A DNA stretch of 32,000 bases from an archaeon (GTDB lineage: Archaea > Iainarchaeota > Iainarchaeia > Iainarchaeales > CSSED10-239). The stretch is taken from NCBI GenBank assembly GCA_035390665.1, contig DAOOUC010000005.1, forward strand, positions 1 to 32,000, read 5' to 3'. Shown in pieces: positions 1 to 32,000 of this stretch (positions within the stretch are counted from its first letter, which is position 1; each line of letters begins with the position of its first letter). The notes beneath the pieces were generated by a model. It saw only the letters and a list, made by a program, of their open reading frames with translations, was not told where the DNA came from and searched no databases. Made by a program: the position numbers and the translations under genes.

Positions 1-79
1 ATCTTTAATTTCATAAATACTTTTAGTATAAATACATTTTTAATAGTAACTAAATCAATTAACTTGAATGAATTAGGTG

Positions 80-502
80 CTATTCCACATCATATTGAAA
101 AGTAGCGGTTGTACTTGGATCATATCCTGTTTTGTATGTTTTTGCTTTTAATGTTAAATCTTGTGTTATGGTTATTGGGGAATTATAAATTGAACTGCTT
201 TCGGTTGGTTCACTCTCATCTAAAGTATACCTTATTATCCCGCCACTTACTATTGTACGTAGAACAATTTCTGTTCCAGAAGTAACTGTGCCACTTGGAT
301 AAGAAGAAAGTGGTGGATAAATTACATAATTTTTATTTAACTCATCTTTAAATATTTTATTTGATTCTATATTTAATTCTGTATTATCTACGGATTTTGG
401 TTTTATTGAAGAAAAATAAAAAGCGCCTACAATAATTGCACCAATTACAAATATTCCAAAAATTATTAACCCTTCTAATGATGCTTGTCCTTTAGATTTC
501 AT
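80..502 (-). CDS. Archaeal type IV pilin-like protein (class III signal peptide) with C-terminal CHB_HEX_C-like beta-sandwich domain
   Basis: The N-terminus MKSKGQASLEGLIIFGIFVIGAIIVGAF has a short basic leader, a KG|Q cleavage context, a QxSxE motif and a hydrophobic helix, as in DUF361/EppA-type archaeal prepilins. The C-terminal stretch GGIIRYTLDESEPTESSSIYNSPITITQDLTLKAKTYKTGYDPSTTATFQY fits the remembered chitobiase/hexosaminidase C-terminal consensus (IyYTtDGs.Pt.sS.lY..Pi.i....lkA.a...G...S). The start lies 2 nt after the stop of the upstream pilin gene (TAATTATG). Confidence 0.65.
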   Translation of the reverse strand: MKSKGQASLEGLIIFGIFVIGAIIVGAFYFSSIKPKSVDNTELNIESNKIFKDELNKNYVIYPPLSSYPSGTVTSGTEIVLRTIVSGGIIRYTLDESEPTESSSIYNSPITITQDLTLKAKTYKTGYDPSTTATFQYDVE

Positions 503-504
503 AA

Positions 505-957
505 TTATTCAGAAATGGTGTATGTTCTTTCTTGTATATTACCATAAATGCTGTTTACACAAGCAATAACTTTAATTGTTGTGGTGCTAGTTATTTCTAT
601 TGGTGTAGTATACAAAGAAGAAGTACAAGTTGGATTATTTCCATTAGTTGTATAATGCATTTTTACATCAGAACAACTGCCTGTGTAATTTAAAGATATC
701 AATTGAGAAGTAGAATAAGTTCCTCCTGTTGGAGAAAAACTAATTGAATTTAATTGACTAGTAGTACAATTTATATTTGTTTTTTCAAATGCTCTAGATC
801 CATCAAAATCAGTAGATTTTGCTTTTTTTATATTCGTGGTTATTGTTGAAATATAATAGGTTCCTGCAACAAGTGCGCCAATTGTTAAAACCGCCATAAT
901 AATTAGAACTTCTATAGACATCTGCCCTTTTTCTTTCGTATATAACCCTTTTAACAT
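505..957 (-). CDS. Archaeal type IV pilin-like protein (class III signal peptide) with C-terminal CHB_HEX_C-like domain
   Basis: The N-terminus MLKGLYTKEKGQMSIEVLIIMAVLTIGALVAG has a KGQxSxE motif followed by a hydrophobic helix. The C-terminal stretch ISFSPTGGTYSTSQLISLNY...VKMHYTTNGNNPTCTSSLYTTPIEITSTTTIKVIAC shows the same CHB_HEX_C-like pattern. An AGGT SD-like element lies about 8 nt upstream of the ATG. Confidence 0.65.
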   Translation of the reverse strand: MLKGLYTKEKGQMSIEVLIIMAVLTIGALVAGTYYISTITTNIKKAKSTDFDGSRAFEKTNINCTTSQLNSISFSPTGGTYSTSQLISLNYTGSCSDVKMHYTTNGNNPTCTSSLYTTPIEITSTTTIKVIACVNSIYGNIQERTYTISE

Positions 958-1030
958 TAAAATTACCTTCTACTCTTTTGATACAATATCTAATATTATA
1001 CCTGTATAATATTTAAAAAAGAATAGTATA

Positions 1031-1050
1031 AAATATAAAAGAAAAAGAAA
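1031..1050 (-). terminator. Possible oligo-T archaeal terminator after the surface-protein gene
   Basis: Directly after the stop codon the minus strand reads TTTCTTTTTCTTTTATATTTT. Archaeal RNAP terminates at oligo-T tracts. The AT-rich background weakens this call. Confidence 0.3.
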
Positions 1051-1149
1051 TTATTTTCTTCTGAAAATAATTATTAGTACAATTAAAACAATTAAACCTA
1101 AAACAATTAAGCCCATGTTTCCTAAAGTCAAGAAACCTGTTATTGCTGA
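1051..1149 (-). other. Tripartite C-terminal sorting-signal-like tail (Ser-rich linker, TGF motif, about 20-aa hydrophobic helix, RRK)
   Basis: The last 32 aa of the 976-aa protein are SAITGF-LTLGNMGLIVLGLIVLIVLIIIF-RRK. The architecture resembles PGF-CTERM-type archaeosortase signals, but with T in place of P. Confidence 0.5.
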
Positions 1150-3981
1150 AGAATTACTTTTTAAGATTATTTTCTCTTTAGCTAAAACTTCTTCAGTTGC
1201 TTTGTCTTTTATTTTCAAATCTAATGTTTTGTTTTCTTTTAAAATAGATGGAGAAACAATTTTATATTGTTTAATTATTTTTTCTCCTGGTAAAATATTT
1301 ATTTCTTTATCTCCTTCAATTACATAAGAGTCATCCAATCCAAAATCAATAATTGTATTTTGAGTAATTGAACTATTGTTCTTTAAATTAATTTTAAGAT
1401 AATATACCTTATCTTGATTTTCAACACTAGCTGATATTGTTATTGGATCTGTTTTAGGAGATAAATCTATAGTAATTGGATACTTCTTAATTAAATTATT
1501 TCCTGAATATAATTCAATGTAACCGTTATATGCTCTTTTTTCTGCAGACTCAGGAATACTTAAAGTTAATGAAATTGATTTTCTATCGTGTGCCAAAATT
1601 TCTAAAGTTTTTGGGGTACTTGAAAATGTTTCTGGAAATCCAGATAGTTTTAATGTAACTGATTTTGAAACAGCAAAACTATTATTTACTGTTGTTGAAA
1701 TGTTTACATTTTTTGACAATGGAGTTATTAGTGTTGGATAAGAAACAATATTTATTCTCTCACTTTCTGAAATATTATTGTTAACTACTGTAAAATATCT
1801 TTTTGAAGAACAATTATTTAAAAGTACATCAAAATAAATATTTGTTGGATTATTAAAATTAGATAATTCTATTTCTTTATTAAAACTATCAAATCCATTT
1901 AACAAAATTATATTTGGCTCTATTGCTAATCCATTTCCAGAAATTAAAATCTTTCCGCCTCTTGAAGACCTATTTATGAAATTTAAATTTAAGTATTCAA
2001 TTGCATTATTCACAGAAATACTTGTTGGAACAATCAATTCAGAATCACAAACGTCATCTGAAAGATTAATTTGTTTATTATCACTTACTATAAAACCAGA
2101 AGTTGTTTTTGTAAGATCACAGGTTTTTCCATCCTCAAACTTTCCTGAAATTAACATCTCTAAACTTCCATTCCCTGTAAACCCAACACTCATTGTGTTT
2201 TGAGAATTAGAATTAACAGTTAATTGCTTATTTGTTACATTTCCTGAAAGACCATATCTGTTTTGGAATAAAACATTTGTTACATAGAATTTTTTATTAG
2301 TATTATTAAATATTTGAATATTATTATTTGTACCTGGCGTTATTATTTTATTATACACCCCTATATTACTACACAATAAATCTGAAGAATCTAATATTCC
2401 TATATTAAATTGCTTAACTCCAATTTCTGTAGTTGAACAAGTTTTACCATCTGCAAATCTTCCACTTACTGCTATTGATCCTTTTGGATTTTCAGTAGTA
2501 CTTACTGAATTTGTAATTAATTCAAAAGCGATTGCTTCTTTGTCTTTAGATAATATGCTTGAATCATAATTTACATTTCTTATTTCTGCTTTATTTGAAT
2601 TGTCATTTATTGAAAGAGAAGTAATACTAAACTGTTGATTAGAATTGTTTGCTATAAAAAAACCATTCTCTTCTGAATAGTTCTCACTTGTGTTTTCTAA
2701 TTGTTGTATATTTGTTGTATACAAGACAATGTCTTTACAACTTTGAATTGTTGAATTATTATTTGAAGAACTCGAACTACTTGTTCCTTCGTTTCTAATT
2801 GTTATAACTAAATTTTCTCTTTTTGTACATTTCTTGTCTTCTCTTCCTGATCTAACTAAATATCCTTCTATTTCTAAATCTATATTTTTTGTAGTTGTGT
2901 AATTTACGCTTTCTGTTTCAAATTCAATTTCTATATCTTCTGTAGAGTCTTCTCTTACTATTGTTGGCTCGTCTCTTATTCTAGAAGATATATATGAATC
3001 GTCATCTATTGTTATATCATCAATTTCAAAATCATAATCTTCTGATTCGTTTACTATTTTTACTGTTTTAAGTTCAAATGATTCTTCATCTAAAGTAAAT
3101 TTAGTATCATCTATAGAAATATCTGAACAACTACTTGTATTATCATTATCTTCATCATTAATATGATAATCTACTGTGTAGGTTTTTAGACACTCTTGTC
3201 CTAAACCATATTTTGCTCTTACATAAATATCAAAGCTTGAGTCTTCATCGTCACTTATTGTATCAGACTCTAAACTTAAATTTACTGTTCCAACATAATT
3301 TCCTGAAACATAGTCAGGATAATCAATATCACTTATATCTAATTCTGAAGAATCATCTGCAGTAACTGATAAAACAGTTAATTCTTCACTTGAGTCGTTT
3401 TCTATGTATAGTTTATAATTTTCTTCATCATCTTCTTCTAAATAAATATCTCTTCTACCTGATAAAAAGAAACTTGAACAAGTTGTTTGTGTTTCTTGAG
3501 AGTTATCGTTTGGATTTGTATTATCATCTACAGGATAAAAATAAGAACTTGGGGCGCCAACAGGATAAACATATGCAGAGCTTGTAGTGTAATAGTTTTG
3601 ACCTGATTGAGCATTAACCTGAATTACATATCCTTGATATTCAGGAGTTAAATAGAAAAGATTAGGATAATAATATTCTGTTGCACTACTTAAATAATAA
3701 GTTAAACTTGGAACTGAATAGAGGTAATCAAGATTACCGGAACCGTTTATTCCATATACTTGCGGAGAAACAATTACTGGAACATAAGAATATCCTGATG
3801 GAATATCTTCTGCTCTAAGTTTTAATTTCATACTTACATTATCGTAATAATTACCATATTGTATACTTAGATATTCTATTCCAGAATCTGTATTAACATA
3901 AGAATAATCTATTGTAAATGGAACAGCATAAACTCCTGCCATTACTAATAACAAACTTAATATTATCATTAACTTTTTCAT
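1051..3981 (-). CDS. 976-aa secreted, probably glycosylated cell-surface (S-layer/adhesin-like) protein with a C-terminal sorting-signal-like anchor
   Basis: Sec-type signal peptide MKKLMIILSLLLVMAGVYA. The protein then has a Tyr-rich region, a D/E-rich region, five Cys-bracketed modules of about 100 aa, and two CARDB/NEW3-like beta-sandwich-looking segments (e.g. LTLSIPESAEKRAYNGYIELYS). By manual count there are about 28 N-x-S/T sequons. The C-terminus is SSAITGFLTLGNMGLIVLGLIVLIVLIIIFRRK. Confidence 0.8.
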   Translation of the reverse strand: MKKLMIILSLLLVMAGVYAVPFTIDYSYVNTDSGIEYLSIQYGNYYDNVSMKLKLRAEDIPSGYSYVPVIVSPQVYGINGSGNLDYLYSVPSLTYYLSSATEYYYPNLFYLTPEYQGYVIQVNAQSGQNYYTTSSAYVYPVGAPSSYFYPVDDNTNPNDNSQETQTTCSSFFLSGRRDIYLEEDDEENYKLYIENDSSEELTVLSVTADDSSELDISDIDYPDYVSGNYVGTVNLSLESDTISDDEDSSFDIYVRAKYGLGQECLKTYTVDYHINDEDNDNTSSCSDISIDDTKFTLDEESFELKTVKIVNESEDYDFEIDDITIDDDSYISSRIRDEPTIVREDSTEDIEIEFETESVNYTTTKNIDLEIEGYLVRSGREDKKCTKRENLVITIRNEGTSSSSSSNNNSTIQSCKDIVLYTTNIQQLENTSENYSEENGFFIANNSNQQFSITSLSINDNSNKAEIRNVNYDSSILSKDKEAIAFELITNSVSTTENPKGSIAVSGRFADGKTCSTTEIGVKQFNIGILDSSDLLCSNIGVYNKIITPGTNNNIQIFNNTNKKFYVTNVLFQNRYGLSGNVTNKQLTVNSNSQNTMSVGFTGNGSLEMLISGKFEDGKTCDLTKTTSGFIVSDNKQINLSDDVCDSELIVPTSISVNNAIEYLNLNFINRSSRGGKILISGNGLAIEPNIILLNGFDSFNKEIELSNFNNPTNIYFDVLLNNCSSKRYFTVVNNNISESERINIVSYPTLITPLSKNVNISTTVNNSFAVSKSVTLKLSGFPETFSSTPKTLEILAHDRKSISLTLSIPESAEKRAYNGYIELYSGNNLIKKYPITIDLSPKTDPITISASVENQDKVYYLKINLKNNSSITQNTIIDFGLDDSYVIEGDKEINILPGEKIIKQYKIVSPSILKENKTLDLKIKDKATEEVLAKEKIILKSNSSAITGFLTLGNMGLIVLGLIVLIVLIIIFRRK
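1810..3480 (-). repeat. Protein-level tandem array of five divergent Cys-bracketed modules within the surface protein
   Basis: All ten cysteines of the protein fall at aa 168/264, 285/385, 415/515, 537/621 and 645/724, giving intra-pair spacings of 96, 100, 100, 84 and 79 aa. Linkers between pairs are 21-30 aa. The closing motif recurs as SGRFADGKTCS / SGKFEDGKTCD / RSGREDKKCT / YGLGQECL. Confidence 0.6.
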
Positions 3982-4015
3982 AAATTTTCATTTCTCCAAA
4001 AATTATAGGGGGTTA

Positions 4016-4041
4016 AATGGCTCTTAGGGGAAAGAACCATT
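4016..4041 (-). promoter_or_regulatory. Hairpin/palindrome in the 5' leader of the surface-protein gene
   Basis: AATGGCTCT (4016-4024) and AGAACCATT (4033-4041) flank an 8-nt loop. On the minus-strand RNA this gives a 9-bp stem with one G-U pair. It sits in a locally GC-richer island about 35 nt upstream of the ATG at 3981. Confidence 0.3.
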
Positions 4042-4169
4042 AACTTTGTCTAATTAATAAATATTTATTGGAGCAAAACCTTTAAAAAGATAGTGATAGT
4101 GAAAACCTATTTGTTTTTAAATATTTCAAATATCTAATAATATAGAAATCCGCTAATTAATGAAAAAAT

Positions 4170-4556
4170 ATGAATGACGATAATTCCGGTACATCTCAAG
4201 ATATTAAGGCCTTACAATCAAGTATACTTGTTTTATCTGAAAAAATAAAATATTTAGTTCATAATGAGAAAATACTTAGTAGAAATATACTTGTTTTAAA
4301 TAAGAAAGTTGCAGCAAAAGCAGATAGTGTAGGATCCGGTAATGGACTTACAAGTGAACAAATGCAACAAATATTAACTGAGATTAAAGAAGTAAAATCT
4401 AAAATCAAATCCATTGAATCAACACTTGAAATGTTTTCTAAAAGATATGCTAAAGCAGAAGAACTTAAAGAAATGAAATACATTGTTGATAATATCAATC
4501 CATTAGAATACACTACAGTTTCACAAGTAAAGAATCTAATTAAAGAAAATAAATAA
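4170..4556 (+). CDS. Hypothetical coiled-coil protein (128 aa)
   Basis: This is the longest ORF in the interval, and its heptad-like charged helical sequence (IKEVKSKIKSIESTLEMFSKRYAKAEELKEMK) looks like real protein. The antisense ORF 4259-4513 looks like an artefact. I did not recognise a family. Confidence 0.5.
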   Translation: MNDDNSGTSQDIKALQSSILVLSEKIKYLVHNEKILSRNILVLNKKVAAKADSVGSGNGLTSEQMQQILTEIKEVKSKIKSIESTLEMFSKRYAKAEELKEMKYIVDNINPLEYTTVSQVKNLIKENK

Positions 4557-4559
4557 TAA

Positions 4560-5393
4560 TTATTTATATCTTTGAATTATATACTCTCTAAGGATATCAT
4601 AAACATTTCCTTTCTTTGTGCCATAATGTTCTAATATCAAAGAATTAAGTTTTGCTAAAATTTCTTGTTTTTCTAAAGGAGTTGAATCTTTTAATTCTCT
4701 TTTTATTAAATCAGAAGATAATATTTCTTGTTTTAATTCTGTTTTTGCTTTATTTTCTAAGGCATAACTAGAATCTATTTTTCGGGCTATTATCTTTAAT
4801 ACTTCTTTTTTTAAATCTTCAAATTGTGCCATTGTTATTCTTTTTTCTTTTGATAACAAAGCTAATTGATAATTAATTAAATCTAGAACTTTTTGCCTTT
4901 GAGATGGATGCAAATAATCGTAATAGTCTATGTCTTCTAATATCTTCTTTATTGCAGATTCTTTTGTAAATTCTCTTTCGGTTTTGTTATTTTTTTTAAT
5001 AAATGATCTAGTATCTAATTTTATCCTTTCTAAATCAGAATATAGTTTAGATTCATCAACATTTAAATCTAATTCGTTTAACTGTTCTAAAATAAAAGAC
5101 CTAATATCTCTTTGATTTTTTTTAGTTAAATCTTGTATTCTCAATGCTGCCTCTTTATTCTTATTTGTGCTTGTTCTAGAATGCCTTTCTTCAAAAAAAG
5201 AATTTAGTTTTGCAATTATTCTTTTAACATAGTATTCTTTTACTTTCTTATTTTGTGTTTCTCTATATAAATCTTGGAAATATTTTTTTTCTTGTATTTT
5301 TCTTAAAGTCGGAATAACAGTAGTAAATATTTTTCTGTTTTTTTCTGGAAGCACGGTTATTGGATTAGGCTTGTGTATTCTTTTAGGTTTCAT
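4560..5393 (-). CDS. Hypothetical lysine-rich helical protein (277 aa) with a basic N-terminal peptide
   Basis: A GTGAT SD-like element lies 5 nt upstream of the ATG, and the start is 6 nt downstream of the archaeosortase-family stop, which suggests an operon. The N-terminus is MKPKRIHKPNPITVLPEKNRK. I did not recognise a family. Confidence 0.6.
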   Translation of the reverse strand: MKPKRIHKPNPITVLPEKNRKIFTTVIPTLRKIQEKKYFQDLYRETQNKKVKEYYVKRIIAKLNSFFEERHSRTSTNKNKEAALRIQDLTKKNQRDIRSFILEQLNELDLNVDESKLYSDLERIKLDTRSFIKKNNKTEREFTKESAIKKILEDIDYYDYLHPSQRQKVLDLINYQLALLSKEKRITMAQFEDLKKEVLKIIARKIDSSYALENKAKTELKQEILSSDLIKRELKDSTPLEKQEILAKLNSLILEHYGTKKGNVYDILREYIIQRYK

Positions 5394-5399
5394 TAGTTA

Positions 5400-5951
5400 T
5401 CACTTATAAGAATATTTAAACCAGAAATAATAAAAACCAATTACAATAATTATTAAAAAAATTCTAAACAAGAAACCGTGCATAAACTCTGCAATAGCTA
5501 AACTGGAAGTAACTATTAATAATATGGTTAAAACAATTCTAAAAATATTAAAGAACACAACCACAGGAATAGTAAATAAAAAACCAATAATTCTTTTTTT
5601 TAGGTCTATTCCTTTAGATGCAAGTATTGCGCTAGCAAGTAAACAAAATTCAATAATTCCAGAACAAAGAAAACTAATAATTATTGGCTCTTTAATATTT
5701 GATACTGTTATCAAAGACAAATAATTAATATTATCAAAAATAAAAGAATTAGGAATATTAAATATTAATTTTAATATTACACTAGAAACATATCCATAAA
5801 AATAAATAATATAAGTATAAAATAAAGTAGAAAAAATCAAATAAAAAAAAGTAAAAAAAGCAATAAACAGAAACAAGAAATAAAACGCTTTCTTGTGTTC
5901 TTCTTTATTTTTTAGGTCTTTTTTTAATTGTTTAAAAAAAGTTTTTGCCAT
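5400..5951 (-). CDS. Exosortase/archaeosortase-family integral membrane protein (minimal, 183 aa)
   Basis: Polytopic hydrophobic protein with the ordered family motifs SFLCSGIIEF (Cys96), FFNIFRIVL (Arg138) and EFMHGFLF (His158). The Cys-to-Arg spacing of 42 aa is similar to that of characterised archaeosortase. An AGGT SD overlaps the rps8e stop. Confidence 0.65.
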   Translation of the reverse strand: MAKTFFKQLKKDLKNKEEHKKAFYFLFLFIAFFTFFYLIFSTLFYTYIIYFYGYVSSVILKLIFNIPNSFIFDNINYLSLITVSNIKEPIIISFLCSGIIEFCLLASAILASKGIDLKKRIIGFLFTIPVVVFFNIFRIVLTILLIVTSSLAIAEFMHGFLFRIFLIIIVIGFYYFWFKYSYK

Positions 5952-5958
5952 GAAAACC

Positions 5959-6354
5959 TTACTTTACAATAACACCTGAAACTAATCCGTCTTGTCCTGG
6001 TCTAGATGTTACTTTTACTTTTGTTTCTTTACCATTTAAATCAACCTTAAGAATTGCCCCTTTTGTTATTATCTTTTGTCTAACAAAATGTTTATTTGCT
6101 GGATTTTCTGTAACATCAAGTATTCTTCCCTTAATTGTTTTATTCCCTTCTGAAACAAGTACTGTTTGTGCATGAGAAATTTTTGTTTTTTCATTTCCAC
6201 CAACTGTTCTTGATTTAAATCTTTTATCTACTTTTGCAACAGTTGTTTTAGCAAATTTTCCACCTTTTTCACTTAAGGTTTTTGTTTTTGCATTTACTGC
6301 ATTATTTATTCCACCAGTGGATTTTCTTCTTGACACTTTTTTCCATTCAACCAT
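5959..6354 (-). CDS. rps8e: 30S ribosomal protein S8e
   Basis: N-terminal W..SRRKSTGG motif, plus ENPANKHFVRQKIITKGAI and VTSRPGQDGLVSGV, all characteristic of archaeal S8e. Length 131 aa. Confidence 0.9.
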   Translation of the reverse strand: MVEWKKVSRRKSTGGINNAVNAKTKTLSEKGGKFAKTTVAKVDKRFKSRTVGGNEKTKISHAQTVLVSEGNKTIKGRILDVTENPANKHFVRQKIITKGAILKVDLNGKETKVKVTSRPGQDGLVSGVIVK

Positions 6355-6496
6355 TTTTAATCATTCCTTTTTATTGTTTTGTTTACATAAGCCATGAAAA
6401 TAAGTAAACTTAAATATATTGTATAAATATAATAAATATAGAAAACTATTTAAAAAGAACATTTATTAGATATTTAAAATATAAACTTGATTATAT

Positions 6497-6868
6497 ATGC
6501 CTCGAAAAATTATAACCAGAAAAATCAATGGTGAAACATATGTTCTTTCAAGACAAAAAGCAAGAACAAAACCTAAGAGCATTAGTGCAAAAGAATTTTA
6601 CAAAATTTCTGGAGAATTATTGAAAGAAGGGGAAGAAGTAAATACACTCGGAGATGCATTAAATAACCCCGATGTTGTTGTTGGATTATCTAACGAAATG
6701 CATTCTAAAATTTCAGCAATACACGAGCAAAGATTATCTGAATTAAATAAAAAATTATTTGAATTGCAACAATTAGCTGCTAACGAAAACCTGCCTATAA
6801 ATGAAATTTTAGAAAAATTAAAGAAAAGAAAAATCATACCTAAAAGAAAACTAATAAGAAAAAGATAA
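6497..6868 (+). CDS. Hypothetical basic protein (123 aa)
   Basis: ORF with basic termini (MPRKIITRKING... and ...KKRKIIPKRKLIRKR) and a helical middle. The antisense ORF 6598-6873 is Phe/Leu-rich and looks like an artefact. Confidence 0.5.
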   Translation: MPRKIITRKINGETYVLSRQKARTKPKSISAKEFYKISGELLKEGEEVNTLGDALNNPDVVVGLSNEMHSKISAIHEQRLSELNKKLFELQQLAANENLPINEILEKLKKRKIIPKRKLIRKR

Positions 6869-6869
6869 T

Positions 6870-7538
6870 TCAATCAAAATCTCTAGTGAAAAGATAGCTC
6901 ATCTTTTCTGCTTTTTTTGGGCCCATTTTTTCTACTTCTTGTAATTGTTTCTTATCTGCATTTGCAATGGTTTTAATATTTTTAAACTTTCTTAAAAGAG
7001 ATTTAGCAAGACTTGGACCAATATCAGGAAAAGACTCTAAAATAAAAAGTTGTTGATCTGAAAAAGACATTTTAGTTTTACTAAATCTGTGCTTAATTTC
7101 TGTCTTTACACCATACTGTTCTCTTTTTGCAATAACATATAAGAAAAGAGCTGTTTCTTTTTGATTTCTTGTAAAATATATTGGCACCCTATAGTTTAAA
7201 CCAATGGCAGTCAATAAACCAATCATTGATTTATTGTTTATTCTATTACTATTTTCAGAAAAATTAATAATGCCTTCAACAATTAGACAAGGTTTTTTAA
7301 CTTTAGTTGATAACTCTTCTATCTGATTAAAAATCCTACCATCAATAATAGATGCCTCTAAATCCGCAATTGTTTTTCTTTCAACTAAAACATCTTCGCT
7401 TAATTGATAATCCCCAAGAGACAATTGCTCAAGCTTTATCTCAACTTTAAAATCATCAGTAGAAAGAGATTGAAGCTCTTGAGAAATTTGACTTACTCTT
7501 TCTCGTAAATCACAAATAATATGTATTTTTGAAGACAT
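6870..7538 (-). CDS. ERCC4/XPF-type nuclease with C-terminal (HhH)2 domain (Hef nuclease half)
   Basis: ERCC4 signature LSLGDYQLSEDVLVERKTIADLEASIIDGRIFNQ. C-terminal helix-hairpin-helix pair LESFPDIGPSLAKSLL...LQEVEKMGPKKAEKM. Confidence 0.85.
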   Translation of the reverse strand: MSSKIHIICDLRERVSQISQELQSLSTDDFKVEIKLEQLSLGDYQLSEDVLVERKTIADLEASIIDGRIFNQIEELSTKVKKPCLIVEGIINFSENSNRINNKSMIGLLTAIGLNYRVPIYFTRNQKETALFLYVIAKREQYGVKTEIKHRFSKTKMSFSDQQLFILESFPDIGPSLAKSLLRKFKNIKTIANADKKQLQEVEKMGPKKAEKMSYLFTRDFD

Positions 7539-7540
7539 AA

Positions 7541-9124
7541 TTAAAAATCACTTATTCTTTTTTGTTCTTTCTTCCTGACTTTTCTTATAGCTGTTTTATG
7601 AAAATTCTTAAGAATCGTTTTCATTCTTTTTTCTTTATTTTGAGAAACAGTAAAATATTTTTCATCAATTGTATCTTTATTAATCAATAATACAACTTTG
7701 CCAACATTAAATCTTCCTGTTCTTCCCCTTCTTTGTATATTTCTAATTTCTGAAGCTACGGCATCATAAAATATTACTAAATCAACAGACGGAATGTCTA
7801 GTCCTTCTTCGCCAACAGAAGTACATACTAGTATATTGTAAATTCCGGATTTAAAATCAAAAATAATGGATAACTGTTCTTTTTGAGAAAGGCCCTTATC
7901 AGAGGTTTTTGTGGCTTGTCCAACAAATCGTGTTGTTTTTATGCCTGTTTGTTTGTTTAAAAGTTCTACAAGGTTAGAGGCGTTGTCTCTAAAATTATTA
8001 AAAACCAGTATTTTTGATTTAGGGTTTTCTTTAATAAATTCTTTTACAATCTTTAATAATTCTTTTTCTTTTGAGTATTCTAATCTTTCTTTATTTTTTG
8101 ATAAATATAATACTATTTCTTTAAATTCATCAGAATTATAAAAAGAACTTGCAGCTTTACTAGAATGTTTTACTTTAGCTTCTTCAACTACTTTATTTAA
8201 ATAATTTTGAAATGCAACAAAGCCTTGTGTTTCAATTAATTCCAAAGCATGTAATGCTTTAAGAATAACAGATACAAAAGATATTGCAATAAAATGATTA
8301 GTTGATTTTGATTTATTTACTAATAAAAATAATTTTGCTTGAAGATCAATAATTTGTTTTTTTGTATAATTTTCAGGAATCACATATCCTAATCTTCTTA
8401 GTACCAAAATTTTAGATTTTATAAACGATTTAAGTTTTTCTGAAACAAATTTAGAATCTTTATCTAGTTCTGTATATATTGTTTCTATTTCTACATCATT
8501 AACATAATCTACAACATCAATATCTTCTTCTGTTTTTATCTCTATGTGTTTTATACCTAAATTATCTGCAACTTCTTGAATTTTTGATTTATTTGCACCA
8601 GGAGATGCAGTTAATCCCAGTCTTTTAGTATCTTCTGAAAAATATTGAGAAATGAAAGTATATGAATAATTCCCAACAGCTCTGTGTGCTTCATCAAAAA
8701 TAATTAAATTAAAATTATTTGAATCTAATAATTTTTCTTCTAAATCGTGCTGTATTGTTTGAGGAGTTGCACAAATTATTAGACCTTCTCCATCATAAAA
8801 TGCTTTTCTCTTTTCTTGAGTAATTTCCCCAGTTAAAAGAATTATTTTTTCTTCAGAAATTTTCAAGAAATTAAGAAGGCTTTTTTTATGTTGAGCAATC
8901 AATGGTTTTGTTGGAGATAAAAGAATGATTGATTTCTTAGGATTATAAGTATAAGCAATCAACAATACTGCAACAATGGTTTTACCTAAGCCCGTTGGAG
9001 CAACAACCAATGTACTTTCTTTAATTGCTTGAGCAGTAAGTAATTCTTGATAAAGTCTTTTCTTTATTGTTTCTTTCTTAACAAGCGGGTGTTCTATAAA
9101 AATAGAATTATCCATATTAAACAA
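7541..9124 (-). CDS. Hef/FANCM/Mph1-family SF2 DNA helicase (Hef helicase half)
   Basis: Motif I VVAPTGLGKT, motif II IIFDEAHRAV (DEAH), motif VI QRRGRTGR. An inserted helical domain lies between the RecA lobes. The stop codon is 2 nt before the nuclease ATG. Confidence 0.85.
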   Translation of the reverse strand: MFNMDNSIFIEHPLVKKETIKKRLYQELLTAQAIKESTLVVAPTGLGKTIVAVLLIAYTYNPKKSIILLSPTKPLIAQHKKSLLNFLKISEEKIILLTGEITQEKRKAFYDGEGLIICATPQTIQHDLEEKLLDSNNFNLIIFDEAHRAVGNYSYTFISQYFSEDTKRLGLTASPGANKSKIQEVADNLGIKHIEIKTEEDIDVVDYVNDVEIETIYTELDKDSKFVSEKLKSFIKSKILVLRRLGYVIPENYTKKQIIDLQAKLFLLVNKSKSTNHFIAISFVSVILKALHALELIETQGFVAFQNYLNKVVEEAKVKHSSKAASSFYNSDEFKEIVLYLSKNKERLEYSKEKELLKIVKEFIKENPKSKILVFNNFRDNASNLVELLNKQTGIKTTRFVGQATKTSDKGLSQKEQLSIIFDFKSGIYNILVCTSVGEEGLDIPSVDLVIFYDAVASEIRNIQRRGRTGRFNVGKVVLLINKDTIDEKYFTVSQNKEKRMKTILKNFHKTAIRKVRKKEQKRISDF

Positions 9125-9172
9125 TAGATTTAAGTATTTAAAAGATTATCTAGGGTAGTTGTCCAATGGGAA

Positions 9173-9817
9173 TTATAATTTCACAGCAACGGGAAGTGCA
9201 CTTTTTATTCTTGTAATAAGATTTCTTACTTGTGTGTCTTTAACATTGTGTCTTTGAGTCATTAATTTTACGGTGACATTAGAACCAATTCCATTTAAAA
9301 TTAATGCTCTTGTGTGCTGTTCTAATTTATTAAATCCGGCTTTTTCTAATTGTTCTACTACTTGAGACGGACTTAATTCTCTTTGAAATAGTCCTTTTGC
9401 CAAAGACTCTGGATTATAGTCTAAATTTCTTATCCCATCTCTAATTTCTGGAATTTTAGATTTAATTACGTGTGATGCATCAGACAACTCTGTAGGTTCT
9501 CTAAAACCGCATTTAAATAAATAAATTGTTAACTTAGATTTATCTGTAATCTTAAATTGATCAACAATAATATTTGCTATATCTGTTGCTTTAAATCCAG
9601 CTTCTTTAAGATTATATTCTAAACTTATTATTTGTCTTAAAGGAATATTTCCTTCTAACAAATCTTTCAAATATATGTGTTTTTTAGCTAATTGCTCTCT
9701 TGCTTTTCTAGGTTCTGTCTGAAGAGCAGTTTTAACTGCATCTACAATTACTTTTTTTCTATTACCTAGTGCTGTTGCTTTTGGGATTCTTCCTTTCGGG
9801 ACTTTTACTCTTGCCAT
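9173..9817 (-). CDS. Hypothetical basic protein (214 aa) with repeated L-x-[EK]-x-G-F helical motif
   Basis: ORF with N-terminus MARVKVPKGRIPKATALGNRKK. Internal repeats: NLKEAGFKATDIANII, LFKCGFREPTELSD, LAKGLFQRELSPSQVV and LEKAGFNKLEQHTRALI. I did not recognise a family. Confidence 0.55.
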   Translation of the reverse strand: MARVKVPKGRIPKATALGNRKKVIVDAVKTALQTEPRKAREQLAKKHIYLKDLLEGNIPLRQIISLEYNLKEAGFKATDIANIIVDQFKITDKSKLTIYLFKCGFREPTELSDASHVIKSKIPEIRDGIRNLDYNPESLAKGLFQRELSPSQVVEQLEKAGFNKLEQHTRALILNGIGSNVTVKLMTQRHNVKDTQVRNLITRIKSALPVAVKL

Positions 9818-9936
9818 AACTAATCTATAATAATAATTACAAATATGTTTATAATATTTGCTTTCGTCAATTAAAATTAAAAAAATAAATATTAATATAA
9901 TTAAAATTAGATTTAGATTAGAATAAGAATAAACTT

Positions 9937-9958
9937 AAAAAATAAGAAAAAGAAAAGA
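9937..9958 (-). terminator. Oligo-T tract downstream of the L1-P0-P1 operon
   Basis: The minus strand reads TCTTTTCTTTTTCTTATTTTTT about 15 nt after the P1 stop codon, which fits oligo-T termination in archaea. Confidence 0.35.
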
Positions 9959-9972
9959 TTATTTGGTTTAAT

Positions 9973-10269
9973 TTAACCAAATAATGCACTTAATCCTTCA
10001 GCTGCTGCTTCTTCTGTTACAACGTGCTCTTCTGCTGCTGGTGCTTTCTTTGTTTCATGTCCACCTGCTGCTGGAGCTGCTGCTACTTGAACAACGGAAG
10101 CCTTCTCTATTGCTTCTGCAATGTTAATGTCTTTTAATGTTGCAACTAATCCTTTTAATTTTGCATCATCTGCAGAAACACCTGCTGAACTTAAAACTGA
10201 TTTTAAGTTTGCTTCTGTAATTTCCTTATTTGCTTTGTGTAATAACAAAACTGCATATATATAATCCAT
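9973..10269 (-). CDS. rpl12: 50S ribosomal stalk protein P1 (L12e)
   Basis: N-terminus [11 protein letters not shown], an Ala/Glu-rich hinge, and the conserved C-terminal EGLSALFG tail. Length 98 aa. Confidence 0.9.
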
Positions 10270-10291
10270 ATTTCACACCTCTAAATTTTAA

Positions 10292-11047
10292 TTATTCTTT
10301 ATTAACTAAAGCATCAAGTGCTTTAGCCTCTCTTTCTGCTTTTACAATCATTGGTTCAACTGTTTCTTTACAGATATAACCAATATCAACTCCAAGACCA
10401 ATTGCTTGTCTTGCAGCTGTTGCTATTTGCATAATTATTGTGTCTCTATCAATGTCAAGTACTTCTTTATTGTAAATCATTCCGTCCTCTTTTACTAAAA
10501 CTACACTTAATAAAAGTTCAACTGGCTTGATATCTAATTTTGAAAGAGTACTTACAATGTCGCTATTGATTACAGACCCTGCTTTAGCAATTACTGTGTC
10601 GTCTGGAACAAATATTGTTGCACCTCTTACTTGTGCTTTTATTCCAACCTTTTTTAAATCAGATAATGCTGGTCCTGGTGGAAGTCCTGTATCTCCGGCT
10701 GGAACTACAATATCTATAGGAGCAAGCATTCCGATCTTTGCTTTTGAACGTGCTTTTGTTTTTTTAATTGCACCATAAAGTTCGAATGCATTTTTATTTG
10801 TTAAAATTACTATTGGTTGATCAGGTAATTTTTCAACAATATCTTTGTGTCCTTTACTTTCTAAAACTTTCTTTAGAACATTCTTAGATGTTACCTTAAA
10901 TACTGTGTCATCTACATTCTTTTTAACTTTTTGTAAAAGATTAGATGGAAAATCTTTAAGATCTGCAATACCTACAACCTTATAACTTCCAATTAATTTT
11001 GATATATCATCAAACTGGGTATGTCTCCATGATTTTGTGTGTCTCAT
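10292..11047 (-). CDS. rpl10: 50S ribosomal stalk protein P0 (L10), short form
   Basis: Its position between L1 and P1 matches the conserved archaeal order. The sequence looks like the L10/P0 N-terminal domain (VVGIADLKDFPSNLLQKVKK...GMLAPIDIVVPAGDTGLPPGP). It overlaps the L1 gene by 4 nt. It is only 251 aa and lacks the P1-like acidic tail. Confidence 0.85.
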   Translation of the reverse strand: MRHTKSWRHTQFDDISKLIGSYKVVGIADLKDFPSNLLQKVKKNVDDTVFKVTSKNVLKKVLESKGHKDIVEKLPDQPIVILTNKNAFELYGAIKKTKARSKAKIGMLAPIDIVVPAGDTGLPPGPALSDLKKVGIKAQVRGATIFVPDDTVIAKAGSVINSDIVSTLSKLDIKPVELLLSVVLVKEDGMIYNKEVLDIDRDTIIMQIATAARQAIGLGVDIGYICKETVEPMIVKAEREAKALDALVNKE

Positions 11048-11715
11048 TTATCATCACCCATTTTAATTGTTTTACTCATTGTTGATTTAATGTAGATTGT
11101 ATGTAAATTTTGAAAGCCATTTGGTAATTTATCAATTAATGATTTAATAATCATTACTGCATTATCTGTTAAATCAGATTTACCTTGACTTTTCTTTCCA
11201 ACCTTTACTTGTAAAGCAACAGAGCTTTTATTTTTTTTATTTGAAATTTTTTGTTGTGAGATTGATGCAGTTATTAATGTTTTAATTGCATTAACATTTG
11301 GTGGAGCAATCATTGGCATTTTCCCTCTAGGACTTAAAGCCTGTCCTAAGTGCTTACCGACAGTTAACATAACTGGTCCTTCAGCTAAGAATACCTTATA
11401 TTCCTCTGCCATTTTTTTCGCATCTTTCTTAGAAATCTTTGGAATCTCATCATCCATAATTACTTTATCGACAACGCCTTTTAATTCTTGTGCAAGATTT
11501 TTATCTTTAACAAAAACTAAAGATTTGACTTTGTCTAAATATGGGTGTGGTAGATTAATTGTATATTCTATTCTTTGATCTTTGTTTTTAACATTGATGT
11601 TTTTAAGAGTAACAATCATCTCTACTGCTTCGTCAAAGTTTCTTTTTTTTGAAATAGACAATAACTCAGTTATAGCCTTTTCAACTACTTGTTTTTCTGT
11701 TATATTTTTATCCAA
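11044..11715 (-). CDS. rpl1: 50S ribosomal protein L1
   Basis: L1-like sequence (DEAVEMIVTLKNI...RIEYTINLPHP...GKHLGQALSPRGKMP). TTG start at 11713-11715, preceded by a strong SD. Confidence 0.9.
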   Translation of the reverse strand: MDKNITEKQVVEKAITELLSISKKRNFDEAVEMIVTLKNINVKNKDQRIEYTINLPHPYLDKVKSLVFVKDKNLAQELKGVVDKVIMDDEIPKISKKDAKKMAEEYKVFLAEGPVMLTVGKHLGQALSPRGKMPMIAPPNVNAIKTLITASISQQKISNKKNKSSVALQVKVGKKSQGKSDLTDNAVMIIKSLIDKLPNGFQNLHTIYIKSTMSKTIKMGDDK

Positions 11716-11722
11716 AATTTAG

Positions 11723-11729
11723 CACCTCC
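11723..11729 (-). promoter_or_regulatory. Shine-Dalgarno GGAGGTG for rpl1
   Basis: The minus strand reads GGAGGTG, then 7 nt, then the TTG start codon. Confidence 0.6.
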
Positions 11730-11813
11730 TGCCTGAAAGCAGTTTTAACGGGATAATATAATAAATAATATATAAATAATTCAATTTATAAAGATATAAG
11801 ATTTAAAGTAAAA

Positions 11814-12671
11814 TTACTTTAAATACTTAATTGTGTTAATTACAATTGCTTTACTAATCCCTGGATTAAAATTAAAATAAATTACTTTTCCCATAATTAA
11901 AGATTGCTCTGCTATTGCAACATATGGTTTCTTAACCCTTGGATCTTCTAAATAAGCAACTTCTTTACCAACAACTTGAACATCAAATGTTCTTGTTCTT
12001 ATTGGTCCACTTGTTTCAACTGCAGGAACTTGTAATATTCCACTCATTATTGGATGTTCTTCCATTACAGCATATAATGTTCCTTGCATATCAATTGGTT
12101 GTAAACATGATGGTCTTGATCCTACTACGTCACAACTAACTGGAACAATATCTCCAAAATTTGCTTGCCAACCAAGAACTGAAACATCGTCTGGTCTTTG
12201 TATTCCTGAATTTAAAACAATTATTAATTTTCCACCTTTCTTAACATAAGAAGTTATGGCATCAGCTGTTCTTCTTGAAATAGATTTATCAGTCTGCATT
12301 GATTGATCTAAAACTATAATATTATATCCTTTGATTCTTTCAACTGGATTATGTTGTATACTATCAAGAGTCATATATCTTACTTCTTTAATTAAATCTT
12401 TATTCTCTTGATCACTTAATATATTTCTAAATTCTTGATTTGGAGAACCTAATACTAAAATTCTTACTCCTGATCCGGAATTAAAGAATGATGCGCCTCC
12501 AGATAATATGTTTGTTTTAAAAACAACTAATAGTAAAACTATAATTATTACTGCAATTGGCAAAATGTTTTCCCATTTTACAGAAACTCCACCAAATAGT
12601 TTTTTTCCTGAATCTGAAGCCATTCCTGCATCAAAATCCGAACCGAAATCGTCTCCCATATCTTTAGGCAT
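11814..12671 (-). CDS. Hypothetical membrane-anchored protein with an extracytoplasmic alpha/beta domain (possibly class I glutamine-amidotransferase-like fold)
   Basis: Acidic N-terminus, one TM helix (ILPIAVIIIVLLLVVF), then an alternating beta-alpha pattern (VRILVLGS...YNIIVLDQ...GGKLIIVLNSG) and a Cys pair (VSCDVVGSRPSCL). The fold assignment is a guess. Confidence 0.5.
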   Translation of the reverse strand: MPKDMGDDFGSDFDAGMASDSGKKLFGGVSVKWENILPIAVIIIVLLLVVFKTNILSGGASFFNSGSGVRILVLGSPNQEFRNILSDQENKDLIKEVRYMTLDSIQHNPVERIKGYNIIVLDQSMQTDKSISRRTADAITSYVKKGGKLIIVLNSGIQRPDDVSVLGWQANFGDIVPVSCDVVGSRPSCLQPIDMQGTLYAVMEEHPIMSGILQVPAVETSGPIRTRTFDVQVVGKEVAYLEDPRVKKPYVAIAEQSLIMGKVIYFNFNPGISKAIVINTIKYLK

Positions 12672-12770
12672 TTAATATCACATTTTAATTTTTATATTAT
12701 AAATAAATTTATGGCATATTTGTTTTTTAAATGTTTCGTAAATTCTTAACTTTACAAAATTACTGTTTTT

Positions 12771-13997
12771 TCAAAAAATCTTCTCTTCTATCTCTAATAA
12801 TCTATTATATTTGACTGTTCTTTCTGATCTTGCTGGCGCTCCAAATTTTATGTAATCACTAGAAAGACCATAAGCTAAATCAGAAATAAAATTATCTTCT
12901 GTTTCTCCAGATCTGTGTGAAACAACAACTTTCCAATTTGCTTTCTTTGCTAAATTAAATGCATTTATTGATTCTGTTAATGTTCCTATTTGATTTACTT
13001 TTAAAAGAAGAGCATTACATTGTTTCTTAGTTATTGCTTGTTTTATTAGTGTTGGATTTGTTACTAATAAATCATCTCCAATAATATTTATTTTATTTCC
13101 AAATTTTTTTGTAAATTCAGCCCAGGGTTTTTTATCATCTTCTGAAAATGGGTCTTCTATTGAAGTAATATTATACTCTTTTAAAAGTTGAGAATAATAA
13201 TCCATCAATTCCAAAGATGAATGTTTTTTATTATTAATTAGATATTTTCCTTTCTCGTAAAATTCACTTGCTGCAACATCTATTCCTATATCTACTTTAT
13301 ATCCTGATTTCTTAATTGAATTCTCTAAAAGATCAAAAGCATCTCTTGGATCTGTTATATTTGGAGCAAAACCGCCTTCAAAACCAACATTTGTAGCTGA
13401 TGATCCATATTTTTTATTTATATTTTCTTTTAAAATTTGATAAATCTCACAAGAGGCTTGCAAATTTTTTGAAATTGTCTTTTCTTTAGGAATTATTTGA
13501 AATTCCTGAAATGCTAAATCCGTTCCAGCGTGCTTTCCTCCATTTATTATATTTAATAATGGAATTGGCATCTTTTCATTAATTTTATTTTCATTTAATC
13601 TAGAAATATATTTATATAATGAAATTCCAAGCTCTTGACTTGCTGCTCTTGCACAAGCAAGACTTACAGATAAAATTGCATTTGCTCCAAGATTTGATTT
13701 GTTTTCTGTACCATCTATTTCAATCATTAGATTATCAATATTACTTTGATCTAAAACAAACTCTCCAATTAGTTTTTTAGAAATCTTACAATTTACATTA
13801 TTGATTGCTTTAGTTACATCCTTTCCTCCGAATGCTTTTCCCTCATCTCTTAATTCTAAAGCTTCTCTTTTACCACTACTTGTTCCTGATGGAACACATG
13901 CATAAGCAATTGTATTATTAGTATAAACAAAAGTTTTAATTGTTGGTATTCCTCTTGAATCTAAAATTCTTATTGCCTTTATTTTTTTAATATTCAT
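12771..13997 (-). CDS. eno: Enolase (2-phosphoglycerate dehydratase)
   Basis: ILDSRG.PT N-terminal motif, the SHRSGETED signature, and the IKFGAPARSERTVKYNRLLEIE C-terminus. Confidence 0.95.
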   Translation of the reverse strand: MNIKKIKAIRILDSRGIPTIKTFVYTNNTIAYACVPSGTSSGKREALELRDEGKAFGGKDVTKAINNVNCKISKKLIGEFVLDQSNIDNLMIEIDGTENKSNLGANAILSVSLACARAASQELGISLYKYISRLNENKINEKMPIPLLNIINGGKHAGTDLAFQEFQIIPKEKTISKNLQASCEIYQILKENINKKYGSSATNVGFEGGFAPNITDPRDAFDLLENSIKKSGYKVDIGIDVAASEFYEKGKYLINNKKHSSLELMDYYSQLLKEYNITSIEDPFSEDDKKPWAEFTKKFGNKINIIGDDLLVTNPTLIKQAITKKQCNALLLKVNQIGTLTESINAFNLAKKANWKVVVSHRSGETEDNFISDLAYGLSSDYIKFGAPARSERTVKYNRLLEIEEKIF

Positions 13998-14000
13998 AAT

Positions 14001-14693
14001 TTATTCCTCTTTCTTTTTTAAAACAACTCTTGCATGACTTTTATCTAATATTTTTCCAACACTTAAATTACTATTAAATAAACTTGTTCCAAATATTTCA
14101 GAGTACAATAATTTGTTTGCATAAGAATCCAAAGACGAATAATTAAATTCTTTTGATTCTACAAGATAATTTTTTATTTCATCAATGTCAGAATTAACTA
14201 TATTTAATCCTTTTATTTCAGTTAAATTTGGCGCATGATTATTAGAAAGTGTTTCTTTTAAAAGAATTGAATTAATATTTGAATATTTGTGTAAATAATA
14301 TGCATCAGTCCAGATATCGTGACCTAAAAATAAAATTCCTTCTTTAGAAGAACTAAATTTTTTATTTAAATAATAAACTTTGAAATATTCATCTGAATAA
14401 TTTGAATCTTTTTCTTTCGCTTGTTTTTTAATATCTTTGTCTATTTCATTTAATGATTCATAATAGTCTTCTGATATATCGATTATGTTGTCTTTTTTAA
14501 AATAAGAATCAATGCCATTTTCGGATAATATTTTTTCAGAGTTGTCTTTCTCTAAGCCTGTAATGAGTCCTAAATTAATTTTCTGATCTTTAGAAAATTC
14601 AACTAGTTCTGATAAATATGATGTGTCTGGACGTTTATTTAATTTGCCTTTGATTAAGACATCAAATAATCCAAAGTATAAATATTTAATCAT
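14001..14693 (-). CDS. Hypothetical protein, possibly a degenerate HAD-superfamily fold
   Basis: The stop of eno is 3 nt... more precisely, this gene starts 3 nt downstream of the eno stop. It has motif-like segments YLYFGLFDVL (where HAD motif I DxD would be), LGLITGL and ILFLGHDIWTDAY (GDxxxD-like). The assignment is weak. Confidence 0.45.
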   Translation of the reverse strand: MIKYLYFGLFDVLIKGKLNKRPDTSYLSELVEFSKDQKINLGLITGLEKDNSEKILSENGIDSYFKKDNIIDISEDYYESLNEIDKDIKKQAKEKDSNYSDEYFKVYYLNKKFSSSKEGILFLGHDIWTDAYYLHKYSNINSILLKETLSNNHAPNLTEIKGLNIVNSDIDEIKNYLVESKEFNYSSLDSYANKLLYSEIFGTSLFNSNLSVGKILDKSHARVVLKKKEE

Positions 14694-14763
14694 ATATATC
14701 TTTAAAGAAACATATATTTATAAACAATTCAAATCTATTTAATAAAAAAAAGAAGGTGAAAAA

Positions 14764-14916
14764 TTGACTCAAAGTTTAGCAAGTGGAATTCTTATTGGCA
14801 TTGGTATTGGAACATACATTCCATCTTTACCTGCTCCTTTAAATATAATTAATACTTATCTCGGATTAATATTAATTATTATTGGACTAATATTGTTAAT
14901 CAGAGCAAAAAATTAA
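14764..14916 (+). CDS. Candidate small membrane protein (50 aa, TTG start), below the ORF-track length cutoff
   Basis: GGTGA at 14755-14759 is followed by 4 nt and then TTG, the same SD spacing as for the LSm and aIF5A genes. The translation LTQSLASGILIGIGIGTYIPSLPAPLNIINTYLGLILIIIGLILLIRAKN gives two hydrophobic helices. It fills an otherwise empty 223-nt gap. Confidence 0.35.
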   Translation: MTQSLASGILIGIGIGTYIPSLPAPLNIINTYLGLILIIIGLILLIRAKN

Positions 14917-15810
14917 TTATTTATTTTCTTTTAATCTTTTTTCTATTTCTGCAAAAACATCATTTATTTCAGAAACTGTGTGTGTTTTTGGCTTACTTTT
15001 AAATGCATTTTTTATAGACTCGAATAAGCCCTTTTTTGTTTCTTCTTTCTTTACAGACGGATATTTATTAAATGAAACTTTCTCTTCTTCAAATACATTC
15101 TTTTTCTTTTTGGAAAGATCATTAAAATTAATTGTAGAAGCTTCTCCTTTTACTGGTGGATTCTCATAATTTTTAGAAAGTAGGGAATTAATAATATTAA
15201 TTACCTTGTTTTGTTCTATCTTTGTCTCAGAGGCAAAAGGCAAATTTTGATTTTCCATTTTTTCTAAAACCGATATTGCTATATCTTTTGTAAATCCTTC
15301 ATCTAATATTGCTTGCTCTATTTCTTCTCTAGTATAATATTTTGCTTGAGATCTTAATAAATCAAATAAAAAATCAATTGTGTTCAATTTATGTTTTTCA
15401 AGTTTTGAACTTCTATTTTCTTGTTCTCTATTTTCTACTTCTTTTATCTTGTAAGATTGAAGTTGAACTTTATATTCTGGATATTTAGATAAATAAAGCA
15501 CAATATTTTCATACTCTTTTGCATAATTAAATTGAGCAAAGGAATATTCTTCAAAGGATATTTCTTTTCTAGAATATAGTTGGTCAATTTTACTCATTTC
15601 TTCTCTTATAATCTTATATCTTTTAAAATAAGATTTGGGATTACGAAATAACACAGGCATTAAATAAGCCACTAAAAACATAATTAAAATAAAAAAAAGA
15701 AAAAGAAAAATGTACGTGCTAAATTCATTTAATGTCTGCAACCATGACTGATTAATTGTATTTTCAGCAATTTGCTGACCAAAATATACATCTAAAAATA
15801 TCTTATCCAT
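14917..15810 (-). CDS. Hypothetical N-terminally membrane-anchored protein (297 aa)
   Basis: TM helix YIFLFLFFILIMFLVAYLMPVLF followed by a long charged helical tail. Contains a SHOCT-like segment (LYSRKEISFEEYSFAQ) and an EQAILDEGFTKDIAISVLEK motif. It is the last gene of the co-directional run 14917-18323. Confidence 0.6.
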   Translation of the reverse strand: MDKIFLDVYFGQQIAENTINQSWLQTLNEFSTYIFLFLFFILIMFLVAYLMPVLFRNPKSYFKRYKIIREEMSKIDQLYSRKEISFEEYSFAQFNYAKEYENIVLYLSKYPEYKVQLQSYKIKEVENREQENRSSKLEKHKLNTIDFLFDLLRSQAKYYTREEIEQAILDEGFTKDIAISVLEKMENQNLPFASETKIEQNKVINIINSLLSKNYENPPVKGEASTINFNDLSKKKKNVFEEEKVSFNKYPSVKKEETKKGLFESIKNAFKSKPKTHTVSEINDVFAEIEKRLKENK

Positions 15811-15821
15811 GGTTAAAAGAA

Positions 15822-16055
15822 TTAAACGGTCACAAGTATTACTGTGTCTCCTCTTAAGAATACTTCAACATATTTGGTTTTTACTTTTCCATTGTCTAAT
15901 TCTTCTGCATCTTCTAATACTATATTTAAGTGCACATCAAATGCTTTTAATTTTCCTCTTACCATTACATTTCCTTTTAACATAATCAATACTTGTTTAT
16001 TTAAAGAATTGTTAAGCATATCGAATGGTCTCGTTATTTTTAAATCGTTGTTCAT
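15822..16055 (-). CDS. Sm-like archaeal protein (LSm/SmAP)
   Basis: Sm1 (VLIMLKGNVMVRGKLKAFDVHLNIVLEDAEEL) and Sm2 (VFLRGDTVILV) motifs. AGGTGA lies 4 nt upstream of the ATG. Confidence 0.85.
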   Translation of the reverse strand: MNNDLKITRPFDMLNNSLNKQVLIMLKGNVMVRGKLKAFDVHLNIVLEDAEELDNGKVKTKYVEVFLRGDTVILVTV

Positions 16056-16081
16056 ATTTTCACCTTTTATTATTTCTCCTT

Positions 16082-16879
16082 TTATTTCTTTTTAAAAATA
16101 TTCTTCAGTGCTGTAAAAAATCCAGAAAATAATTTTTTCTTTTCTGGTTTTATATCAGTGTCAATTTCTTTGCCAGTTATTTTTCTAGCAACCGCTCTAA
16201 ATGAATTTGCGGCCGCACAACTTGGATTGTGCACTAATACGGGTTTAATTTTTTTTAATAAAAATGATTCTCTTATATCTTCAGAATAAGGGATTTTACC
16301 AAAAGAAGGCAACTCTAACATCTTCATGATTTCATTTTCAGAGATTTCTCCTTTAGTATTACTGTGCTTATTTATTATTACCCCCATTACCCTTTGATTT
16401 AATCTTTGAGCAACAATTTTTGCTTTAAATGCATCTGCAACGGATGGTGCCGTTGGTTCAGTAATTAACAAAATTTGAGTTGAAGCAGACATTGCAGCAA
16501 TTACATTCTTTTCTATGCCTGCTGGAGAATCAATTAAAATATAATCAAATTTTTTTTGAAGATCTCTAGTTATTGCAACCAATCTTTCAACATCTACTCT
16601 TGTATAAAAAGATATAGAAAGACCCGCAGGAATTATTTTTACTCCTGATGGTCCATCATAAATTGCATCTTGTGCAGGTGCTGAACCCAATAAAACATCA
16701 TGAATTGTAATTGGTGGAGTTTTTAATCCCATTAATAGACTTAAATTAGCCATAGCTAAATCAGCATCAATCATTAAAACAGAATATCCTAATTCTGCTA
16801 ATGCTATTCCTAAGTTCCCTGTAAGTGTTGTTTTCCCAACGCCTCCTTTCCCTGAAACTATTGCAATTATTTCTCCCAT
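16082..16879 (-). CDS. minD: MinD/ParA-family P-loop ATPase with C-terminal amphipathic helix
   Basis: Deviant Walker A SGKGGVGKTT directly after MGEIIAIV, plus MIDADLAMANL and a Walker B-like ILIDSPAGIE. The ORF track extends the gene to a TTG at 16915. I prefer the ATG at 16879 because it gives the canonical MinD N-terminus and has GTGA upstream. The C-terminus is KKKLFSGFFTALKNIFKKK. Confidence 0.85.
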   Translation of the reverse strand: MGEIIAIVSGKGGVGKTTLTGNLGIALAELGYSVLMIDADLAMANLSLLMGLKTPPITIHDVLLGSAPAQDAIYDGPSGVKIIPAGLSISFYTRVDVERLVAITRDLQKKFDYILIDSPAGIEKNVIAAMSASTQILLITEPTAPSVADAFKAKIVAQRLNQRVMGVIINKHSNTKGEISENEIMKMLELPSFGKIPYSEDIRESFLLKKIKPVLVHNPSCAAANSFRAVARKITGKEIDTDIKPEKKKLFSGFFTALKNIFKKK

Positions 16880-16902
16880 TTTTATTTCACATTTATATAA
16901 TT

Positions 16903-17349
16903 TTAAACGATACAATTTATAAAATTCTCTATTTCTTTAACAATTGTTAAAACTTCTATTCTTGAAAGTCCGTCGTTTGCTTTAATAAAATAAACTCTAT
17001 CTAGATTTTTAAAAATTATTTGCCAACCATTTGCTTCAATTAAAATTATAGACATATCTTTTATTTCTGAATTAATATAATTATACATTGCCGCACTTTT
17101 AAATCCTTCTTTTATGTCTTTGTTTGTACTTCCAATAATTATTCCATCAGTATCTGTTATTATTACATCATTAATTAGATGTTTTAATCTTAATTTTTGT
17201 AAAAAATCAGTCAAATCAGAAGAATGAATAAATATTGGCTTATATTCTAAAAGACTAGATATTGCATTTTCATTTTTTCTATCTTCAATATTTAATATTT
17301 TTGTTGATAATTTTGTAAAAAATTTTGTAAATAATGCCATTTTTGTCAC
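16903..17349 (-). CDS. Roadblock/LC7 (MglB-like) domain protein
   Basis: INDVIITDTDGIIIGSTNKD...AAMYNYI...SIILIEANGWQIIFKNLDRVYFIKANDGLSRIEV fits the Robl/LC7 pattern (v.d.dG..ia.....d....aA.......; ..i.ie...g.l.......l.v.a). A GTG start overlaps the upstream stop (GTGA); an alternative ATG is at 17340. This was judged by eye only. Confidence 0.55.
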   Translation of the reverse strand: MTKMALFTKFFTKLSTKILNIEDRKNENAISSLLEYKPIFIHSSDLTDFLQKLRLKHLINDVIITDTDGIIIGSTNKDIKEGFKSAAMYNYINSEIKDMSIILIEANGWQIIFKNLDRVYFIKANDGLSRIEVLTIVKEIENFINCIV

Positions 17350-17846
17350 TCTCTTAATAAATCATTTAAATTAAAATTATTTATAATTTCTTTATTAGAA
17401 ATTTCTGTTTTTATTTTGTCTGATAACAACAGTTCTATTTTCTTTTCATCATATTTTAAATTAATAAATATTGACTTTTTCTTTTTGTCAGAAATATTTA
17501 ATTGATATTTTATTTTTTCATTAAATAATAGAATTAATTTAATTTGATCTTGGGTGAGAGCAAAAATATTTAACATTCCTTTATTTAATCCATAACTGTT
17601 TAAACAATATAAAATTGCATCTTTGCCGTACAATTCAACATCATAACCAGTGATTAAAAAAATAGAACCTACAATTTGTCCTTTTGATAAAATAAGAATA
17701 GATTCTTCAAATCCGTATTTTCCTAGAACAGTCAAATAACAATACCCATCAAAATTTTTCTCACTTAAATCTAAAAATAATTTATGAGAATCAATCTTAT
17801 CCAATGGAACGTTTCTAACTATCGGATTAATTACAGGTAAATTCAT
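17346..17846 (-). CDS. Hypothetical protein, DUF4388/PatA-N-like pattern (166 aa)
   Basis: LFLDLSEKNFDGYCYLTVLGKYGFEESILILSKGQIVGSIF...LYGKDAILYCLNSYGLNKGMLNIFAL resembles the DUF4388-type layout (l..l....~tG.l.l......~~~i.~~~G.iv.A......G.~Al..ll....G.f.f). The assignment is weak. Confidence 0.4.
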   Translation of the reverse strand: MNLPVINPIVRNVPLDKIDSHKLFLDLSEKNFDGYCYLTVLGKYGFEESILILSKGQIVGSIFLITGYDVELYGKDAILYCLNSYGLNKGMLNIFALTQDQIKLILLFNEKIKYQLNISDKKKKSIFINLKYDEKKIELLLSDKIKTEISNKEIINNFNLNDLLRE

Positions 17847-17864
17847 ATATTTTAGCCTATTTTA

Positions 17865-18323
17865 TTATTTAATGAAAATCACTCTATCCACTGTGTTTTT
17901 TAAAGCAACCGCTGAGCCGTCTTCTACTAAATATACGACTGTTTTTTTGCCTTGTCTTTTTGCTTTTAAGATTGCAGGTAAATAATCTGAGTCTCTTGTT
18001 ATAAAGACAACCGTGTCTATCTCTTTGCTAAATGCTGCTTCTGTGGCATCAACTGCCATTGCAACATCAACATCTCCCACAGTTATTACACTTTCAAAAC
18101 CAATATTAACAACTGCTTCAATAAGTTTATCAGTTGCATATTGATCTAAATAAACTCTAGCAATCTTTAATGGCCCCTCTTTTTGCAATTGAGATTTAAT
18201 TTTGAATAAATCAATGTTAAATTCTTTCCTTAACATATTTGGCCCATCTACAAAAACTGCAATATTATTTCTATTTGATTCTTTGTGTTCTTTTTTAAAA
18301 AGCGATTTTAATATTTTAAACAT
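17865..18323 (-). CDS. NYN-domain (LabA/DUF88-like) putative ribonuclease
   Basis: IAVFVDGPNM..., then VGDVDVAMAVDATEAA, then VVFITRDSDYLPAILKAKRQGKKTVV. The acidic residues follow the arrangement typical of NYN/PIN-like nucleases. Confidence 0.75.
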   Translation of the reverse strand: MFKILKSLFKKEHKESNRNNIAVFVDGPNMLRKEFNIDLFKIKSQLQKEGPLKIARVYLDQYATDKLIEAVVNIGFESVITVGDVDVAMAVDATEAAFSKEIDTVVFITRDSDYLPAILKAKRQGKKTVVYLVEDGSAVALKNTVDRVIFIK

Positions 18324-18484
18324 TTTCTGTCAACTCTTTTTTTCTGTTAATTAATGCTATACTATTAAATATATTTGTGAATAGTATATTTATTGTTAAA
18401 CAAAACATATTTAAAATATATTTATACTTAAATATATAGTATTTTAATTTTAAATACGAATTTTTTATACAAATTGGTGAAATT

Positions 18485-18877
18485 ATGAGAGATTTTGAAA
18501 TAAAATTCATGTCCTTAGGACAAGTCAAAGAAAAACAATATATATTAATAGATGATGTAATTTGTAAAGTAGATACAATCACAAAATCAAAACCAGGTAA
18601 ACATGGTGCTGCAAAAGTTAGACTTACAGCAACTGCAGTATTTACTGGATCTAAAATGAATCTATTAAAACCAAGTTCAGAAGATGTAGAAATTCCTATT
18701 CTTGATAAAGGAAATGCACAAATTATTGCAGACCTTGGAAATAAATATCAAATAATGGATACAGCAAATTACCAAACATTAGAAGTGGACAAAGACGAAT
18801 TTACAGATTTAGTTTCTGGTTCTGAAATTGAATACCTTAAGGCCGGGTCTTTAATCAAAATATCAAGAAAGAAATAA
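18485..18877 (+). CDS. eif5a: Translation initiation factor 5A (aIF5A)
   Basis: Hypusination loop SKPGKHGAAKVRL and an OB-fold C-terminal half. GGTGA lies 4 nt upstream of the ATG at 18485, which supports the long start over the internal ATG at 18509. Confidence 0.9.
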   Translation: MRDFEIKFMSLGQVKEKQYILIDDVICKVDTITKSKPGKHGAAKVRLTATAVFTGSKMNLLKPSSEDVEIPILDKGNAQIIADLGNKYQIMDTANYQTLEVDKDEFTDLVSGSEIEYLKAGSLIKISRKK

Positions 18878-18906
18878 TTTCTTTCTTATATAAAATTGAT
18901 TATTAA

Positions 18907-19623
18907 ATGGCTACTGCATTAACTCATATTGCTTTTGTAAATGATTTAAAGAAAAATAATTCTGCTGTTTTTAAAAAATTAAATATTAATTTTGTTTATT
19001 CTGGTGCTTTATTTCCAGACTACTATGGTTTCTATAAAATTCAACTTAAAAAAAATTATGAGATTGAAAAAATTATAAAAAACAAAAATGGAATTGTATT
19101 TGGAAAAAAGATGCTTCGTATTGCACAAACAAAAGAAGAAAGATCTTTTGCAGTTGGATTTATTACTCATTCTGTTTTAGATGAATTCTTTCATAAATAT
19201 TTAAGAAAAATCAATGCGAGTATTGAAGAGCATCTTATGTTAGAGTTTTTTTATGATTGTAAATTTAGAAAACTAAAAATTCCTGTTGTTGTGTATCCTA
19301 CTAAACTTATAGAGAATACACTAAAAAAATATTATTCTGAAGAATTATATAAAAAAAAAGATATAACTAAGATTAAACTGTTTTTTTATTATTTGTTTTT
19401 AAAAGAAATTCAGACTCAAATTATTTATAAAAAATATTTAGACAAGAAAATGTCATATATAGATATTGTTTCTAAATTATTCTATAGAGGTCAATTTGAT
19501 TTAAGTAAATTATTACAACCAGATTTAGAATTTAAAAAAAAACATTTTAAAAATTTAGAAACAGCTTATGTTAAAGCACTAACAAAAAATCAAAAGATTT
19601 TAAATAAGTTAAATGTCAGTTAA
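18907..19623 (+). CDS. Hypothetical protein, possibly zinc-dependent phospholipase C-like family
   Basis: Pattern TALTHIAF...SGALFPDYYGF...FAVGFITHSVLDEFFH resembles uncharacterised Zn_dep_PLPC-family proteins (His/Asp metal ligands). Its 3' end overlaps pheT by 15 nt in convergent orientation. Confidence 0.4.
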   Translation: MATALTHIAFVNDLKKNNSAVFKKLNINFVYSGALFPDYYGFYKIQLKKNYEIEKIIKNKNGIVFGKKMLRIAQTKEERSFAVGFITHSVLDEFFHKYLRKINASIEEHLMLEFFYDCKFRKLKIPVVVYPTKLIENTLKKYYSEELYKKKDITKIKLFFYYLFLKEIQTQIIYKKYLDKKMSYIDIVSKLFYRGQFDLSKLLQPDLEFKKKHFKNLETAYVKALTKNQKILNKLNVS

Positions 19624-21282
19624 ATCTATTTCAAATGCAACTACTGGCATTGAATACTCAAAATTAACAATAACGCTTGGGTCCATTTCTCCAATGTGGC
19701 CCACAATTTTATCATTTATTAAAATATCAGCTGAACGCCCTTTTATATAAAATGGTTTTTCTGATTCTTTTAATTCTAAATGCAAACCAAAGACATTTAA
19801 TAATGATAGAACAACAGAAGACATTTCTGTAATACTTACTTTAGAATTTGCAGTCATTGCTGACAAGTATAGTTTTTGTTTTGCTCTGGTCTCTTCTTTA
19901 TTATCTGGAACGATAACATAATTACAAACAAAAATATTTTGTGGATAAGATATGTGTTGATTATTTTTTAAAATTTTAAATAATTTAGATAAGTGACTTG
20001 AAGAAATTATATCTATTTGCTTATCTTTAGAGTATCCCAATTCTATTGCTTGTTCTTTTTTATATTTTAAATTAAAATTATCAAAAGATTCTTTTTTACT
20101 GGATAATGATAATGGACTTACTTCAATAAAACCTAATTGAACCATTATATCTATTATATTTTCTTGTTTTATTGTCTCAGGTAAGATTGAACCGACAGTA
20201 AAAACTTTTGGTAATTTAAAATGAATATTATTATATCCATATGCTCTTGCGATATCATCTATAATGTCTACTTCATGTAGTACATCAGTTCTAAAAACCG
20301 GGATAGTTACTTCTATTTTATCTTTTCCAAATTTCTTACATTTATAATACATTTTTTCTAAAAGAGCGCATGCAGAATCAATATCAATATTTATACCTAT
20401 AAGAGAATTAATGTGGCTTAAAGAAATAAGTCTTTTTTCTTCTTCAAATAGAGGTGTTATTTTTGATTTAATATTGTATGCTTTATCATAATTTATTTCC
20501 ACACCGTGAATCTCTCCTCCAATATCTGAGAATACACAACAAATTATATTTAATATTTGATTCAATCTATTTATGTCAGAACCGGAACACTCAATAAATA
20601 CTTCTTTTGTATTTTCTGTAATTTTTCCTGTATCTTTTGAATTAATTATTGGTGGCATTGACAAAATTTGTTCTGTACTATCCATAAATACAGGATATTT
20701 ATCAAAAGACTCAAGAAGATAAGAATATTCTTTTCCTGTTTCTGTTTCTTTTAAAATATCTCTTCCATTCATTTCTTTTGATTCGCCTAAAGGCACAAAT
20801 AATATTTCTTCTGGCTTTTTTGCAACAAAAGAAATTGGAAAAGTTATTTTTTCCATAGGATATATGCCTATAGCAGCAATTGTTCTTTTTCTTCCTAAGG
20901 TTAAATGTAATTTTTCTTGAATATTAATTATTTGTTTTAATTTATCAGAATCTAATTTTAAATTCTTTATAACTGCACAAACACTGTGTGGTCTAACTTC
21001 TTTAACAGATTCTTTTATATTTAAAACATAATTGCTTTTTTTTACAGAATAGGTTTTTTGCTTTTCTACTCCGGTATATACTTTTAAAACTCTAAGTAAT
21101 CCTTCCTTTGATAATAAATCTACTCTTTCTGCAGTGACTTCTATCTTTATTTCGTTTGTATCTTTATTATAACTATCAATTTCTAAACCATAATTAAATA
21201 GCATTTCATCGAATTCTTCTAGAGAATAATCTTTATTCAATTCTTTTTTTATTTCTCTAAAATCTAAATCTATTGTTGCCAT
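19609..21282 (-). CDS. pheT: Phenylalanine--tRNA ligase beta subunit (archaeal type)
   Basis: Length 557 aa, immediately downstream of pheS. N-terminus MATIDLDFREIKKEL...LFNYGLEIDS with B3/4-, B5- and class II-like core arrangement (DIIDDIARAYGYNNI). Confidence 0.9.
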   Translation of the reverse strand: MATIDLDFREIKKELNKDYSLEEFDEMLFNYGLEIDSYNKDTNEIKIEVTAERVDLLSKEGLLRVLKVYTGVEKQKTYSVKKSNYVLNIKESVKEVRPHSVCAVIKNLKLDSDKLKQIINIQEKLHLTLGRKRTIAAIGIYPMEKITFPISFVAKKPEEILFVPLGESKEMNGRDILKETETGKEYSYLLESFDKYPVFMDSTEQILSMPPIINSKDTGKITENTKEVFIECSGSDINRLNQILNIICCVFSDIGGEIHGVEINYDKAYNIKSKITPLFEEEKRLISLSHINSLIGINIDIDSACALLEKMYYKCKKFGKDKIEVTIPVFRTDVLHEVDIIDDIARAYGYNNIHFKLPKVFTVGSILPETIKQENIIDIMVQLGFIEVSPLSLSSKKESFDNFNLKYKKEQAIELGYSKDKQIDIISSSHLSKLFKILKNNQHISYPQNIFVCNYVIVPDNKEETRAKQKLYLSAMTANSKVSITEMSSVVLSLLNVFGLHLELKESEKPFYIKGRSADILINDKIVGHIGEMDPSVIVNFEYSMPVVAFEIDLTDI

Positions 21283-21291
21283 TTTATCACA

Positions 21292-22785
21292 TTATTCTAT
21301 CGAAGGAACTATATATTCCCTTAACCACTCTATGTTTGCATCATTACCGTGTATATCTTTAATTGGTTTTTGATAAATAAACATTGCAAGTCTTTCAACT
21401 CCAAATCCCCATGCAATTACTGTTTTGTTGATCCCAAATGGTGCTAATGATTCTGGTCTAAATATTCCTGCATTAATTAATTCTATCCAAGTATTTGTTT
21501 TTTCATGATAACCACTTGCTTCAACACTTGGCTCTGTATATGGATTATATGTTGGTTTAAATCTTACTTTAGTTATCCCAAACTTACTAAAGAACTCTTT
21601 TATAAATGCCATTAAATCAGCTAAAGACAATTCATCACCAATAATAAATCCTTCAGCTTGATGAAATTCAGGTAAATGAGTGTAATCAATTGTTTCATTT
21701 CTAAAAACCTTATCAATACAGAAATACTTAGAATTTTCTTTTTCCTCTAAACTTAAATTATAGAATGTACGATAAGTTGTTGCAGTTGTGTGTGTTCTTA
21801 AAAGTAATTTCTTTGCAATCTGTTCATTCCAATCATATTGATATCCTTTAGAACCTGTTTTCCATCCGTTATTGTGTATTTCTGAAACCTTTAATATTAA
21901 ATCTTTATTTTTAGGTAAGTCTCCTGTTTCATTTAAATAAAAGGTATCTTGCATATCTCTTGCTGGGTGATTCTGAGAAATAAACATCGCATCCATATTC
22001 CAAAAACTAGTTTCAACATAAGGCCCTTTCATTTCTTTAAATCCCATTTGTAAATAAACATCTTTAATTCTTCTTGAAATTAATCTAAGTGGATGTAGTC
22101 GGCCCATTTCTTTAGCTGGAGGCAATTTAGTTACATCAAATTCTTTGAATTCTGTTGTTTTATACTTCTCTGTTCTTAACATCTCTGGGGTTAAATATAA
22201 TTCCTTATCTTCAAGTATTTCATAATTTATTATATTTAATAATTTATATTTCTTATTTTGTTTTTCTTTTTTAATAATAAATTCTTTTCTTTTTAGTAAG
22301 TCTTGTATTTGTGATTCTGAAATAATTTGATTATTTTTTATTGCATCTAATATCTTTTTTTGCTCTTCTACTATTTGCTTGTATTTTGAATCTACATTTA
22401 TTATTCCATTTTCTATAATTAAAAAACCTGCTTTTTTAGAGATACCAAATGCTAATGTAATATCTTCTTTCTTTAAATTTGGAATATTTAAATTATTTAA
22501 TTGAGACACATTAATTTTATTTGTTGACAAATAATCACAGAATCTCTCTTCTATAAAACCATTTTCTAATGCATCAATTCCATTTACGTCTAATTCGTAT
22601 ACATTATAATTTTCTGTAATTTCTTCTATTACCCCATTTAATTTCAGGGTTTCTATTGATCTTCTTATCTTGTCTTTTTGAGAATCAGTATTTAATATAT
22701 CATCTAAAGAAATCTCTTTTTCTTTTTTTATTAACTCATATACTTTTGCATCTATTTCTGTGAAATTCAAAACCATAAATACCAT
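21292..22785 (-). CDS. pheS: Phenylalanine--tRNA ligase alpha subunit (archaeal type)
   Basis: Class II motifs HPLRL..., FRNETIDYTHLPEFHQAEG (motif 2) and GFGVERLAMF (motif 3). N-terminal winged-helix repeats. Confidence 0.92.
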   Translation of the reverse strand: MVFMVLNFTEIDAKVYELIKKEKEISLDDILNTDSQKDKIRRSIETLKLNGVIEEITENYNVYELDVNGIDALENGFIEERFCDYLSTNKINVSQLNNLNIPNLKKEDITLAFGISKKAGFLIIENGIINVDSKYKQIVEEQKKILDAIKNNQIISESQIQDLLKRKEFIIKKEKQNKKYKLLNIINYEILEDKELYLTPEMLRTEKYKTTEFKEFDVTKLPPAKEMGRLHPLRLISRRIKDVYLQMGFKEMKGPYVETSFWNMDAMFISQNHPARDMQDTFYLNETGDLPKNKDLILKVSEIHNNGWKTGSKGYQYDWNEQIAKKLLLRTHTTATTYRTFYNLSLEEKENSKYFCIDKVFRNETIDYTHLPEFHQAEGFIIGDELSLADLMAFIKEFFSKFGITKVRFKPTYNPYTEPSVEASGYHEKTNTWIELINAGIFRPESLAPFGINKTVIAWGFGVERLAMFIYQKPIKDIHGNDANIEWLREYIVPSIE

Positions 22786-23594
22786 TACTTATTTTTTTTA
22801 CTTACAAATTCAAAATCTACAATTTCGTTAATTTGTTTTCTTGGTTTAATAACAGAGTGCTTTGTAATAAATTTTTTTATACCATTATTTACTCTATTTC
22901 TGAAAATCAATAAAATTAAAACAATTATAAGAATTATAAATAAAACTGTAAAATATGATTTGTTAAGATAATCTTTTGAAAAAATATTAGATACAACAAA
23001 TGTTGGCTTTGGTGGTTTTTTTTCAATTGCAATCAATCTTAATTCATTTGTAGAAATTCCACTCCAAATTATATTTCGATTATTTTGTGTTGCTTGAGGA
23101 GAAATGTCTCCTATAATCAAAGGATCATATAATGAAATTTCAACTTGGGATTCTTTAGGTATGTTGAATAAACCATTTACTACAAATTGCCTAAATAAGT
23201 TTTCATTAAATCTCCAAATTATTTGATCTTGATAATCCAAATATTTTATTAAACTTAAATCATATAATTCATATTCTATTCTTAATGAGGCATTAACTTC
23301 ATCAAAAGAAATTTTTATGTTTTTTATTTTGTCTTCATTAATATATATGTGCGGGGTAATGTCTGGATTTATTTTTTGTAGCTCTATTAAATCTGTACTA
23401 GATTTTAAAATCTTAGATTTAAAATCAGATAATTCAGATAAATCACCATAATTAATTTTCCAAATTTCTATAACTTTAGAGTTTGTTGGAGAATAAACCT
23501 CTACAGAAATGTCAAAACTATCTAAAGATAATGAGTATACGGGCATTAATAAAAATAACACCCCTATCAAAATCAATATGTGTTTTGTATTCAT
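22785..23594 (-). CDS. Hypothetical type I membrane protein (269 aa)
   Basis: Signal peptide/anchor MNTKHILILIGVLFLLMPVYS, an ectodomain of about 190 aa, a TM helix FTVLFIILIIVLILLIF, and a basic cytoplasmic tail. Its stop overlaps the pheS start (TAATG). Confidence 0.6.
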   Translation of the reverse strand: MNTKHILILIGVLFLLMPVYSLSLDSFDISVEVYSPTNSKVIEIWKINYGDLSELSDFKSKILKSSTDLIELQKINPDITPHIYINEDKIKNIKISFDEVNASLRIEYELYDLSLIKYLDYQDQIIWRFNENLFRQFVVNGLFNIPKESQVEISLYDPLIIGDISPQATQNNRNIIWSGISTNELRLIAIEKKPPKPTFVVSNIFSKDYLNKSYFTVLFIILIIVLILLIFRNRVNNGIKKFITKHSVIKPRKQINEIVDFEFVSKKNK

Positions 23595-23711
23595 AATTTA
23601 CTTCTTTTAATGTTTATTAATATAATATATTGTATAATAATATTTATAAAAACCAAGTATTTACCTTTTTTAGAACAATGCTTTATATACTTTTGCAACC
23701 TTACATTATAT

Positions 23712-24401
23712 ATGAGTTTAAAGATTAAGTATTTGGGGCATTCTTCTTTTATAATTAACATGAATGGAACAAATATCTTAACTGATCCTTATTTTGATAA
23801 TAAACAAGTTTGTAGTTATAATAGACTTATTGATTGTGCACTTACAATAGATAAGCTTCCACCAATTGATTCTATTTTAATTAGTCACGAACATTTTGAT
23901 GCATTTGATATTGATAACACTAACCTTTTAGTTAAGAAAAATAAGCCAAAAATAATTGCACATCAAAGTGTTTTAAATAAGATTGATGGCTTTGATTCTC
24001 TTAAGGTGCCAATTGATGAATATGAGAAAAAAACAATAAATGATGTTTGTTACTATGCACACCCTGCACACCATCCAACTTCTTTTTATCCATTAAGTTA
24101 TGTTGTTTCAGATAAAAAAAATAGTGTTTATTTTGCAGGAGATACATTCATGACTAGAGAACACGAAAACATTAAGGCAGATGTTGCAATCTTACCAATC
24201 GGCGGAAAAACAACTTTAGACTTAATTAGTGCTGTTAGTGTTGCAAAAAAAATTAGACCAAAATATTTAATTCCAATGCACTACAATACCTTTGATCATA
24301 TTAAACAAAATCCACTTGCTTTAAAAGAAAAATTTGAAGGCACAAGATATACTATTAAACCTGTAATTCTTGCACCTGGAAAAGAATGGAACTATAAGTA
24401 A
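23712..24401 (+). CDS. Metallo-beta-lactamase-fold hydrolase (UPF0173-like)
   Basis: MSLKIKYLGHSSFII start, ISHEHFDAFD (HxHxD variant), YFAGDT and IPMHYNTF. The ORF-track start at 23580 adds a Phe/Ile/Cys-rich 44-aa extension that overlaps the divergent gene, so I prefer the ATG at 23712. Confidence 0.75.
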   Translation: MSLKIKYLGHSSFIINMNGTNILTDPYFDNKQVCSYNRLIDCALTIDKLPPIDSILISHEHFDAFDIDNTNLLVKKNKPKIIAHQSVLNKIDGFDSLKVPIDEYEKKTINDVCYYAHPAHHPTSFYPLSYVVSDKKNSVYFAGDTFMTREHENIKADVAILPIGGKTTLDLISAVSVAKKIRPKYLIPMHYNTFDHIKQNPLALKEKFEGTRYTIKPVILAPGKEWNYK

Positions 24402-25250
24402 TTATCTTATTACTTTATCCAATTCATAGAGTGCTTGACCCATATTTCTTTCATTCTTAGTAATCGAAGAACTAATTAGATTTAAGTTTTCTTTTAATGC
24501 CACACGATTCTGTGTTTTCATAAAAGATAACAAACATCTGCTTATAATTCTAGAATGTTGCTCTATATATTCTGGATTTTTTCTAGAAATTAATATATTG
24601 TGTTGGCGTATTCCTGATTTAATTGAATAATCTATTATTTCTAGAATTTCTTTTAATTTATTATAATCTATTTTCTTAGAATTATATTTTTTCATTAAAT
24701 AGACTTTTATCTTGTCGTGTGCTTCACTTAAAGAAGTCATATTTTTGCCATTTATTAATCTTTCTTGACTATTTAAGAATTTGGAAATCTCTGCTCTTTC
24801 TTTTGCTAGTCTGGCATTATTTAATGCAACTTCGTTTCTTTTTAATAATTCGTTATGCTTTTTTTTATCTATTATTATTCCTTCTTTTGTTTTTAAGGTA
24901 TTTGTTATAGTATCATTCTCTCTTGCTTGCTTAGTTGCTTCGGTTCTAGCTTTTGTTCTATATTCTAACAATAAAGCGTCTTTATAGGTGTTTGTTGCCT
25001 TTGGCTGATTTAGTAAATGCTCTCTCTGTCTTTCTATTTGCGCAACTCTGTTCCTTTTTTGTTGTAAATCTCTTTTTTGCTTTTTATTTAATTGTTCGTA
25101 ATAATTTTTCCAATCTTCTTTATTTGGTAAAGTAACTGTTTCATCTGCAAAAGATAAAACAACTCTTTCGGAATTTTTTTTGCTTTTTTCTCTCATTTTT
25201 TCTAAAGTTTTTGGAGCAATTCTTTTTGCGGGTCTTTTTGCCATTGCCAT
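24402..25250 (-). CDS. Hypothetical lysine/arginine-rich helical protein (282 aa) with a basic N-terminal peptide
   Basis: Long ORF with three artefactual-looking antisense ORFs inside it. N-terminus MAMAKRPAKRIAPKTLEKMREKSKK. I did not recognise a family. Confidence 0.6.
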   Translation of the reverse strand: MAMAKRPAKRIAPKTLEKMREKSKKNSERVVLSFADETVTLPNKEDWKNYYEQLNKKQKRDLQQKRNRVAQIERQREHLLNQPKATNTYKDALLLEYRTKARTEATKQARENDTITNTLKTKEGIIIDKKKHNELLKRNEVALNNARLAKERAEISKFLNSQERLINGKNMTSLSEAHDKIKVYLMKKYNSKKIDYNKLKEILEIIDYSIKSGIRQHNILISRKNPEYIEQHSRIISRCLLSFMKTQNRVALKENLNLISSSITKNERNMGQALYELDKVIR

Positions 25251-25308
25251 TTTTTCACCAATTTTTAAATTAATCTATAAAGATTATAGAAATAAAGATT
25301 TATAAAGA

Positions 25309-26250
25309 TTAATTATAATCTTCTATCTCTATTTCTTCAAGTGTTTTTGCAATTTTTATATTTTTATTTTTCTTTTGTAATTGTTTTTCTCTTTCATCCA
25401 AATCTGTATATTTCCCTGACAGATGTGTAAGATATATTGTTTTTATTTTTGCTCTTTTTGCAAATATCGGAATTTCTTCAGCAACTGCATGTTTTACTAT
25501 TTTTGCTTTTGCTTTATCTTCTTGAAAGAAAGTGCTTTCGTGTATCAATATATCGGAATCCATAACTTCTTTTGGAACTTTCTTTAAAACTTCTGTATCA
25601 CATAAATAGGCTATTTTTTTTCCAATCTTTTTATATTTATAATCCATAACTTCTTCTGGTTTTATTGTTTTACCATTTAATTTTATTGACTTGCCTTTTT
25701 GAAGTGCAGAAAATAATGGCCCTTCTGGTATCTTTAATTTAAGTGCTTTTGCTTTATTGAATTTTCCAATCTTATCTTTTATTTTAAAGATATAGCCGTT
25801 TGCTTTTATGTTATGGTCTAATGGAGTTGTTTCAACAACAATTTCTGAATTTTCAAAAATTTTACCTGTACTAACTTCTTTAATATTTATTTTATACCCT
25901 AGTGGATGCTTATGATTTCTAACCAAAGTCAAATTGATTAATTCTTCTATGTCTTTTTTATACCCCTTTGGAACAAATATATTAAGTTCAGTTGTTCTAT
26001 TATTAAGTTTAAAACTAGAGAGAAGACCAAATAAACCAAAATAATGATCTCCATGCAAATGTGTTATAAAGATATTATTAACTCTCATTGCACTAAAATT
26101 AGACTTCATTATTTGTTGTTGTGTGTTTTCTGGGCAATCAAATAAATAGCCTTGGCCATTATAATTTATTAAAAGGCTTGTTAGATTTCTTAAAGATGTT
26201 GGTGCTGATGCACAGTTTCCTAAAAATACAATTTTTATTTTATTAGACAT
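25309..26250 (-). CDS. rnz: Ribonuclease Z (tRNA 3' endonuclease)
   Basis: IVFLGNCASAPTSLRNLTSLLI...YLFDCPENTQQQI...ITHLHGDHYFGL...HES...LTHLS. I prefer the start at MSNKIKIVFLG (26250) over the track start at 26283. Confidence 0.85.
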   Translation of the reverse strand: MSNKIKIVFLGNCASAPTSLRNLTSLLINYNGQGYLFDCPENTQQQIMKSNFSAMRVNNIFITHLHGDHYFGLFGLLSSFKLNNRTTELNIFVPKGYKKDIEELINLTLVRNHKHPLGYKINIKEVSTGKIFENSEIVVETTPLDHNIKANGYIFKIKDKIGKFNKAKALKLKIPEGPLFSALQKGKSIKLNGKTIKPEEVMDYKYKKIGKKIAYLCDTEVLKKVPKEVMDSDILIHESTFFQEDKAKAKIVKHAVAEEIPIFAKRAKIKTIYLTHLSGKYTDLDEREKQLQKKNKNIKIAKTLEEIEIEDYN

Positions 26251-26332
26251 AAATATTATGTACACAAATATGTTTTTAATCAAATTGGAACATATATTAT
26301 ATACTAAGTTCTAATTAAAGTGGGTTATTTTT

Positions 26333-28264
26333 ATGATTAAAAAAACAATTAAAAAAGAAATAAAAGAAAAAAAAATAGAAGCAAATACTGATGTTAAAGA
26401 GCTTATCTATAATGATACAAGCGAAATCGAAGTTCCAAAAAGAATGATAGATCAAGTAATTGGACAAGATTCTGCAATAAACCTTATAAAAAAAGTTGCT
26501 CAACAAAAAAGACACATAATGCTTATTGGTGCTCCAGGCACAGGTAAATCAATGATTGCTTCTGCTCTTGCAGAAATGCTTCCAACAAATAAACTAACAG
26601 ATATTTTAAGTTATCCAAATGCAGAAGATAGTCACACGCCAATAATTAAAGAAGTGCCAGCCGGAGATGGGAAAAAAATAATAGACGAGTCAAAACTAGA
26701 AGCCGCAAGACAAATGAGTGCAGGTAAAATTATTGGTTTTTTCTTACCAACATTATGGTTAATTATCTCTATTGTGTTTTGGAGACTAGGATGGGTTCCT
26801 GATGTTGTTTTTGCAGCAATGCTTTTACTTTCAGGATTTTTAATGGTTTCAACTGCTCTTAGTGTACAAATGATGAGTAAAGAGAAAGCATTAATTCCAA
26901 AGACAATTATTGATAACTCCAATAGAAAAGAAGTTCCATTCGTTGATGCAACGGGCGCTAAAGCCGGTGCACTTTTAGGAGATGTATTACACGATCCATT
27001 ACAGTCTGGAGGACTTGGAACTCCGCCACATTATAGAGTTGTTCCTGGTATGATACACAAAGCCAACGGCGGAGTGTTATTTATTGATGAAATATCTGCA
27101 TTATCTCCAAAATCCCAACAAGACCTTTTAACAATATTACAAGAAAAGAAATTTAGTATTACTGGACAATCAGAAATGTCAAGTGGTGCAATGGTTAGAA
27201 CAACTCCTGCTCCTTGTGATTTTATATTAATTGCTGCGGGAAACTATAATGATCTTGAAAAGGTACATCCTGCTATTAGATCAAGGATTAGAGGTTCAGG
27301 GTATGAATGCCATATGAATATTGATATGCCTGATACAGTAGAAAACAGAAACAAAATTATTCAATTTACTGCTCAAGAAATAGCAAAAGACAAGAAGATT
27401 CCACACTTTAGTAAAGAAGCAGTTGATGAAATAATATTTGAAGCAAGAAAAAAAGCCACAAGAAAAAATAGCCTTACACTTAAATTAAGAGAGCTTGGTG
27501 GGCTTATTAGAGCTGCTGGAGACTTAGCAATTGAAGAAAATAAAAAGATAGTAACAAGAGATATTGTTTTAAGAGCAAAAACTCCGGCTAAAACTTTAGA
27601 AGAACAAATGGTCAACAAGATGATGATTGTTAAGAAAGACTATGATATCTTTAAAACAACAGGGACTGCTGTTGGTAGAGTTAATGGCCTTGCTGTCATG
27701 AACGAGAGCGACGCTGGACTATTATTACCAATTGAATGTGAAATAACTCCTGCATCATCTAAAAATGAAGGCAAAATTATTGCTACAGGACAACTTGGAA
27801 GTATTGCAAAAGAATCTGTTGAGAATGTTTCTGCAATAATTAAGAAATTAACTGGAAAAGACATTTCCAATTACGATATACATGTACAATTTCTTCAAAC
27901 ATACAATGTTGAGGGCGATTCTGCCTCAATATCAATTGCAACAGCAATTATTTCTGTTCTAGAAGACATACCAATTAAGCAAGATATAGCAATGACAGGT
28001 TCTCTTTCAATTAGAGGAGAAGTATTACCAATTGGTGGAGTTACAGCTAAAGTCAATGCAGCAAAAAGAGCAAAAATTAAAAAAGTAATAATTCCTGAAT
28101 CTAATAAAGAAGATTTGGTTTTAGCTCCTGAGGTTGCAAAAGACTTAGAAATCATTCCAGTAAAAACTATCTGGGAAGTAATACTTCACGCTTTCAAAGA
28201 CACAACAAAAAAAGAAAATCTAATACAAAGAATAAATAAGACTTATGCTTTAAGATTAGCATAA
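26333..28264 (+). CDS. lonB: Archaeal membrane-bound Lon protease (LonB)
   Basis: Walker A GAPGTGKS and Walker B VLFIDEI. Two TM helices are inserted into the AAA+ domain ([34 protein letters not shown]). The protease domain has [15 protein letters not shown] (Ser) and [13 protein letters not shown] (Lys). Confidence 0.92.
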
Positions 28265-28277
28265 GTTATTTATTTAA

Positions 28278-28781
28278 TTATTTTAAAATGTGTCTTAGTT
28301 TTGGTCTAACAATAACTTTGTCTCTTGTACCACTGCTTTCTAATTTGTATTTTCTGCCATTTGAAATAATTTGATTTATAACTCTTGTCCCTTTTTCGCT
28401 AACCATCCCAAACTGGGTAAATCCTTGTTCTGCTAGATTATCGTATGCCTTTCTTATAAAAATTTTTCCATGACCGTTCTTTTGGTATTCTTTTTTTATG
28501 GCAATCATACTAACTGTAAACTCATTTTTCTCAAATGGGGCCTTGTAACCATAAATAACACCTATTGGCTTTTTATCTAAATAATAAAAAAAAATCTGAT
28601 TTTTACCTTTCGCATTTTTCATAAAATATTCATAGACATCATTCGGTTTTAATATTAACCCAAATATTCCTGAAGAATTTTGTATATCTATTAGGGTTTT
28701 AAGAAAATTTGGATGTTTAATTACAAATTGATGAAATTCATTTTTGTTTTTGAAATTAAAACGTTTTAATGATTCCATCAA
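28278..28781 (-). CDS. GNAT-family N-acetyltransferase
   Basis: Motif A MIAIKKEYQKNGHGKIFIRKAYDNLAEQGF (Q/R-x-x-G-x-G/A). Length 167 aa. It starts 10 nt downstream of PCNA on the same strand. Confidence 0.65.
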   Translation of the reverse strand: MMESLKRFNFKNKNEFHQFVIKHPNFLKTLIDIQNSSGIFGLILKPNDVYEYFMKNAKGKNQIFFYYLDKKPIGVIYGYKAPFEKNEFTVSMIAIKKEYQKNGHGKIFIRKAYDNLAEQGFTQFGMVSEKGTRVINQIISNGRKYKLESSGTRDKVIVRPKLRHILK

Positions 28782-28791
28782 GTTGCCTCAT

Positions 28792-29511
28792 TTATATTAA
28801 CATAGAACTTAAATAAAACTTAATTGTACATTCTTTACTTAGATTATATTCTAAATAGATTGGAATGTCTTCTCCTAGTTTTATTATCAAATCTTTGTCG
28901 TTGTCCATTGCTTTTGTAATATTGTTTAAAAATGCTAAAGAATACTTTACTGCAAAATTTTTCTTAGATTTTACTTTTATTTCTGAAAGTGTTGTTTTAA
29001 TGTTTCCTTTGTCTCCATTTGCTTCTATTATTAGTCTGCTATCTTGTATTTTAAAAACAAGGGTTGTTGCAACAAGACTTACATCTTTTAGAATTTCTTT
29101 TAATAGCCCTGCATTTATATTAAAATCAACCTCGTATTTTAATTCAGGAAGATTAATATCTTGCTCTGAAAGATCCATAAACTGTAAATGAAACTTTCTT
29201 TCAAGTCTTCCAGATAATAACACATCTATTCCTTGATCTTTTAAGTTTAAGGACAATTTGTCTCCTTCAAAACTTCTAGAAATCATATTTTTTAGTTCTT
29301 GAATATTTAGACCAACAAGAGTTGGTTCTATTGCATACCCACTATCAAATGCTTTCTTAGAAATATAGAAATCAACTAAAAGTATTTGTGTCTTGTCAAT
29401 AGCTTTAATGTATATTCCATCATCCTTAAATCTAACATTTGTTTCAGGGATGATTGGTGTTATTGTTTCTAAACATTTTTTAAATAAAGACACATTTTTT
29501 GTTGATATCAT
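28792..29511 (-). CDS. pcn: DNA polymerase sliding clamp (PCNA)
   Basis: Length 239 aa. N-terminal pattern FKKCLETITPIIPETNVRFKDDGIYIKAIDKTQILLVDFYISKKAFDSGY...VGLNIQELKNMISR, and a duplicated domain layout typical of archaeal PCNA. Confidence 0.85.
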   Translation of the reverse strand: MISTKNVSLFKKCLETITPIIPETNVRFKDDGIYIKAIDKTQILLVDFYISKKAFDSGYAIEPTLVGLNIQELKNMISRSFEGDKLSLNLKDQGIDVLLSGRLERKFHLQFMDLSEQDINLPELKYEVDFNINAGLLKEILKDVSLVATTLVFKIQDSRLIIEANGDKGNIKTTLSEIKVKSKKNFAVKYSLAFLNNITKAMDNDKDLIIKLGEDIPIYLEYNLSKECTIKFYLSSMLI

Positions 29512-29661
29512 AATTATTCACATTTTTTAATTAAACAAATAAAATAAAACAACAAATGATTTAAAAAGCTAATTACTGATGTTTTGAAATAATATATTTA
29601 AAAGCTCTATTGTCTTAGATATTATTGTTTCGACAAACAATTTTTTAATTTGTGATAAAAT

Positions 29662-30081
29662 ATGCCACATAAGATTAGTCTATTAGACTTAGTTACTTCT
29701 GAAATCGTTGGCCCTTCTAGTTCTCATACTGCCGGCGCCATGAGAATAGGACTTAATGTTTATAAGAAAGTTAAAGATATTTCTAAAGTTAAAATAATAC
29801 TCTATAATTCTTTAGCAGACACAGGAGATGCACACATGACTAAAAGCGCACTTGTTGCTGGACTTTTGGGATTTAAAGAAACAGACCCGAGAATTCCATT
29901 CTCTTTTGAATATGCTGAAAATTTAGGAATAAAGATTGAATGGCACCACAACATTAATGAAAAATATCACCCAAATACCGTTTTTTTTGCTGTAACTGAT
30001 AAAAATCAGAAAATAAAATACTTTAGTGGAACTTCTATTGGTGGAGGAAGAATAAAATTCAAAGAGGTTGCTTCATTATGA
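29662..30081 (+). CDS. sdaAB: L-serine ammonia-lyase (Fe-S type), beta subunit, short form
   Basis: IVGPSSSHTAGAMRIG signature near the N-terminus. GTGAT SD 5 nt upstream. Overlaps the alpha-subunit gene by 4 nt (ATGA). Only 139 aa. Confidence 0.8.
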   Translation: MPHKISLLDLVTSEIVGPSSSHTAGAMRIGLNVYKKVKDISKVKIILYNSLADTGDAHMTKSALVAGLLGFKETDPRIPFSFEYAENLGIKIEWHHNINEKYHPNTVFFAVTDKNQKIKYFSGTSIGGGRIKFKEVASL

Positions 30082-31031
30082 CTGAATATATCTTAAGAGA
30101 CTTTGTAACAAAGGCAAAAACACAAAAAACTACAATTGCTGAAATTGTTAAACAATATGAAAAAGAAAACTTCAAAAGAACAGATAAAGAGATGGTTAAT
30201 AAATTAAATAATTCAATTAAAACATTTTATACAGGAGTTAATACTGGACTAAAAGGAAACTACAAATTCAAGAACCTTATGTTCTCCTCAGACTCAATGA
30301 AACTTAATAATAAAAAAACAAGAATCTTAGGAAATACCTTACATAAGGCTTGCGTATATGCCTTAGCAATAACAGAAAATAATCTTAATATGGGAACAGT
30401 TATTGCTTGCCCAACTGCAGGTTCATCAGGTATTGTGCCAGGGTGTATCTTGGCTGTTGCTCAAGATTATGGCTGTTCAGAAAAAGATATACAAAATGCT
30501 TTACTTACAGCTTCAGCAATTGAACTTTCAATAATAAAGAACGCATCAATCTCTGGAGCTGCTCACGGTTGTCAAGGAGAGTGCGGCTCAGCAACTGCAA
30601 TGGCTGCTGGAGCTATTATTCATCTTCTTTACAAAGATAACACAAATCCTGAAATGGTAGAAAATGCTGCAGCTCTTGCCTTAAAAAATATGCTTGGGCT
30701 TGTTTGTGATCCTGTGGCCGGAGTTGTTTCAGTTCCATGTAGAAAAAGAAATGCAACAAGTATTGGTATAGCTTTTGTTGCTGCACAAATGGCTCTTTCT
30801 GGAATTAAGTCTTATATTCCATTTGATGAAGTTGCTAGTGCAATGGATGAAATTGGAAGAAGAATGGACGATGAACTTAAAGAAACTGCTAGAGGCGGGC
30901 TTGCAAAAACAAAGACTGGAAAGAAATGGGAGACTAAAAAAGCAAAACTATTAGAAGAAGCAGAAAAGAATAAACAAAGCTTTGCAGATATTTTAAAGTC
31001 CAAAAAAGAAGCAGATAAAACAATTCAATAA
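30078..31031 (+). CDS. sdaAA: L-serine ammonia-lyase (Fe-S type), alpha subunit
   Basis: ACPTAGSSGIVPG, HGCQGECGSATAMAA, GLVCDPVAG and VPCRKRNA (cluster-ligand cysteines), then a Lys/Glu-rich C-terminal extension of about 45 aa. Confidence 0.85.
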   Translation: MTEYILRDFVTKAKTQKTTIAEIVKQYEKENFKRTDKEMVNKLNNSIKTFYTGVNTGLKGNYKFKNLMFSSDSMKLNNKKTRILGNTLHKACVYALAITENNLNMGTVIACPTAGSSGIVPGCILAVAQDYGCSEKDIQNALLTASAIELSIIKNASISGAAHGCQGECGSATAMAAGAIIHLLYKDNTNPEMVENAAALALKNMLGLVCDPVAGVVSVPCRKRNATSIGIAFVAAQMALSGIKSYIPFDEVASAMDEIGRRMDDELKETARGGLAKTKTGKKWETKKAKLLEEAEKNKQSFADILKSKKEADKTIQ

Positions 31032-31066
31032 ATTGTATTTTAATACTTATCTCTAATATATTATAT

Positions 31067-32000
31067 TATGAAGAGCTTTTTTGATAAATATACTCCTAAA
31101 TCTCTTGATGAAATTGTTGGAAATAAAAAAGCAATTGAAGAGATTAAAGAATGGAGTAAAGAACATAAAAAACCTTTATTTATTTATGGCTCTCCTGGTA
31201 TTGGTAAAACTTTAACCGCTAATCTCTTAGCTAAAGAGCTTGGTTGGGCGATATTAAATACAGATGCATCTGACTTAAGAGACAAAGATGCTATAAAAAG
31301 CTTGTTTAGTGTGGCTTGTACAAGTAATACTCTTTTTTCTAAGACTAGACTTATTATTGTTGATGAAATTGATTCTATTGCAGACAAAAGAGGAGGAGAA
31401 GACTATGGTTTCTTTTCTGAGTTTGAAAAGATTATTGAAAAATCAATTCAACCAATTGTCTTTATTGCTAACGACCCTTATGAAAATAAAAAAATTAGGC
31501 CTTTGTTTGAGAAATGTCAACAAGTTAAGTTTGATCTTCCTTACAAGCAATCAATATTAAAATTTGCAAAAGATATTTGTGAGAAAGAAGGAATTGAATA
31601 CGATGTTGTTTCTCTAAACGCAATTGTTGAAAACTGTGCTAACGATATTAGAGCATTAATGATTGATATCTATACTCTTTCTTTTGATAAAAAAATAACT
31701 TTAGAAGATACAGAATCACTTGGAGATAGAAAGAAAAACGAAGATGTGTTTAAGGGATTACAAAAAATATTCTATCCTAAAGATTTCTATGAAACAAGAA
31801 ATGTTATTGATACTCTTGGGATTGATTGGGATCTTTTATTTGCATGGATTGAAGAAAATACCCCTAGACAATATAGAAACCCTAATAATCTTTCAAGAGC
31901 TTTTGAAAACTTAAGTAAAGCTGATATTAGTAATGCAAGAATTAGAGGAAATAACTGGGTAATGCTTAAATATGTTTTTGATTATTTAACTGTTGGTGTT
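31067..32000 (+). CDS. rfcL: Replication factor C large subunit (partial at window end), with an apparent +1 frameshift in a T7 run at codons 4-6
   Basis: The frame of 31083 onward is open and reads FFDKYTPKSLDEIVGNKKAIEEIKEW...GSPGIGKT (Walker A)...LIIVDEID (Walker B)...FIANDPY...NDIRALM. The only upstream ATG (31067) is in another frame and runs ATG AAG AGC TTT TTT TGA. The ORF track did not report this gene. Confidence 0.8.
31076..31082 (+). repeat. T7 homopolymer at the frame discontinuity of rfcL
   Basis: Seven consecutive T (five at the end of line 31021 plus two at the start of line 31081), counted directly from the sequence. Confidence 0.9.

Follow-up and report, generated by a model that had tools for sequence, protein, structure and literature searches.

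Does a pair of short archaeal genes, which couple a type IV pilin-like N-terminus to a chitobiase-type domain, encode the subunits of an adhesive pilus, as a first-pass annotation had proposed, or surface proteins of another kind? The host is a small-genome, DPANN-type archaeon; DPANN archaea need contact with surfaces or with other cells, and most of their pilins are unannotated. We analysed the two genes, here called pil2 and pil1, within a 32-kb window (the whole stretch of DNA under analysis), in which the features that concern the pair are the following:

505-957, minus strand: pil2, open reading frame, 150 aa
957-925, minus strand: leader of pil2 (aa 1-11), with predicted cleavage after Gly11
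762-508, minus strand: beta-sandwich of pil2 (aa 66-150), preceded by a predicted helix (aa 15-41) and a low-confidence linker (aa 42-65), all from the AF2 model
80-502, minus strand: pil1, open reading frame, 140 aa, paralog of pil2
502-488, minus strand: leader of pil1 (aa 1-5), with predicted cleavage after Gly5
322-83, minus strand: beta-sandwich of pil1 (aa 61-140), preceded by a predicted helix (aa 9-31) and a linker (aa 32-60), all from the AF2 model
1-14, minus strand (ATG at 14-12): start of the gene of a secreted M6-family metalloprotease of 980 aa with four CHB_HEX_C_1 domains, complete at L001:10489-13431
1051-3981, minus strand: surface protein of 976 aa in the upstream flank, with a Sec-type signal and a C-terminal [ST]GFLTLGN followed by a TM helix and RRK
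5400-5951, minus strand: exosortase/archaeosortase-family membrane protein of 183 aa (TIGR04178, 42.9 bits against a cutoff of 23), with a multi-TM profile

The first-pass annotation had described the two ORFs as tandem pilin-like genes directly downstream of a large surface protein gene on the same strand, and the ORF listing agrees with it on coordinates and strand. Indeed, pil2 and pil1 are co-oriented on the minus strand with a spacing of 2 nt, and 93 nt separate the gene of the 976-aa surface protein from the start of pil2. The two proteins are 32% identical in a protein comparison (E = 9e-15). The next gene downstream of pil1 is that of the M6 metalloprotease, the rest of which lies outside the window. 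In the NCBI annotation both proteins are chitobiase-domain proteins and nothing more. Rfam and tRNA scans detected no RNA gene in the window.

Both proteins start with a short basic leader whose last residue is Gly; positions +1 and +5 are Gln and Glu, respectively, and a hydrophobic helix some 25 residues long follows. The leader has 5 aa in pil1 (MKSKG/QASLE, where the slash marks the predicted cleavage; MKSKG/QASLEGLIIFGIFVIGAIIVGAFYF) and 11 aa in pil2 (MLKGLYTKEKG/QMSIE; MLKGLYTKEKG/QMSIEVLIIMAVLTIGALVAGTYY), and in both the hydrophobic helix carries Gly at +11, +16 and +21. A FlaFind-style pattern, applied across the 32-kb window to every six-frame ORF with 60 aa or more, matched pil1 and pil2 only. 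EppA substrates are defined by a 5-13 aa leader with a final Gly, and by Gln at +1 and Glu at +5 (PMC3875500); the signals of pil1 and pil2 agree exactly with this definition and are of the Methanococcus Epd/EppA (DUF361) type. The class III signal proposed for the pair stands as regards its motifs and the FlaFind-style pattern. With PF04021 (Class_IIIsignal), a model of 27 positions, pil1 reached 17.7 bits and pil2 18.1 bits (E of about 0.003), below the gathering score of 23.7. Clade relatives with the same N-terminal module scored 21.5 bits (L005) and 24.4 bits (L006) with this profile, the latter above the cutoff. We also observed that 15 class III proteins of the clade, with unrelated ectodomains, have in common the motif [KR][GA]/QxS[IL]ExLIIxGxLVIGAxIxGx[FY]Y. 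Judged from sequence, the conservation of this N-terminal module exceeds what a plain membrane anchor would need.

With a hydrophobic stretch of about 22-25 aa and no AxA-like site, pil1 and pil2 differ from the neighbouring proteins, and a Sec-type signal was therefore rejected for them. A link to the archaeosortase system (ArtD/PIP-CTERM) by way of TIGR04205 (classIII_w_PIP) was likewise rejected, since the pair scored 21.2 and 25.2 bits, far under the cutoff of 65, the signal part alone aligned, and neither protein has a C-terminal sorting signal.

As had been claimed, the globular part is a CHB_HEX_C-like domain and not an ordinary pilin head. Each protein has one C-terminal CHB_HEX_C_1 beta-sandwich: PF13290 (CHB_HEX_C_1) gave 57.2 bits for pil1 (E = 1.7e-15) and 54.3 bits for pil2 (E = 1.3e-14), well over the cutoff of 22, and PF13287 (Fn3_assoc) gave 52.9 and 46.0 bits, respectively. 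In the AF2 models, the pLDDT of the head is above 92 in pil2 and at least 95 in pil1, and that of helix and linker is about 45-60, with about 50-60 in the predicted helices; the linker between helix and head spans about 25-30 residues at low confidence and, unlike in classical pilins, the head is not packed against the helix. The best folds retrieved from the PDB by Foldseek were accessory beta-sandwiches of glycoside hydrolases, those of an Akkermansia enzyme (8ayr, rmsd of 1.9 A over 80 columns) and of the GH20 hexosaminidase BT0459 (6q63), and there was no pilin or archaellin among the top 50 matches.

CHB_HEX_C_1 is a generic extracellular Ig-like repeat, so that carbohydrate binding by the head is not implied. 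An exhaustive profile search with the alignment of pil1 and pil2 gave 16,834 matches, of which the best 150 were examined. Almost all of these 150 are giant multi-repeat CHB_HEX_C_1 proteins, with as many as 72 copies in one protein among the matches listed; being giant repeat proteins, they carry no information on the frequency of the short fusion. A word-index search with pil1 only returned no match besides pil1 itself.

What occupies the place of the pair in related archaea? Genome and metagenome scans provided six loci (two, then four). The class III module could be studied in all six, and the arrangement of the locus in L005/L011 and L012 as well. In related archaea, the slot between the conserved surface protein and the M6 metalloprotease with its four CHB_HEX_C_1 domains holds four giant proteins of 913-1151 aa. 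Those of 923, 913 and 1151 aa begin with the same type of signal as pil1 and pil2, and the 1066-aa one starts with MDKKGQAALEV. The conserved class III N-terminal module fronts giant proteins of 474-1151 aa in these archaea, three of them in the homologous slot, and pil2, aligned over its full length, is 34% identical to the first 176 aa of the 1151-aa class III protein. In L015 and L011, too, the surface protein comes first, then the class III proteins and then the M6 protease; in L012 the class III proteins come after the protease and not before it. Since the same module heads giant proteins, the signal is a general surface-display module in this clade and not the mark of a main filament subunit. 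Moreover, as giants with the same leader lie in the slot, pil1 and pil2 are minimal members of a clade-specific modular family of class III-signal proteins, the smallest of a variable set found at the same chromosomal position.

The M6 metalloprotease (TIGR03296, 137 bits against a cutoff of 110.8) has a Sec signal, no C-terminal anchor, and PF13290 in four stretches (237 bits). The head of pil1 is 54% and 51% identical to domains 2 and 3 of this protease, and 51% and 46% to domains 2 and 3 of the sister-species enzyme. From this we infer that the head modules of the pair are drawn from the same pool as those of the neighbouring protease. Recent gene conversion between pil1 and the protease is not supported, because their protein identity is 54% at most.

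Orthologs of pil2 were found with 66% (P0167) and 58% (P0168) identity. Between pil2 and its ortholog in the sister lineage L015, dN/dS is 0.32 overall, 0.15 for the N-terminus and 0.54 for the head, and in the population variants of pil1 and pil2 every amino-acid change lies at position 38 or beyond. pil2 is kept in three lineages; of the pil1 orthologs, that of L017 is intact and that of L015 is a pseudogene.

In agreement with the first-pass annotation, no prepilin peptidase, pilus ATPase or platform protein turned up when every ORF of the window with 70 aa or more was scanned with Pfam. Neither a prepilin peptidase nor a secretion ATPase or platform protein was found in contig positions 5476-55932 (about 50 kb), where a multi-TM check of unannotated ORFs was added. 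Elsewhere on the contig there is a separate, syntenically conserved cluster of four pilin-like genes with class III signals (L018:13787-15524); its presence implies that the organism processes such signals, and this cluster is a better core-pilin candidate than pil1 and pil2.

We consider it reasonably likely that pil2 and pil1 are bicistronic, paralogous type IV pilin-like surface proteins, loaded via their N-terminal helix onto a filament-like machinery. They are probably small surface-display proteins resembling modular pilins, in the role of accessory or tip subunits or of short ligand-binding fibres. What we infer for cleavage, assembly and ligand would be as follows: the leader would be removed by a prepilin peptidase encoded elsewhere in the genome, the N-terminal helix would be taken up by a type IV filament-like machinery, and the two proteins may then sit in a pilus or a short pseudopilus, either at its tip or scattered along it, or in a bindosome-like surface array. 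The beta-sandwich, held on its linker away from the cell, would be the binding module. The slot that the pair occupies is variable; it is bounded on one side by a conserved, S-layer-like surface protein and on the other by the secreted M6 metalloprotease, which has four copies of the same module.

Of the adhesive pilus subunit proposed at first, what stands is the class III-type signal, the hydrophobic helix and the single beta-sandwich. In this proposal pil2, with or without pil1, would be the subunit that chiefly builds a type IV pilus devoted to adhesion, with the helices as the core of the filament and a CHB_HEX_C_1 domain exposed on every subunit. A protein of 140-150 aa made of a helix and a beta-sandwich has indeed the typical size and layout of an archaeal pilin, the signal is of the Epd/EppA type, the helix is conserved and the head variable, and pil2 is retained in three lineages. 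Nevertheless, we regard this as unlikely, given that no assembly genes adjoin the pair or occur in the approximately 50 kb searched, that the proteins of 913-1151 aa in a relative's slot are implausible as main subunits, that pil1 is pseudogenised in the sister lineage and that the contig has a syntenic four-gene pilin-like cluster better suited to this role. The low-confidence linker of 25-30 aa and the head unpacked from the helix in the AF2 models argue in the same direction.

It is improbable that the N-terminus is an uncleaved signal-anchor and that pil1 and pil2 are ordinary type II membrane proteins with an Ig-like ectodomain, with no type IV machinery involved. The sub-threshold PF04021 scores, the same N-terminus on very large proteins and the lack of machinery genes in the 50 kb or so of contig would fit with such an anchor, but the [KR]G/Q...E(+5) spacing is preserved strictly, the 15 proteins share the G(+11)/G(+16)/G(+21) pattern in spite of their unrelated ectodomains, the score of the related L006 protein exceeds the PF04021 cutoff, and the signals match exactly the EppA substrates defined by experiment (PMC3875500). 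We give still less credit to pil1 and pil2 as partners of the M6 metalloprotease that would bind the same substrate or surface and concentrate the substrate or tether the unanchored protease, like a bindosome for a degradative enzyme: the identity of the pil1 head to protease domains 2 and 3 in both species, the gene order kept in L015 and L011 and the Sec signal without C-terminal anchor favour it, but the interaction is hypothetical, CHB_HEX_C_1 is a common repeat in unrelated surface proteins, the class III proteins follow the protease in L012, and pil1, the most protease-like member, is the one lost in L015.

As pilin-like surface-display proteins, pil1 and pil2 can be compared with several known systems. 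Type IV filament "system 1" is present in methanogens, Thermococcales and some DPANN archaea (bioRxiv 10.64898/2026.04.22.720090), and the DUF361-type pilins and pilin-like proteins of Methanococcus maripaludis (EpdA-E, MMP1685, MMP0600/0601/0709) are EppA substrates (PMC3875500). The pair resembles these Epd-type proteins in the leader of 5-13 aa ending in Gly, in Gln at +1, Glu at +5 and the hydrophobic helix, and in having paralogous genes scattered in the genome. It differs from them by its sub-threshold PF04021 scores, by a globular part that is a PF13290 module common to the neighbouring protease, and by the lack of Epd assembly genes or EppA on contig positions 5476-55932.

Bacterial modular pilins, such as Streptococcus sanguinis PilB with a vWA module and PilC with a lectin module, have diverse module architectures (Raynaud et al. 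2021, PMC8179133). Like them, pil1 and pil2 have a pilin-type N-terminus, a linker and an independently folding module, for display on what would be a type IV filament. However, the bacterial proteins retain a whole pilin module (helix and beta-sheet) ahead of the extra one and carry the IPR012902 motif, whereas pil1 and pil2 have an archaeal, Epd-type class III signal and consist in the AF2 models of a helix and linker followed by a single beta-sandwich; having no separate pilin beta-sheet in these models, they are not modular pilins in the strict sense of Raynaud et al. 2021.

In archaea, "SPIII binding proteins" have been proposed (bioRxiv 10.64898/2026.04.22.720090). The pair is similar to these and to the Sulfolobales bindosome in placing a non-pilin domain behind a class III signal and a hydrophobic helix, and in the position of its genes away from the assembly machinery. 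Bindosome and SPIII proteins, however, have ABC-transporter substrate-binding domains and lie in transporter loci, whereas pil1 and pil2 have a surface protein, an archaeosortase-like gene and an M6 protease as neighbours; Pfam assigned no substrate-binding-protein family to them and no ABC importer was found in the window. The heads belong to the same family and fold as the CHB_HEX_C_1/Fn3_assoc modules found in glycoside hydrolases and in giant surface proteins of bacteria, but those usually occur in tandem arrays or at enzyme ends behind Sec signals, whereas pil1 and pil2 have one copy behind a class III signal.

In the literature searched, no combination of CHB_HEX_C with a pilin was found, which bears out the earlier impression that this fusion had not been described, and CHB_HEX_C is not mentioned in the text of bioRxiv 10.64898/2026.04.22.720090. 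There are nonetheless precedents for the design principle (PMC8179133; bioRxiv 10.64898/2026.04.22.720090), and the pair is a new domain combination within a known principle, an incremental extension and not a new system. It carries the idea of the modular pilin from bacteria to archaea. A conserved class III module with swappable ectodomains at one locus is also a handle for finding the surface-interaction proteins of DPANN archaea, and with 140-150 aa the two proteins are small enough for expression, EppA/PibD-type cleavage assays and ligand screens. A more speculative view, to which we give only a small chance, is that in this DPANN (Iainarchaeota-like) clade one conserved pilin-type N-terminal module serves as a universal adaptor by which interchangeable ectodomains are loaded onto type IV machinery, the ectodomains ranging from an 80-aa Ig-like domain to adhesin-like arrays that exceed 1000 aa. 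The slot between the S-layer-like protein and the secreted protease would then be a hypervariable cassette site exchanging modules with the protease, and pil2, as the smallest natural pilin made wholly of CHB_HEX_C_1, could polymerise into an adhesive fibre.

Upstream of the pair, the 976-aa surface protein has a 70%-identical ortholog in L015 and a homologous C-terminus in L011. The archaeosortase-family gene, which is syntenic in L015, matches the generic TIGR04178 model only, and its putative target, the 976-aa protein, ends in [ST]GF..., not in PIP. The archaeosortase-family protein probably processes this surface protein and not pil1 or pil2, and its gene is part of the conserved surface-protein neighbourhood of the pair.

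Two short tandem genes, pil2 and pil1, fill the place, or slot, between the gene of a 976-aa surface protein and that of an M6-family metalloprotease. The first-pass annotation had described both ORFs, and we found them exactly as described, downstream of the large surface protein gene on the same strand. The features of this region are the following.

1-14, minus strand: start of the M6-family metalloprotease gene (ATG 14-12), complete in L001:10489-13431 and mostly outside the window
80-502, minus strand: pil1, 140-aa ORF
505-957, minus strand: pil2, 150-aa ORF
1051-3981, minus strand: surface protein, 976 aa, Sec signal
5400-5951, minus strand: exosortase/archaeosortase-family protein, 183 aa (TIGR04178, 42.9 bits, cutoff 23)

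We observed that 93 nt, including a T-rich stretch, separate the stop of the surface protein gene from the start of pil2, whose ATG follows a GAAGGT motif at a distance of 8 nt; the gap between pil2 and pil1 is 2 nt. The two proteins share 32% identity and are publicly annotated as chitobiase-domain proteins only. At least eight contigs, drawn from several samples, carry identical or near-identical copies, and two pil2 orthologs show 66% (P0167) and 58% (P0168) identity. When compared with the ortholog at the sister-species locus L015, pil2 has a dN/dS of 0.32 overall, with 0.15 in the N-terminal 40 codons, 0.15 in the linker and 0.54 in the head; the values are 0.03 for S8e, 0.055 for ERCC4 and about 0.23 for the neighbouring surface protein and protease. 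Among population variants of pil1 and pil2, every amino-acid difference lies at position 38 or later. The two are real, paralogous genes subject to purifying selection, in which the N-terminus is conserved and the exposed part evolves fast.

Each protein consists of a class III-type leader, a conserved hydrophobic helix, a linker and one CHB_HEX_C_1 beta-sandwich. The C-terminal head, already proposed to be a CHB_HEX_C domain, indeed matches Pfam PF13290 (CHB_HEX_C_1) with 57.2 bits in pil1 and 54.3 bits in pil2 (cutoff 22), and PF13287 with 52.9 and 46.0 bits, respectively. AlphaFold2 predicted it as a compact beta-sandwich with pLDDT >92 (residues 61-140 of pil1, 66-150 of pil2); the N-terminal helix (residues 9-31 and 15-41) and the linker of 25-30 residues between helix and head were modelled with low confidence. 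Among solved structures, it best matched the accessory beta-sandwich of a glycoside hydrolase from Akkermansia (8ayr; E 6e-5, 80 columns aligned with an rmsd of 1.9 A), followed by that of the GH20 hexosaminidase BT0459 (6q63) and then by generic Ig/Fn3 domains, with no archaeal pilin or archaellin among the best 50 matches. In a profile search, up to 72 copies of CHB_HEX_C_1 occur in one protein among the matches listed. This domain is a generic extracellular repeat, and carbohydrate binding by the head has no support beyond the Pfam family name.

The class III signal proposed in the first-pass annotation stood in its motif and not in its profile score. An experimentally based description of EppA substrates in M. 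maripaludis gives a leader of 5-13 residues ending with Gly, then Gln at +1 and Glu at +5 (PMC3875500). The motifs of pil1 (leader MKSKG) and pil2 (leader MLKGLYTKEKG) fit it point for point, but PF04021 remained below threshold (17.7 and 18.1 bits versus 23.7). A FlaFind-type scan with pattern and hydrophobicity filter, covering all ORFs of at least 60 aa in the six frames of the window, matched pil1 and pil2 only.

The slot is variable. The gene order observed here (S8e, archaeosortase-like, a 277-aa protein, surface protein, pil2, pil1, M6 protease) is kept in L015, where the pil2 ortholog is intact (66% identity) and lies beside a pil1 pseudogene (L015:10454-10938; about 80% nucleotide identity) whose start ATG has become AGG and whose reading frame is broken by a stop within the signal region and by five indels. 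At a further locus, L017, a pil2 homolog is followed by an intact pil1-like gene. In L011/L005, which is more distant, the slot between the homologs of the surface protein and of the M6 protease holds four giants, large proteins of 1066, 923, 913 and 1151 aa with class III-type N-termini, the 1066-aa one beginning with MDKKGQAALEV. Their ectodomains carry BspA/DUF285-like repeats, GLUG-like repeats and CHB_HEX_C_1 domains. Giants lie between surface protein and protease in L011:1135-13462 and after the protease in L012:863-6127, another related archaeon; some linkers of the giants from L011, L005 and L012 contain Cys-rich CGDG-type segments.

In agreement with the first-pass annotation, ORF family scans detected no secretion (pilus) ATPase, platform protein or prepilin peptidase in the window, and the proposed search of the contig, carried across its positions 5476-55932, gave none either. 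This metagenomic contig is 55.9 kb long, and its final 32 kb are the window. Other pilin-like genes are present on this contig.

L018:13787-15524, about 10 kb beyond window position 32000: four-gene tandem pilin-like cluster (149, 168, 97 and 167 aa)

Located between the EF-1beta and ABCE1 genes, with synteny kept in a sister species (L023:12026-13755), these genes encode proteins with Cys-rich C-terminal parts, the N-termini MFKKG/QISIE, NNKG/QMIVLD, MKKG/FIFS and QKG/LFELF, and no Pfam match; they may be a minor-pilin-like set. Since the organism encodes at least six proteins with pilin-type signals within 50 kb, a putative processing peptidase is implied elsewhere in the genome.

On balance, we think it probable that pil1 and pil2 function in class III display: a prepilin peptidase would cleave the leader, a type IV filament-like machinery would take up the N-terminal helix, and the CHB_HEX_C_1 head would be displayed as a binding module. 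It is unlikely that they form the main adhesive pilin, the chief subunit of a dedicated pilus, because giants at the homologous position share their N-terminal module, pil1 is lost in a sister lineage, the pair has no linkage to assembly genes and a separate conserved pilin cluster is present. These four points lead us to favour an accessory role within class III display, in which they would be minor subunits, sit at a tip, or belong to a short fibre or a bindosome-like array.

Loci L012, L006 and L014 encode further proteins (474-1109 aa) with the same N-terminus as the giants. The N-terminal module [KR][GA]/QxS[IL]ExLIIxGxLVIGAxIxGx[FY]Y, in which +11, +16 and +21 are Gly, is common to 15 class III proteins of this clade. 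Its conservation, well beyond mere hydrophobicity and among unrelated ectodomains, speaks for a specific interaction, between helices or with a machinery, rather than a plain membrane anchor; an uncleaved signal-anchor in pil1 and pil2 is quite improbable.

The 980-aa protease starts 65 nt downstream of pil1 and has a Sec signal, an M6 domain (TIGR03296, 137 bits; HEFAH motif) and four CHB_HEX_C_1 domains; no C-terminal anchor was found in it. The pil1 head is most closely related to domains 2 and 3 of this protease (54% and 51% identity; 51% and 46% for the sister species' domains) and is much more distant from the pil2 head. The latter groups with its own orthologs; next come domains 1 and 2 of a class III-signal protein, 1151 aa long, from another archaeon (46-51%), and all of these have a conserved Cys pair. 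Head modules are shared with the neighbouring protease, and this variable class III cassette slot beside a module-sharing protease is the most interesting aspect of the finding. That pil1 and pil2 are partners of the protease, a reading which overlaps with class III display, is very unlikely.

By signal, the closest family to pil1 and pil2 is that of the Epd/EppA-type (DUF361) pilin-like proteins of methanogens. Bacterial modular pilins are closest in principle, although their strict definition, a full pilin module with a grafted module, does not apply here (PMC8179133). The closest archaeal precedent is provided by bindosome/SPIII binding proteins; unlike these, pil1 and pil2 have neither a substrate-binding domain nor a transporter context (bioRxiv 10.64898/2026.04.22.720090). 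No report of CHB_HEX_C combined with a pilin was found in the literature searched, and the pair is a new domain combination inside a known design principle.

The archaeosortase-family gene lies 1.4 kb upstream of the surface protein gene; the 183-aa product matched no typed ArtA-E model. The C-terminus of the surface protein, kept in L015 and L011, comprises an [ST]GFLTLGN motif, then a TM helix, then RRK; it resembles a PGF-CTERM-related sorting signal but has a different motif.

The window is AT-rich (G+C about 26%) and archaeal; family scans of its ORFs identified ribosomal proteins S8e, L10P/P0, P1/L12 and L1, enolase, both PheRS subunits, LonB, PCNA and aIF5A. The nearest named relatives of a CCA-adding enzyme encoded farther along the contig, at 50% identity from "Candidatus ainarchaeum sp." and at about 37% from Diapherotrites, weakly suggest that the source is a DPANN member from the Iainarchaeota/Diapherotrites group. 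A Hef-like helicase (DEAD/Helicase_C) and an ERCC4-HhH nuclease are also encoded in the window, by adjacent separate genes (6870-7538 and 7541-9124, minus strand) and not as one fused protein; L015 has two small ORFs between them. At 16082-17846 (minus strand), two small ORFs that overlap each other (148 and 166 aa, no family match) precede a MinD/ParA-type ATPase gene, with which they may form one unit. On the same contig, L007:17195-18956 (plus strand) holds two tandem paralogs of 296 and 289 aa, starting with MAITRTLKVIG and MAITKTLKVIG, which are missing from the corresponding place in the sister species (L023). In a family-level relative (L022:1111-2909), a bAvd-like gene beside a reverse transcriptase gene (RVT_1) may be a diversity-generating retroelement, with HicAB and AAA_14/DUF4143 genes nearby.

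Follow-up and report, generated by a model that had tools for sequence, protein, structure and literature searches.

Close to one end of a contig from a tiny archaeon of the Iainarchaeota/Diapherotrites (DPANN), a gene for a 183-residue membrane protein lies two genes away from one for a 976-residue secreted protein that ends in a hydrophobic helix and a basic cluster. The question that this arrangement raises is whether the small protein is an archaeosortase dedicated to the large one, as a sequence-only reading of the window (the whole stretch of 32,000 nucleotides under analysis) had proposed. Four elements of the answer are supported here: membership of the enzyme family, invariance of the signature residues, conservation of the motif next to the membrane helix of the giant protein, and a strict gene neighbourhood. 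A dedicated one-enzyme/one-target archaeosortase system of the Iainarchaeota is, in our view, the best explanation, and we hold it with moderate confidence. The features discussed below are listed in Table 1.

Table 1. Features of the locus, with their positions in the window.
Feature	Position	Strand	Basis or remark
Second pilin-like class III signal-peptide protein	80..502	-	Pfam CHB_HEX_C_1, 57.2 bits
Pilin-like protein, class III signal peptide (KGQ), CHB_HEX_C_1/Fn3_assoc domains	505..957	-	
976-aa secreted multi-domain beta-sandwich protein, candidate substrate	1051..3981	-	ORF; AlphaFold2
Basic cluster R974-R975-K976 at terminus	1054..1062	-	Sequence
C-terminal TM helix, residues 951-973	1063..1131	-	Sequence; AlphaFold2 helix 956-975
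Juxtamembrane motif T948-G949-F950	1132..1140	-	Consensus [ST]-[GA]-F-[FL]-x-[LF]
Sec-type signal peptide, residues 1-19 (MKKLMIILSLLLVMAGVYA)	3925..3981	-	By inspection of sequence
128-aa coiled-coil protein	4170..4556	+	Conserved; divergent from giant gene
277-aa basic non-membrane protein	4560..5393	-	Between enzyme and giant; variable
183-aa membrane enzyme of the archaeosortase family (unnamed Iainarchaeota subfamily)	5400..5951	-	TIGR04178 match; AlphaFold2 model
His158 codon, signature His in H-G-F-L-F-R163	5478..5480	-	Invariant in both alignments
Arg138 codon, signature Arg in N135-x-x-R138	5538..5540	-	Invariant in both alignments
Cys96 codon, putative catalytic nucleophile	5664..5666	-	Invariant in 20 species-level orthologues
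Ribosomal protein S8e gene	5959..6354	-	Directly upstream of enzyme; context gene

The enzyme and its family

The enzyme is a true member of the exosortase/archaeosortase family that falls outside the named subfamilies. Its residues 92-179 align with positions 3-93 (of 97) of the NCBIfam signature TIGR04178, for which the cut-off is 23 bits and the score obtained 42.9 (E=4.5e-11), and the same model is matched by 15/15 close homologues (49-99% identity) and by 115/115 distant small relatives. The family assignment made from the sequence is therefore borne out by the HMM search. The accompanying check against Pfam Exosortase_EpsH (PF09721) went the other way, the enzyme scoring 14.9 bits, under the gathering threshold of 25.7; precomputed PF09721 matches are carried by some homologues (P0002, P0005). 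For the named subfamilies (ArtA-ArtH, pacearchaeosortase, heimdallarchaeosortase, XrtG and others), every model stayed under its cut-off. The enzyme scored 18.5 bits for XrtG (cut-off 102.75), 11.5 for ArtD (125) and 10.1 for pacearchaeosortase (80), and when the 15 homologues were scanned, these models gave E-values no better than 1e-6 to 1e-7.

The ordered Cys, Arg and His motifs are present in the ORF as FLC96SG, NIFR138IV and FMH158GF, as first described. Cys96, Asn135, Arg138 and His158 are invariant across 20 species-level orthologues with 45-66% identity; in a superfamily alignment of 115 divergent small relatives, Asn135, Arg138 and His158 are again invariant and Cys96 is at least 90% conserved. 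Cys, Arg and His make up the catalytic triad suspected for this superfamily (Haft 2023). AlphaFold2 gives a compact model (pLDDT 95.7) of a polytopic integral membrane protein with five long hydrophobic helices; residues 68-92 form a small beta-sheet, and helices are placed at residues 2-14, 16-43, 45-64, 99-111, 117-148 and 151-182. The conserved residues, together with this confident fold, indicate purifying selection on an active site. The 'minimal' size noted for the enzyme proves ordinary in this part of the superfamily: small archaeosortases are common (~317 clusters of similar size, most of them unnamed), and the ArtD and pacearchaeosortase profiles have 150 and 167 positions, respectively.

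The giant protein and its C-terminal tail

The giant protein starts MKKLMIILSLLLVMAGVYA and ends ...KSNSSAITGFLTLGNMGLIVLGLIVLIVLIIIFRRK; by inspection, equivalent N-termini are present in all its orthologues. Its homologues (n=18) are 39-97% identical to it. The AlphaFold2 model is all-beta, with ~8-9 domains and a mean pLDDT of 74.8. A fold search against the PDB returned generic tandem Ig/ASH/MG-type beta-sandwich arrays only, with TM-scores near 0.1, and no Pfam or NCBIfam family, S-layer families included, scored above its cut-off; the suggestion that this is the dominant surface protein gained no support from these searches. Two details of the first description fare less well. About 28 sequons had been counted and likened to those of glycosylated substrates; the number is 25 (26 counting N-P-S/T), against an expectation of 18.3 +/- 3.7 from composition-preserving shuffles, so the enrichment is marginal (p ~0.05). 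The supposed Ser-rich linker amounts to SNSSA only: Ser+Thr makes up a fraction of 0.17 of the 30 residues preceding the motif, as against 0.20 of the entire protein.

The tail itself was assessed by the sorting-signal criteria of Haft 2023. Its composition is as originally described: ITGF, the TM helix LTLGNMGLIVLGLIVLIVLIIIF and then RRK. The motif adjoins the helix without a spacer in 30/30 giant orthologues, among which overall identity drops to ~31%; such a layout was noted by Haft for PEP-CTERM and PGF-CTERM. Conservation reaches 97% at F950, the sole column at or above 90% in the last 85 residues. Positions 948 [ST(A)] and 949 [GA] are kept in 30/30 orthologues, restricted but not invariant, and the four-residue stretch holding the motif ranks 66/973, within the protein's top 7%. 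What is conserved in the orthologues is thus a juxtamembrane motif of the form [ST][GA]F[FL], with a PGF-like GF core, rather than TGF as such; in this modified form, the proposal passes the refutation test first suggested for it, which looked to the orthologues of the surface protein. The tail does lie outside the named signal classes, as had been supposed: a scan of three tails at E<=10, with the PGF-, PEF-, PIP-, VPXXXP-, Heimdall-CTERM and PACE-CTERM-PROT models among those covered, gave sub-threshold hits only, at 15.0 bits for the LPXTG anchor (cut-off 15.9), 12.9 for Heimdall-CTERM (24) and 6.8 for PACE-CTERM-PROT (110).

The tripartite layout at the extreme C-terminus holds for part of the clade. 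Nearly all of the window's subclade has [RK]x3 at the very end (the exceptions are KNK, RKH and KKKK). Three residues follow the TM helix in the window protein and 10-17 in L002, L010, L014, L016 and L017; at six fetched loci (L012, L013 and L018-L021), which are deeper branches representing five distinct lineages, there is a cytoplasmic extension of 53-100 residues. This extension ends with a conserved [KR][QE][IV]T[LF]x[DEQ][LV][DE] in 5/6 of the extended loci, a sequence pattern which suggests that the tail beyond the helix is retained and functional in these lineages. A tripartite signal away from the C-terminus can be processed by ArtA (review PMC6098224).

Motif carriers number one per locus in the window and ~330 kb of related Iainarchaeota sequence. 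Multiple unrelated carriers per genome, the pattern looked for by Haft 2023, were not seen within this sequence, nor was any other candidate substrate in the ~330 kb. The motif is absent from three other signal-peptide proteins of the sampled loci that have a C-terminal TM anchor.

The gene neighbourhood

The S8e gene and the enzyme gene are separated by 7 nt in the window; in L001-L004 a syntenic 131-aa gene carries PF01201 and has a 4-nt overlap with the enzyme start. The two genes are probably co-transcribed. Between the enzyme and giant ORFs of the window lie two further genes, at 4560-5393 (minus strand) and 4170-4556 (plus strand). The 128-aa product of the latter is found between enzyme and giant in 20/20 Iainarchaeota loci (61-86% identity) and is possibly part of the module; searches with it gave generic coiled-coil matches only. 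The 277-aa protein, for which Pfam/NCBIfam profile searches gave no family, has homologues in some loci only (29-33% identity) and is probably not a core part.

The order rpS8e - enzyme - opposite-strand 128-aa gene - giant recurs in 19/19 related loci whose sequence extends downstream of the enzyme; some lineages have an additional, variable gene following the enzyme. The enzyme and giant genes are 0.5-3 kb apart in 19/19 informative Iainarchaeota loci, the complete genome of Ca. Forterrea included; all 19 thus show what Haft takes as the mark of dedicated one-to-one systems, in a region that is collinear in the clade. It should be noted that this collinearity spans the whole region, housekeeping genes included (L1-L10-L12-Hef-S8e ... 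L3 operon). For this reason, the adjacency is weaker evidence than is apparent, and inherited gene order, in place of functional coupling, may account for it.

In all of the window's subclade, the giant gene is followed by class III signal-peptide proteins. In the window, the ORF at 505..957 scores 54.3 bits for CHB_HEX_C_1, 18.1 for Class_IIIsignal (under cut-off) and 25.2 for TIGR04205 (under its cut-off of 65), and the ORF at 80..502 scores 21.2 for TIGR04205, again below cut-off. In deeper Iainarchaeota the ribosomal L3 operon follows the giant; the pilin genes are absent there, and the enzyme and the motif are retained.

A probable dedicated pair and its known counterparts

The proposal of a lineage-specific sortase/substrate pair is upheld as regards family, motif and neighbourhood, and weakened by the collinearity of the region and by the partial distribution of the tail layout. 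If it is correct, the 976-aa protein would be exported via Sec by its N-terminal signal peptide and would at first stay in the membrane through its C-terminal helix, RRK facing the cytoplasm. For the Cys96/Arg138/His158 set of the enzyme, a location toward the outer leaflet is predicted. By analogy, the enzyme would recognise [ST]-[GA]-F-[FL] abutting the helix and cleave there via a thioacyl intermediate on Cys96, and the new C-terminus would probably be transferred to a membrane lipid, as by ArtA on PGF-CTERM proteins in Haloferax.

Such a system is probably a lineage-specific addition to a known class of enzyme/target pairs, and by this comparison probably analogous to ArtD/PIP-CTERM or to pacearchaeosortase and its putative S-layer target. 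ArtD (TIGR04175), from Thermococcales, is likewise a very small enzyme, and class III signal-peptide proteins (TIGR04205) occur in its cluster, the family that the window's two ORFs match weakly. It is reportedly a dedicated system with its target encoded nearby, with which NCBIfam naming agrees. The window enzyme, however, falls far short of the ArtD cut-off, its putative target has neither the PIP motif nor a PIP-CTERM match, its host belongs to the DPANN and not to the Thermococcales, and the pilin genes are missing in deeper Iainarchaeota. Pacearchaeosortase (NF033505), from the Pacearchaeota (also DPANN), is another minimal enzyme, to which NCBIfam assigns as partner a single large putative S-layer protein with a C-terminal region, PACE-CTERM-PROT (NF033506), conceptually the same one-to-one kind of arrangement; a published description of this pair was not found in the literature searched. 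Here, too, neither the enzyme nor the tail approaches the respective cut-off, and the pair comes from another phylum and has a target of a different protein family.

ArtA exceeds the window enzyme in size and in its number of TM helices. It shares with the window enzyme the superfamily and the Cys/Arg/His signature, and its PGF-CTERM target, the S-layer glycoprotein of Haloferax volcanii, is similarly a large glycosylatable surface protein in which a G-F core abuts the TM helix and basic residues follow. For this system, a model of cleavage and lipid attachment is experimentally supported (PMC6098224; Haft 2023), and the number of targets per genome ranges from 1 to 52 (PMC6098224). It differs from the present case in having many targets; in addition, the Pro of PGF is replaced by Ser/Thr here, a Thr/Ser-rich linker is lacking, the ArtA model is not reached above cut-off and some orthologue tails have long cytoplasmic extensions. 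Heimdallarchaeosortase (NF045528) and Heimdall-CTERM (NF045529) are a further case in which a lineage-specific archaeosortase has a cognate C-terminal signal to itself; the faint Heimdall-CTERM score given above comes from one giant-orthologue tail, and the enzyme model is unmatched.

Alternative explanations

The tail could instead be a plain type I anchor, in which the helix simply holds the giant protein and the Phe is an interfacial aromatic, the enzyme acting on substrates encoded elsewhere and the adjacency being conserved gene order. We consider this rather unlikely. An interfacial aromatic could occur in any ordinary TM anchor, only one motif residue is near-invariant, and the rank of the motif within the window protein can be read in the same way, as can the clade-wide collinearity, the lack of a match to any sorting-signal model, the missing Ser/Thr linker typical of archaeosortase substrates and the long extensions, with their conserved end, at the six fetched loci. 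Counted against a dedicated pair, furthermore, are the Micrarchaeota, where relatives of the enzyme adjoin giants without a C-terminal tail in 5/7 loci. A plain anchor would not lead one to expect, however, that [ST][GA]F stands directly next to the helix in every orthologue despite such low overall identity, nor that the other three tail-anchored secreted proteins lack it; the ~330 kb of sequence offered no alternative substrate, and curated partner-target models exist for the known small archaeosortases ArtD and pacearchaeosortase.

The Micrarchaeota loci also bear on the suggestion that the enzyme belongs to an appendage or pilus-like assembly module, with class III pilin-like and large surface proteins, and does not cleave a sorting signal. 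The distant enzymes there are directly followed by a class-III-like protein of ~500 aa and by tail-less giants of 2000-3000 aa, and sit near T2SSE/T2SSF genes. In the window's subclade, pilin-like genes come after the giant, and their products hit the ArtD/PIP-CTERM-associated TIGR04205, though under cut-off. The persistence of enzyme and motif in deeper Iainarchaeota that have the L3 operon in place of pilin genes speaks against such a module, which we judge improbable, as do the low TIGR04205 scores; archaeosortases are not known to process class III signal peptides. A non-catalytic remnant, or a protein with some other role in the membrane, as a scaffold or a transporter for instance, seems a highly improbable reading of the enzyme: its very small size, its sub-threshold Exosortase_EpsH score and the lack of a solved structure for comparison would fit, but the invariance of Cys/Asn/Arg/His in the orthologues, extending to the distant relatives, and the confident compact fold would not.

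Extended tails and distant relatives

For the deep-branching Iainarchaeota (Forterrea, Iainarchaeum), a more elaborate form of the favoured cleavage mechanism can be imagined, very doubtful as we think it is. The enzyme would cut an internal signal, leaving the ectodomain lipid-anchored and releasing the TM helix with a cytoplasmic fragment of 53-100 aa, whose conserved ...QITLGELD-type end would have its own function. Were this true, the anchoring lipids would be those that lipid-auxotrophic symbionts must obtain from their host, and the fragment could couple envelope assembly to a cytoplasmic partner, for example the 128-aa coiled-coil protein. It would amount to sortase-driven signalling akin to regulated intramembrane proteolysis, undescribed for this enzyme family. 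Outside the Iainarchaeota, and in favour of a dedicated pair, a similar tail (AGGF/AAGLDF + TM + KKKK) is found on two secreted paralogues that adjoin a distant Micrarchaeota enzyme.

The enzyme and its relatives

The 183-residue membrane protein had been assigned to the exosortase/archaeosortase family from sequence alone, and profile searches bear this out: the NCBIfam signature TIGR04178 is matched at 42.9 bits (E=4.5e-11; curated cut-off 23), and the motifs FLC96SG, NIFR138IV and FMH158GF, read from the ORF, follow one another in the order described. This Cys/Arg/His signature is the superfamily's suspected catalytic triad (Haft). C96, N135, R138, H158 and R163 are invariant among 15 close homologues (49-99% identity, 173-191 residues); the first four are also invariant in 20 species-level orthologues from genome loci, in one of which R163 is replaced by lysine. 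Because of the TIGR04178 match and the conservation of the signature residues in homologues, the enzyme is, judged by its sequence, a real member of the superfamily, and its clade is unnamed. It scores below the cut-offs of the named subfamilies XrtG (18.5 versus 102.75 bits), ArtD (11.5 versus 125) and pacearchaeosortase (10.1 versus 80), as well as below the gathering score of Pfam Exosortase_EpsH (14.9 versus 25.7), and its database label is only 'exosortase/archaeosortase family protein'.

When 1.84 billion representatives were searched exhaustively with a profile, 317 clusters matched at E<=1e-3, just two of them at E<=1e-30. Nearly all of these relatives are 160-250 residues long; the enzyme is thus small, as the description 'minimal' implied, but its size is normal for that region of the superfamily. 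An alignment of 115 sequences from these clusters shows no variation at N135, R138 and H158, and at least 90% conservation of C96; every sequence matches TIGR04178 and none gives a strong match to a named subfamily.

The AlphaFold2 model of the enzyme is very confident (pLDDT 95.7, pTM 0.87) and places a small sheet (68-92) among helices at 2-14, 16-43, 45-64, 99-111, 117-148 and 151-182; neither sequence nor fold searches found a solved structure resembling it. The positive-inside rule predicts a cytoplasmic position for the loop 112-120 (KGIDLKKR) and for the C-terminal KYSYK; with this topology C96, R138 and H158 would lie toward the outer leaflet and share a side with the substrate motif.

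The giant protein and its C-terminal tail

The candidate substrate, a 976-residue protein labelled 'hypothetical protein' in databases, has a Sec-type signal peptide, MKKLMIILSLLLVMAGVYA, at its start and terminates in ...KSNSSAITGF-LTLGNMGLIVLGLIVLIVLIIIF-RRK. Searches gave 18 homologues (39-97% identity), and further ones were taken from the loci. In the resulting 30-sequence alignment F950 is 97% conserved, the sole column reaching 90% in the last 85 residues, while position 948 is Ser or Thr (Ala once) and 949 Gly or Ala throughout (30/30). The consensus is [ILMF]-[ST]-[GA]-F-[FL]-x-[LF], with the helix directly adjoining. The sequence-only reading had named the motif TGF; the alignment replaces this with [ST][GA]F[FL], so that conservation in the orthologues holds for the pattern but not for the exact triplet. 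The motif is conserved but not outstanding, because its four-residue window ranks 66th of 973 for conservation. The same reading had placed the tail outside the named sorting-signal classes, and there it was right: no model matched, the only scores being sub-threshold ones to the LPXTG anchor, Heimdall-CTERM and NF033506 ('PACE-CTERM-PROT putative S-layer protein'). Its other details need correction. The sequons number 25 (26 including N-P-S/T) rather than about 28, and their enrichment is marginal as evidence for glycosylation (25 versus 18.3 +/- 3.7 in shuffled sequences, p ~0.05); the 'Ser-rich linker' amounts to five residues, the Ser+Thr fraction being 0.17 in the 30 residues before the motif versus 0.20 in the whole protein.

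AlphaFold2 models the giant as an all-beta protein of about 8-9 beta-sandwich domains (pLDDT 74.8); residues 946-956 are disordered and a terminal helix spans 956-975. The predicted fold is compatible with a surface-layer or adhesin-type protein, and is not diagnostic. A specific S-layer assignment was considered and set aside, the fold search in the PDB having given only generic tandem Ig/ASH/macroglobulin arrays with TM-scores near 0.1.

Long-tailed orthologues

The tripartite layout of motif, transmembrane helix and RRK stands for the window protein, but the extreme-C-terminal form is confined to the window's subclade, because other lineages carry longer tails. Basic tails of 10-17 residues occur in L002, L010, L014, L016 and L017, and in the deep-branching loci L012, L013 (Forterrea), L018, L019, L020 and L021 a cytoplasmic stretch of 53-100 residues comes after the motif and helix. 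Of the six long tails, five terminate in a conserved [KR][QE][IV]T[LF]x[DEQ][LV][DE], such as QITLGELD or QVTLKELETLD (further instances: QITLKQLDEAKN, EVTFADVDALNKK, QVTLKELETLDIKN). This conserved end suggests that, in the long-tailed lineages, the tail is kept, or at least functional. ArtA is described in PMC6098224, citing Abdul Halim 2017, as cleaving a substrate with an internal tripartite signal, so the long tails are compatible with processing; the signature residues of the enzyme are just as invariant in these lineages. The long conserved cytoplasmic extension in deep branches is an unusual element, and would be a novel twist if the protein is processed.

Immediately upstream of the giant gene, deeper lineages encode a small (118-134 residues) secreted Tyr/Asn-rich protein (FDVTDISYSYVSYNYPYYPN...) that is similar to the giant's own N-terminal IDYSYVN... 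region and is absent from the window.

Features of the window and of related loci
Feature	Locus	Positions	Strand	Remarks
Enzyme	window	5400-5951	-	183 aa
Giant protein	window	1051-3981	-	976 aa
Gene between enzyme and giant	window	4560-5393	-	
Coiled-coil protein between enzyme and giant	window	4170-4556	+	128 aa; divergent from giant gene
Pilin-like protein	window	80-502	-	
Pilin-like protein	window	505-957	-	
Tail-anchored protein	window	22785-23594	-	269 aa; signal peptide, C-terminal TM helix, 38-residue basic cytoplasmic tail
Long-tailed giant, conserved end	L012	11823-14966		53-68 residues past TM (all five)
Long-tailed giant, conserved end	L013	11821-14964		
Long-tailed giant, conserved end	L019	12240-15344		
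Long-tailed giant, conserved end	L020	3908-7051		
Long-tailed giant, conserved end	L021	5763-8861		
Tyr/Asn-rich small protein	L012	11420-11794		
Tyr/Asn-rich small protein	L013	11437-11793		
Tyr/Asn-rich small protein	L017	11097-11465		
Tyr/Asn-rich small protein	L018	4720-5124		
Tyr/Asn-rich small protein	L019	11809-12204		
Tyr/Asn-rich small protein	L020	3505-3870		
Tyr/Asn-rich small protein	L021	5330-5722		
NosD/beta-helix secreted protein	L001	12158-13654		498 aa
Pilin-like protein	L003	14771-17914		seven DUF285 repeats
Secreted paralogue	L023	1618-3870		750 aa; end AAGLDFTT-TM-GRGKKK
Secreted paralogue	L023	4241-7897		1218 aa; end AGGFDATT-TM-ARKKKK

Gene order in the clade

The clade corresponds to Iainarchaeota/Diapherotrites; among its members are Ca. 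Forterrea multitransposorum, which has a complete genome (CP045477.1), Ca. Iainarchaeum and several 'ainarchaeum' MAGs. The order rpS8e, enzyme, sometimes a variable gene, an opposite-strand 128-residue gene and the giant is found in 19/19 loci, all those whose sequence continues downstream past the enzyme; two of the giants counted are partial, lying at the end of a contig. In the window two genes separate enzyme and giant. The enzyme is likely to be co-transcribed with the ribosomal protein gene rpS8e because it overlaps it by 4 nt in L001 and L003 and nearly abuts it in the window (7-nt gap). The conserved neighbourhood fits Haft's criterion for dedicated one-to-one systems. However, the neighbourhood as a whole is collinear clade-wide, from L1-L10-L12-Hef-S8e on one flank to the L3-L4-L23-L2-S19 operon or pilin genes on the opposite flank, and the adjacency of enzyme and giant is therefore not independent evidence in each genome.

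The 128-residue protein is present in 20/20 Iainarchaeota loci at 61-86% identity, a higher conservation than that of enzyme or giant; searches returned generic coiled-coil matches (noise) and no specific family. In one relative, L001, a NosD/beta-helix secreted protein lies between enzyme and giant; its end, ...LLSEFKNSWRA-TM-KHKG, has a Phe near the helix and lacks the family motif. Besides ribosomal proteins, the window itself (G+C ~26%) codes for PheRS, PCNA, Lon, enolase and a Hef-type helicase/nuclease, as expected for a small-genome archaeon; neither tRNA genes nor Rfam families at the gathering threshold were found across its 32 kb (1-32000).

Relatives outside the clade and pilin-like genes

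Distant relatives of the enzyme (24-40% identity) come mostly from Micrarchaeota. At five of the seven loci from that phylum (L022, L023, L025, L026 and L027) the enzyme is followed by a protein of ~500 residues with a class-III-like signal peptide (KRGFVAAPLIGT...) and then by a giant of 1147-3050 residues (in two cases truncated by the end of the contig or locus); four of the five giants contain CarboxypepD_reg repeats. Both cassette giants whose termini were read (L022, L025) lack the C-terminal tail and have an N-terminal signal anchor. The cassettes often lie near T2SSE/T2SSF genes (type IV pilus ATPase/platform); the L026 T2SSE gene carries an intein. Two secreted paralogues encoded 2 kb upstream of the 289-residue archaeosortase of L023 have tails that may represent a related GF-type sorting signal in another phylum. 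Across DPANN, small archaeosortases sit in surface or pilus-like gene clusters, and a GF-type tail recurs at least once.

Downstream of the giant, the window's subclade encodes class III signal-peptide proteins (KGQ) with CHB_HEX_C_1, Fn3_assoc or DUF285 domains. These pilin-like proteins range from 140 to 1047 residues between relatives and differ in their adhesin-type domains (CHB_HEX_C_1/Fn3_assoc, or DUF285 repeats), variation that suggests a variable surface-appendage cluster.

Interpretation and comparison with known systems

On balance we lean towards a dedicated archaeosortase/target pair. The giant protein would be exported by Sec and held temporarily in the membrane by its C-terminal helix; the junction between [ST][GA]F and helix would be the site that the enzyme recognises, with Cys96 as the cleaving residue, and, if ArtA is a guide, the new C-terminus would then be passed on to a lipid. 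The main rival, with the tail as a plain anchor and other substrates for the enzyme, seems to us rather unlikely. Beside the suggested tail retention in deep branches and a motif conserved without being outstanding stands the absence of this motif from all three of the other proteins that combine a signal peptide with a C-terminal anchor in the ~330 kb of Iainarchaeota sequence sampled, which speaks in favour of specificity; the GF motif is lacking in the window's 269-residue tail-anchored protein, the internal control for a plain tail anchor. The pilin-like proteins match TIGR04205, a family associated with ArtD/PIP-CTERM, below cut-off, and a role of the enzyme tied to their cluster appears improbable. 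With the signature residues conserved as they are, a non-catalytic role strikes us as very improbable.

The known systems that come nearest to this one are ArtD/PIP-CTERM, pacearchaeosortase with its 'putative S-layer' partner (NF033505/NF033506), ArtA/PGF-CTERM and heimdallarchaeosortase/Heimdall-CTERM. The giant's motif shares the GF core of PGF-CTERM but has Ser/Thr where PGF has Pro. The enzyme falls within the superfamily definition and outside every subfamily definition, and the tail outside every signal model. The literature searched yielded neither a link between archaeosortases and DPANN envelope proteins nor any mention of 'pacearchaeosortase'.

How DPANN cell envelopes are built and anchored is largely unknown. 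For a cultivated Micrarchaeon, the mechanism of S-layer anchoring is described as open (bioRxiv 10.1101/2021.04.28.441871). The pair, strictly conserved, core to the genome and set between ribosomal protein genes, provides a candidate anchoring mechanism for Iainarchaeota, and with it a hypothesis on how DPANN envelopes are anchored that can be put to the test. It is of use to genome annotation, whose catalogue gains an archaeosortase subfamily without a name and a signal of [ST][GA]F type that no model covers; its mechanism holds no surprise, and it leaves the current view of how archaeosortases work unchanged. With ~317 clusters of archaeosortases of similarly small size still unclassified, the approach could be carried further. 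One homologous protein, P0110 (1102 residues), combines an archaeosortase-like domain (residues 7-183) with a fused stretch of ~900 residues, part of it rich in Ala/Ser/Gly, and may be either an enzyme-substrate fusion or a gene-calling artefact.

Follow-up and report, generated by a model that had tools for sequence, protein, structure and literature searches.

The window analysed here, that is, the whole 32,000-nucleotide stretch of archaeal DNA, carries four co-directional, almost abutting ORFs at 16082-18323 on the minus strand, which encode an NYN-domain protein, a 166-aa protein, a 145-aa protein and a MinD ATPase; an LSm gene comes next after MinD on the same strand. The four ORFs lie where a preliminary description of this DNA, made from the sequence alone, had placed them. 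The features of the locus are as follows:

18485-18877, plus strand: aIF5A gene, divergent from the NYN gene
18324..18484, no strand: AT-rich intergenic region, adjoining the divergently transcribed aIF5A gene
17865..18323, minus strand: NYN-domain protein of 152 aa, predicted PIN-like RNase of the TIGR00288 family (PF01936, TIGR00288)
17346..17846, minus strand: short-form DUF2226-family protein of 166 aa (transitive family membership)
17349..17399, minus strand: DUF2226 C-terminal tail motif SNKEIINNFNLNDLLRE (C-termini from ~110 loci)
16903..17340, minus strand: Roadblock/LC7-fold protein of 145 aa (ATG 17340) or 148 aa (GTG 17349) (fold and remote profile)
17281..17340, minus strand: Roadblock N-terminal peptide MALFTKFFTKLSTKILNIED (N-termini from 70 loci)
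16082..16879, minus strand: archaeal MinD ATPase of 265 aa from ATG 16879 (TIGR01969)
16829..16852, minus strand: deviant Walker A motif GKGGVGKT with its signature lysine (translation and alignment to 1HYQ)
16085..16138, minus strand: MinD C-terminal amphipathic helix KKLFSGFFTALKNIFKKK, a predicted membrane-targeting sequence (MTS)
15822..16055, minus strand: LSm / Sm-like archaeal protein of 77 aa, whose conserved gene closes the cluster (PF01423, E=2.3e-20)
14917..15810, minus strand: membrane protein of 297 aa with one N-terminal transmembrane segment (no Pfam match)

The genes are tightly coupled, with 18 nt between the NYN stop and the start of the 166-aa protein exactly as claimed before, and 23 nt from the stop of the Roadblock-fold gene to the MinD ATG at 16879. 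The GTGA overlap described at the third gene arises with the stop of the 166-aa gene only if the Roadblock-fold gene begins at GTG 17349, and it is probably a mis-called start, since most homologues are 145 aa long and begin at ATG 17340, leaving a 5-nt gap to the 166-aa gene. A MinD start at TTG 16915, as called mechanically, is improbable given the 256-288 aa length of homologous MinDs. Spacers of 26 and 11 nt separate MinD from LSm and LSm from the membrane-protein gene, respectively. The cluster promoter presumably sits in the AT-rich region at 18324..18484, which was scanned with bacterial-type promoter models that are uninformative for archaea. The divergent aIF5A/NYN pair recurs in two relatives (L127 and L128), and the cluster lies amid genes with translation and RNA functions (aIF5A, PheRS, ribosomal proteins and tRNase Z).

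The NYN and MinD assignments of the preliminary description were borne out by direct family-model matches. The first protein matches both PF01936 (E=1.7e-27; 97.2 bits vs a cut-off of 24.2) and TIGR00288 (181.2 bits vs a cut-off of 178.45), and its acidic motifs (VFVDGPN, GDVDVAMAVDA and TRDSDY) are intact; it is predicted to be a PIN-like RNase. The MinD protein scores above the cut-off of the archaeal model TIGR01969 (minD_arch; 260.4 vs 201.75 bits) and below that of the bacterial MinD model TIGR01968 (141 vs 212.9 bits), and among solved structures it comes closest to A. fulgidus MinD-1 (1HYQ, E=4.9e-57), followed by Pyrococcus MinD and then by bacterial MinD and FleN. With the Walker A segment SGKGGVGKTT and the Walker B segment ILIDSPAG both intact in the alignment to 1HYQ, and given the family score, the ATPase looks catalytically competent. 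Its C-terminal helix (hydrophobic moment 0.65, the 98.6th percentile) is predicted to be a membrane-targeting sequence, and a C-terminus of the KKGF[LF]xx[LI]xx[IL]F[KR]KK type is found in nearly all of the ~85 MinDs encoded by such operons; we take this helix to resemble the MTS of bacterial MinD. A homologous MTS has been described for Haloferax volcanii MinD4 (10.1101/2020.04.03.021790).

In the 166-aa protein, an N-terminal alpha/beta domain (~residues 1-117) is joined through a Lys/Glu-rich linker to a C-terminal tail that is conserved. The window protein itself matched no Pfam model, with no hit to PF09987 (DUF2226) even at E<=1, and NCBIfam scanning of both middle proteins gave no meaningful match. 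PF09987 is, however, matched by eight of 27 close homologues (best E=1.5e-6), and by 60 of the 62 members sampled from the wider family (best E=6e-17), for which the window-family profile retrieves 139 clusters; membership of the protein in DUF2226, as a short form, is thus supported through its homologues. Only three of these 62 members match PF14332 (DUF4388/PATAN/PatA_N), at E>=0.0033, and three long relatives have precomputed matches to both PF14332 and PF09987, so that the proposed double assignment holds, transitively, for its DUF2226 part, while direct Pfam matching fails and the link to DUF4388/PatA_N appears weak. An AF2 model of the protein (pLDDT 84, pTM 0.77) retrieved nothing significant from the PDB with Foldseek (best E=0.07), and family profiles searched against PDB sequences gave noise only. 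The family-wide tail motif is [ST][KR]x[DE]h[FL]KK[LFY]GLxGL, of which SNKEIINNFNLNDLLRE is the window-clade version; in this clade the 'KK' is lost, with NNFNL where the family has KKLGL. The tail has low pLDDT in the AF2 model (50-62), and it is our candidate for a peptide that contacts or activates MinD. A further profile search returned mostly close relatives already found, a metagenome scan with the long-form DUF2226 alignment yielded no finds, and tblastn of one family member against plasmids gave no match.

For the 145-aa protein, the Roadblock/LC7 assignment survived through fold and remote profile comparison and failed in the direct Pfam and NCBIfam scans: the window protein had no match to PF03259, and only four of 39 family members gave matches, all below the gathering threshold (best E=0.069). 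The protein joins an N-terminal extension to an alpha-beta-beta-alpha-beta-beta-beta-alpha domain, and its AF2 model (pLDDT 70) has Roadblock topology (H43-54, E56-63, E68-71, H76-92, E98-102, E106-112, E115-121 and H127-144). The top 50 Foldseek matches in the PDB were all Roadblock, LAMTOR, MglB or archaeal Roadblock structures (E=2e-5 to 3e-4), most with TM-scores of 0.55-0.75 when normalised to the target. Searched against the PDB, the family profile found dynein Roadblock chains only (E=0.018), and the nine best matches of a broader profile were all dynein Roadblock chains, albeit weak (E=0.0034-0.19); hhalign against the bona fide archaeal Robl_LC7 protein of locus L059 gave E=4.9e-4 with a probability of only 32%. 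Taken with the model, these comparisons support a Roadblock/LC7 fold. An iterative HMM search placed the middle ORF in one family in 64 of 69 loci, and because hhalign between the DUF2226 and Roadblock families showed no relationship, the two small proteins are not paralogues. The N-terminal peptide MALFTKFFTKLSTKILNIED forms a Lys-faced amphipathic helix (hydrophobic moment 0.59, the 97th percentile among 11-mers of window proteins) whose end carries the conserved motif K[VI]L[DN]h[DE]D; the peptide has low pLDDT (~50) and may bind the membrane or MinD. Amphipathicity at the 97th-99th percentile, as in the MinD and Roadblock helices, is high but not exceptional for this Lys-rich proteome.

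The Roadblock fold is known to regulate or scaffold NTPases, and the NTPase whose gene adjoins the Roadblock-fold gene here is MinD, with no GTPase domain in the cluster or among the window ORFs scanned. As had been noted before, MinC and MinE domains are likewise lacking among the scanned ORFs of the 32-kb window (several of which have no Pfam match), and neither was annotated by Pfam on the retrieved contigs that carry the cluster.

Conservation of gene order was examined in loci gathered with a hand-made degenerate DNA pattern from ~115 species-level genomes, whose deposited labels are mostly Iainarchaeota/Diapherotrites or Micrarchaeota, or the unspecific 'archaeon'. Synteny proved very widespread, so that the refutation check set by the earlier description did not refute it; its recurrence in ~115 other genomes and in independently retrieved contigs is far from chance, although the genomes belong to related lineages, so some of the order may be inherited rather than selected. 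The four genes had been presented as a set; as a conserved unit this set did not hold up. Of 77 informative loci, 75 have MinD after DUF2226 (97%), and of 66, 63 have LSm after MinD (95%), whereas Roadblock is present in ~64% of loci. NYN lies upstream of DUF2226 in 53 of 94 informative loci (~56%), mostly only a few nt away, and is missing or displaced in the other ~44%. The core is therefore DUF2226-MinD-LSm. Median intergenic gaps in the cluster are 4-5 nt, with frequent 4-nt overlaps; MinD and LSm are separated by a median of 4 nt and overlap in 27 of 77 pairs. Roadblock cannot be essential to the core mechanism, being absent from roughly one-third of loci, in which the DUF2226 gene abuts or overlaps MinD directly; DUF2226, rather than Roadblock, is thus the prime candidate for a MinD partner. 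Three more divergent family members, retrieved independently, keep the same order at a DUF2226 identity of only ~20-25%, and one locus (L129) retains DUF2226-MinD with neither NYN nor LSm adjoining. Upstream genes vary between the retrieved contigs. Both the LSm and the membrane-protein gene follow MinD, as described previously; homologues of the latter, however, occur after LSm only in the window's own clade (L001-L005 and L052), and loci outside it have no conserved gene downstream of LSm. Since it is not kept beyond this clade, the membrane protein probably lies outside the core module.

From the observed gene identities, folds, motifs and synteny, we infer a set of protein-protein interactions, membrane binding, ATPase regulation and a cellular role: in small-genome archaea of the DPANN group, the cluster would make up a conserved module for membrane positioning of the MinD type, with DUF2226 as an obligate and Roadblock as an accessory regulator or adaptor, a reading to which we give an even chance. 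In this scheme, MinD would be the ATP switch, the C-terminal amphipathic helix of its ATP-bound dimer binding the membrane, and the DUF2226 protein would be its dedicated partner, as its gene adjoins, and often overlaps, MinD in essentially every genome. The flexible, conserved, basic 'KKxGL' tail of DUF2226 probably engages the MinD dimer, by analogy with the terminal peptides through which ParB or MinE engage ParA/MinD-family ATPases, and its folded, PATAN-like N-terminal domain would bind a cargo or landmark. The Roadblock-fold protein, presumably dimeric, would be a lineage-variable accessory; its N-terminal peptide, which is conserved, amphipathic and acidic, could tune the membrane residence or ATPase activity of MinD. 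Candidate cargoes include the FtsZ divisome, type IV pili (T4P) and an RNA-processing assembly with the co-transcribed LSm and NYN proteins. The roles of Roadblock and DUF2226 as MinD regulators are suggested by gene order and motifs, and the earlier reading of the cluster as a whole is partly supported. The terminal linear motifs kept on both partners count in favour of positioning; the tail of the window-clade DUF2226, lacking the family 'KK', counts against it, and a pure positioning model leaves the near-invariant, RNA-related LSm and the frequent NYN unexplained.

Bacterial MinCDE (E. coli / B. subtilis) offers one close pattern for such a scheme in having a MinD-family deviant-Walker-A ATPase with an MTS-style C-terminal amphipathic helix and small co-transcribed partner proteins, and the Roadblock protein, in joining an N-terminal amphipathic peptide to a probably dimeric alpha/beta domain, would be MinE-like in architecture. 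Unlike MinCDE, the window cluster has no MinC or MinE homologue, its partners come from unrelated families (Roadblock/LC7 and DUF2226, the latter without a solved structure), and its operon adds LSm and an NYN nuclease. H. volcanii MinD2 and MinD4, which position archaella and chemosensory arrays, share the archaeal MinD family, the C-terminal MTS and the lack of MinC and MinE; archaeal MinDs are reported to occur without either protein, and the oscillation of MinD4 is seemingly driven by another, unnamed system. These proteins are euryarchaeal, however, and MinD has been reported as exclusive to Euryarchaeota (10.1101/2020.04.03.021790), whereas the window MinD is from DPANN; a bona fide MinD bearing a predicted MTS is thereby extended to these archaea. 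The neighbours of the H. volcanii genes (HVO_0596, che and arl) are not reported as DUF2226 or Roadblock. HVO_0596, the operon partner of MinD2, has no phenotype and no stated relation, and was rejected as a candidate; its lack of phenotype also means that the operon neighbours of archaeal MinDs are not automatically functional partners.

The MglA/MglB polarity module and the Roadblock-GTPase pairs of eukaryotes or Asgard archaea (Ragulator-Rag, dynein LC7) resemble the present cluster in setting a Roadblock-fold gene beside a P-loop NTPase switch that is presumably regulated or scaffolded, but the window cluster has MinD, an ATPase of the SIMIBI class, in place of a Ras-like GTPase, and its Roadblock protein has a conserved N-terminal extension and is dispensable in about one-third of lineages. 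If the proposed module is real, Roadblock proteins would act alongside a SIMIBI ATPase, not a Ras-like GTPase. The PATAN (DUF4388/PatA_N) regulators of cyanobacteria and myxobacteria likewise have a small alpha/beta domain for interaction, linked to polarity or motility machinery and to motor ATPases, and some long DUF2226 proteins are co-annotated PatA_N; the 166-aa protein differs in matching neither Pfam model directly, in lacking a receiver domain, and in being archaeal and paired with MinD. The Dip system, an archaeal divisome-positioning oscillator (DipA GTPase, DipB DUF2073 and DipC Zn-ribbon; preprint PMC13228585), shares the concept of a membrane-binding NTPase with small partners in one operon for Min-like positioning in archaea. 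As an identity for the window cluster it was rejected, the families being different and the sequences unrelated. Within DPANN, Dip is found only in Nanohaloarchaeota (PMC13228585), so the lineages with the present module apparently lack it.

Several other explanations were weighed against a MinD-type positioning module. A bolder version of it, in which DUF2226 and Roadblock are non-homologous functional counterparts of MinE and MinC, with the basic DUF2226 tail, the Roadblock N-terminal peptide or both stimulating the MinD ATPase and freeing MinD from the membrane, so that the three proteins give a self-organising gradient or oscillator placing the FtsZ divisome or some other polar machine, strikes us as doubtful; if true, it would be a third, independently evolved spatial-patterning solution on the ancestral MinD switch, in DPANN lineages without Dip. 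Alternatively, the RNA-related genes may be the point of the operon rather than bystanders, with MinD as a membrane-associated scaffold or ATP switch that organises the NYN RNase and the LSm ring into an assembly for RNA processing or decay, and with DUF2226 and Roadblock as adaptors. LSm is linked to MinD as tightly as DUF2226 is (63/66 loci, 27 overlaps), NYN is adjacent in ~56% of loci with its catalytic acidic motifs intact, the cluster is placed among translation and RNA genes, and in E. coli MinD reportedly has links to the RNA degradosome or Hfq. This seems unlikely nonetheless: LSm, a universal housekeeping gene, belongs to different operons elsewhere in archaea and may therefore just share a promoter with the cluster, NYN is absent or displaced in ~44% of loci, the L129 pair adjoins neither gene, and a MinD-LSm or MinD-NYN contact would be read from gene order.

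Pili provide a different potential target, in that MinD could act as a FleN/FlhG-like regulator that, via the PATAN-like DUF2226, sets the number or position of pili or surface filaments through a PilB-type ATPase, with Roadblock as co-regulator. In cyanobacterial regulators, the PATAN (DUF4388) domain binds the T4P motor (10.1101/2021.06.11.447907), archaeal T4P loci often carry FleN/MinD ATPases (arCOG00589) and Roadblock proteins (arCOG02603; Makarova et al. 2016, PMC4858521), and what MinD2 and MinD4 position in H. volcanii is motility machinery, not the divisome. Yet no pilin, PilB/PilC or prepilin-peptidase gene lies beside the cluster in the window or is found among the Pfam-annotated genes of eight retrieved cluster-bearing contigs, and with the DUF2226-DUF4388 link itself weak, we consider a pilus regulator improbable. 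We attach a similarly low probability to the absence of any functional module, that is, to an inherited string of 'housekeeping' genes in two related DPANN phyla whose small proteins are independent of MinD. The labels of most sampled loci (Iainarchaeota/Diapherotrites, Micrarchaeota or 'archaeon') and the flanking housekeeping genes fit this idea, and the divergent aIF5A neighbour is also conserved, which shows that gene order in these genomes can last over long ranges. On the other side, the neighbourhood past LSm is not conserved and the upstream genes vary, the DUF2226-MinD junction with its overlapping stop and start codons survives at ~20% protein identity, and elsewhere DUF2226 is paired with a different ATPase.

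Archaeal MinDs position cellular machinery without MinC or MinE, and the question this raises is what serves as their activator, localiser or patterning factor. No description of the cluster was found in the searchable literature, a review of 'archaeal dark matter' included, in keeping with the earlier remark that no characterisation of such a combination was known to its author, and in DUF2226 and Roadblock an archaeal MinD would have its first concrete candidate partners. As these partners are specific, small and expressible, and their linkage to MinD is kept in >100 species, the partner question is directly testable in vitro. DUF2226 also pairs with P-loop NTPases in other gene contexts: the genes of 407-411-aa DUF2226/PatA_N proteins overlap that of a KaiC-like ATPase, and in locus L059 a canonical DUF2226 gene lies among three Roadblock-domain genes. 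The family thereby gains its first functional context, as a putative partner of P-loop ATPases, whether MinD or KaiC-like.

Six co-directional ORFs occupy the minus strand of the window between 18323 and 14917, with intergenic gaps of 18, 5, 23, 26, and 11 nt from the NYN gene to the membrane-protein gene. The window as a whole is AT-rich (G+C approximately 26%) and carries archaeal housekeeping genes, including those for ribosomal proteins S8e, L1, L10, and P1, PheRS alpha and beta, enolase, aIF5A, LonB, PCNA, tRNase Z, and a split Hef.

Genes of the cluster in the window, in order of transcription
17865-18323, minus strand: NYN protein (TIGR00288 and PF01936)
17346-17846, minus strand: 166-aa protein, assigned to DUF2226
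16903-17340 or 17349, minus strand: 145- or 148-aa protein, predicted Roadblock/LC7 fold
16082-16879, minus strand: MinD (TIGR01969)
15822-16055, minus strand: LSm protein
14917-15810, minus strand: membrane protein, 297 aa

The order and spacing given for the first four genes in the preliminary description agree with these ORF coordinates, but one start codon was probably mis-called: the GTGA overlap between the DUF2226 and Roadblock genes arises only if GTG is used, whereas ATG leaves a 5-nt gap, and the third protein is 145 aa long with an ATG start in most homologs. For MinD, the ATG at 16879 is favored over a mechanical TTG call at 16915 because homologous MinDs measure about 260-285 aa.

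Profile scans (NCBIfam and Pfam) bear out the proposed NYN assignment, with full membership in both TIGR00288 and PF01936. The MinD protein, described beforehand as a deviant-Walker-A ATPase, belongs fully to the archaeal family TIGR01969 (260 bits vs. a cut-off of 202); its nearest solved structure is A. fulgidus MinD-1 (E=4.9e-57), and it contains the deviant Walker A motif GKGGVGKT and a Walker B region reading ILIDSPAG. Nearly all operon MinDs carry a C-terminal amphipathic helix of the type KKGF[LF]xx[LI]xx[IL]F[KR]KK; the window protein ends in KKLFSGFFTALKNIFKKK, and certain orthologs end in KGIMEKIKSIFGG, which we take to be very near the membrane-targeting sequence of B. subtilis MinD. 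Four related genomes encode an operon MinD of 746-767 aa (L101, 4473-6776, minus strand; L108, 5197-7437, plus; L109, 1583-3886, plus; L118, 895-3138, minus), in which an insertion of approximately 465 aa with LAGLIDADG-like motifs lies exactly within Walker A (GKGGVGK/S...VSN/TT); its most likely identity is an intein carrying a homing endonuclease within the P-loop.

Direct Pfam and NCBIfam scans returned no match for either the 166-aa or the 145-aa window protein; the former was placed through its homologs, the latter through family profiles and a structure prediction. The 166-aa protein had been likened to DUF4388 as well as DUF2226. PF09987 (DUF2226) is matched by 8 of 27 close homologs and by 60 of the 62 sampled clusters of the family, and DUF4388/PatA_N is matched weakly in 3/62. 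By this profile evidence, the protein belongs to DUF2226. When 1.8 billion representatives were searched in full with HMMER, the family profile recovered only 139 clusters. The predicted structure is confident (pLDDT 84), solved structures yielded no significant match to it, and no relationship was found between the DUF2226 and Roadblock families. A flexible C-terminal tail is common to DUF2226 proteins; its motif, [ST][KR]x[DE]h[FL]KK[LFY]GLxGL, is degenerate in the window's clade (KEIINNFNLNDLLRE). Basic terminal peptides of ParB-type partners activate ParA-family ATPases, and by analogy the DUF2226 tail may resemble such peptides in style.

Three lines of evidence agree that the 145-aa protein probably adopts a divergent Roadblock/LC7 fold with an N-terminal extension of approximately 40 residues, as had been proposed. 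The PDB matches of a profile of 39 homologs were confined to dynein Roadblock chains (best E=0.018). A wider profile, made from the genes that occupy this position in 24 diverse genomes, had Roadblock proteins as all nine of its best PDB matches, and these spanned the whole domain (best E=0.0034). The AlphaFold model (pLDDT 70) has an alpha-beta-beta-alpha-beta-beta-beta(-alpha) topology, and its best 50 Foldseek matches in the PDB are all Roadblock, LAMTOR, MglB, or archaeal Roadblock structures; in addition, hhalign aligned the family to a bona fide archaeal Robl_LC7 protein over 96 columns (E=4.9e-4). Common to these proteins is an amphipathic helix at the N-terminus that has a Lys face and terminates in K[VI]L[DN]h[DE]D (MALFTKFFTKLSTKILNIED in the window). 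The hydrophobic moments of the terminal helices rank in the 97th-99th percentile among the window's proteins, which is suggestive but not unique, and conservation is the stronger argument.

The operon itself is real and robust, and is wider than a view of one window could show. On long contigs with homologs, the order NYN, DUF2226, Roadblock, MinD, LSm is kept. A wider survey, in which one genome per GTDB species was scanned for the DUF2226 core motif as a degenerate DNA pattern, gave at least 119 loci, four of them bacterial false positives; the archaeal matches listed are mostly labeled Iainarchaeota/Diapherotrites, Micrarchaeota, or plain "archaeon", and among them are the complete AR10 genome and that of Ca. 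Iainarchaeum andersonii. In ORF-level HMM searches of the informative loci among these matches, MinD lies downstream of DUF2226 on the same strand in 75/77 (97%) and LSm follows MinD in 63/66 (95%), while a Roadblock gene intervenes between DUF2226 and MinD in 64/100 (64%) and NYN precedes DUF2226 in 53/94 (56%). At the NYN-DUF2226, DUF2226-Roadblock, and MinD-LSm junctions of the loci listed, the median gap amounts to 4-5 nt and 4-nt overlaps are frequent; where Roadblock is missing, mainly in Micrarchaeota, DUF2226 directly abuts or overlaps MinD. Of three still more divergent family members, found independently, L127 and L128 retain the full organization, and L129 retains at least the DUF2226-MinD pair. 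No conserved gene was found past LSm outside the window's own clade. Thus, the counts point to a selected unit, [NYN]-DUF2226-[Roadblock]-MinD-LSm, with DUF2226-MinD-LSm as its invariant core, so that the four-gene operon first described holds but its emphasis belongs on DUF2226 rather than Roadblock. In one relative (L005, 668-1090, plus strand), NYN and DUF2226 are separated by an additional gene of 140 aa for which Pfam gave no significant match, marking the NYN junction as the least constrained. Typical operons also occur in records labeled Methanobacteriota, Marsarchaeota, and Thaumarchaeota (L091, L104, L114); their proteins resemble Micrarchaeota- or Iainarchaeota-labeled ones, so these are probably mislabeled or mis-binned MAGs and no sign of a wider distribution.

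The best-supported reading of the operon is a MinD-type membrane positioning module, in which DUF2226 would be the dedicated partner of MinD and the Roadblock protein an accessory regulator in part of the lineage; the analysis establishes the identities of the genes, the folds, the motifs, and the synteny, and from these we infer interactions among the proteins, membrane binding, control of the ATPase, and a cargo. As first noted, no GTPase, MinC, or MinE was found with the cluster, which is therefore neither a MinCDE system nor an MglA/MglB module. It is likewise unrelated to the recently described Dip oscillator, whose components are a GTPase, a Zn-ribbon protein, and a protein of the DUF2073 family and which within DPANN was found in Nanohaloarchaeota only (PMC13228585). 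Archaeal MinD has been stated to be confined to Euryarchaeota (10.1101/2020.04.03.021790); published work describes it as lacking MinC and MinE, with MinD4 seemingly coupled to an unknown patterning system. We rate the cluster as a candidate positioning system of the ParA/MinD type whose partner set is novel, through which the question of archaeal MinD partners becomes a set of simple experiments. No paper that mentions DUF2226 was found in a search that left most subscription journals outside, and an earlier comparative-genomics mention is possible.

Other readings were weighed against this one. The PATAN-PilB precedent (10.1101/2021.06.11.447907) and the association of arCOG00589 (FleN/MinD) and arCOG02603 (Roadblock) with archaeal type IV pilus loci (Makarova et al., 2016, PMC4858521) provide leads towards regulation of type IV pili in the manner of FleN/FlhG, a role that we consider unlikely. 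It is equally doubtful that the module is RNA-centered, with LSm and NYN as its functional partners, and it is similarly improbable that the gene order is simply inherited and the genes are not functionally coupled.

Beyond the proposed positioning module, DUF2226 occurs in two other settings. Genes for DUF2226/PatA_N proteins of 407-411 aa overlap by 4 nt with a gene for a 264-aa KaiC/RecA-like ATPase (PF06745; L006, 6001-8015; L007, 954-2980), which is a second, different DUF2226-ATPase pairing. In a MAG labeled Methanobacteriota (L059, 2707-5888, minus strand), a canonical DUF2226 gene of 296 aa has a Roadblock/LC7 gene (PF03259, 27 bits) before it, and after it come a small membrane protein and 237- and 246-aa paralogs with Roadblock-like N-terminal domains, with no MinD nearby. 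These neighborhoods support DUF2226 as an adaptor for NTPases and Roadblock proteins.

Several observations concern the surroundings of the cluster. The aIF5A gene (18485-18877, plus strand) lies divergently just upstream, next to NYN, and is divergent also in two distant relatives (L128, 3955-4332, next to NYN; L127, 1641-2027, with TatD between); the promoter region shared with the cluster seems to be conserved as well. A strongly hydrophobic 50-aa ORF (14764-14916, plus strand) runs convergently towards the end of the membrane-protein gene; in L001-L004, the equivalent position likewise has called ORFs, 50-51 aa long, suggesting a real small membrane protein. A Hef-like repair enzyme is seemingly split into two neighboring genes (6870-9124, minus strand), a DEAD/ResIII helicase part (7541-9124, minus) and, 2 nt later, an ERCC4-HhH nuclease part (6870-7538, minus). 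Finally, a 976-aa protein without a Pfam match, followed by tandem CHB_HEX_C_1/Fn3_assoc proteins of 140 and 150 aa (80-3981, minus strand), may represent a surface or adhesion locus.
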